A program made the position numbers and the translations under genes. From contig MCFH01000020.1 of the NCBI GenBank assembly GCA_002104945.1, forward strand, positions 186,001-250,000: 64,000 nucleotides of DNA, in the 5' to 3' direction. Within the stretch, counting starts at the first letter, position 1, and each line of letters starts with the position of its first letter. The stretch is from Piromyces finnis finn. Its lineage: Eukaryota; Fungi; Neocallimastigomycota. Below the pieces are notes generated by a model. The model had not been told where the DNA came from. It was given only the letters and a program-made list of their open reading frames with translations, and made no database searches. Shown in pieces: positions 1-64,000 of this stretch.

Positions 1-1723
1 ATGAACAAATTATTTATTGGAAATTAATTAAATATTATTTTTTTGCTTATACTTTATTTTATAATAATAAAAGCAATAATATTTAGAACTAACCTTAATT
101 TTATTGTTATTTATTTTTACTTATTTATTTATTTATTTTTTATTTTATTTTATTTTATTTTTTATTTTTTTATTTTATTTTTTTTTATTTAAAAGAGTTG
201 TTTTGAAAGTTTTTTTGTTTATTTATATGGATTAATAATTTTTCTTTTTTTTTTATTAATTTATAAATTTCATAATTAAATATCGTTTTAATATTGTGTA
301 ACATAAAATATCTCCCATAAAAACATGATTATTTACTATAGAATAAAAACCTGAATTAATAATATTGATTCTGCAAATATTTAATTGTATTGTATAACCA
401 ATATTAATAATGCTGTATAAAATGCGTTTTATTCATAGTAAACCTATTGTAAGTTTCTTCTTCGATATAATATTCTTGGGAGTATTCCTTTTTAATATTT
501 AAACAAATTTTTATACATTAATGTATCATTTTTATGTTTTATTTGTTTAGATAATTACCAATATATTTATAGGGATGTTACACATAAATCTACAGATATT
601 TTAAGATTAAAAAAAAAATATCATAATAAAAGAATGAAAAACGAAAAACGAGCTATATAAAAACATTGAAAAAAGATAAAGTCATTCTTAAATAAGTAAT
701 TAAACTAGGAATTTCTTTAAACTATATATAGCTAAAATGAGATAATCTATATTATAATTTTGAAATTTTTGTTTTTTTTGTGTCTAATTCTTTTTCTTTT
801 TTTTTTTTTTTTTTGTTAATTAATATAAAACAAATTTTTAATTAAATTATTCATTATTTGTATAAATTATTATTTTATTAAAATAATATATTTTAAAGAG
901 TTTAATTACGATAAAAAATTTTTTTAAGAATTTGTATCACCTTTATTTTTTTTCCATAACCAAATTTGGAAATGATTTAAAATTTTAATTTCTATGGAAT
1001 AGTAATAATATATATATATATTTTAATTATATATTATTCATATATTAATAAATTCACCTTTAAAAAAAGTTATTTAACGATCAATATTTAATTCTTTGAA
1101 AGAAATTAAACCTTCTATTACTAATGATAGTGGTTATTATTAATATAAAAATAAAAATAAAAATTAATAATTAAATAAAAAATACTAGAAAAAATAATAA
1201 AACAGTTTTTGTATAGTTTTATATTTGTTATTTTAAATATTTTTATTTTTCTTTATATAATAAATGATACTATAGTTTTTTTAAAAAATTATAAGAATGC
1301 CATTATAATTAAATAATTTTAAAAAAATATAATTTTCTTTCATTACAAAAGCTATATTTTTGTTATGTAAATAAGTAATGATTGTATATATATCTAATTA
1401 TTGGAATAGGTAATGAAATATACTATACTATAAATAATAAATATAATAGGTATACATACATTTTTAATACATTATTAATGGAATAATGGAAAATATATTA
1501 AAACAAAATATCTTTTTTTTTTAGATTTTTATTTATAGAACATAATATATATAAATAAACATATAATATATATACATAATTTGTACTCAAAAAAAAAAAA
1601 AATTAATAATTTGGAGTCTCTAATTTATATATACCAAATTATACATTAAAGATATAATAGTAATATTAAAAATATTCTTTTTTTTTATCAAATAGATATT
1701 TATCATATTTATCATCAATTCAT

Positions 1724-3949
1724 TTACCATCTGTTATTCCAACGATTGTTATTCCATCTTGATGTGGTAGTACGTCTTTTAGTAGTAGTAGTATGTCTTT
1801 TATTGGTCTTTCTTCCATTTCCTCTACAATTGTCATCAACAATACCACACCAATTACCATTCTCAATACCCCATTCTCCGGATTTATCAATATAATAAAC
1901 TTTACAACCATTACAACATGGGAAACCATAACTTCTTGACCAACATCTTCTACTATTTATAATATTACATTCTTTAGATTTAATACCACACCATTGACCG
2001 TTTTCTACACCCCATGATCCAGATTTATCAACAGTGATAACATTACATGATTTACAGCAGTTATATCCCATTGATTTTGACCAACAGTTTTTATCATCTT
2101 CAATTGGAGTTTCTACTGAAGTAGTAGTGATAGTAGTGATAGTAGTAGCAACAGTTGTTGTAGTAGTTGTAGTAGTAATAGTGGTGGTGGTTGTAGAAGC
2201 AGTTGTTGTAGTAGTTGTAGTGGTAGTAGTAGTAGTAGTAGTTGTTAAAGTTGGTTCATTTTCTGAAATTGAAGAAGTAATTGCAGAAGTTGGTTTTATT
2301 TCGTTTGTTTTTGTAGAGGTAGATGTAGTTGATGAGCATTTAACTGGATAATTAGCACAAACATAATCATAACGTTCTTGAATCCATTGTTTTATACCCA
2401 TACCAGATCCAACTTTAGTGTATTCAACATTTTTATCAAAATCATCATATGAAAAACCATTACCTCTACCTTTAGTATTAATGAATCCTGGTAAGGTACC
2501 ATTGACTGGGGTACGATCCTCAAGAATATATGGTGAAATCCAATTCTTGATTGAATCAATATGTGGAAATAGAATATCTGGATTAAAGGTTGTATCTAAA
2601 ATATTTTGAAGATTTTCGATAAATGTAGTATTATCATTTTTCATTAAAACATCTACAATATAACGATTATTATAATATTTATCAAATGGAGTAACAGCTG
2701 GATCTTCATAACCATTTATTCTAAGACTATGACCAAACATAGAATCAAAATCATAAATGAATAATAACCATTTACCATCAACTTGCTTGTATAAGAAATA
2801 GTTTTTACCATTGATCAAAGTGTGATCCCATGAACCAAGAAGGTATTCAAAAAGCCAGACATTTACAAATTCATCAACATCCATTATACTTTCAACATCT
2901 TTACGAGATTTTGCTGCATTAATAGTAGTAAGAAATTCACTAAATGATTCAGTTTTATTGACATATTTATCATTAACATTTGGACATTTTTTAAGATTAT
3001 TCACTGAAAGATTACACATCATTGATTTACATTGGTAAAGGTTTTCAACTTCTTCATCATCATACATTTTCTTAATCCATGAAGTTTTGTATGCATCAAT
3101 AAGAATATATAATCCCATGAATTCATTATTAATAAAGAGACGAGCATAATTTGCAGAAATAGATGGTACACCTAAACGATTTAAAATATCACATGAAATT
3201 TTGGCACGCATTAAAGTAGCATCTTCAACATTAGAACGAAGACGGAATACCTTTCTACCTAATAAATTACCATTTTTGATTTTAATATTATAACCTAACT
3301 TTGAAGAATTTTTAGAAAATTGACCTCCTACAGAAATAGTTACAGAATCAAAACTAGTTTTTTCACCATCTAAAATAAAATCAAGAGTAGCATCTTCTAC
3401 TTTATATTCTTCTTCATTTGAATCAAAATTAGGAGCAAAACCTCCATCTGCTGGTGGCTTAAATTCATTACCTCCAAAGTTTCCGTCTTGTGGTTGCTTA
3501 AATTCATTACCTCCAAAGTTTCCATTTTGTGGTGGTTTAAATTCATTACCTCCAAAGTTTCCGTCTTGTGGTGGCTTAAATTCATTACCTCCAAAGTTTC
3601 CATTTTGTGGTGGTTTAAATTCATTACCTCCAAAGTTTCCGTCTTGTGGTGGAGGAGGAGGCATACCATTATTATCTTTTTTGTTACCACCAAAATCTCC
3701 AAAACCACCAAAACCACCTACATTGGCCGAATCAATTAAAGACTTTAAACTATCTTCAGACATTGTAATATATATATCTGGAACATTATAATCAGTTTTT
3801 TTAAATAATTTTGCACGGTTAGCATTCTCTAAAAAGTTATCTTTAATGACTTTTGAAGAATTTACAACAGTATCAGCAGCTTTGACATTTAATAATGATA
3901 CTGCTCCAATTATTAATGTATATATACTATATTTTTTAATATATTTCAT
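1724..3949 (-). CDS. Secreted CotH kinase-family protein with Thr-rich linker and two fungal (non-catalytic, CBM10-like) dockerin domains; probable cellulosome component
   Basis: Intronless 741-aa ORF. N-terminal signal peptide; CotH motifs KVFRLRSNVEDATLMRAKISCDIL, LLGSWDH..NGKNYFLY, IYDFDSMFG; poly-Thr linker; two Cys-rich repeats CWS..GYxCC..C.V..D.SG.WGxENG.WCGI typical of Neocallimastigomycota dockerins. Confidence 0.93.
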   Translation of the reverse strand: MKYIKKYSIYTLIIGAVSLLNVKAADTVVNSSKVIKDNFLENANRAKLFKKTDYNVPDIYITMSEDSLKSLIDSANVGGFGGFGDFGGNKKDNNGMPPPPPQDGNFGGNEFKPPQNGNFGGNEFKPPQDGNFGGNEFKPPQNGNFGGNEFKQPQDGNFGGNEFKPPADGGFAPNFDSNEEEYKVEDATLDFILDGEKTSFDSVTISVGGQFSKNSSKLGYNIKIKNGNLLGRKVFRLRSNVEDATLMRAKISCDILNRLGVPSISANYARLFINNEFMGLYILIDAYKTSWIKKMYDDEEVENLYQCKSMMCNLSVNNLKKCPNVNDKYVNKTESFSEFLTTINAAKSRKDVESIMDVDEFVNVWLFEYLLGSWDHTLINGKNYFLYKQVDGKWLLFIYDFDSMFGHSLRINGYEDPAVTPFDKYYNNRYIVDVLMKNDNTTFIENLQNILDTTFNPDILFPHIDSIKNWISPYILEDRTPVNGTLPGFINTKGRGNGFSYDDFDKNVEYTKVGSGMGIKQWIQERYDYVCANYPVKCSSTTSTSTKTNEIKPTSAITSSISENEPTLTTTTTTTTTTTTTTTASTTTTTITTTTTTTTVATTITTITTTSVETPIEDDKNCWSKSMGYNCCKSCNVITVDKSGSWGVENGQWCGIKSKECNIINSRRCWSRSYGFPCCNGCKVYYIDKSGEWGIENGNWCGIVDDNCRGNGRKTNKRHTTTTKRRTTTSRWNNNRWNNRW
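3453..3647 (-). repeat. In-frame 39-bp tandem repeat x5 (PPQ[D/N]GNFGGNEFK) in the CotH N-terminal region
   Basis: Unit ggtggcttaaattcattacctccaaagtttccgtcttgt (+ strand) is repeated five times, alternating between two variants. Confidence 0.95.
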
Positions 3950-6459
3950 ATTGATTACTTATTATATATAATTTATGTATTTAAAATTGTGGTTTTTTTT
4001 AGTTTTATCTTTTCATAAAATGTTTTATTTTTAAAAAATTATTAATTTTTTATATTTAATATTACTAATTTATTTTATCAAAAAATAAAAAAAAAAAAGG
4101 TTGATTAAAATAATTATGTACAATTTTGACCTTTATAAATATGTTTATTAAATAATACTTGTGTAATATGAATGTAATATATAAAATTATAATAATTAAA
4201 TTTTAATTACTATAATAATATTTTATAATTAATAAATTTTTAATATAAAAATGTTATACAAAGTATTATGTTTTCTTAGTCTATTACATATTTGTAAATG
4301 ATATTATAGTTTTTAATAAAATATATGTAATAAATTTATAATTTTTTAAAAAAAAAAGTAATTGTTAGTGTAACCAATTTATTAAGTAATCAAGAATTAC
4401 TTATTGAATATAATCTAATTCCAAGAATTTAATTAAACTATATTAAAACCATTGGTTAAAATATTTTTTTAAATAGTTTGATAATATGTACGGCTTAATC
4501 TTAAAGAAAAATAAAAGAGTTTATTAAATATAATTTTGAAATATTTATATAATTTCATTTGTTATCTTATTTTTAAATTATAAAAGAAATCATTACTTTT
4601 TTAATATATGCCGTTAATGATTTATAAAAAAAAAAAAAAAAGAATATTGTTAATTATTATTTAATAATTTAATAGATTCTTGTTATGCAAAAAATATAAA
4701 TAAATATTTTATATTTTATAATACTATTATTAGATATTCAAGTATAATCTATATGTTAATATTTACTTTTTATTAACAAATAATTATTAAATATGTAATA
4801 CATTTAATATATATAAATAGAAAATTATGAATAATGATAAAAAACATATTTTATAAATATTAAAAGAAAAAGAAATATTTTTGTATACACATAACAAGCA
4901 ATCAATAACAAAAAAAGTTATAATTAGAATTAAACAATTTTTATCAAAGTTTTATTGATGATCTACCATAAAAAAAATTATTATTTTGGTAAAAATAATT
5001 TCAAGCATCTCTTAAATTATTTAAATTATTTGGATTTAAATAATTTGAAATTTATTATGATACATGCTTTTATGATTTCTTTTTTATTAATATCTTTTAT
5101 TAATAATTTTAAATTTCTTATTTAAATGAGTTGTTTTCTATTGTTTTATTGTTATTTATTATACTATTATACTATATATATGATTATTTTGTTTATTATA
5201 AATAAAAATTATCAAAAATAAAAAAAAATCTATATAAAATTTATTCCATATTTTATAATATCAGAAAAGCCATAAATTTATGTTATTAAATATTACCCTA
5301 ATCTATATAAATTTTATAAATCATTTCCTATATATTGATATTTAGAATTTTACTGAACTTTTTTAGTTTTTTTGTAGTCTTTGTAATCCAAATCTTATAG
5401 AGCCTTAAAGCTGGTTTCAATTTTTATTTCTATTAACCAATTATATTTTTTTTCTGATTTTATGTTCAATAAATTGAAAAAAATTTTTGTTAATAATTTT
5501 TATTATTAATATCTCATAATTCAAGATTAATGCAATCATAAAAATAATGTAGAATATTTTATATTTAAATAAATTGCACAAGCATAATATTCATTATATT
5601 TAATTTTATAAAATAATGTAATTCATATCATATACCATAATTATATTACATATTGTTAAATGTATTGAAATGTATTGTAATAAACATATTATATAAGCCA
5701 CAATATATTTGCTTATATGTACATAATGGTTCACTAGGAATATGTAAATTATTTAATAATTATAGCTCTCATTATTATAAATTATAATAGGTTAACTACA
5801 AAATCTAAAGATGATTTAATATACTTCCTACTGCTTCCTTTAGCCAGACAAAAATTTTTATACCAGATAAAAAAGTGGAAGAAGTTTAATTACACAACTT
5901 CTAACACTACTAATTTATATACTTTTTAGCCTAAAAGTTTTTTTTTCAAAGTTTAATATAATAATTGAGACTTTTTATTTTTATGCTTTTATTTTTTTTA
6001 AAAAAAAAAAAACATATAATCTTAGATTATTATTATATTTTCATATTTTCATCAATATCAATATAAAATATATATTTAAAATTAATAAATATAAGAAGTC
6101 TTTTAAATACTATAAAATATAAGTTATAATTTTTTTTTCTAGTTATGCTGCTCCTATATTTTTTTTTAACTATTTTATATAAATAACATTATAAATTAAT
6201 AAATAATTAAATAAAAGTCTAATTAGGATTAAAGAACTTGAATAAAAGAAATGAATTAATATAATAATTATATTTTATATTTTATTTACATTTCTTTTAG
6301 AAAAGAAATCAATTATGCTATCAATAATAATAACTTTATAAATAATTAAAAAAAATATAATTTTTTAATTAAAATCAAGTAAATATGAATAAAGAAATGA
6401 GTTGATATAATGTTTAATATTTATAATTTCTCATAATTAAAAAAACTAGTTATAATTTT

Positions 6460-6581
6460 CATTTTTATTAATTATATATTTTAATAATTGAATAATAATA
6501 AAAAAGATATATGATTAGATACATTTTTATTAATTATATATTTAATAATTGAATAATAATAAAAAAAGATATATGATTAGA
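6460..6581. repeat. About 60-bp intergenic tandem duplication
   Basis: catttttattaattatata..tttaataattgaataataataaaaaagatatatgattaga occurs at about 6460-6519 and again at about 6522-6581. Confidence 0.8.
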
Positions 6582-8179
6582 ATAATATTTATTATAAAAA
6601 TTATTGATATAATACTATAATATTATTATATTACATTTAATAAATTTATATAACAAATAAAGGGAAAAAATAACATAAAAATATATGAATATCATAATGC
6701 TTATAAAAATATTTAATATTATCTTTATATTGTATTTAATAAAAATATTATTAATTAAACAAAATAAAATATTTAAAGTTATTTTTTTACTTGATTTATT
6801 ATATATAATAATAAAAAGTATATATAATTAAATTAAATAAAAGTGTAATTATTAATTATAATATTAAAAAGCAAAGTAAAAATTAGTATTTTTAATTATT
6901 AAATATTAAATTACCCACATTTTGAAACAATAATAATTAAAATATTAAAGTTTAATATCTATAAATTATATAATAATTTTAATGTAAACATTCTGTATTT
7001 TTATTAATATTTTGGAAATAATTTTATTATTATTATTGATGACACAATTTTAATAATTAATAAAGTTATTGGCATAATTAAAAAAAAACGTTTTTATTTA
7101 CATATAAATTTTCCCTAAATATTATTATAAAAATTTATATTAAACTATATTTGTACTACTTTAACTATTTATTATTTAAATGAAATTTGTAAACCTTAGA
7201 TTAAATAGATAGATATACTAATAGATTTAATAGTTCAAATTTAAGAACTAATTCTTATTATTTATATTGCTTTATATATTTTAGGATGATAATTTTTATT
7301 ATCAATCAATAATGATTTAAAGTTATAGTGAAATAAATACCAATTGATATTTAAACTTAATTTGAAACAAAAAGTACAAATTTAACATTGAATACTAATT
7401 ACATTAATTAATAAATAAATGAGAAATCTTATTATATAATTTTAATGCATTATTAATATATAATATTTGATTTTTTAATAAAAAAAATCTCCAAAATTTA
7501 ATAAAATTTAATTGATTTACCTATCCCTTATTATTATTATCAATTATCATAACCCATAAGCCAATAAAAAAACAAAAAAATTTAATTTAATATATTATAT
7601 ATAAATATATTTATATAAAATATGTTTTTTATAGAAACATAATATTAAATGTTAAATTAAAACTTATATTTTTTTAGTTTATTTTAATTTAATTTTTTAT
7701 TTCAGTTCATATTTTAAATATTATAGTATATATTAATATGATACGCCACAAATAAAATGAATTTTATTATTATTAGTTTAAAAAAAAAGGAATACTTTAA
7801 TAATCATATTTCTTATCCTTATTAAAATTAGATAAGTGCAAATATCTATAATACTAAACTGGTATAACTTTATTCAAGAATTAGTGAAAGGAATAACAAG
7901 CCACATTAATATTATTTAATAAAAAAACTCCTGAAACTCTCAAAATTTTTAATCCCTTAAAAACATAAATTAAAAATAATATATTATCCCAAACTTTTTT
8001 ATTTCATATTTTCATTAATAAATAATTTTTTTTATTAATAAAATTAAAAAAAAAAAAAAAAAATAAAAGGAAATAATTTTTTTTTTTTTATTTACTTCTT
8101 AAATAGAATCTTTTAAATAGAATTAATATTTATAGAAAATAAAAATATGTTTAATCAATAAAAGTCATATGTATATAAA

Positions 8180-9715
8180 ATGAAATTACAAAAAAGATAT
8201 ATTATTTTAAAATTACTTATACTTTGGATAAGTTTAACTTTAAATTTTGTATTGTCAGAAATTATTTCAAATAAAAAAAATGTATCAACAGAAACTAATA
8301 GTAAAAAAACTATAAAGGGTTACTTCTATAATATATTTCCAAAAAATATTGATGAGAAAGAAATAAAGAAAATAATTATTTCCCATTTTGAAACAGTTCA
8401 ATCAATTCTTTTTGAAGGAAAGAATAATGATATAAAACTAGAAATTGAAATTTCTCCACAGATAAATTATACAGAATATAAAAGTATAATTAATAATGAA
8501 ATAAAATCTGCAAATTATCATTTCTTTCTTATAAAATTAAATACCCTTTTTGGTGATTATCAAAAGTATAAATCTATAAATATAAATAATAAAGAAGATA
8601 AATCATTTTATTTACAAACGATTCCAATAAATGGCAATAATTTACAATTTAAATTTAAAGATTATCTAGTCAAAGATAAAATAGAACTATTAGATTATAA
8701 TATAATGAATGATTGTAAATTAAATGAAAAATATTATGCATTACCATTTAGTTCATCATATAATTTTCTTTTTTATAATAAATATTTGCTTAATGCGATG
8801 GGTGTAGAAGAAAAAAACATTTTTTCATATAATGATATTGATAAAATTATAAAAAATTTCATGGAAATTCCACAAACTGAAAATTACAATAAGTATATAT
8901 TATCTTTAAATGAAAAAGAAAAGGTAACTAGCTTTTTTTTAGAAGGACTCTATGCCAACTCACCCGATAAATATAGTACATGTGTCCAATCTTATGGGGG
9001 AGGAACCAATCGCATTTTTAATCATATTAAGTGTAATGGTGAAAAAAATTTTTTCTATGAAAATGATGCTGAAAACTGGTTTAAAAGAATAAAACAATAT
9101 TTTGATGAAAATATTATACCAGCAGATTGTTTTAATTATTCTGAAGAAGATGCTTATGAAACTTTTAACCAAGGAACTACTTTATTTTTCAAAGGAAATT
9201 CAGAATCATATTTTAAGTTTATTAATAACAACATGAAACTTAGTAATTTAAATGAAGTAGGTGCAGTACTTTTACCAGAAAGTTTTTCAACTTATGATAG
9301 TTATGTTTTAATTGGTAATAATCATGAAAATTTTGAAAAGGAATATGAATCAATAGTTAAAACAATGACTATCCTTGTTTCCGATTCATTTCAGACAATT
9401 AAGGAACAAAGTCTTCAACTTTTGCCCTCAATTAATTATAAAAGGTACAAAGATAAAAACAAAGATAAAGATGGGAATACGCTTTATACATTATTATCAA
9501 AAATAAAACCCCTTTCTCTAACCCGAACTTTATTTAATAATGAAAGTAATAGTAATGATGAAATTTTAAAAAATATATATACAAACTTCGAAGATTACAT
9601 AAAAAATATTAAATCTTTAAATAAAAGATTTGATACTCAAAACACATTAAACAATAATATTAATAGTAATAGTAATAATAATGTTAATGCTAATATTAAT
9701 AATAGTAATAATAAT

Positions 9716-9794
<79 letters not shown>

Positions 9795-11232
9795 TTAATA
9801 ATATTAATAATAATGTTAATAATAATGTTAATAATAATAATGATATTAATAACAACAACAATAATGTTATTAATGATGATAATGTAATTAATAATATTAA
9901 TAATTATGATAATACTACTAATAGTAATGAAGATAATAATAACAGTAATAATAATGTTACAGATGAAAATCTAAATAAGTTGCTATCAAAAATTAAAAGT
10001 GATTTAAATATTTCTTATATTAAATATAATAGTACAACAGGATTTTTTAATATAATGTATTTTATTACTGGTATTCTCTTTTCTTTAATCTTAGTTGCTT
10101 TAGTTATTTATTATAAAGATAGCAGACTTATAAAGAAAGCTTCACCAAAAATTTGTGTATTATTTATTATTGGCAATACATCATTTTTCTTTGTACCAAT
10201 ATTTAATATTGGAATACCAAACAAAATATCATGTACTATTAATCATTATTTCATACATCTATTATTATCAATCGCTTTATCAGCATATTTAATAAGAATA
10301 TGGAGAATTATATCTAACAGTAAGACCAAAAAAATAGCCGGTATTTCAGTTACAGATAATTCATTAAATAGAATTATTACTTTCGTCATAAGTGTTCAAT
10401 TAGTTTTAAATATTTTATGGGATTCAGTATCTCCAAGAGATGCTGGTATTATAATAATACGAAATGATGAAAGAATAACAAATTGTTCAAGTATCAATGA
10501 TTCTACATTCAAAGGATTAACAATCATCATTAATATTTTGCTGGTAAATATTATTCTTTAATTATAATTATAATTTTTATTTTCATATAAAAAGACTACT
10601 TATTAACTATTTAAATTATTAATAAAAAATAGTTTATGCTTGATTTCTACCTTATTTTCAAATTAAGAAAATCACCAGAATATTATAAAGAATACCGATC
10701 ATTTATCACAACTACTGAAATTTTATTATTAATTATTACTTTATTTTCTGTTACTATTTTTTTGAATTTTAATTTCGAAACAGCAGAATTTATAAATAAT
10801 ACTGTGTCCTTTTTATGCGGAATTATAGTTTTATTTATTATAGTTTTACCAAAATTAAAGGCAGGTATTAATTCAGGAAGTAGTTTTAGAAAAAATATTG
10901 ATAATGGTTCTTCACAAGGTAGCCTAAATCATATGTTATTTAGTGATGGTAGTAATGTAAATGTAATTTCGTTTAAAGATCCAGAAGATGAGTATGATTC
11001 TAGATTTTTAAGTGAAAAGTTAATTACTCCATTTGATGGAGGTTTCCTAGTAAATAATGTAAAGAGTCAAAGATCGAAGAATAGTTCGAGTTCAGTAGTG
11101 AGTATGACTGAAAATCATTATTTTGAAAACCAAAATTATTTCGAAAGCGCAAATAGTAACATAAGTAGAAATAATAATGATATAGAATATCTTTATGAAA
11201 ATGTAAAATCATATGTACCAAAATTAAAATAG
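8180..11232 (+). CDS. Class C-like (7tm_3) GPCR with N-terminal bacterial-type extracellular solute-binding domain and Asn-rich linker; 2 exons (8180-10543, 10633-11232)
   Basis: Signal peptide; family-1 SBP-like motif KYYALPFSSSYNFLFYNKYLL; poly-Asn linker; seven hydrophobic segments with class C signatures (IKKASP after TM1, IP...C before TM3, KLRKSPEYYKE, terminal LPKL). GT-AG intron 10544-10632 joins the two ORFs in frame. Confidence 0.85.
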
Positions 11233-11804
11233 TAATTATAATATAGAAAAATACACCTTATTAGGATAAAATAATAGATAAAAATAAAATAGTAACAACA
11301 TTATGATGATTACTATAGATAAAAAAAATATTAATAGAATAACAATAATAAATAATAATAATAACAATTACAATTGAAAAACAAAACATATTTATAAAGA
11401 AAATAAATAATTAATCATTTTATTTTAGAATAATATTTCTTTTAAACATAAATATAACCATTACTATAACTATATATATTAAATATTAAATAAAGATTAA
11501 TTTAGTATATTTATGTTATTTATGTTATTATTATAATTATAATTTTTTATTTATATTATATGCAATTTTTTTTTTTCAAGAATAAAATACTCATTTAATA
11601 ATCAATTTTCTATTTCTATATTTTTATGTATTATGAAATTTGTATTATATATTTATTCTCAAACAATATTAAAGATAATAATTTAGTGTAACCAAAATAT
11701 AAAAAATTTGTTATATTAAAATTTTTTTAATATTAATTATTTATATAATAAAAAATTTAATAAAATATTTATTAAACAATTCTCTATTTTTATAATTGGT
11801 ATTC

Positions 11805-14589
11805 ATGATGGTAAATAAATCAAGTGATAAAAAGCAATTAGAGGAACTTGTAAGAAATTCAATTAAAAGAACACGATCTTTATTTAAAGATGAACATGAA
11901 CATCCTTTATTAGAAGATGAAGAAAGGTTATTTATATTAAAATTTATTTGAAAATTTTACATAGTATAGTAAAACTATAAAATGAAATGAAATTAATTTT
12001 TTAATCTTAAATTCATAAATTCAAATTTATATTTATTTTAAATGTATATATACATATACATATGAATTATATATATATACATATAATCTTTCAAAAATTA
12101 AAAATTGCTAAAATTATTCATTTGCAATAAATTATAAAAGTATTTGATTCAAAAAACATTTCAAATTAATATTTTATAATTATGATTTTTTTTTTTAAAT
12201 ATATATATAGTCAAAGAATATGTCTTGCTTCAAAAATTAGAGATGAATACAAAAATTTTTATGAACTTCCACAATGTATTATGAAACAACAACAACAACA
12301 ACAACAACAAAAAGCCAAAAAACAAAAGATTGTTACTACCAATGGTAAAACAACTGTTATAAAAGAAAAAACTGTTATTAAAGGCCCTCATCCATATCCA
12401 AATGCACCTGGTACTTCCTTAGATGAAAGTAATGCTGTAAAGATTAACATTTCAGATTCTTCAATTCAAAAAACTCTTGAAACTATACCAAACATTAATG
12501 AAAAGTAAGTTTTAATTTTATTTTATTTTATATAATATTCAAAAAAATCATATATCTTTATAAAAATTTATTTCATATTTTATATAAAATTTTAATTTAT
12601 ATTAATCCATAATATTATATAATATAATTTTGAATGAAAAATTCAATTATAATAAATATACAATAGTAGCAATGCTCAAAGAAATTCTACATCATTAACA
12701 TTATACAATCAAGATACTATTCCTGTATATAAGACTGCAAACTCATTAATTAGAATTAAAAAAGCTAAAAAAGCACCAAAACCAGAATGGCATGCTCCAT
12801 GGAAGCTTATGCGTGTTATTAGTGGTCATTTAGGTTGGGTACGTTCTATTGCAGTTGATCCAAGTAATGAATGGTTTGCTACAGGTGCAGGTGATAGAAT
12901 TATTAAGGTCAGATTTAAATTTTGTATATGTATATATGATTTTATTAATTGCTATAAAAAGAATTTTCCGATATATTTTTTTAAAAAAAGAAAAGAAAAG
13001 CCATGTTAAAAAATTTTCAATATATCAAAAAAAAAATAATATACTTTTATAAAAACTTATATATATTTATTTCAACTTAAACTAAACATAGAAGAGTCAA
13101 TATGTTAATATAAATAAATAAATATTATTAATTAATTTATCAATCTTGAAAAAACTAAATATAATTGATATATTCTTTCAATCAATAGAATATTAATAAA
13201 GAATTCTAAATCAAATCACTATAATATACAAATCTTTTAATAATAAAAATAAATATGTTCAATAATTATTATATTTTTTAATTTAGAATTACTGTTATTA
13301 AAAAAAATAAAAATGAAAAAAAGTAATACAGTATATGTAATAAAAATTAAATGATTTATAAAAAATTATAAAGAAAAATTATTTAGAATAATAGTACTAT
13401 ATAATTTATCAATCAAATTCAAATTAAAAAAAAAAAAAACTACGATTTAAATCTATTTTTTTTAACTAATAAAAATAATTATTATAACAATATTATAATT
13501 CCTTTACAGATTTGGGATTTAGCATCAGGTACTTTAAAATTATCTTTAACTGGTCACATTTCAGCTGTTAGGGGTTTGTGTATATCGTCTCGTCATCCAT
13601 ACCTTTTCTCTGCTGGTGAAGATAAACAAATTAAATGTTGGGACTTAGAAACAAATAAAGTTATTCGTCATTATCATGGTCATCTTAGTGCTGTTTATTC
13701 CTTAGCTTTACATCCAACATTAGATGTCTTAGTTTCTGGTGGTAGAGATTCAACTGCCCGTGTATGTATATAATGATTTTAAATAAAAAAAACCAATCAA
13801 ATCATCATCATTATTTTTATTATAATTAATCTATATTAAAATCATATTTATAATATATTCTTTTTAAAATATCTTTTTAACTTTTCTTTAAATTTATATA
13901 CAAAATTAACATATAAAAGGTATGGGATATGCGTACTAAATCACAAATTTTTGCCTTCACTGGTCATAATTCTACAGTATCAGATGTTAAATGTCAATCA
14001 GCAGATCCTCAAGTTTTAACAGCTTCTATGGATAGTACTATTAGATTGTGGGATTTAGCTGCTGGTAAAACTATGACCACTTTAACACATCATAAAAAGA
14101 GTGTGAGATCTTTAGCATTACATCCAGTAGAATTTTCATTTGCTAGTGCAAGTCCTGATAATATTAAAAAATGGCATTTCCCAGAAGGTAATTTTGTACA
14201 AAATCTTGAAGGACATAATGCTATTGTTAATACTTTATCTATTAATCATGATAATGTATTATTCTCTGGAGGTAACATAACGATATATTAAAATAATTTA
14301 ATATTATAACATTATGTTTATTTTTTTTTAATTAATATAAATAATATAAATATTATATATTTATATTTAAATTAAAGGTGATAATGGATCAATGTATTTC
14401 TGGGATTGGAAATCAGGATATAACTTCCAAAAAATGGAAACTACAGCTCAACCAGGTTCATTAGATAGTGAAGCTGGTATTTTATGTTCAACATTTGATC
14501 AAACTGGTACACGTTTAATTACAGGAGAAGCTGATAAAACAATTAAAATATGGAAGGAAGATGAAAATGCTTATAATGAACGTGATTAA
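11805..14589 (+). CDS. PRP46: Pre-mRNA splicing factor PLRG1/Prp46 (WD40 repeat, NineTeen complex); multi-exon
   Basis: Spliced sequence contains [67 protein letters not shown] and [12 protein letters not shown], all characteristic of PLRG1. First exon MMVNKSS starts at 11805 with a donor at 11927. Confidence 0.95.
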
Positions 14590-15456
14590 AATACATTTCA
14601 ATAATATACTGAATTAGGGATAAAGAAGCAATGTATAATAGAAACGATATATTATTTTATTTTCATATTCAATTTATTTATGAGATTATACTTAATATTT
14701 TGATCTATATTATTATCATGAACAAAAACATAGTTAATACGTTTAATAATATAAATTTCATATCTTTTTAATTATTCAATTTTTATTAATTTAATCAAGC
14801 AAATAAAATTAAAATTTAATAAATAAAACAATAAGTAAAATATTTTAATTTTCAGGTTTATTGTTTTTAATCCTTTATCATTTATATTAATGTATATAAA
14901 TATATATATCAAACACTTAATATACACAAACATGATATTCATAATATTCTTAATTTATAATAATTGATAATAATACTGAATGAATATATTTTTGTTATTC
15001 TCTATATGATAATTAGTTTTTTTAATTATAAAGAAATTTGTCAATATATAAATATATACATTATAATTTTTTTTTTTTTAAACTATAAATAATACATATC
15101 CTTTGTAAGGTATTATTATAATCATAGATGTACTATCATAATAATGTTTTAAATATTAAGCCTATTAAATAAGATAATTTAATTTAAAATATTTTCTTAT
15201 ATATTCAAAATAATGAAATATAGAATTATTTGGGTATTTAACTATTTAGTAAAATTACATATATATTTTTATTAAGATGCTTTTATTTTTTAGTCATTTT
15301 AATATACTACTCATATTATTTAATAATAATATAATGAATGACTCACACACCACTTTTAAATTATCTAGAAAATAATATAATTCAAAATCAATGTATATTT
15401 TTTGTCATTATTCAAAATTCCATCACCATTACAACCTATTCATTAATTAAAAACTA

Positions 15457-15457
<1 letters not shown>

Positions 15458-15513
<56 letters not shown>
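15458..15513 (+). repeat. Poly(A) tract of about 56 nt
   Basis: Uninterrupted A run in intergenic DNA. Confidence 0.9.
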
Positions 15514-15515
<2 letters not shown>

Positions 15516-17727
15516 AAAGAAATTAAACTGAATTTTTTTTCGAAATTAATATTTAATTAAAATTTTAATTTTGGTATGTTGGTATACACAATTTCTTTAA
15601 AGTTTGTTATAATCTATTTATAAATAAAGTTATACAATTATAGTTTAAATATTTAAACCTAAAATAAAATAGAAAGTTAACTTTTTTTTTTCCTTTTTCC
15701 TTTTTATTTTTTTAAAAAATAATTGTAATATAAAATTTTTACTGATTTATGAATATGTATTTTTATTTTTTTTTTTCAATACATGGTAGTTATTATAAGG
15801 ATAAACAAATTTATAAAATTCTATATTCTATAATCAATTATAATAAGGATTAAAATTTTTATATAAAAATGTGTTTTTTTTTTTTCATTATCATTCATTA
15901 CTTTCATGATTTAACATCCTATCCACCTTATCCACCTTGTGATTTAAAAAAGAAAAATCTTTATTTTCCATTTTCACTATAAAAGAATATCATTTATATA
16001 TATAATATTATAATAAATTATTATAATAGACTGGAATATATGGAATATATTATTATGCCACAAAAATTAATATCATTTAAAGTTTAATTCTAATATTTTG
16101 GTGAAGTACAAAAAAAAAAAAAAAAAAAAGAAATTATTTGTTGAATAGGTTTTTTGTGTATTTTAATATAGAATGGTTACGTGTTTTTATCTTTTTTTTT
16201 TTTTAATACAATTAACTTTTATATTTGCAAGAGGATGTATAATTACAAAGGAGTATAATTATAAATTTAACTATAATAAAATATTAATATATTAGTTCGA
16301 CTATATAAGGCTAAGAAATACATTTTCAATAATAGCAATATTAATTAAACAGATAATTCTAATTTATATAAAAGAGGTATTAATAAAATTCTGTATATTA
16401 TGTTTTTACTTAAATTTTTGTAAATTGGAAGATAAAAAATTAATTCTAATAGATAATATTTTAAATAATTATATATTAATATTAATTGATAATACATTAA
16501 ATTATTGATGAATTATATAAAAAACCTGTTTTTTTAGAATATAAAAAGAGTATATTGTAATATATATTGTAATTCAATTATTTGAAGTTATAAATATTTA
16601 TGTATATAATATAAATTAAAAAAAAAAAAAAATAATTTTATATATAATTTATATATTCACCATATAATATAATTTTTATTATAAAGGTAAATTAAAGTAA
16701 CAAAACAATAATTAAACAATTTAAAAATTTATTGAGATTATTAAAGTTTATTAAAGAAGAAAAAAGTTTTGAAATTTATAAATATAAAAATAAATTCTAT
16801 TTTAATTTAAATAAAATCGTATTTAATAATTTAAATTTAAATTTATATTATTACGATAAATAATAATAAGGTAACTATATAATATGTAAAATTTCTGAAA
16901 TAGAAAATAAAGAAAATCAAAAGAAATATTAATAAAAGGATTATTGTCCATTTAAAATTAATTAAAAAATTAATTCCAAAAGATTGAAAGATTGAATCAA
17001 AAATTTAAATTTCAACAATGTATACACTATAAAATAAAAATTATGATAGAGTAAATAAATTTTAGTAAATTATTGGCATTTCCATAAAATTATTGAGAAA
17101 GTAAACATTATAGAATTATGATTTTCGATTCGATTTTCAAAATACCTTTTTTTTTTTTAAAAAAAAAATAAATAAAAAATGGAAAATTTAATTTTTGTAG
17201 AGGGAGAATATATATATTAAGAAGCAAAATAGAAATATAAAGTAATACGAAATTAATAATATTTTCCGGATAATAATCATTTAATATAATAATTAAGAAA
17301 TATTATAGGAAATAATATAAATGATAATGAATACTTTTTTTTATTTAATGAAATTTCATTTCTTTAAGAATTTTATATGCATTATTAATATATATTAATA
17401 TATATTATAATTAATAATTAACAGTAGCTTTTATGCATTATCAAATTTTGTCAAGAAGTTACAACAGCAATCATTTTTTTATTGAAATAGAAAATAACTT
17501 TAGTTTTTATAAATCTTTATAAATAATTTATAAATGTAAATATAAATTTAAAATTTAAAGTTTGATAATTATTAAAATAATAAATGATTTTATTAAACGA
17601 TTTTTATTTCTTTATTAATATTTACATAAAATTTGATGAAATTTATCATTATAAAGTATAGTAAAATTAAATCATAACATTCAAGATAAAAAAAATATAA
17701 ATATCTTTTTTATCAACCCAACTTTAA

Positions 17728-17937
17728 ATGAGAGTAGATTTTTCAACTTTACAGCAATATCAGAATAGAGCGATTAACGTCGTTATTGAAACTTCATCAT
17801 TTGACCCAATTTCCAACAGAATTCACGATAGTGTTAACCAAAGAAGAAACAAAATCTCCTGTGGAAACAAAAGTGAATGTGATTGTGGATATTTCTTATA
17901 TTACTATTGTCTTTCACAACATGAAGACGGTGGCTAG
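17728..17937 (+). other. Candidate upstream ORF (69 aa, Cys-rich C-terminus) or 5' UTR exon of the PRL gene
   Basis: Locally GC-elevated ATG-to-TAG ORF in otherwise very AT-rich DNA, about 650 bp upstream of the PRL ATG. The PRL ATG is directly preceded by a poly-T/TAG splice acceptor, implying upstream 5' UTR exon(s). Confidence 0.35.
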
Positions 17938-18592
17938 TTTTATTTGACAATCTATAATTCATATATCATAATTTATTAAAATAATCATAAATATTTATTA
18001 TTTCTAAAGTTTGAAAACATTACTCAATTTTAATCATTTAAAATTAAAATAAGAATTAAAAAACCAATTCAATAATTTAATAATACCAAAGGTATAATAA
18101 TATAAAGAATTAATTTCATAAAAATATAGATAATATAATTAACGATTAATAATTCTTTTTTTTTTTTCCCATTTATAAAATTCAAGAAAATATTACTATT
18201 GTATAAATTATAATAATATATCTGCTATTTCTATTATAAAAATTATAAAGTTTATAAATATACATAAAAAATATTTTTGAATATAATTCAATATTTTCAA
18301 ATTTAATTGCAGTAAATATTTTAAATCAACATTTATTTATATTCCATTTTATTAATTTTTAAGATAACCATTCATTATTTCATATATTTAATCAAAAGCC
18401 ATTTTTTGATTAAACAAAATTCATTCAATTAAATTATTTATTTCAATCAACACTTTTACTAATTCAAATAGTAGCTAACACGAAATAAAAAAATTTTTTT
18501 TATTAGAGAAAACAGCAACAAGAATAAGGAATTAAATAATTTTAAACAATATATTAAAAATATAAATATCCTTTTTTTTTTTTTTAGCAAAT

Positions 18593-19717
18593 ATGTCAAC
18601 CGGTAACAAAATGCCTTCAGTTCAGCTTTCGAGAATTTTTAGTTATGTTACTTTTAGAAATATGAATTTTTTAATCTTGGATTGCCCATCAAACGAAAAT
18701 TTGCCTATTTATTTAGAAGTATGTTAAATAAATATATATATATTAATAAGAGTATTATTATAATATATAAACATTATAAAATAATAAATAAAAAGAATAA
18801 ATTAATGTTAATATAAATATGCTTCATAATTATTTATAAATAAATAAATAAATAAATAGGAATTTGTATCTCATAATATTACAGATGTTGTTCGTGTTTG
18901 TGAACCAACCTATGAAACCGAAACATTAAAACAAAATAATATTAATGTTCATGATTGGCATTTCAAAGATGGAACTGTTCCACCATCTGAAGTTATTCAA
19001 AACTGGTTAAGTTTAATAGAAGAACGTTTTGGACAAATTCATTGTAATAAAAAAATAGATATGAACGCAGCTATTGAAATTAATAACAATTATATTGCAG
19101 GAGAACACAATGATCCTACAATAGCAATTCATTGTGTAGCAGGATTAGGTCGTGCTCCAGCAATGGTTGCTATTGCATTAATTGAATCAGGAATGGAATC
19201 ATTAGATGCAGTAACTTATATTCGCCGTTATAGACGTGGTGCCTTTAATTCAAAACAAATTGCCTTTTTAGATAGTTATAAAAGAGGCCAATATAATAAA
19301 AAATCATCTATGTTAGCGAGTATTATGTTAAAAAAGAACAAAAATAATAGTAATGGTGGTAATAAACAAGGCGGTGGATTATTAAGTGTAAAACCATCTA
19401 GTTCTTCATCTTTTAATATTAGAAAAAGAAGTCCAAGTTCTAAATCTTTTTCCAATATTTCTAAGAACAGTTCTTCTTCATGCACTAATATTCCAAGTTC
19501 TAGTCAATCACCCGATAATAATATAGCACCACCAGCTTCCTCAAGTTCTAATAATCGTACAAGTATTTTGTTTAATATTAATAAAATTTTCAAATCCAAG
19601 AGTTCTACTTCTACTAATATCAATAAAAATACCGATATTCAGAATAATGAAAACAGTATCGTTACAAAAGCAGATGGTGCAAAATCCAAAAAAAAGAAAT
19701 ATAATTTATATATATAA
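18593..19717 (+). CDS. PTP4A: PRL-family (PTP4A-like) protein tyrosine phosphatase; 2 coding exons (18593-18718, 18860-19717)
   Basis: FLILDCPSNENL, TDVVRVCEPTY, VHDWHFKDG and active-site loop AIHCVAGLGRAP followed by IRRYRRGAFNSKQ, as in PRL-1/2/3. Confidence 0.92.
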
Positions 19718-20420
19718 AAGCTGATATAAATTAAAAAAAAATTGCATTACCAATATAAAACAATAAATATTATATATATTGTAATATAAAAAAAAAAAAA
19801 AAAAAAGGGGGGTATATAAAGTAAAATTTAGAAAAATCAATAGTGTTATTACTATTTATAATATTACTGATATTAACTAAATAATATTCTATCCAATATA
19901 TATATATATATTCAATAAGTTATTTTTCTTTTTCATTTCATATTTTTTAATTTCAAATTTATAAATTCATTAAATTTTATTTAATATTTAGCATTATAAT
20001 AATAAAAAATACAAATATACATACCATTTTTTTTTTTAAGTAGTATATATATATATATTATTTTATTAATTTTTTTTTTTAATTTTGTTATAATATTTAT
20101 AACATATATATAATTTAAATAAATAAATAATAATTAATGCAAAAACTATTAAAAAAGTTTTTCTAGTTTTCCTTTGTAACAATAATTTTTATTTATTTTT
20201 TAGTTTATTTAAATTATAATATAAATAAATAAACGAATAAAATATACTTGTATTATATTAGAATAATACAAATATAATCATCCTATTACATTATTAATGA
20301 TAATTCGTTTAAATAGTCAAAATTTTTAAATTATTAATATAGATAACAATAGTAATTAATAATGATAATAATAAGGATAAAACAAAAATTAAGGTTGTAT
20401 AAAAATTAATTAAAATCGAT

Positions 20421-23400
20421 TTATTTTGAAGTAGATGATAAAGAAGTTAAAGATGGAGAAGGAAATTCGTTTGTTTGATTTTTTAAAGTTTGTTGTTCCT
20501 CATCTTCTGTAAAAGAAAAATTTTAATGATTTAGTTAAAAAATAAAAAAGAAAACTATTATATTTTAAGGAATAATTTGAATTTTACCTTCTTTTATACT
20601 ATTTTCTTGATTTTCATCTCCTTGAGTTGAAAGTTTTTTTAATTCTATAATCTTGGATTCTAATTGTTTATTGTATTCTAATACTTCTTTTAATTTTTCG
20701 TCATAATTTAAACATTTATTATTTAAATTTTGAATAATATTTTTTAATGTTTGAATGGTGTTTATATTTGTATTTGAAGATGAAAAATCATTTTGAGTAT
20801 CAAATAATAAATTGCTTGATGTTTTGTTAACATCATTAAGTTCTTTATTAGACTCTCCGGTTTCAAAAAGAGTAGATAATGCAAAAGGTTTATTATCGTT
20901 CTATAAAATGTGATTTTTAAGCATAACGAAATATTAGATTCCTATATTAAACAAATCATTATTATATTTAAATTATTATTTTTCATTTAGGCTTACATTG
21001 TTAAATTTATTTGATAAATTATTTTGACGAGTTTGTAGATTTTTATTAATTAATCCTTCTGAAGTAATTAAAGGAGTAAAACTTGATATTTCTTTAGATT
21101 CCATAAAAGAAAATGGATTTATAAATGATTTTTCTAATGATAATTAAAAAAGTATTAATTGATTAAATCCTACATGTAATTTGAATAGTTATTATTTTTT
21201 TTTTTTACCTTTATCAGAAATAGATGATATTGTATTATTTACTGTATATTTTGAATTTACAATAGGATTTGGTGTTAATAATAAAGAATTATCCTTTTTT
21301 TGATTGTAATTACTATTTAGCATAAATGGAGGAGAAATAGTAGTTTGAGTTTTAATAGGAATAATCGATTGTGTAGTTGTTGTAATTATAAAAGGGGAAG
21401 AAAAAGGTGTATATATTTTTTGATTTTCATTTATTTTAGCTGTTGTGGAGGTAAAAGAAGTTGTTGTTGTTGTTGTTGTTAAGAAAGTATCATTTATAAC
21501 TTGAGAAGGAGGAGCAACAGCACTTACTTTATTAGTAATTTTGTAATTATCATATGAATTATTCAATAAAACATTACTAATATTATCAATCAAAACTTTT
21601 TCTTCTTCTAAATAATAAAAAGATAAAAAAATTATTTTAAATAAATTTATAAAAAAAGTTATATTATTGTTAAATAAATAATTATTGATATATACCATTA
21701 TTTTCTGTTAATATAAATTCCAATGGCGTTGTTTTATTAGTATTATTATAAATAGTGCAATTATCATTTATTGATTGTTCAAACATATTATTATTTGCCA
21801 AGGTAGTGGAAGTTGTAGTCAAAGGAGTGGTTCCAACAATATTATCGTAGGTATTTTTTGATTCTGATGTTTCAGAGTTAGTATAGATTTCTATATGAAT
21901 GTCACATTAACAGAAATTGATGATGAAAAGATAGTTAGTTTATCTTGTATAATAGTAAATTAAATTGCTAGGTTAGTTATGAAATTTACCATCTTTAACT
22001 TCTTTATGGCTATCGTTGGAAGAGATAGTTTTAATAGAATTTGGTGGTGAAGGATATGCTGAACTGATAGAATCCGTAATAATAGATTGATTAGGGGTAC
22101 TTGGTTCTTTTTTTTTCTATTATTTCATTAATTAATTAAATATATTATTATTTTGTTAGTTAATGATTTCTAACCATAATTTTATCAACAAAAATAAAAA
22201 TAATTATTTACATCGGCTCTAAAGACAAATAATTCAAGATCTTTTGGACATTCATGATTCTATAATTATTTCGAAATATTTTAGTATCTTATTTATTCTA
22301 TACTCTACTATATAATCATAATTACCGAGAAATTTAAAATCATATTCTTTTGTTTATCGGTGAATCCAGGACAGCATAAACCTGAACGAATTAATCTATT
22401 CATTAAAGTTGGAGATATATTAATGTATTCTTTTGATAAATGTGATTTTAACGATTCTAAAGATACTAGATTATTTTATTTATAAATCATTCGTTTATAA
22501 AATTATAAATAATTATAATTTTATTAATATGCTATAATAAATATTACTTAATAATATTAATTTATATGGTTACATTTTAAAAGTTCAAAAATATGATCAC
22601 GATGTAAAGTATTAATAATATTTGGGATGTGCCATGGGATTTTACTAATAATTGAAATAACATTTTCAAATGGCCTTTCAGCACATTTTCTACTAAAGTG
22701 AAGTTTATAGTTTTTGCACACTAATAAAATAGCGCTCACCTCATCTCTGGTGAGAAAGCAACCATCTTTAGCATAAGTTGTATTTAAGCCTCCATAAATA
22801 ATACCAGTTCCTATAGTCACTGTTGATGAATTCATTGTTGGGGGTGGCATGGATAATGTATTGGTATGATGTGTTATTTGGTCTTTAAGTGATATAATAA
22901 ATTATTGTTTACATTGAAAAAATTTAGATTATTTATTAATGAAATAAGGATAGTAATTTTATTATAATAAAAAAATATTTTAATTTATATATATAGATAA
23001 ATATATTTCATGGAAAAACAATAAGTACTCTTAGATTTGTTTCCAGCCCAACTTGGAAATAATGATTTCATTAATTCTTCTTGAGAACTTCTTGAGATAG
23101 TAACAATTCTTCCTTTTAATATAGTCTTGTTTCTTGTTTCAATAGCAGTATTTGCATCTTCCATAGTTGTAAATTCAATGTAGGCATCAGAAAATGTTTT
23201 TCCTGAAGTACGATTCATAATGATGTGTATTCCTTGAGTAAAGTATGGAGCTTCATGAGCAGCTGGAATCTATTTTATGATTTTATTATATCATATATAT
23301 ATATATTAATAAAAGGAACCAGAATTAATATTGCTAATATATATATAAATATAAATATTATAAAAATATATTTACTTTCAAAGGATAAAAGAAAGCTAAT

Positions 23401-25169
23401 ACATCTTTTTGAGAAAGATCCCATGGAATCTATAATAATTTTAATTTTATATATATAAGTAGGTGTATATATATTTATTTAATTGCTAATAAATAATCCT
23501 ACATTGCTCAATTTAACTACGGATAAATAAGTTGTTGGAACTGGAAAAATTCTTTCAATTGTTAATATGTTATACATATTACCATTAAATGTTGATGTTG
23601 TATTAATTTTATTTGAATTTTGGTCATTTACTTCATTGTTTTCCTTTTTATTATTTTTTAAAATTTTATTATCATAAACATATTTCATGTAATACACATT
23701 CTATACAATTATATACAATATATAGCATTGATTTAGAATTTATATTACAGAAATAATTCTTTTAACTAAAAGTACATACCTCTCTACAAAAGCATTTCAT
23801 TATTGTACCTTCTTCATTATATAAAAATTCACTTTGAATACATTTATCGCATAATCTATATAAAATTAAATATTAAATATTGTTAGCAGATATATATAAT
23901 TCATTAATTATTGATTTTATTTAGGCATACATATGATGACAATATAATAATTCAATATTTCCAGGCCTTTTTAAGCACATTTCACATAGCTTATAATCCA
24001 TATCTTCATCTTTATTAATTTATAAAATAAAAATTTAATTAAAAAAAAAAAAAAAAAAGAAGAGAAAAATAATAATTTACTTTTATTATTTGATAGTTTA
24101 CCATTATTCATAATGAAGGTATTCTTCTCCTCTATAAAAAAATTATTTTTCACAATATCTTCATTATTTTTCAATTTATTAATGTTGTTATTGTCTTTAA
24201 GTGATCCTAAAGAAACAATTGGATTATTGATATCAAAAGTTGTTTCAAGAGTTTCTTTATTTAATACTGATTCTTTTGAATTTAATCGTAAAGAATCACA
24301 AGATGGATATTTCATTAGTTTAAATTCATTATTAATAATCATATTATTATTATTTCCATTAATATGTTCATTGCTATAATTATTCATATTGGTACTCATA
24401 TTAGTTTTCTTTATAATAATATTATTATTATTAATTTTTGTGTTATTGTTTATAAAATTATTGTTATTTGGAGATGATAAATTTTTTTGTAACTGAAGGG
24501 GAATTTGTGTAGGGTTTTGATTAAATGGTGTATAAAATACTTTTCTACTATTATTTATTGATGGATATTGAGGATAAAAATTATTATTATTATTATTGTT
24601 ATTACAAGTAATATTACTATCACCATTAATTATAGAATTATTATATATTTTATAGTTTAAAGTATCATTACAATTGATTAATTTAGTATTATTGGTATTA
24701 TAGGAAAGTTGCATATTGCAACCATTGGAAGTGTTATATTTAACATTTGAGTTTTGTTCTCCATAAATTGGTAAAAATCCTTTGTTAATGTTTGATAAAT
24801 TTTTATTAAAACCATTCAAGTTAAAATTATTTGAATTCATAACAGGGTTTGGATAAAGAGCTACTGAATTTGAATTATAGTTATTGTTTTCATAACTACT
24901 CCATTTATTCCATTGAGAATCGTATTCTCGTAATTTGTGTAAATTTGGTAATGATGCTTTTTTTTCTGCTCTATGCGGATAATCATAGAATATAGATGGT
25001 TGAATATCGTTGGAAGCATTAAACTATTTATTATGAAAATATAATTAATTATTTAATTATTTTTTTTTTTAAATTAAAGAACATTTATATATACCATGCT
25101 TTTTCTCTTTGTTTGTTTGAATTGGCTTATTTGATTATTATTAGTATCATCGAAATTAATATTATTCAT
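20421..25169 (-). CDS. Multi-exon RNA-binding protein with an hnRNP F/H/ESRP-like quasi-RRM and long Asn/Ser/Thr low-complexity regions
   Basis: Joining GT-AG exons gives VVKLSNIPWDLSQKDVLAFF...GIHIIMNRTSGKTFSDAYIEFTTMEDANTAI...GRIVTISRSSQEELMKSLFP, then ERPFENVISIISKIPW. Start (MNNINFDD, 25169) and stop (about 20421) were inferred manually. Confidence 0.72.
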
Positions 25170-27482
25170 TTTCTATGATTAGTTTTTATAAAAAATTAGT
25201 AAAATAAGAAATATTTTATTATAATATATATAATATTTGATATTAAATACCTATGTATTATTACTATATATCAAATACAAAGATATAATTATGCTATATA
25301 TATTATTGTATATTAATATATATATGTATATATTGAATTATATATTGTATATACAAAATTGAAAAAAATTTATAGATTATATTAGTAATAAAATTTTTAT
25401 ATATTGTGACAATATATTTTTTAATTAATAAAAAAAAAAACTGCTTAGCAAAAAAAAAAAAAAAAATAAAAATATTATTTAAAAAATATAAAAACCATAA
25501 AAATAACAATACTATTATTAAGGTAGTGTGAAATATAATTATAGTATTAATTATTATTTTCTATTTTACTATATATTTATATATATGACTTTTAAATTGG
25601 TGTGAACTTTTTATTTGATTAGAAATTGATTAATTAATGATTTACTATATATAAATTTAAAAGCTACTAAATATTTACTATAAAAATAGAAAAATAGAAT
25701 GAAATACCTTTATTTAAAATGTTCTTTCTTCTTCTTTATAAATAAAGTAATGGCTTAATTTCTTCAATAAGAAAAATTACCTAATAATAATATTTGAAAA
25801 TAAATATATAAATATATAAATATTTTATTTTTTCTTTTATATTTTTTTATCATTTTATAATATTTTTTTTTTAATTTTTTTTTTTACCTCTTTATTATTT
25901 ATGTATTTTGTATTAAAGAATAATACGGAAATATATAGAAAAAAAAAACGAGAGAATTGATTCCTTTTATATTTTTTCATTACATTTTAAAAAAATTTAA
26001 TACAACGTTTTTTTCCTTGTTTAATATTAAATTTAATTTAATAATTTTGAAATAATTTAAAAAATGGTGAAATTTATTGTAAAAAATTTTTTAAAATAAA
26101 ATGTTTAATAATTAATTTTTTAAAAATATATTTTAATTAAATTAAAACCAATAAAATATTATATTGTAAAATAATAGTGTAACATATTAACAATAAATTT
26201 ATAAAGAATTGATTTTATATTTTTTTTTTTTTTTTTTAGTTTAGTTTTATTCTTTATATTAAATGGAACTTCAATTTATTTTATTTTATTTAAATTCAAT
26301 TCAATATATATACTATATATACATATATTTTAGTTTATATGGCAATAGTCTTTTTATGAACATTCTAATAATGATTTATGATAAAAAAGAATATAAAATA
26401 TTATTAGTAAAGTTTAAATTTTTATTTTTGCTTTATCATAAAAAAATAAATAAAAAGACCAAGTAAAAAAAAAAAAAGAAAAAGTAAGATTAAGTAAAAA
26501 TATTTCTTACAATTTATTCAAATTCTTTTAATTCATAAAAATAAAAAAAAAAGTGTTGAAAATTATAGAAATAATATATTACTATATATTATTTTACTTT
26601 CTTGCTATTTTTAATATTTAACGTTTGATGCTGAGATAAAAAGGAAAATAAATAACTTTTTTTTTTCTTTATTTTATAATTTTATACTTTGTTATACATA
26701 TAGTATAAAATATTATTATCAAAGGTAATAAAATTTTGATTTTTTGTTTATGATTACCACATATCATATTTAAATATATATATTATTTACAATATTTAGT
26801 GTTTATACAAGTTATAAAAATATTACTATATATTTTTAAAATTAAAAAAAAAAAAAGAATAAGAATTGAATACTATAATCATTATTAAGAAGAATACTAA
26901 TTTTAAAAATTACAAAGTATAGTATATTTTTTGGTTTATTGATGGTTGAGCTTCTTTTATTATCATTATTATTATGTTAAATCAATATTTTTAAAAGTTA
27001 AAGAAGCGATATACCATTATATGTATTATATATTTAATGGAAATCTTTATAATATTTAAGTATTATTTAATGATCTATTTATAATATGAAATGTTTCTTA
27101 TTTAAGCTATTAGTAGTTTACATAGTTCTAAACTAACATTCTATATAAGTGATTTGTTTCAATTGAATATGTTATAATTATTAATATCATTAATATAATT
27201 CTATGCTTAATACTTTAATATCTTTTCTAACATACTTTTTTCTTTTTTTTTTTTAAATAAAAAATAAAAATTATGATAAATAATGATAAAATTTTTTAAT
27301 AATTTAATAATAATTAGAAATAATTAAAAAAATTTTATTAATGTGTAACATATATTTTATATATAATAATAAATGCACTCATATTTCATATAGTATAAAA
27401 TATTATTATTTTAGAGAAAAGAGAAAATTAAGTGTACTTTTTAATTCACATTAAAAATTAAAACATTATTATCGAATAAACT

Positions 27483-27627
27483 TTTTAAATCAATCCAAGA
27501 TATTATAATTTAACTATACTTTTTCTTTTTTTTAATTAATCCAAGAAATTACAATTTAAATATACTTTTTAAATCAATCAAAGATATTATAAGTTAAAAG
27601 AATTTTAAATCAATCTAAGATATTACA
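27483..27627. repeat. Four imperfect copies of a ~25-bp motif (TTTTAAATCAATCNAAGATATTA) in the divergent intergenic region
   Basis: Copies at about 27483, 27531 (degenerate), 27567 and 27603. Confidence 0.6.
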
Positions 27628-28284
27628 CACTTCTTAATAATTTTTTTTTTTTTTTTTTTTTTTTAAATAAGAGTATAATAATTAGAAAAATAAATAAATA
27701 AAAGATAGAATATAGGATTAATATTTTAATTTTTCATTAAACAAGTTAAAAAAAAAAACTTAAAATCAAATTTTGAACCTCAATGCTATATTTAGAAAGA
27801 AGGAAAAAAAGAAAGAAAAAATAATTTTTTTTTTTTTGATAAAAAAAAAAAAAGATATATTCAATTAAAATCAATATAAATAATAAAAACAGTTTAAAAA
27901 ATAAATAAAAATATATGTCTATATTATTACTATAAAATCGTTAAATTTATATATTAAATAACCATTTTGTTGTTAATTGTAATAAAAGAATTTCAAAAAG
28001 AAAAATTTCAATAATTAGAAATAAGAAAGTAAGTATTTATTTCAAAAAAAAAAAAAAAAATGCTCATTATAGACTATAAAAGAATAAATATAAATAATAT
28101 ATTTTAATAATAATTATTTAAGAAAATCATTTTTAAAATTTTTTTTTTTTTTGAATGTTGTTCTTATTGTATAAATTTATTTTTATTAGTAATTAATGTA
28201 CTTATTAATCAAATAATTAAAAAAAAATATTTCTTTGCAATATATATTTAATAAATTAATAGTTGTTTTAAATAATATATAAAA

Positions 28285-29341
28285 ATGTTTGAAAACAATA
28301 AAAAGCGTAGTTCATTAAAATATGGAAAATTAAGCCCTTTTGATATAAATAAAGATGAAAATAACCAAGATATAAGTAATAAAGAAAATATATTTAATGG
28401 TAAAAATATTAATCGTATTAGTACTAATAATCAATTCAATGGAAATGTTTATAATTTTTCAAATAAAACAATAAAAGAAAATTTCCCTGGAAATAGCTTT
28501 GACAATTTTACAAGTCCAGAACCATATAATTTTTATTTACATTCTTCAAATTCCGATTTATCAAACACTTCAACTGAAACATATAATAGAGCAGGCTCAA
28601 AAAATTATTTTATTTCGGAAACTCCTACACCATTTCTTTATGATGATATCGTTAATAAAGGTAATCGAACAGACACTATTAAAAAGAACAAACCTACCAC
28701 AATTTCTAACAACAATCCAAATCGTACTCAAAAGCAAAAATTTTATAGTAATAGTTATGGTTTGAGTTTGGATAAAAATGAAATAGATGATGGGGAAGTT
28801 GAATTAAATAATGAAACAAATTCAAACAAAGATTATACCCAGTCAATTTGGTCTGTATCTCCCCCTTTTTCTGCGACTAGAACAGAAGATACTAATCTAG
28901 ATACTGTTATAGAAGATGAGAAAGAGATAATTCAAGATCTTTTGACAAAGAATTCTGTTTTTAATTCATCAACTGTAAATGAGCATAAAGAGCCGGATCC
29001 TTCCAATGATGAAATGTATAATCAAAGAGAAGCAATAACTTATCATAATGATTATCCATCAGAGGATTCTAATGAATATCATAAATCTAATGACTTTGAA
29101 TATTATGCATCGTCATCTACATCTTCATCTTTAAAAAATCAATCAAAAAGAAGGACCCTTTCTAATTCATCAATTAAAGTATTACCTAGAGCAAGGTCAT
29201 TATCTGCAATAAATTATCCAAAAGAATCTAATTCACATAATAATCCATTCTTGCATACACGATCATTAACTTCGTCGACACCACTGTCAACTAAATCAAA
29301 TAATATGTCAAAAAGGATAGTAACTAAAGAAAATTCAATTT

Positions 29342-29410
<69 letters not shown>

Positions 29411-31882
29411 TCAATAATATTTCTGATAATAATAATTCATTGTCAAATTCAAATTCTATAAACCGTAAAAAATCTTTTCCATTTTCATCCAATATCACAA
29501 ATAGTGATAGCAAAATATCATCTATTCGTAAATCCATTATTGGAAATTATTATACCCTAATGGAAAAGAATAAAATAAACAATATTCATCGTCGACAAAA
29601 TGTAACAAAACACTCTAATATGAAGTCCAAATCAAAAATTTATGCCAATCAACGACCTCCAGAAGATTTTAATGATATAGGCGAGGAATTTTATTATGAT
29701 AGTGACACAAATCAAGAAGAAATAATAGATCAAAAATATCATTCTAATGAACCTTCAATAAGTTTTATAGGTAAAGTTTAAAATTTTTAATAAATTATAT
29801 TATAAAAATTTAATTAATAAAATATAATAATATAGATAATATGTAATGATAGAAAAAAACAAAAACAAAAACAAAAACAAAAACAAAAACAAAAACAAAA
29901 AAAAAAAAAAAAAAAAAAAAAAAACTAGTGATTTTTAATATACTTATTATTATTATTATTTTATATAATTATTAGAAAAAATATCTCTTTTCTTTTATAA
30001 AACATTAAAATTAATATTTTTATGCTTTTATATGATATGGAAACTATTATCATCAAAGTAAGTTTATTTTAAATATATCATTGCTTCAATTAATTTTACT
30101 TATCTAATTAACTTTAAATAACTTCTTTTTTTTTTTTTTTTCCAAAATAGAATAACCATTATTTTTCTATTACTGTGTATATATACCCAAATTTATTTAG
30201 TGGATGAAAATGGTAATTATAGTATAGTGAGATGGTTAAATTGGGCTAAATTACCGGAACATGATATCCATCATCAAAAACTTTTAAACTTAGAATATCA
30301 ATTACAAAAACTTGAAACTACCTTAATTAATCTAAATAAAGAAACGGAAGAAATAAAAGCTGATACGCCTCAAACTTATTTAGATCAATTAAATAAAGAA
30401 ATTGAACTTTTATCAGTAAGGTTAGCTAATGTTGCAGAAGAAGCTTCCCATAGTAATTTAGTGAATTCAAAACAAAAGCAAGATATTCAAAATTTGAAGC
30501 ATCTTTCATCTAATATAGAAGTTAACTTTAATGATCTAAAAACTAATGTGAATGATTTTAGTCAAATAATAAAGCATGTTGAAACAAAAATTGATGCTGA
30601 TAAAGAAAACCAAATTAAACAATTGAAAAAAGATTTAGAACCCATTTTAGAGAAAATCATACCCAAAATTATGGTTGCTAAAATTAATCCAATTACTCGT
30701 GCAGTTGAATTTGATGACCGATTTTGGAGATATCTTTCAAAGAACTTTTTAACTATAGATTCACTAAAGACACTAATTAAAACACATGATGAAGCATTAG
30801 AAGAAATGAATCAAAGAATGAAATTAAACATTCCTACATGGGATGATTTTATTAATAGTAATCGTCAAATGTTAGAAAGTTATATTAGTAAGGAATTTCA
30901 ACAACAACTTAAACAAGGTGATATTATTATATCAAAAGAAGATGTAATTCATTTAGTACAAACCGAATTTTATCGTTATTTAACTCAACTCAATACATCC
31001 ATTCCAGAGCTTCGTGATGCTATCCAGGGATATATCGAACAAGCCATGGAAAGATATTCAATTGATATTTCTATAAAACCAGATTACGCATTAGAAAGTT
31101 CAGGTGCGCAAATTCTACCTCATTATACATCAAATAGTTATCATCGTAATCCTGAAGGTCCTCTCGCCAAAGCATGGGCAAATATATTCGGAGTTAGTGG
31201 TGTTTTACTTGGAAAATCAGCTGTGGTAGCACTTCAACCTGATACACATGCTGGCAATTGTTGGGCAATGGATGGTAAGTTTTTTTTTATTTTTTTATTA
31301 TTGTTTTGTTTTGTTTGTTAGCTTTATTTCTTATTTCATATAAATTAGAATAAAATGAAAATATATATTTATAATAAATAATATAAAATAATATAAAAAT
31401 CATTAATATTAAAATACTTTTCATAATGATAATATTTAGGTAATCATGGTTTTTTAACTGTACAGCTTTCTATGCCAATCATACCATCACATATTACGAT
31501 AGAACATATGTCTCAAGAAGAATCAGTTCCCGATTCATTGTTAAGCTCAGCACCACGTGAAATTGAAGTTTATGGAATTACTGATAAGGAAGCTATGGAA
31601 AAGATACCATCATATCATGATCAAACAATTTCCCTTTCAACCTCACCCTATGCTATTCATTTAGCCTCACTTGTTTTTGATCCTCATGATAACTTTATTC
31701 AAACTTTTGCAATCTCAAATGAAGCAAAAATTCGACTTCAATCTGTGACATCTATACAAGTTGTTCAATTTCAAATATTTTCTAATTGGGGTGAAGATAA
31801 ATATACATGTATATATCGTGTTCGTGTTCATGGTCGTGAATTACAAATGAAAGACATAAATTTTAAAAAAATAATGAACTAA
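28285..31882 (+). CDS. SUN-domain (Sad1/UNC-84) inner nuclear membrane protein; multi-exon
   Basis: Low-complexity N-terminus, hydrophobic TM exons at about 29976-30200, coiled coil, then SUN domain motifs PDYALESSGAQI, LQPDTHAGNCWAMDG, ITIEH, SAPREIEVYG, SNWGEDKYTCIYRVRVHG. Confidence 0.92.
29860..29924 (+). repeat. (AAAAAC)n microsatellite plus poly(A) in a SUN gene intron
   Basis: Direct reading of the sequence. Confidence 0.85.
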
Positions 31883-32348
31883 ATATTAATTTATATAATT
31901 AGGGAAAAAAAAAAAGTATATATAATTTTTCAATTAAAATAATATAATCTGATAAAAAAAGATTAATCTATTTCTATTCTATTTAAAATAAAGTAAAAAA
32001 AAAAAAAAAAAAAAAAACCCTTTTATATTTATTATGTATAGAATGATTTTATCAATTTTCATATCTATATTTCATATTTATTTATATTCATTTTAAATAA
32101 AGAAAAAATAAAAAAATATATTTAATTTTTATTTTATTAATGAAAATCTAATTAATAAAGTTTTAAATCATTTTTTTATTTTCATTTTTTTCAATGTTAA
32201 TTTTTATTTGTTATTTTTATTTTTTTTTATTTTTTTTTTTTTTTTATTACAATTATTATTAATATAAACTTTATTTATTAATTAAATTCGAACTAAAGTG
32301 TTTTAAAAGTTTTTATTTAGAGCAAAAGAAATTTAAATTTAAAAGAAC

Positions 32349-32960
32349 ATGACAATTCAAATTAGAGAACTTGATAAAAAAGATTATGATATTGCACGTC
32401 AATTTGCTATTGAAGGAATGAATATTAGAATGTATACTGATATTCCTCATGAAATATATTTATATAGTAAATTTTTTTTTTACATGGAACTCCTTAAAGC
32501 AACACAAATATTAGCAGCATATGAAAATGATAAACTTGTTGGTGTTTTAATGGTTGAAATGGAAGGTGAACCCACAAAAGTTAATTCATTATGGTATAGA
32601 ATGATGGTTAAATCTTTAAGATATATGATGAAATTTATGTTTAATGGCCAATCAAACGTATACGATGAAATTAATGAAATTATGTTAAATAAATATTTAA
32701 AAACTAATAAACCTGATGGTGAACTTGCATTTTTTGCTATTGATCCAGAACTTCAAGGAAAAGGTATTGGTACTATGATGTTAAATGAATTAGAAAAAAT
32801 AGAGAAAGGAAAAGAAATATATCTATTTACAGATTCAGGCTGTAATTATCAATTTTATGATCATAGAAATTTCAAAAAAGAACAAGAAGGAGATATTGTA
32901 ATGATTATTCATGATAAAAGAACACCTCTAACTTGTTATTTATACAGTAAAGTTTTATAA
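32349..32960 (+). CDS. GNAT-family N-acetyltransferase, intronless, bacterial-like
   Basis: 203-aa single-exon ORF with the acetyl-CoA-binding motif FFAIDPELQGKGIGTMML and YLFTDSGCNYQFYDHRNF. Confidence 0.85.
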   Translation: MTIQIRELDKKDYDIARQFAIEGMNIRMYTDIPHEIYLYSKFFFYMELLKATQILAAYENDKLVGVLMVEMEGEPTKVNSLWYRMMVKSLRYMMKFMFNGQSNVYDEINEIMLNKYLKTNKPDGELAFFAIDPELQGKGIGTMMLNELEKIEKGKEIYLFTDSGCNYQFYDHRNFKKEQEGDIVMIIHDKRTPLTCYLYSKVL

Positions 32961-34294
32961 TTACAAAATAATTAATTTAAAAAAATAAAAATATACCCTT
33001 ATTCTCTTAAAAAAGTTTTTGATTGAATTACGATATTTTTAATTAATAATTTGAAAAAAATTAAAAAAAAAAATTAGATTTTTATTTTAAATCATAATTT
33101 AATTTAATTTAATTATTTATTACTGATACTGAATTTTTTTTAAATAGCAACAACAACAATAATAAAACTTTATTAAAATATTAAAAGAGTTAAATATTCA
33201 TTTTATAATATATATTATTTCTCATTTTTATATTATGAATTGTAAATATTTTCTTTTTTTTTTTTTTTTAAATAAAATTTAGATATATAGATTTTTTTAA
33301 TATAAAATGTTTTTAATTAATATTTAATAATTTTAATTAATAATATTTAAGAAATCAATAAGAATTATTCATGAACATTAACATAAATTTTCCTACTTTT
33401 CTTTTTTTAAAAAGAAAAATTTAACAATAATAGTTAAATTCAATATGTTTAGATACTTTAAAAAATACTTTTGTAATAAAGTGATAAAGAAGAATTTATA
33501 TAAAAAGTGATATATTATTATCAAATTACTAATATCCATCAAAATATTCATTTAAACAGACCAATTTTTAATATTATTTTTATTATAAAAAATACCATCC
33601 TTCCTAATGTTACACTATATTTTTTTTTTAATTTAAATGACATACACTTTAAAAAAGTTTAATTAATAATATATTAAATTTATATATTAAATTATATTGG
33701 CATTTAATATAAATGCGTAAGTCTTAATGTTATATAAAATATATTTCAATATATTAAATACTACATATTATAAATTAAATTTAAATATATATCAAATAAA
33801 AGAATTTCATTCAAAACAATTTAAACTTTTGTAATTGAATTAATTTAATTAATATATTCATATTCAATTGTACTATTTTTGATGATATTAAATCGTTTAC
33901 TACATTTAATGAAAGTGTTTCAAAAAGGACTTTAAATTTTTATTATTTTGTAAGAAAAAAAAAAAGTATTTAAAAGTAATTACTGCAATATTTTGTTAGG
34001 TTTATACCATAAAAAAGCATAATTAATGTTATATCATGAGATAATATAAAATATTTTTTATTAAAATATATAATTATATTTTATATGTATAAGATTTTAT
34101 AATTATATCTATTTCAATAGTACTTTAATATTTTAATCAAATTGTATTTTTATAATTTAGTTTTATATTAATAATATATTATTCAATTTATTATTAATTT
34201 ATAAATTAAAACTTTTATATTAAAGTTTTTTTTTTCTTGTTCGGTAACTCTTAAAAAAAATAAAAAAAAAATATAATAATAACTAAATAATAAA

Positions 34295-34329
<35 letters not shown>

Positions 34330-34522
34330 TACAATAAATTTAAATGATAAATAGTTAAAATATCACTATATCAAAGGAATATTTTAATTATTATTATTTT
34401 TATTAAAAAGTAGAAGTAAACAAAAAAAAAATATAAATAAATAAAAAAAAAAATTAATATAATTTATAGAGAAAATAATTGATAAAGAAAGAGGCAATAT
34501 TATAGTAGAAATATTAAATATC

Positions 34523-36993
34523 ATGAAATTTTTAAAGACACTAGGACTTCTATTATCAGCTGCGACTGCGTATTGTGGTACTATAAATTTTAGAGTTATA
34601 TGTGTGGGATGTCAAAATGTTTCTGTTAATGTTAATGGAAATGAATATCCTTTAAATAAATATGAAAATTTACCATATTTTATGAATGGAGTTGAAGCAA
34701 ACGAGGGTGACAAGTAAAAATCAGATTTTAAATTAAAAATTTAAATTCAATAATACATACTTTTAAAATCATATGAAATGTTTATATATAATTAAATAAA
34801 ATGAAATATATATATTAATTATTTTTTAATATTACTTATTATTGTTATGGTTTTCACATTCTAATTACTAAAATATTTAAAATATGTTGGAAATTATTAT
34901 TATATTAATATTAATAATTATAATTTAAATATTATATTATAAACAATGATAAAAAGGTATCACTACATTGCAGACGGTGTTGCAGAAAATTTTGAAAGAA
35001 TATTTGATGGTGAATTAGAAGATAGAACATATAACGATTTCTTTCAAAGAGAAATAACTGTAAAAAAAATGTATCAATTTGGTTTTCCAACAGATAAAAA
35101 ATGGACTCGTTCAATTGGTAAACAAGAACTTTTCGATGATACCTATATTCCAACAATTTATGTAGAAGGTGGTTTAACCTTTTTTCAAACTGCACCAAAA
35201 GGTACAACTCAAGTTCAAAGAGTAACTTTCTTTTTAAAGGATAATGTTCATTACTATACGGTAAATATCTTAATTAATATATATTTATACTAATATGTTT
35301 GAAATAAATCAGATTTCTTTATAATTTCATTTTAAAAAATATATTAAAATCATAAGAATTTTATTGAAAAAAAGAAAAGAAAAATATAAAATATAAATAA
35401 TATTACTAAACATTCAAATTTTACTAAATAAAACATAACAAAAATGACTTTAGAATGTCCCATTAGCTTGTAAGAATCGTAATAATGATAAATTCCAAGT
35501 TCGTTTCGGTTTACCACCAGATGCCAACAGTAAAAATCCATTAAAACGTAGTATTTTGAAGTTAAGAGCTAGTTCTGAAGATCCTGCATTTATGAGACAA
35601 CTTATTTATTCTGATATTCTCCACGCTATAGGTAATCCAACTCATGAATCTGTAACATGCCGTGTTTACAGTGATGGTGTTGGTATTGGTGTTTACGTAT
35701 TACAAGAAGATGTTTCAACTAAATCATTTGCTAGATCTGCTTTCTATGGTAATGAAAAAACTGGTAAAATTTCAGTTTCAACCAGTGAACTTGGTACACC
35801 ATTAGATTGTAGTACTGGTGCTGACTTTCAACTTGACGGCTCATACAGTTCTTTCCAACCTCCAGAAAATGAAAAAGATAATAATGATAAAATTGTTCCA
35901 TTAATCGAAGCAATGAATAGAGTTGACCCAACTAATGCATCTGATCTTAATGAGTTTAGCGAGAAGTGGTTTGATTTAGATATTTTCTTTAAAGCAATGG
36001 CTGTAAGTATTTATTTATTTATAATTTATTATTATTATTATTGTTGTTGTTGTTGTTGTTGCTATTATTTGAAAGACATATTTATACTTTTTTTTTTTAA
36101 TTAATAATTTAATTTTTTTTTAAATTTATATATCAATATTATTAATATTAAAAATATTAATAACAATTATTAATGCTTAATTTAAAATACCATTATAAAA
36201 AATCATTAATTTATAGGTGGAATATCTTGCTGGTCATTGGGATTCATACTGGTATTATACAACTAATTTTGTTATGTACGATGATCCAAAGGAATCTTCC
36301 TCTTCTAATATAAAGTATTATTTTGTCGATCAAGATTTTGATTTAACCTGGGGATGTGGTTTAAGTGATGAAATTAATAGATATGGTAAGGAATATCCAA
36401 ATCATTCATACAAGGAAGATGTCAATAGAACTTGGAACATTGGTGAATTTGATGGACCAAATCGTTATGCAATTGATAAATTCCTTTCCGATGGTACTTT
36501 AACTAAAGGTATGTTTGAAGCTTATTTAGTATCGATTGTTAAGCATATTTTCAACCCAGTTGCAATTGGTGAAAAGGTTAATGCTTATAAAGAAAGAATT
36601 AGACCAGAATTAGAATGGGAATACAGTCTTCAGCGTCAATACACAAGTCTTAATTCTAAGAAATATGAATTCACTATTGAAGATTTTGATGTTGGTATTG
36701 AAAAAGGTGGTAGAAGACACGCATGGGGTATCATGGATTGGACCGAAATGCGTGCTAATACTGTTGCCAATGAATTTGGATTTCAATATGATACATATCC
36801 AATTACACCTGCAGATGCTGCACATATTAAGGTTAGTCCTATTAAACCAATGGAAGCCTCTGGTAATTATGAAGAATATGCTGGTCAAACTGTTACTGAA
36901 AGATTAGCTTCCGAGTCAGAATCTGGTGCTTTAAATTTAAGAATCTTTTCAAAATCATTAATTATTATGTCTATTTTATATTTGTTTTTATAA
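34523..36993 (+). CDS. Second CotH kinase-family protein with signal peptide and probable C-terminal GPI-anchor signal; 4 exons
   Basis: MKFLKTLGLLLSAATAYC signal; LKLRASSEDPAFMRQLIYSDIL; YLAGHWDSYW..TNFVMY; VDQDFDLTWG; C-terminal ESESGA plus hydrophobic tail LIIMSILYLFL; no dockerin. Confidence 0.88.
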
Positions 36994-37151
36994 TTTTATA
37001 AGCAAATATCAATAATAATATAAGTTCATAACAGTAATACTATTTTTTAGTTATTAATTACTTTATAAAAAAAAAACCCCCTTCTATATATAAATATTAT
37101 AAATATATTAGGTGATGAATTTATAGATATTTAATTAATATACCTTTATGA

Positions 37152-37183
<32 letters not shown>

Positions 37184-38329
37184 CATAATTAGAATTTATA
37201 TAAACACATGACAAAACTTGTATAATTTAATTTACAAAAATATAAGATGTTTTTAATAGAAATTTTATATTTAAAATATTATAATTCATTTTTAAAATTC
37301 ATTATTCATATAAAATATATAAATCAAGCAAATAAAACATATATATATAAATTATATAAATTATAGCAATAGATAAATAAATAAGTAAAGAATAAAAATA
37401 TAAAAGTAAAAAAATAAAAATTTATATATATCCTATATTTATAAGTGTAAATAGAAGATGAGTAGAATAAAAATATTAAAAGATATGGTTACACAATTTT
37501 TATAAATATTTATTTTTAAATATTTTAGGAATGTTTTTTTAACATATAATTAAAAAATATAATATTTTAACATTTGAAGAAGTATTAACTCTTTTTAAAC
37601 AAATAACTTAACAAATTGAAGTAGATATATTTTTTTTCCCCTCTATTAAAAATAATAGTAATTTATTAGAATTGTATAAAGAAATACTATTTATCCCATA
37701 TAAATAATAATAAAACATTAATACTTTAAAAATTAAATAAAAATTTCTAATTTACAAATTTTATACTTTTTTTATTTATTATAACAAAATGAAATGATAA
37801 AATTTTCCGTAAATAATTATAAAACTTTAAAGCATAGTTTATTAATTAAATTTATTAATATACGATATTATAAAGTTTTTGTAAATAATCACACTCAATA
37901 GTATTTATTAAAATTTACTTTGATAATTATTTTAGTATATAGTTACAACCTTTTTTTTTTTTTTTATCATACTTCAAAGCTTCAAAAATTGAATACTAAA
38001 TGATAATGAAAATTTTTAACATATAACATAATATAAATTATTTCATTTTTTGTTATATAATACAAGTTTTTTTTTTTTTAATTAATCTTAGTTTTATTTT
38101 TTGTTAATGTTTTAATTATTAATTGTATATATAAATTATTAAAATAAAGAAAATATTGGAAAAAAAAAAAAAAAAAAAAAAAAACAATAATAATAAACTG
38201 TATTAAAAACATTAACAACAATCAAAACCATAATTAGAATTCAAAGTTTAATATCAAAGGAAAAATACTTTTATTAATTAACTAAGCAATATTATTAACC
38301 TCAATATTTTTTAATTAAAATATATCAAA

Positions 38330-41300
38330 ATGGGAAATGTTATTTCATGCCAGTTTAAATGGTCACAGGAAAATAAATATGAATTAGTAAAATGTGTCGA
38401 AAACTATGATCTTCTTCAAAATTTATTGTCTGTACTTGAAAATATATGTGATAATTATCCAGAAGAATCAAGAACAGAATTCAAAAAAATGATAAAATGG
38501 AGAACAGTCAATATTACTCCGAACACTTTTTTAAATTCTTCAAATTATATTATTAATAAAGACAGTACAAAGTAATTAAATAATAATAATAATAATAAGG
38601 ATAATTTTATATTCATAATATATATTCATAACATATACAACTTTAAATTAATAATAATTAATAATAAAATATATTAATAAATTCGAATTTAATAGTTAAT
38701 ATTTTAAAAAATTATATCATGAAATCGTTAAAAAATGTGTATAATAATTTTTATTTATTTTCTATATTCACATAATTAATATATAATAAGAAATAATAAT
38801 ATCCTTGTATATTCAGCACAATCGCAAAAAAATGGATCACCATTATTTACTTTAGAAGATGATATTACTTCAAATTCCACAAGTGAAAATTCAACTTACA
38901 TAGCAAGAACCTGTACATTAGAACAAATAAATACTATTCTTAAATTGGCAGAGGATAAAAAGTTAATTGAATTACAAAATATGGTTAAAGGTATATTAAA
39001 AATAGAAAATATATTTTAATATAATAATATAATATATGATTAATAATATAAAAACATATTAACTTTTTTATTATTAAAAAATATTTTTAAAAATAAACAC
39101 TTAAAATTGATAAATGTTAATTTTTATGTCAAATTTTTAAAGAGAATAAGGATTTCTATTCATATGTTACCGGTATCTCTGGTAATAATCAAATTAATGA
39201 TATATGGGATACAAATAAACCAAATGACGATGAAGAAACAAGAAAGAGATTTAAATTATTATTAATTTTAAATGCTTGTGATAATAATATGCTTAGAAGT
39301 TTACTTGAAACAAATGTTAAAAATGAAACTATTACTATGAACAAAATTGAATCAGAATTATTAATGATTCAATCATTTTGTGGAAAAGAATATTGTTATG
39401 CTTTAGATTCAATTGAATGGGAATCAGGTATATACACTTTAATAATTGAAATATATATATATATAATTTTAAAATATATAATTTATATTCAATATCATTT
39501 TTTTTCGTTATATAATTGAATAACAGATTACAAATTTGCAAATGGTTGTCGTGCAACTCCATGGAGACAAATATATAATGAACTTGGTTATATTAAGGTC
39601 CTTCCAAAAGATAAAGAAAAAATAATTATTACAGCATGCATAAATGGTTTCTTCATAAACAAAGGATATGTTACTAACGATAAAGGTTTTTATTAACATT
39701 ATATATTTCATTCATTAATTTAAAAATTAAAATGTAAATCAATAAACTTATTATCCATATAATATATATCTTTAATAATAATATCAAAAAAAAAACCAGG
39801 TGTTGAAAATATTGATTATGAAACAAAAAGTTCAGTTTATCCTTCATTAATTAGTCTTCTTAAAGATTATAGTCCACATTTCAATGATAAAATTCAACAT
39901 CAGGAATATTTATATGTCAATAATAATAGTCCTCAAAAAGGTATAATAATGAATTTAAAAATTGTCATATTATATAAAAATATTTTATTTATTATATTGG
40001 GTATATAACAAAATATGTTAAATAGATGAAGAAATAAAAACGATAGTTCCACAACCTAAAACAGAATTAATCTTAGATACAGTTAATGTAAATAGAAAAT
40101 TATAATATTGTCATAATTATTTAATGAAATATTAAAATTAATCAAATAAATATATTTTAAAGATTACTGAAGAAAAGAAAAAAGACACAGATAATACTTC
40201 AAGTATTCCTCAATATAAAGCAGAAACAAAAAAGAAACCAACCGTTAAAAAAAAGTAAATTATTTATTTATTTTAAATAATTAGAATTGGAAAATATATT
40301 AAATTTTAATCAAAATTTAAATTTTATAGTAAGAAAAAATCTGGAACTGCAAGCAAAAAATTGGATTTAAATAGTAAATGGAGGTATAATTATAATAATA
40401 ATATAAGAAAATGAGATTATTCTATTGAAAATTAAAAAATAAAGCTAAAAATAAAACATTTTATAATATTATTATATTAAATAATTATTAGAAATTTGAA
40501 TACTAAAAACGTTGAAATTGGAAGTATATCTAAAGAGATTACTAGAACCAGACCAAAGAAGAAAGTAACAGAGAGTGAAAAATCTTTGAAAGAATTACAA
40601 AGAAAAGCTTCATCTATAATGTCAGAATGGACAAGTGATTCTGAATCAGGTAAATACATAAAATTACTTTAGAAAAATATTAAAGTTTATATAACAATAA
40701 ATTCTTTTTTTAATATCATTATTAATTAATTCATTAATTGAAATATAGAAATTAGTTCCGAAGAGGAAAATCAAGAAAATAGACAAGAAACATGTACCTA
40801 CCTTAAATAATATAAATTAAATATTTTGAAAATATTATTAATTAAATATTTTTATTTTAATTTAAAATTAGCTGAATTACCATCTGAATACTGGCAAATA
40901 CAAAAATTAGTTAAATATTTACGTTGTGGTAATCCAACAGCTACAGTTATTGCTATTTGTTCCTTAAGAGATTTCGATTTATTAAATGGTATAATTTAAC
41001 GACATAAAAATTTTATAATAAAACTACCTAAAAATATATTCATAATAACTTATTTAAATATATATTCTCTAGAAACTAATCAATTAGCTATTAGAGATGT
41101 GGGTGGTTTAGATACCTTAGTTAACTTATTAGATACTGAAGACTCTAAATGTAAAATTGGTGCTTTAAAAATTTTACAATTAATCTCCCAAAATAGTAAG
41201 AGTCAAAGATTAAATTTATAATATCAAAGATATAATAATATTGTTATTAAAATAAAATTAATATTTCATAGTTCAAATTCGTAATGCAATTGCTGATCTC

Positions 41301-43643
41301 GATGGAATGAAAACATTGGTTGATTTATTAAGCGATTCAAATGAAGAATTAAAATGCTTAGCAGCTGAAACTATTGCTAATTGTGCTAAAAATTGTAAAG
41401 GCCTTATTATTATAATATTATATAGATAATTATAAAGATAAATAAAATTAATGTTATTTTAAAAAAAATTATAGCAAGAAATAGAACAGCTGTTCGCCAT
41501 TATAAAGGTATTCGTAAATTAGTCCGTTTATTAAAAGTAACACCAGGTTCAAAAGAAGAAAGAGTTGCTATTTGTGGTGCAATGGCATTATCTAGTTTAA
41601 GTAAAAGTGGTGTGTATAATAATATATAAAAAAAATTTTTTTTTAAAAATATATTTTAATTGTTCATAATAATGTAAATTATTAATTGTTAACTATTATT
41701 AATAATAAAATTATAAGCTAAAAATAAAGTTGCAATTCAAAATGCTGGTGCTATTCCATTATTAGCTAATTTATTAGAGTCTAAAAATGAACAACTTTTA
41801 ATTCCTGTTGTTGAAATTTTAAAAGAATGTGCCTCATCAGGTAAGAAAAAATATAAAAAAAAATTTGACAAAATGATCTTATCCTGTTTAAAAAGCATTA
41901 TTACTAATTACTTTTTTTTATTCTATAAAAAATTATAAATATATAGAGAGTTATAGATTAGCTATTCAAAATTCTGGTATTATTAAATTTTTGGTTGAAA
42001 ATCTATCAAGTGAAAGTGAAGAATTACAAACAAATTGTGCTAGTACTATCTTTAAATGTGCAGAAGATGGTAATTTTTTTCAATTATTTCTTTTTTTTTT
42101 TTTTTGTCCAAATAAATTAATAAGAATTATCTATTTATTCAAATTTATATATTAATTATAAATAAAAGAGGAAGCAAGGGACTTTGTTCGTGTTCATGGT
42201 GGTTTAGCACCATTAGTTAATTTATTAAATAAAAAGGATAATAAAGAATTATTAGTAGCTGCTACTGGTGCTATCTGGAAATGTTCTCAAAATTGTAAGA
42301 AAAAAATTTTATTATTAAAATAAGGTGACATTAAATCATCTATATATCATTAATCTATTTATATATTTCATATATTTTATATATTTATTTTATATATATA
42401 TATATAATAGTGGAAAATGTTAAAGAATTTAATAAACTCAATACCATTAGAAAATTAGTAGAACTATTGGAAAATCAACCAGAAGATGTTTTGATTAATG
42501 TTGCAGGTGCATTAGGTGCTTGTGCTCAAACAGTAGATGGAAGAGAATCTATTCGTTGTAGTGGTGGTATAACTCCACTTGTAAGTTTATTAACAGGAAC
42601 CAATCAAGCACTTCTTGTTAATGTAACCACTGCTGTTGGAGCATGTGCTTTAGATTGTAACTATTAAAAAAATTTTTTATTAAAAAATTATTAATTTGGT
42701 TTATATTAATAGTAATAATTTTATTAATATATTTATTATTAATAAATAATGTTTTTTTTCTATAGCTGAAAGTATGTCAGTTATAGATAAACTTGATGGT
42801 GTACGTCTCTTATGGTCATTATTAAAATCACCAAATCATCATGTCCAAGCAAGTGCTGCCTGGGCTATTTGTCCTTGTATTGAACACGGTAAATATTAAA
42901 TATATTTTATATAAAATATTAAAAAAATCTTTTTAAAAATTTAATTATTCCATTTTTTACAATACTATTTTCTAATAAGTTATATTATTATAATTATATA
43001 ATAATAGCAAAAGATGCTGGTGAAATGGTTAGATCGTTTGTTGGTGGTTTGGAATTAATTGTTAGTTTATTAAAATCAGAACATGTTAATGTATTAGCAA
43101 GTGTTTGTGCATCTATTGCAAATATTGCTAAAGATGAAGAAAACTTAGCTGTTATAACAGATCATGGAGTTGTTCCAATGTTAGCCAAACTTACTAATAC
43201 TAAAAATGATAAATTACGTAGACATCTTGCGGAAGCAATTGCTAGATGTTGTCGTTGGGGTAATAATAAGGTAGCCTTCGGTTCAGCTGGTGCTGTTGCA
43301 CCTCTAGTTAAATATTTAAAGAGTCCAGATGAACAAGTTCATAAGTCAACTGCTCATGCATTACATCAATTATCTATGGATTGTAAATTTTCAATTTTTT
43401 TAATATTAATAATAATTTAATTCATTAAATAAGTAATGTATATTAAAAAATATTTTTTCTTTTTCTCTTTAAATTATATAAATTATAGCAAATAATTGTA
43501 TAACTATGCATGAACATGGTGTAGTACAACTCCTTCTAGGCATGGTAGGGTCATCAGATCCAGCACTTCAAGAAGCAGCTGCTGGTACCATTGGAAATAT
43601 TCGTCGTTTAGCGTTAGCAAGTGAAAAAGCTGCTATGGCCTAA
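38330..43643 (+). CDS. ARMC4: Armadillo-repeat protein ARMC4/ODAD2 (outer dynein arm docking complex subunit; gudu-like); many exons
   Basis: [36 protein letters not shown]...[28 protein letters not shown] and [18 protein letters not shown] closely match ARMC4 as I recall it. The 5' exons are less certain. Confidence 0.92.
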
Positions 43644-44155
43644 TTAAAATTTTAAAAATACACAGAAATATCAAGTAATATCAAATACATCTATTGTTTT
43701 TTTTATTATTTATTTCATTGATCAAATTTTTTTTTTTTTTAATTACCAAAAGTATTTATAGATATCAAATTATTAAAAAGTATTTCATATACATATTTTA
43801 TAATATCATTTAATTATGTTATATCTTTTTTATCGGTTATTTTCTTTTTCATTCATAAAAAATAAAGTTTTTTTTTTTTTGTATTCTTTTTATTTTCTAT
43901 AAATTATTGATTTCTTTTGAATCATTTTCAATTTTATATTAGTAATTAATAATATTATTTAATATGTAATATACTTTAATAAATAAAAATTTAATTAATC
44001 ATTATTTTTCCAAAACTATACTATATATGTATTGTACCACTAAATTATTTTTTATATCAAAAAGTTTTATAAAAATATTTACTACTCCATTACCAATTTC
44101 TTTATATTTTTTTTTTTTAAAAAAAAATAAAAAATAAAAATTATATATATATATT

Positions 44156-46819
44156 ATGAATACATTACCAATACCGAAACCATTACCTTCGATACCTTTA
44201 TATAATGATATTAATAAAAATAATATTATTGAATTACAATTAATTATCAATTATATAATAGATTCATCATCATTGATATCCTTAGATACTGAATTTACAG
44301 GATTAGGTAAACTTTCGGATGGTATAAGAGCAAAGTAAGTAAAAATAACTATAATTTTACTATGTATAAGCTATTGTCATATTAATATATTATAATATAA
44401 TTAATTAATATTCTTTTTTATTATTATAACTGTAATTATTATTATAATTATCATATTATCTAAATCCAATATAAAAATTAAACATTTTAAAACTATAATG
44501 AATTGAAAAGAAATTTAACTGACCGTTATATAGCATTAAAAAATGTAGCTTCAAAATATGCACTTGTTGCATTTGGGCTTTCATTATTTTTAAAATCTGA
44601 AAACCAAAAAGAAGACCAAAATTGTATTCAATACCAGAATCATAGTTTTAATTTTTTAATGTTACCTCAGGTATAATATATACATTAATCAATTTTTTAA
44701 ACTTAATATTGTTTTATTTAAAAAAAATGTTTATAATAATAATGACGATAATAGTAATAATAATAAAGTATAGGGCATATGTATTAATTTATATATTTTA
44801 TATATTTTTAAATTAATATAGCATGACTATTTGCAAAGTTCAAAAAGTATGAAATTTTTAATTGAGAATGGTTTTGATTTTAATAACCAAGCATTGAAAG
44901 GAATACCATATTTTCCAGGAGAAAATAGAGTATGTATAATTATATACTTTTTATGTAATATTATAATTAATATAAAGTCATTTATTATTTGTTAAACTTA
45001 AATTTTTAAATTATAAATAGATAAATGATAATAATCCATTGTCAGAATATAATAAAGTTATGAGAAGAATATTTAATAGAATTTTAAAAAGAGCAAGAAA
45101 AGTTCCTGTAATAGTGCATAATGGTCTAATGGATTTAATGTTTCTATATCAAAGTTTTTTTGCACCTTTACCGGATAAATTAGATACCTTCATAGTGGAT
45201 TTAGCTAAAATGTTTCCATGCGGAATTTATGATACAAAATATATAGCTGATTATGTTTTGAGAGAAAGTTCTTCTTTCCTTTCATATTTATTTAGAAAAG
45301 AGTAAACATTTATAAATAATTAAATATATAAATAATAATAATTTATTTTATAAAATCATTAACATGTAAATCATGTATATATGTATATGATATTATATAT
45401 AAATTTTAGAGAAAGAATTCAATTATATAACAAAAACATTAAAAAAAGTAAATATATAAAATGTCTCATTAAGAAAAAAATTAATTGTATCGAACAACTT
45501 AAAAAAAAAAAAGTTCCAATGAAAAGACCACTTGATACCGGTAAAATATATTGTGAACAATATGCGGTAAGTTCTAGAGTAATTAATAGTTATGCATATT
45601 ATATAATACTTGATGTAATGTGTATATAATTAATAATAATTTTATTTTGTATAATTATTTATTAATATAATAGGCTCATGGATTTTGTATTTTTGGAAAA
45701 GATTGTACAAAAACTCATAACCTTGATGTTATTTTGGATGAACAAATGAAAGAAAAACTTAAACCATCGAAAAGAAAGAGAAGAAAGGATAGAAAAAAAA
45801 TGAGACTTGAAAAACAAAAAGAAGAAGTTTTAAATCAATTAAATGAAATCATTAATAGTAATAATGTTAAAGAGTCTAATTCTGAAATGAGTCAAGACTC
45901 AAATAATAATAATAAAAGCGATTCCAATAATAATACTGATAATAATGAAAATAATAATAATAATGATAAAAATGATACTAATAATAATGATAACAATGAT
46001 AATAGTAATAAAAATGAAATAAGTGAAAGTATTGCTAATCAAAGTAAAGAAAATACTAATACCGATCAAATAAGCTGCAATAACAATGAAGCTGAGCAAT
46101 CAAAAGATAGTGAAAATAAAATTGATACTAAATCGGATAATAGTATCATTGTTAGTCAAAAAGAAAACGAAAATGGAAATGGAAATACCGTCAATGATAA
46201 TGACAATAAAACTAACTCTACCAATGATGATAGTAAGGATGATAAAAAAGAAATTGGAAGCAACATTATGAATAATAATGATGATAGTAATAAAATGGAT
46301 AATGAAAATGATAGCATCAATACAAGGGATGATAACAAAAAAATTAAAGAAAATAACAAAACCAATATTAGCAATGATAGTAATAATATGAATAAAAAAG
46401 ATGATAAAGAAGAAAATAGTTGTGGAAAACCAACAGAAAATGAAAATGACAGTGAAACTGATGAACCTGAAGTCGTCGAACCTTTAATTATATTTGAAAA
46501 TCAAGGAACTCAAAATCAAAGTAACTTACAATATACCCATGCACAATCAGAAAATATAAATAATGGTCAAAATCCAAATATAATAAATACAAGTTCAGTA
46601 GTTATAAAAAATTTTGAAACCTACCACTCAGCTTACTTTGATGCCTTTATGACTGGTTATGTATTTTGTTGTCAATGTATTGAATCTGAAGAAGAAATAT
46701 TAGGAAGTGAACATGTTAATAAACTTTACATTATTGGAAAGCCAATGCCTTTATTAATTCATTCTAGTCCATATACCAAAAATAGTGAACAATGTTTAAA
46801 GATTTTAGAAACAATATAA
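44156..46819 (+). CDS. TOE1: TOE1-like CAF1/DEDD 3'-5' exoribonuclease with CCCH zinc finger and basic NLS; multi-exon
   Basis: ISLDTEFTGLG; PVIVHNGLMDLMFLYQSFFAPLP...GIYDTKY; spliced CEQYAAHGFCIFGKDCTKTH zinc finger; KRKRRKDRKK; HSAYFDAFMTGYVF. Confidence 0.85.
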
Positions 46820-47358
46820 ATTATTGATGATACTTATCATTTATATTAGAATATATATTTATTTCTAAATAAGACTATTTACTTACTAGTTTTAATTTTT
46901 TTTCTCTCTATTAATTATTTAAAAAAAAAAAAAAAAAAAAAGAATTGTAATAAAAATTAAATTCTTTAATTTTTAAAATTTTAATTAACTTAATTTTTAT
47001 TTTTTTTTTAAAGAGGAAAAAGGTTTTGTTTAACCAATAAAAAATATTAAATTAATCTCAAAACCCGATCGTTAAAATTTTTTGATGCCTGTTAATTTAA
47101 TTTGTGTTAAATTAAAATATTTTTTTTTTTTAAATATATTGATTTTGAAATTTCAAATTATTAGTAATTAGAAATTTTAAAATATTAAAAGTCATAAAAA
47201 ACAAAACAATAAAAAAAAAAGTTATTCGACTTTATTAAAGTATCAAAATTAGCAATATTAAATATATTAAATTTAATTATATTAAGAATTTAAATTTATA
47301 AAAAATATAATATTTCCATTTTACATTTTACATATATAAATTGCTCAATTAAATTAAG

Positions 47359-48779
47359 ATGGATAGTACAATAATGCCAACTAATACTGCTGCTAATGCA
47401 CCAGAATATAAAACTTTTGAAAATAAAAATATTTCAGAAAAGGGAATTATTATTGGAGATTGGAAAATAACAACAAGAAAAGATCGAATTTTCAATAGTG
47501 AAGAAATTGATAAGTAAATTTTTATTTAATAAATTTTAATAGTTATAAAATTATTTTAATAAAATAAAAAAAGTTGAAACCAGAAAATAAATTTTATATA
47601 CAGCTATACAGTTTTATATATATATATATAGTTATTAATATATTTTATTTTATATATTTATAAAAATAAAATAAAATAAAAAAACTAATATAGAATGATA
47701 AAGTTTAAAATAAATTTCATTTTAATTTTAATAATAAACATTTAAATTTACATATATTTTTTATTTAATTATATATTATTTTTTTATATGTTATAAAGAA
47801 CCCTTGATGAAATTAAAATTCCACAATTACCTGAAATGTTCTTTGGTTATAATCATATTACAATAGAGAATACCACAACCGGTAGTAAATGGACATGTAA
47901 TTCAATTGATGCCATCCGCCAAGTTCAAATTAATTTAAAAGAAAATGAAAATTGGATAAAGGTTGCTGTTGCCGATAAATGGAATGCTTCAAGAAAGTTT
48001 GTTATCCTCACATTATCATAAATTATAAAATATAATTTTAAACTGTTGTAATCGATAATAACATTATAAGTTCTATATTTATATTATCTTTCGCTTATAT
48101 TAAAATACAATATATAACAGTAGTAAAGAAGAAGAAGAAAAAAAGAAAATTCAAAGGCCATATGACTGGACATTCTCTACAGATATCAGAGGAAGAATAG
48201 AAAATGGTGTAAGTCATTAATTATAAATTACAAATAGTATTAAAAATATAGAAAAGACATTATTCCAACTTAAACATTTTGAAAAATCAACATTGTATTA
48301 AAATATTTAAATATAGTAATAAGAATAAATAAAGTAATTAATTCATAATTTTTATTAAATTTTTAGGAAGCTGTAGTCACTAAAGAACAAATAGATATGA
48401 GAAAGTTAATGAGAAGAGATCCAATTTTATTTTTTGATCAAGTAATATTATTTGAAGATGAATTAGCAGATAATGGTATTGCTACTCTTGATGCTAAAAT
48501 TGTTCGTACTATGAATAAAATATTCTATATTCTTATAAATAATAAAAGTAAGTTGAAATTAATACCAATTTTTTTTTATTTATATATAGCGTGTTATGCC
48601 AACAGGTGCATTTGTACTACTTCGTTTCTTCCTTAGAATAGAAAATGTTTTATTCAGAGTGAATGAAACTAGAATATATCTCGAATTTGATAAAGGATAT
48701 ATGTTGAGTGAATATCTTAGTAGAGAACAACCATTTGATGATTTCAAAAAGGTATACTATTTCTTATTATAACTATTCC

Positions 48780-48831
<52 letters not shown>

Positions 48832-49186
48832 TTGAATTCAATATTTAATAATTCAATTTTTTACTATATATTCCTAACATTAATGGTTTAAAATTTGGTA
48901 TTAACAGTATTTACCACCACCAAAACCATGGGAATTAGAAAAAGAAGAAAAACAAAAATTAATTGAAGTTAAAATGTTTGCTGATTCTAATTGGGTTTCA
49001 AGTTATATGATTAAAAAGGATGATGCTTCAATCATGAATGTTTCAGAAAAAATCTTGGATCAAAATATTGAATTAGAAAATAGTCTATATAATAATAAAT
49101 TATTGACACCAGAAAAGCTTGATCTACCAAAGTCAACCTTTGGAAACGGAAATGTTAATTATGTTATTTTTGAAAAAATAATGTAA
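47359..49186 (+). CDS. TIP41: TIP41/TIPRL, regulator of PP2A-family phosphatases; multi-exon
   Basis: PQLPEMFFGYN, RPYDWTFSTD, KLMRRDPILFFDQVILFEDELADNG, RVMPTGAFVLLRFFLRIENVLFRVNETR. Confidence 0.93.
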
Positions 49187-50633
49187 TTTCTATACAAGCA
49201 ATAATATCCATACTTTTATGTTGTTTTTTATTGTAATTAATCGATAATAATTATTATTAAATATTTTAAATATTTATAATTAATAATATTCTTAAAAATT
49301 AGTAAAAAAAAAAAAAAAAAAAAAACCCTCTTAATAATATCTGTAAATTAATTTAAATTTTAAAGAATAAAATAATAAAATAATTGAATAAGATAAAAAT
49401 ATATATATTTTACAATTACCTTTAATATGAATATAAAAAAAACAAAGAATAAGTATAATATGAATTAATATAAACTATATTTTTATATTTACAGGTTATA
49501 TATATATATAAACTCAAATCCATCTTTATATTTGACACTTCTTTATTAAATACAAAGAAATTAATAATTATAAAAATTTTTAAATTACATTACATTACAA
49601 TCATTAATGTACATAAAATTTTTAATATTAAAATACAATGAAATTTCAAATATATTTTAAAAGTTTTTTATGTTCTCTCATTTTTATAATAAAAGCTTTA
49701 AAATAGCTTTCAATACTATTAAGAATATTATTTCTACAATTTCAATAATATTAATCATAATACTTTCATAGAAATGTAGTTGACACTTCACGAAAGTTGT
49801 TGTTGTTATTGTTGTTGTTGTTATTTTAAATAATAAAAAATAAATAATATAATGAAAATAACTATTCTTTATTATTAATATTTTTTTAAAAATTTAATAT
49901 TTAATATGAAATAAAAATATTATACCATAATTTTTAAAATAAAAAAAATTTCAAAAAAAAATTACGAAATTTTTATAAAATTATTTGCTTTTTTAATATA
50001 AAAAAAAAAAAAAACAATTTTCATAATGGATTTATTTCCAATAAATTTATTTGACATTTATTTTTTTCTTTCTCTTTTTTCTTTTAAGTTTTATTTTTTC
50101 TTCTTATTTTAATTATATTAACAGTTATAAAAGTATTCACTTTTAAATAACATAAAGAAAGAGTAAAGAATTAAGATTAAAAAAATTTAAAAGGTTATAA
50201 AATAGATAATTAATGATTTTTACGGCAACCAAAAATTATTAAAAGTAACCGCATTTATTTTATTTTTATTTTAATTTTAATTTACAATAGAAATAAAATA
50301 TATTTTAGTTATTTAATTTTTATAACAAAATATTTAGTATAAATAATAGAAAAAAAAAATATTTATATAAATAGATAAAAGGTTTTCTATACTTTATATT
50401 TTATTCATAAAAAAAAAAAACTTTTTTATTTTTAAAACATAATTTTAAATATTAAAAAGCAATATTAATTTATTTGTTTTTTTGCTATTGGAATTTTTTT
50501 TAATAAATACTATTTAAATAAATTTCAATAATTTAATTATATATAGTTAGATATAATAAAATTATTCAACAGAATTACTGTATTTTAAAAAAAAAAAGAT
50601 ATTTTTATTTTATATAAAAATAATAAATTTAGT

Positions 50634-53600
50634 ATGAGTAATAATATAAGTAATTCACCTAATAATGAAACCTTTTCATTATTTAATGAATTTAAAAAAG
50701 AGACAAAATATTACTTAAGAGGAAACAAAATTCCTCATATTCATAATAATGATTTAGGTATTAATAATCCTGAAATTCAAGAAATGTCACCAATTGATAC
50801 TAATAAAAATACTAAAAATAAAAATAATATTTTTTCAAATTTATCTTCTGAAAAAAAGATACATACAACGGAAAAAAGAAAATCAATTGCTAAAAGCGAT
50901 AATGATTCATCAAAAGCAAAATCATCCATAAGTAATAATAAGACTGATTCAAAAACATCTATCCATTCATCAAATTATATCACACCATCCTCAAAATTAA
51001 ATTTAAAAAATAGTTTAACAAAGAAAATTAAAATTAAAATAATTAATTCCACCACCACTAGTAAGCATTCTGTATCAAAAAATTCTACTTTAAAATCTAA
51101 ATTAAATGAGCATGAAAAGAAAAAAACCATTGCCAGAAATACAAAAATTCAAGATTTATTAAAAAAGGTAGATGAAAAGAAAAAGGAATTAAATGACTAT
51201 TATTTAAAAAAAAATCATGATTCATCAAATAAAAAAAGAAAAATATCAAATTTTGATGAAAATCTCCATAAAATTAAAACTGGAAATACTGATAAAAGTT
51301 ATTCAATAGATAAAGCTTCAGAAGAACTTTCTTTATATAAGGAATTCAAAAAGGAAAATATAGATGAAAATTCTAATAATGATGAATTGCATACAAGTAC
51401 TTTTAATGAAAACGAAAAAAGTAATTCAAGTATAATGGAAATGAAAAAGGAGAAAGAAATTATTGATGAAATAAATAATACAACCATTAGAGTAAATAAA
51501 AATGAAGCAAATAGTAATTCTAATGATAACGATAATGGTAATTCTAAAAGAAAAAATAAAAATGATAATGATAATAGTATAAATACTATTAACAATAGTA
51601 ATAATGTTAATAATAATATTATGAATATTGATAAAATAGAAAATAAACAAAAAAGTGATAATAATGATTGTAGTACTAACAGCAATGTTAGTAATAATAA
51701 TAATAAAAATAGTAGCAGTAATAGTAATAATGATGACAATAATAAAACAAATAATAATCATTATCATAACAATAATAACATTTGCAAAAATATTAGTAAC
51801 ACCAATAAAATACATAATACTAGTATGAATAATGATATGAATCAAACTGATGACTTTCTTTTAAAAATGATGAATATGAATTTAATTGATAAAAATAAAA
51901 ATAATAATGAAGAGAAGAAGGTAGGTAATGATAAAGAATTATCAGAAGTTGAACTTTTACTTTTAAATAGTTACAATACCTCTATAAAGACTCTTTTAAA
52001 AGAAGAAGAGAATAACAATATTAAAAATAATAATGAAAAAATAGAAAATAATCAATTGTATTTCAATAACAAAACAAAACCATTAAACCAGTATAATATG
52101 AATTTTTCTGATATAAATTCATCACAAACATCTTCTAATTCACTATTTATTGATAATATTAATAGTAGTCAAGAATCATCAATGAGTAATTCTGCACATC
52201 TTTATGGAGATAATAATTTTTTAAATAATTATACAAATCCAAATGATTTTTTATTTGATAATCAATTTAAAAGTTTATTTGTAAAAGGTAGTATTTTGAA
52301 AAAAATTTTTTTTTTTTTTTTTTTAATATTCCTTTTTTCATTTTAAACTAACTATAAAATTAATATTATGTATAAATTTATTTTTTATTTCTTTTTTTTT
52401 TTTTTTTTTTTTTTTTGATGGGAATTTAGGAAAACTAGATAATATGATTAATTCACCAGATATTTCTCAAAGAAAAAGAGGTAGAAAAAAGAAAGTGGTC
52501 TCAAACGATAATGCAAATAATAACCAAGAAAAAGAAAATAAGAAAAAATTATTATTAGAAAAAAATAATACAGTTAAGAATTCTGAAAATCCTGATTCGA
52601 ATAATACTAAGGATCAAAGTAGCCTACCAAAAGTTAAAGATAGTTCATATTTTATTGAAAAACGTAAAAGAAATACAGAGGCCTCGGCAAGATTTCGTGC
52701 TCGTAAAAAGCAAAAAGAACAATCTATTAACAATTTATGTCAAAAGTTAGATATCGAAAATAAAAAATTAAAGTATCATTTACTACTTAGTGATAAAAAG
52801 ATTAAATGGTTAGAAGAATTACTTTTAGAAAAAAGTAAATTAGGAAAGGAAACACAAGAAAATTCTAACAAAAATTTAAATAATATTATGGAAACTAACC
52901 ATAATTATTCCTTTCTTCCAATGAACAATTCCTTTAATTATAATTATGGTAATGAGTACCAAGAAATGAATATTAATTTTAAAACGTTATCTCCAACAAA
53001 ATCAAATAATAATATAAATGAAAAGTTTAATTCTTTTTTAACTAATACCCCAATTCAAGGATTAGCACCTAATATCTTTAATCCTTCCCTTCTTAAAAAT
53101 AAATCATATGAAAGTATGAAAAAACCAAATCCGTGGCAAGATATGAATAATCCATTTCTAGATAAAAAGGGAATTGGTAATACTAATATAAATATTGTTA
53201 TAATAAATTGTTAAGAGTCATTAAATTTTATTAATATTTTATATATGTATATAAATTAATATGTATATAAAAAAGATGACAATATTCAATTTAATATGAA
53301 TGAATCTCTATTTAAAAAACCAGATTTCTTAATGAATTTATTCAACAACAGCAATGGTAATAATAATAAACAAGATGAAGATAAAAGAAAAAAAAAGAAA
53401 AATTCAAATACACCTTCAATGTCAAACATGAATAGTACAAGTTCTACTCCTAATAAACAAAAATCAAAAGATATTTCTCAACTTAATCCTACCGAAATAA
53501 ATATAAATAATTTATCTTCCCCTTCAACTTCACTTTACAATCCAATTCACGATGGGAATAATACAACGAATCTTTCTAATTTTGGTAAATTTGAATATTT

Positions 53601-54540
53601 TTATTAGAATATGAAAATTAATGAAATTTATCTATGATTATATTTTATATATTATTAACCTAAACATATAAATTTATTTTATATATAATAAAACAAAACA
53701 AAAAAAAAAAAAGACTATGAACAATATTATCAACAACAATTCCAAATGCAATTTCAACTTCAACTTCAATTACAACTTCAACAACTACAAAATGAACAAT
53801 TATTATTACAACAATACCATCAACAACAATTACCACAAGAAAATACACCATTATCTACTATGAATTTATCATCACCATTTTCATTAATCCCAAACACCGC
53901 TTTTAATAATAATCATCATCATGATAATAATACTAATGACAATTATAAAAGTAATACTACTAATAATAATAATTACCCATTGGATAATGACAGTAATAAT
54001 AAATCTAATACAATTAATGATAATAACAGCAGCAACAACATTAACAATAATGATGCTGATGACAATATTAAAAATAAAAGGAATGAAGATAATAACAATA
54101 CAGGTTCTACCTCGCCTCTTATGACATTTTCTTCTCCAACACTATCATCAAATTCCTTTCTTCCATTGATGATGTCAAATTTCAATAGTGAATTAATGAA
54201 CTTCACCCAAAAAACACCTGAGAAAGAAAAACCAGGAAATTCAACAAAAGATACTACAAATGAAAATAGTCATAGAACTATCAAAATTAAAACAGAAAGA
54301 AAAAGGGAGGATCATGATTCAACGCAAGATCAAACTTCTTTTCTTGATTATCAATTTTCTACTCCTTCCACGTCAAAAAATATTAAAACTTCACTTGATT
54401 CATTATTTCAAACAGATTTACAAGAATTAATGGAAAATAAATATATTAACTTATCACCATCAAATAAAATTTCTACCACTGCTACATTAAAAAACGAGAA
54501 ATCTCTATCTCCTGAATCTATTACAATTAAAAAAGATTAA
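50634..54540 (+). CDS. bZIP transcription factor, CYS3/MetR-like basic region, with Asn- and Gln-rich regions; about 4 exons
   Basis: KRKRNTEASARFRARKKQKEQ...KIKWLEELL resembles the Neurospora CYS3 / Aspergillus MetR bZIP. The flanking ORFs are joined by GT-AG introns. Confidence 0.75.
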
Positions 54541-54955
54541 TTATTTTTACTTTTATATTCGTTTTTTTTTTCCATTGTTATTTAGTATAGTTTTATTAAA
54601 AGAAAAAAAAAAATCCTATATTATTATTCCAATAATATTACTCTAAATAGTAAATAATAAAAAAATATTTATACAATAAATCATTTTTTTTTCCATCATT
54701 TTAAAATAAGACTTTTAAATGGTATTTAATAAAAAAATTAACACTTTCAACACTTTATATTTTCTACACAATAAACTTTCAATTTATTTTTTTTACATTT
54801 TTTTATTTATTTTTTATTCTTTATACATTTTTATTTTTATATTATAAACAGAAACAAAGAGACACATAATTACCTAAATAAATTAAAATAATATAATAAT
54901 TAATAATCTTATTAATTTTTTATTTATAATAATAAAATATCAATTTTAAATAATA

Positions 54956-55034
54956 TCAGTAATAAGTTTAAGGTAGCTAGTGGTTTTTCGTCATTTCCAA
55001 AAAGGAAAATAAAGTCAAATGCCTAAGTCATCAT
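54956..55034 (-). ncRNA. Box C/D snoRNA, snR13/SNORD15-like (copy 1)
   Basis: Minus strand AUGAUGA...CUGA, 79 nt. Guide AGGCAUUUG is complementary to LSU rRNA CAAAUGCCU, and a second element GCUACCUUAA is complementary to adjacent rRNA UUAAGGUAGC. 18-bp perfect terminal stem (54938-54955 / 55036-55053). Confidence 0.88.
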
Positions 55035-55213
55035 TTATTATTTAAAATTGATACTTTTATTACATTCATCTATTCACCTTATTCAAGAATTATCCTTAAC
55101 ATATAAACACAGTCTTTTTCTTCCTATTTATATTTAAAATATCTTTTAAAAAAAATTATTAGCTACTATATTCAAATTTTTTATTATTAAATATTTTGTT
55201 TGTAATATTTATT

Positions 55214-55292
55214 TCAGTAATAAGTTTAAGGTAGCTAGTGGTTTTTCGTCATTTCCAAAAAGGAAAATAAAGTCAAATGCCTAAGTCATCCT
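55214..55292 (-). ncRNA. Box C/D snoRNA, snR13/SNORD15-like (copy 2)
   Basis: Same 79-nt core with box C variant AGGAUGA; 16-bp perfect terminal stem (55198-55213 / 55294-55309). Confidence 0.88.
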
Positions 55293-55488
55293 TAATAAAT
55301 ATTACAAACTTTTTAAATCTTACAATTTAAATCAATATTCACCTTTTCCATTTTTATAAATAAGGAAATTTTTACTTTCAATCCACCATTTTTTCTTTCA
55401 CCTATTTATAAATGATATATAATTGGTAATTAATTTTACTCTAGCAATTATAATTAATTTATATTATTTGGATTTTTGATTTATATTT

Positions 55489-55567
55489 TCAGTAATAAGT
55501 TTAAGGTAGCTAGTGGTTTTTCGTCATTTCCAAAAAGGAAAATAAAGTCAAATGCCTAAGTCATCCT
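55489..55567 (-). ncRNA. Box C/D snoRNA, snR13/SNORD15-like (copy 3)
   Basis: Same 79-nt core with box C variant AGGAUGA; 15-bp perfect flanking stem (55470-55484 / 55572-55586). Confidence 0.88.
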
Positions 55568-56340
55568 TTACATAAATCAAAAATCCTTCTATTTATACTA
55601 TATTATTGATATATTTAATATTTACCTTTTATTCTATGTATATTTAATTATTATATTTATATACATATTTATACGTTCTTGTGAAAATAAATAGTAAACT
55701 TTTTCAAATTTTTTTTCATTTTATATACTAAAATCATTAATAAAAATATAAACCAATCATAACAAAATTTAAACTTACTATTAACCAATAATAAATTCTT
55801 CAGATTTGATAATGAAGAATTTATTTTAATATCAAGTATGAAATTACAAAACTTTAGTTACAGAAAAAATAAATGTAATTTTTATTAGTATTTTATATAC
55901 ATGTACACATCTTTATCTATTTTCTATAATTATATTTTAAGTTGTTAATATTATTTCAAATAAAGTCTCAATTATTATACTAATTAAGAAATATTTTATA
56001 GAAAAAAAAATATTAAAAATGTTATATAATAAAAATTTTTTCCAATATTTTCTAAAAGGTTTTTTCATTTTGTTAAAGTAACATAGAAAATAAAAATAGT
56101 AATGTATACATAAATTGATATGTATACATTTATTTAGAAGTAAATATTACCATTTATTTTTAGACGAGATATGATGTCTCCAATGAATAATATAAACTTT
56201 TTTATAAAATTGAACAAATAAATTTTTTTTTAAAATAAATGTAAATCTATGAAACTAATTATTAAACCTATCAAAAAATAGTTTCATAGAGCTATTAATG
56301 GTAATGATTATTTTTGTGAAAAATGTTGTGAGATCATCTA

Positions 56341-56437
<97 letters not shown>
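56341..56437. repeat. (TAT)n / (AAT)n microsatellite of about 32 units; possibly the 3' tail of the resident retroelement
   Basis: Direct reading; lies at the distal end of the retroelement 3' region on the minus strand. Confidence 0.85.
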
Positions 56438-56439
56438 GA

Positions 56440-57082
56440 TGAGACTATTTGAGTGATTTTTGTCAAGATATTTGAATAATTGAGTTTTTTTTTTTTTTTT
56501 TTTTTTTTTTGACTAGGGAGAAAATACACTTTTTATGTTTATTTATTTGTAATTTTACATTATATTAGGTGATAATCCATATTGATATAATAAGTAATAA
56601 ATTAAAATAAAAATAAAATAATTAGTTTCAAAAAAGTTCAATTAACTATGCAATTTGTACTGAGTAGAACTAGTCCCTTCCTAACATGGTAAATAAAATA
56701 ATAAAGAAAAGTAACATCAGGTATGATAGTGTAGGTAGTGCAATTGGATGAGGTCATTGTAATATTTAATATTGGGCATTCGGTTAACCAATATTTTTTT
56801 TGTTTTCTCTTTAACAGCATCAAGTATTTTTAAACTATATTATTAATTTAATACATGTTATAAAACTACGAAATTAAAAATAAAAATTAAAATAAAAAAA
56901 ATATGTTTAAATAAACACAAATGAATAAAAATGGAGTATAATGTATTCTACTACTAAAGTATAATAATTGTATTTGACTTCGAATGTAACACCGAGCCAA
57001 AGATCAAAATTTTATCATGGAATAAAATTATGATCTCCATTGGTTGCGCTGGCCCTCCTGGCCTGTCTTACTGTTTCTTCAG

Positions 57083-57086
<4 letters not shown>
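56440..57086 (-). mobile_element. 3' remnant of an older related copy of the same LINE family (ORF end plus 3' UTR); its 5'-most part is at 58999-59122; left boundary approximate
   Basis: 56815-57086 is a diverged paralogue of the inner element's 3' end (57136-57431), and 59111-59122 (gacgctcttgga) continues the same sequence. Confidence 0.7.
56975..57086. repeat. 112-bp perfect direct repeat, left copy (putative long target-site duplication)
   Basis: Identical base by base to 58999-59110; the inner homologue at 57320-57431 differs at 6 positions. Confidence 0.9.
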
Positions 57087-57123
<37 letters not shown>

Positions 57124-58998
57124 TTTTTTTTTTTTAACGGCATCAAATATTTTAAACTTTATTATTAATTTAATTAAAATTATAATACATGTAATATAAA
57201 AATTAAAATAAAATAAAAATAAAAAAAATATGTTTAAATAAACACAAATGAATAAAAATTCTAGTAATTTTAATTAAAATAAGAAAGCCACTATTATACT
57301 AAAGTATAACAATTGTATTTGACTTCCAATAGGACACCGAGCCAAAGATCAAAATTTTGTCATGGAACAAAATTATGATCTCCATTGGTTGCGCTGGCCC
57401 TCCTGGCCTGTCTTACTGTTTCTTCAGCATTGACGCTCTTGGATGTTGCTTCAAACCTTTTGAACATTGTCCATTGCTGGCCAATAGCAAAAGGCATGAT
57501 TTTGGTTAGAAGTTCCGCGGTTACTGTCAAGAATGGTGTTCCTTCGTTAGTACCAGATTGAATCTGACGCTTACAAAGTTCTTTCCATTCCCTTGAATTG
57601 TAATTAATATTGTTAAAACTTCTTCCCCCAAGAAGGAATTTAAATATTTCACTGCACACACTAGAATAATCATACACATTAATATTCACCGGATTATTAG
57701 AACTATTACTATCATTAACTAAATTACTATCTAAATTAGAATTATTATCTTCACTATTGCTATCATTACTAATATTATTATTTCTATTATTGTTATTATT
57801 ACTATTGTTACTATTACTATTGTTACTATTACTATTGTTATTACTACTATTGTTACTATTACTATTAATGTTATTACTATCTCTACTGATATTATCAATT
57901 TCATTATTATTGATAGGACTATCGGAATTACGTTGACTGAAAAAATTTAATAGCTGGACTATAGAATCATAATGTTTAATACGGATATCTCTAAATGTTG
58001 GACAATCTAATAACCAATGTTTAATACTTTGATCTCCACACTTGCAACATGGACAGTAGTTAGGACAAACTGGATCAACAAATTTGGCAGCTTTGGCAAC
58101 TCTAGCATCCAACTTGTATCCGCTTCTTGCTTTCAATAGCCAGTAGAAGCCATAGGCAAACTCTGGGTACTCATAACATAATTTAATAAAATCTTTAGTT
58201 TCAATAAATTTATTATCATCATAATATTGCGCTTTGATTGAATTCCCTTTGAGATCTTTCCAATAAAAGTTTTTAACTGCTTTAACATCTCCATGTTTCT
58301 TTAATTTTTTATCAAGTGTCCTACTTGATTTGCACCACGTGTATTTTCTAAATTTAGGAATGTAATTGACAAGGTGTGAGATAATACAATTTGAGTTTTT
58401 CCATTTGTTAAAACATCTAACCTGAGCTAACGCACAATTGGCTGACAATGGAGGAATATTCAAATCTTTTGAGATAGAGTATAAAGATATAAACGATACA
58501 GCTTTATGAACTCCGGCAACCCATCGTATTCCTTTGTTAACATGCTTCTGAGCAATCCTAGACCTAGCTTTGTTGGATCCAAGTAATGGTGCAAAGTATG
58601 AAACTCTGCTAATCACTTGTGAGTTAAGTACTAGTTTTTTGAAAGGAATAGGAATATTAGGATTTCTTAAGAATTTACTGACTGAGAATAGCCCTTTCAA
58701 AACCTTGTTATTAAGATCTTTAATTACTGGTTTAAGGGACAGATTCTTATCAAATGGAACACCAAGATAAGTATAGCAATCAGTAGTTGGAATGGGTTGT
58801 CCTGCTAAGTAAAATGTTGGATCTCTCTTGTTCTGATTTTCTATTGATTCAGGACGAATCACCATCGTTGAACATTTCTGGATACCAAATTCCATTTCAT
58901 TATACAATGCCCATTCATTAACTCTTCTAAGCATCTTTTTTAAGCATCCTCTTGTTGGAGCACAAATAACTATATCATCTGCAAAAAGTCCACCACAG
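57087..58998 (-). mobile_element. 5'-truncated non-LTR retrotransposon (LINE-type): C-terminal RT from the FADD motif, Cys/His zinc knuckle, 3' UTR and poly(A)
   Basis: GLFADDIVICAPTRGCLKKML...MEFGIQKCSTMVI...YTYLGVPF; CPCCKCGDQSIKHWLLDC and LLGG; poly(A) (T-run about 57087-57135 on +); no endonuclease or RT N-terminal half; ORF uninterrupted. Confidence 0.9.
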
Positions 58999-59110
58999 TG
59001 ACTTCGAATGTAACACCGAGCCAAAGATCAAAATTTTATCATGGAATAAAATTATGATCTCCATTGGTTGCGCTGGCCCTCCTGGCCTGTCTTACTGTTT
59101 CTTCAGCATT
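58999..59110. repeat. 112-bp perfect direct repeat, right copy
   Basis: Identical to 56975-57086; abuts the truncated RT 5' end. Confidence 0.9.
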
Positions 59111-59757
59111 GACGCTCTTGGAACCTATTTTTATTTTCATCTAGTTTACTTATATATATACATTTTAAAGGATGACCCTTCATTTTTTTTTTTTTTTTAA
59201 AAAACACAAAAAAAAAATAGAAATCAATATTAGTTTTATATAATTTTTTATATTTTAAAAAAATTCTTATTTTATTTAGATTTTTTTTTCTTAAATGTTT
59301 TTTCTTCAATAATATATTAGTATAAATTATATATTTATATATACAAAACTATGAAAATATTTTTTTAAATAAAAATTATTCTCATATCTTCTAAAAAAAA
59401 AAAAAAAAAGTTCATATTATCCAAATTTAATTAATATGAAAAAAATTAAATTATTAATATTTTTTATTATTAACATCTAGATAAATTAAATTAAAAATAA
59501 TTTTCTTTAATTTTTGTTTTTTGTTTTGTTTTTGTTTTAATTACTAACTATATAAAAATAAGAATGAATTCGCTTTAGTGAATTTTTTTTAGGAAATTTA
59601 TTTTTGGTTTAATGATTTGTTTTAATTTTCTAATTTTTGAATGATTAATATTATATTATTAATATAAAATAAATAATAAATTTGATTTTTATAAATTTAT
59701 GAAAAAGGAGTAGCTAATTATCTCTTTTTTTTTCATTTTTTCTGAAATATAAATTAC

Positions 59758-61610
59758 TTAAGATCTATTTTCAAGGATAGCCTTAGAAACCTTAGTTGGT
59801 CCAAAGAAGTTGGCATCATCCTTTTCTGGGTAATCTAAAGTGTAGTGTAAACCACGAGATTCCTTTCTACGAAGAGCACTTTCAACAATAAGGTATGCAA
59901 CATCAGCAATATTTCTTAATTCAAGGATATCTGGAGTAACCTTGTATTGCCAGTAGTATTCTTGAATTTCACTACGTAATAATTCTAATCTTCTCTTGGC
60001 ACGTTGAAGTCTCTTGTTGGTTCTGACAATACCAACATAGTTCCACATGAACTTTCTAACTTCTTCCCAATTGTGGTAAACTAATACAATTTCATCATTA
60101 GTAACAGCCATACCTGGATCCCAGGATGGTGGGGAAAGATTAGTTGGAGCATCCTTGATAAGTTCCTTGGCTAATTCAGAAGCACGATGACCGTAGACAA
60201 GACCTTCTAAGAGAGAGTTAGAAGCTAAACGGTTAGCACCGTGTAAACCAGTGTATGAACATTCACCAATAGCTAAAAGATGTGGAATAGTGGTTTGACC
60301 ATGGGTATCAACAACAATACCACCACACATGTAGTGAGCAGCTGGAACGACTGGAATTGGTTCCTTAGTCATATCAATATTGAATTCAAGACATTTTTGG
60401 TAGATAGTTGGGAATCTTTCATGAATAGTTTCAGCTGGTAAATGAGTCATATCTAAGTAAACACATTGGTCACCAGTACGTTTCATTTCAGCATCAATAG
60501 CTCTAGCAACAACATCACGTGGAGCTAAAGCACCCATTGGGTGGTATTTTTCCATAAAGGTTTGACCATTCTTTAACTTTAATTGACCACCTTCACCACG
60601 TAAAGCTTCACTAATTAAGAAACTCTTAGCTTTTGGATGGTATAAACAGGTTGGGTGGAATTGATAGAATTCCATGTTAGCAATTTCAGCACCAGCACGG
60701 TAAGCCATAGCAACACCATCACCAGTAGCAACATCTGGGTTAGAGGTATATAAGTAGGTCTTACCAGCACCACCAGTAGCTAAAGTAACAACACCTATTA
60801 TTCATTAAATTTTTTATAAGCAGTTTTAGTTATTTTGTTTAAGTATTAAAATTTTATAAATCTTTTTATTTTGTTTTTAACACTTACCACCTAAGAAGGT
60901 ATCAATTTCACCATTTTCTCTTAAGACATAGGCACCAATACAACGGTTGGAAGAAGAGTGACCAATCTTTCTTTCAGTAATAAGATCAACAGCCATACTG
61001 TTAGAGAAGAAAGTAATGTTCTTTTCAGCTTCACAGGTAGCAAGTAAAGTTCTTTGAACTTCAGCACCAGTGGCATCAGCAGCATGAGCAACACGGTAAG
61101 TTGAGTGACCACCTTCTCTGGTTAAATCTAATTTGTCATCATCACCCTATAAAATATTTACAATTTATTAGATATTAGTATTCATAGGTTTTCCTTTTTT
61201 TTACATATTTTAAAATTTTTATAATTATTATTATTTATAAAGATATAAACTCAATTATTTTTTTATTAATTTTACTGAATTATACTAATAATTTTTACCT
61301 TTGTGTGTGTGAAATTGGCACCAAATGAAATAAGTTCCTTAATATAAGCTGGACCTTCAGTAACACAAAGTTTGACAGCTTCTGGATCGTTAATGAAACA
61401 ACCAGCAGTCATAGTATCCTTAATATGGGCTTCAAAAGTATCATTATCAGAAAGAACGGCAGCAATACCACCTTGAGCATAATTAGTAGCACCTTCAGTT
61501 AAAATACTCTTGGTTAAAACAGCAACAGTACCAACTTTTGAACAGTTGAGAGCAAAAACAAGACCAGCAACACCACCACCAATAACTAAGAAATCGTATT
61601 TACGTTCCAT
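59758..61610 (-). CDS. nadB: L-aspartate oxidase (de novo NAD synthesis), bacterial type; 3 exons (61610-61299, 61146-60888, 60794-59758)
   Basis: [15 protein letters not shown] motif, [79 protein letters not shown]; two in-frame GT-AG introns. Confidence 0.95.
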
Positions 61611-64000
61611 TGTTGAATATAAAAGAATACTATTTTATAAAAATATAAAAAAAAATTAGTATTAATTATAAAACGGTATTTATATCTTATCCTTTATTTT
61701 ATTTTTTTCGTTATTATTTATCATTTTATTCCAAATATTTAACAAATTTTAGTAATTTGTCTTTATTTTTAAATTATTATATTTCAAATATTGCTTAAAT
61801 ATTTGTATTAAATATTATCTGTATTTATAACTTTTTCATAGAAAAAACCATTTATTTAAATTTTACATTTTAACTTTTATTTTTTTTGTATTATATTTGT
61901 AACGACTTTATTAACCACTATTAACCATTAAATAATATATTTTTATTCATTATCAATAACCAATAATTTATTATACTTTAAAAACCCATATTCCCTATTC
62001 CTTTTTTTAACTATGTATTATTTTTTATTTTATTTTTCTTCCTTTCATTATTTTCATCTTTACTTTATTTGAAGTTTCCGAATTTCTACTTACTTTGAAT
62101 TATATTAAAAAATGTTTTCTAATAAGTAATAAATCTATATAATCTAGATTTTACTTTATATGGTAAAATCGACCTTTTTTTAACAAAATAAATAAAAGTT
62201 TTAATATTATTTTTTTAAATAAATTTATTCTTTTTTAATAGTACTAAAGAAGAATAAAAATTTGATTTTTTTTATTTCTAAATATAAAAATAATATATAG
62301 AAATATATATATTTTAAATATCTATTTTTACTATTACTATTAAAAGTAGTTTCGTAAATATTAAAAAATTAAATTTATAAAAAAAAAAGATGATGAAATT
62401 TTTGTTTTTATATATGTTTTGAGATTTTTTAATATATTCTTGGATGCCTATAAAAATATTAATAATTTTTTATTAATATGACTTTGTATTATTTATATTT
62501 ATATATAATTCTATAATCCATTTATAATTAGTATGAATAAATACTATTTAATTTTATTTCAATATAAAAGAATGTATTGACATTATATATAAACATTGTA
62601 TTATAATATATTGTATTTTTTAAATATCATTTTTAGTTGATTATTGATCAATTTTTACACAACTCCTAACCTTTAAAAGAATAGTTTAATCATTTAATTT
62701 ATAAATTGTATCTTGGTAAAGAACACATGGATGCATGTGATTAATTAATATATGATTGGAAACTCTATTAAAGTATGGCATAAATAGATTTTAGATTAAT
62801 CAAATAATTTCATATGTGTATCTTTGTATTACACTAAATATAAAAATAATAATTAAATAATATATTTGGTAATATATTATTAAATGTGATTCTTTATATT
62901 CATTATATTTCTATTTAAATTAATATTTTTAAAAAAAAACATTTTTGATTTCTATAAAGAAAATTACAATAAAAAAATCAGTAATTTAATCATGTTAAAT
63001 AGAAAAAAAAAAGGGTCTTCTTTGTTAAAGTCATGGCGTTGACATTTTATAGAAATGCTTCTTTTTTATTATATCTAATTATTTTTTTTATAATATTTAT
63101 TATAGGGTATTTTTTTTATTAAATAATAAATTATAATTCTACCTCTAAAAATAAATGATTTATTAATATAAAATTTTACAAATAAATTTTCCGTATAACA
63201 AATTTATTCTAATGATTAGTAATTACCCAAATTAAGAAAAAGAGTACTAACAAACAAATTTTGTAAAAATTTTATTTTCCTATTTCTTTTTTTTTAAAAA
63301 AAAAAAACACTATTAATACTACTTCAATAGATTATTTTTTTCTTTCTTAATTATTAAAAGTTCTCTAAATGTTAATAAGGTCTTTTAAATCTTTTATACT
63401 TAGCATTTTATATAGGAAACTAAAAATCAAAAATAGAATAAAAATTGAAATATTGTAAAATTATAATTGTTTTTAATATATTATTCAATATATTATAAAT
63501 ATATTTATGTATAAATGGTTTTAATTGAAATTTTGAATCATTAATTTCATATTAATATTAGGAAGAATAATAAAATAATTTATTTATTAATATACCTAAA
63601 AAAGATTTACATAGGTTACATTTAATTAAATGTTTTTTAATATGTTTTCAATAAAAAGAATTACTTTATCACATATTATAAATATAATTTAATATATGAT
63701 GGTTCCATAAATAAAAAGTATTATTCAAAGTCTTCTTTATTCATTTCATTAAACAAGGAACCAACCACTACCACAGGCTTTTACTTTTAAACTCTAGTAG
63801 TTTGTCATGAGACTTAAACAAGGCATGAAAAAAAATATTTTCTATAGGCAATGAGAGTGAAACCAATATTTATTTTGGTTTTAATGCAAAAAAAAAAAAA
63901 AAAAAAAGCATGACTAATAATTTTATGTATAATCCATTTTATATTGTAAAAAATACTAACACCTCAATATTTAGCCTAATTTGTAGTTAGCATAAAGTAT

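Follow-up and report, generated by a model that had tools for sequence, protein, structure and literature searches.

A minus-strand interval of the Piromyces finnis genome (54874-55625) carries three direct repeats of a short element, which raises the question of whether they encode a functional RNA, on what this RNA would act and how it would be released from its precursor. Positions are those of the window, i.e., the whole 64,000-nt stretch of contig DNA analyzed here. The initial annotation had proposed three intronic copies of one snR13/SNORD15-like box C/D snoRNA within a non-coding host transcript. By repeat comparison, we confirmed three 79-nt copies (54956, 55214 and 55489) that are identical except in box C and separated by unrelated spacers, and the part that they share corresponded exactly to the interval from box C to box D. 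A box C, a box D and an internal AUGACGA (C') were likewise recovered on the minus strand of every copy, as previously described. The cores and their boxes are the following:

55489..55567, minus strand: snoRNA copy 3 (5'-most), 79-nt core from box C AGGAUGA to box D CUGA
55214..55292, minus strand: snoRNA copy 2, 79-nt core, box C AGGAUGA
54956..55034, minus strand: snoRNA copy 1 (3'-most), 79-nt core, consensus box C AUGAUGA
55567-55561, 55292-55286 and 55034-55028, minus strand: box C, AGGAUGA in the first two and AUGAUGA in the third
55492-55489, 55217-55214 and 54959-54956, minus strand: box D (CUGA)
55011-55014 and 54988-54994, minus strand: internal parts of copy 1, respectively the D'-like CUUU and the C' box AUGACGA, together with a UUCC/GGAA hairpin

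The sole difference among the three cores was located at position 2 of box C, which is U in copy 1 and G in copies 2 and 3. The box C of the two latter copies consequently has one mismatch to RUGAUGA, and the CUGA of box D is present in all three. From 5' to 3', each core comprises box C, a 13-nt antisense stretch, a CUUU that would be a degenerate D' box, the UUCC/GGAA hairpin, the C' box, a 28-nt stretch and box D. Outside the cores, the units and their spacers could not be aligned beyond the level given by AT-rich DNA. We searched the whole genome (56.46 Mb, 232 contigs) both at the DNA level and with a guide pattern, and these three copies, and no others, were recovered. The triple repeat is thus more than chance. 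Between 53 and 58 kb of the window, we did not detect any other rRNA complementarity of at least 11 nt with a box context that would point to further snoRNAs in the same host.

Each core is directly bracketed by its own inverted repeat, which can form an external stem, with 80-87 nt between the arms:

55470..55586, minus strand: external stem of copy 3, arms 55572-55586 and 55470-55484, 15 nt, 100% complementary
55198..55309, minus strand: external stem of copy 2, arms 55294-55309 and 55198-55213, 16 nt, 100% complementary
54934..55057, minus strand: external stem of copy 1, arms 55036-55057 and 54934-54955, 22 nt, 95% complementary

The three inverted repeats are mutually unrelated in sequence. 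When folded with its flanks, each copy adopted a structure with the stem closed that was better than 199 of 200 dinucleotide shuffles, with z-scores from -2.7 to -3.4. Since the three stems have no sequence in common, the helix has been preserved and the letters have not. These long AU-rich stems would juxtapose boxes C and D in each copy, and the three private compensatory stems offer a neat natural example of a structure that is kept while its sequence diverges.

We then determined the complementarity of the repeated core to the rRNA of the fungus itself. The 18S, 5.8S, 28S and 5S were located with Rfam in its own rDNA unit (contig G000:C153), all perfect snoRNA-rRNA matches of at least 8 nt were screened against these four RNAs, and the LSU was numbered from the start defined by Rfam (L038:1474). 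The rDNA repeat (L038, G000:C153:1-10000) measures 8534 bp, and its 5S gene is located on the opposite strand (5379-5497), between the LSU and the next SSU. The two longest complementarities were those of GCUACCUUAA with LSU 2413-2422 (10 nt) and of AGGCAUUUG with LSU 2423-2431 (9 nt). Their targets abut and form 19 contiguous nucleotides (LSU 2413-2431), and the rRNA of this region reads as the universal UUAAGGUAGCCAAAUGCCU. The corresponding guide elements are located as follows:

55549-55557 and 55501-55510, minus strand: D' guide and accessory guide of copy 3
55274-55282 and 55226-55235, minus strand: D' guide and accessory guide of copy 2
55016-55024 and 54968-54977, minus strand: D' guide and accessory guide of copy 1

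The segment that precedes the D'-like box pairs with LSU 2423-2431 (CAAAUGCCU), which is the context of yeast A2279-A2281. If CUUU is taken as D', the fifth pair upstream involves the third A of CAAAUG, i.e., LSU nucleotide 2426, the equivalent of yeast A2281, and the A2280-equivalent is the neighbouring nucleotide 2425. The guide duplex has just 9 bp, and the D' box lacks the GA dinucleotide (CUUU/UUUA). Compared with the extended D' box of snR13 (UCGA/CUCGA), the CUUUA found here occupies the same register and has the same leading CU, without the GA. A methylation guide at box D was also considered and rejected, as no rRNA pairing of at least 8 nt adjoins this box. Between the end of the 10-nt element and box D there are 8 nt, a distance at which the fifth-nucleotide rule excludes a methylation guide, and the element is consistent with an accessory guide. 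The proposal that the copies guide methylation of the A2280/A2281-equivalent was thus supported by complementarity for the sequence before D', and did not hold for the sequence upstream of box D, where the pairing stops 8 nt short. In the mechanism that we propose, the 9 nt before CUUU would pair with LSU 2423-2431, so that fibrillarin would meet the A2281-equivalent (nucleotide 2426, and perhaps 2425 too) at five pairs from D', and the 10-nt element 8 nt upstream of box D would pair with the adjoining LSU 2413-2422 and strengthen the short guide duplex. The predicted methylation is one that we take to be universally conserved, next to helix 69-71 of the large subunit.

The initial annotation had looked to the Rfam snR13 and SNORD15 models to recognise the copies, and this expectation failed: at gathering score nothing was returned over the whole window, and the snR13 model reached only 17.2-17.7 bits against the 47 needed (E about 5). 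At a permissive E-value, the window gave weak matches only to snR13, TtnuCD15, SNORD11 and SNORD24. SNORD15 was absent from the matches listed, in which snR13 was the one member of clan CL00045 shown, and a genome-wide search with RF00069 returned nothing. The genome-wide search with RF01223 placed first, at 30.5 bits, a segment at L042 1501-1598 (G000:C154:162177-162274, plus strand). We rejected this match as a false positive, since it lies inside an open protein-coding exon and has neither boxes nor guide. Because a coding exon outscores the copies, the verdict of the snR13 model, in either direction, carries little weight in this genome, and the identity of the RNA rests on its guides, boxes and stems. 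The cmscan alignment to the snR13 consensus displayed the same GCAUUUG, the same AGCUACCUU, an A-rich run before AGCUACCUU and ACUU before box D. Overall, the assignment to the snR13/SNORD15 functional type was supported by the D' and accessory guides on the fungus's own LSU and by the layout known from the literature, and these are very probably real snR13-type snoRNA genes. Judged from the sequence, the RNA is the functional counterpart and, given its guide layout, the probable orthologue of snR13. These results also show that Rfam covariance models both miss and mis-call short snoRNAs in genomes of about 15-20% G+C, where annotation therefore has to rest on guide-target logic.

Relatives of this RNA were also sought in metagenomes. 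A strict pattern gave no match. A looser pattern, made up of just the two antisense elements and CUGA, gave 15 metagenome loci, none of them AT-rich like a gut fungus and about 10 of which were chance matches in coding DNA. Four loci (L027, L032, L035 and L037) exhibited features beyond the pattern, including a box C located 3-5 nt before the guide. A D'-like tetramer occurs in the same register in these four loci, the forms among them being CUGA, CCAA, CCGA and AUGA. A C' box UGMCGA is present in L027, L032 and L035, with UGAUUCGA at this place in L037, and a hairpin between D' and C' was observed in L027, L032 and L035. Short terminal stems were seen by eye in L032 and L035. RNAalifold did not predict any pairs on the cross-species alignment, because this alignment was too gapped. 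On a GC-rich metagenome contig, L037 contains two identical copies, 547-611 and 1482-1546 (minus strand), 935 nt apart, which indicates that tandem duplication of this guide occurs in another eukaryote. A full-text literature search for a snoRNA study in Neocallimastigomycota found none.

The second part of the question concerns the release of the three copies. Their surroundings suggest the following arrangement of introns and exons, listed in the order of the putative transcript:

55402..55625, minus strand: putative intron 1, 224 nt, donor AAAAG|GTAAAT (55625), acceptor AAATAG|G (55402)
55343..55401, minus strand: putative exon, 59 nt, GC 0.24, stops in two frames
55124..55342, minus strand: putative intron 2, 219 nt, donor AAAAG|GTGAAT (55342), acceptor AAATAG|G (55124)
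55323-55318, minus strand: alternative donor GTAAGA in intron 2
55078..55123, minus strand: putative exon, 46 nt, GC 0.26, stops in all three frames
54874..55077, minus strand: putative intron 3, 204 nt, donor ATAAG|GTGAAT (55077), acceptor ATTTAG|G (54874)
55063-55058, minus strand: alternative donor GTAATA in intron 3

The coordinates of the GT..AG intervals of 204-224 nt, and of a box D lying 82-90 nt before each 3' splice site (87, 90 and 82 nt to the proposed acceptors), held on re-examination. So did the description of the 46- and 59-nt exons as devoid of a meaningful ORF, with stops in three of three and two of three frames when the exons were read one at a time. In the 59-nt putative exon, the third frame is open, and its first start codon is the third-last codon. 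The flanking 150 and 250 nt were full of stops, and no ORF of at least 50 aa was found there on the minus strand. A look-up by exact ORF for transcript contigs over the locus found none.

To evaluate these putative introns, we used as a reference 17 introns of the same genome defined by protein homology (in actin-related and tubulin genes, and in the NadB-like gene of the window). These measured 87-312 nt, GTAAAT was their commonest donor hexamer and nearly all their acceptors ended in AG. The lengths and acceptors of the three putative introns fit this set. As for the donors, all 17 reference introns start with GTA, against two of the three here that start with GTGAAT, and GTA-type alternative donors occur 14-19 nt downstream of these proposed GTG donors. 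The motif AGGTRAAT is present at 8 sites in the window on both strands (128 kb), as many as in shuffles, and three of the eight lie here, on the minus strand, 58, 50 and 43 nt upstream of the three C boxes. The chance of such a placement is roughly (60 x 6e-5)^3. In addition, the putative exons have a higher G+C (0.24-0.26) than the flanks (0.13-0.14). At the 3' side, every copy has an AG whose end is exactly 48 nt past box D (55442, 55167 and 54909, minus strand) within spacers that are otherwise unalignable, which is unlikely by chance (roughly 0.004, an estimate). This AG may be an alternative acceptor, a branch region or signal, or residual homology, and its presence in all copies makes the acceptors ambiguous. 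In introns 1 and 3, a GT comes directly after the proposed acceptor (55401 AG|GTGAAA and 54873 AG|GTAATT, minus strand). The idea of a host with one intron per copy was thus sustained by the placement of AGGTRAAT, the lengths, the acceptors and the G+C, and was weakened by the two GTG donors and by the presence of alternative donor and acceptor sites.

The main rival to this best reading is a precursor, either polycistronic or transcribed individually for each copy, that would not be spliced at all, the copies being released endonucleolytically, for example by RNase III acting on the 15-22 bp stems, and trimmed by exonucleases, with the GT..AG intervals unused. The snoRNA clusters of yeast and plants are processed by endonucleolytic cleavage followed by trimming. 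Such a route would account for stems whose length exceeds what is required to bring boxes C and D together, for two GTG donors of a type absent from the 17 verified introns and for the ambiguous choice of acceptors. However, long AU stems may serve just stability in an AT-rich genome, the motif AAG|GTRAATA has persisted in each of the three upstream spacers, which can otherwise not be aligned, with three of the eight sites of the window located here, and the spacing, the lengths and the contrast in G+C fit the introns and exons of this genome. We consider the unspliced precursor to be rather improbable on balance, and that each copy resides in its own spliced intron is probable.

Two further readings bear on the copies themselves. 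In the k-turn, Snu13/15.5K recognises a protruding nucleotide, which is the U at position 2 of box C. Only copy 1 (AUGAUGA) might then give a stable snoRNP, copies 2 and 3 (AGGAUGA) being impaired or decaying, without any threefold dose; the consensus RUGAUGA indeed has a U at the position where these two copies have a G (PMC5389607). Yet over the other 78 nt both match copy 1 completely, in the midst of flanks that have diverged past alignment, and each has retained a fully paired stem of its own of 15-16 bp, a pattern in favour of continued selection or conversion; moreover, a box C of the GGA type is also found in the metagenome relative L035. The decay of two copies out of three is therefore, in our opinion, quite unlikely. 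Finally, the absence of an Rfam match at gathering score and the very AT-rich, repeat-prone genome could suggest a chance repeat or satellite with no RNA gene. Against this, the identity stops exactly at boxes C and D, the three stems differ entirely in sequence and are compensatory, and the two best matches to rRNA lie side by side at a known methylation site. A chance origin appears already contradicted by this evidence and is extremely improbable.

The locus is thus best explained as the source of one box C/D snoRNA in three functional copies, and this snoRNA corresponds in function to yeast snR13, N. crassa CD1 and human SNORD15.

The genes located on both sides of the snoRNA locus are as follows:

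52444-54540, plus strand: bZIP-domain gene, converging on the snoRNA locus
57360-59024, minus strand: LINE-type ORF, between the snoRNA locus and the NadB-like gene
59758-61610, minus strand: L-aspartate oxidase (NadB-like) gene, three exons and two GTA..TAG introns

No relatives of the last exon of the bZIP gene were detectable. Close relatives of the NadB-like gene were found just on contigs that end 282 nt past the stop codon or on mRNA-sized contigs, all of them too short to reach the snoRNA locus. Neither the metagenome patterns nor these neighbouring genes led to an orthologous locus in another gut fungus. Among its matches listed, a few were fungal-like, at 85-97% identity, and the rest, at about 67-74%, were mostly metagenome proteins, those named for an organism being myxobacterial. 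The NadB-like gene seems to be of bacterial origin and to have gained its introns after its acquisition by the fungus.

Taken together, what is directly observed comprises the three copies with their boxes and stems, their complementarity to rRNA and the absence of further copies from the genome, and the following sequence of events can be proposed. The three copies would most likely derive from one minus-strand non-coding Pol II transcript with a separate intron, about 200-225 nt long, around each of them. Splicing, debranching of the intron and exonuclease trimming down to the snoRNP would then set each copy free. Transcription and the exact splice sites are predictions in this model, as are the methylation and any benefit of dosage. 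It is also conceivable, and we suggest this only tentatively, that the host is a dedicated non-coding gene whose sole cargo is three copies of one rRNA guide, a mini fungal array of the SNORD116 type, in which the cores would be kept identical by gene conversion, the stems would evolve separately by compensatory change and the AGGAUGA copies would give snoRNPs of different assembly efficiency or regulation. The locus is unannotated and apparently the sole source of the guide for this conserved LSU methylation, its function being predicted. It leaves known snoRNA biology unchanged: we regard it as a genuine housekeeping locus of an ordinary kind, in a phylum that has received little study. Its whole construction follows patterns documented in Neurospora, yeasts, flies and mammals, and it is useful for annotation and unsurprising.

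The closest parallel is with S. cerevisiae. The yeast snR13 directs methylation of L2280/L2281 via a D' guide; its D' box is atypical, and it requires an additional region of base-pairing (PMC5389607). It belongs, with human U15, to the snoRNAs with conserved extra pairing beside the target, and its guide is among the shortest (PMC3116282). As in snR13 (RF01223), the D' guide core GCAUUUG targets CAAAUGCC (A2280/A2281) here, the accessory guide AGCUACCUU is complementary to the rRNA beside this site, and a long spacer with ACUU precedes box D, at which there is no methylation guide. In contrast, the core is 79 nt long against 124 nt in yeast, D' is CUUU(A) instead of (C)UCGA, and the targets of the guide and accessory element abut, whereas they overlap in yeast. 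The yeast snR13 gene is an independent single-copy unit, as opposed to the three tandem, probably intronic copies described here.

In N. crassa, the snR13 homologue CD1 is intronic, and most snoRNA genes are singletons (PMC2780460). In this fungus, the distance from the donor to an intronic snoRNA is mostly 41-60 nt, and the non-coding hosts of its clusters have only short ORFs and a single snoRNA in each intron (PMC2780460). The RNA described here resembles CD1 in the use of a D' guide and in its intronic, here putative, position, and the distances of 43-58 nt on the 5' side match the range of N. crassa (PMC2780460). CD1 is nevertheless 125 nt long and single-copy, and the N. crassa clusters carry different snoRNAs with no repeats of one, in contrast with the 79-nt core present three times here.

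In humans, 28S A3764 is guided by SNORD15A (PMC5389715). The locus resembles SNORD15A/B (U15) in that the equivalent adenosine would be targeted and in its conserved extra base-pairing. SNORD15A and SNORD15B are two copies in different introns of one protein-coding host, RPS3, in contrast with a host that is here putatively non-coding. Repeats of a snoRNA-bearing intron followed by a short non-coding exon form the mammalian SNORD116 and SNORD115 arrays and the isoforms a/b/c of Drosophila dUHG. The plan of the repeat unit proposed here is alike, the difference being that it comprises only three units, has a canonical rRNA target and occurs in a fungus.
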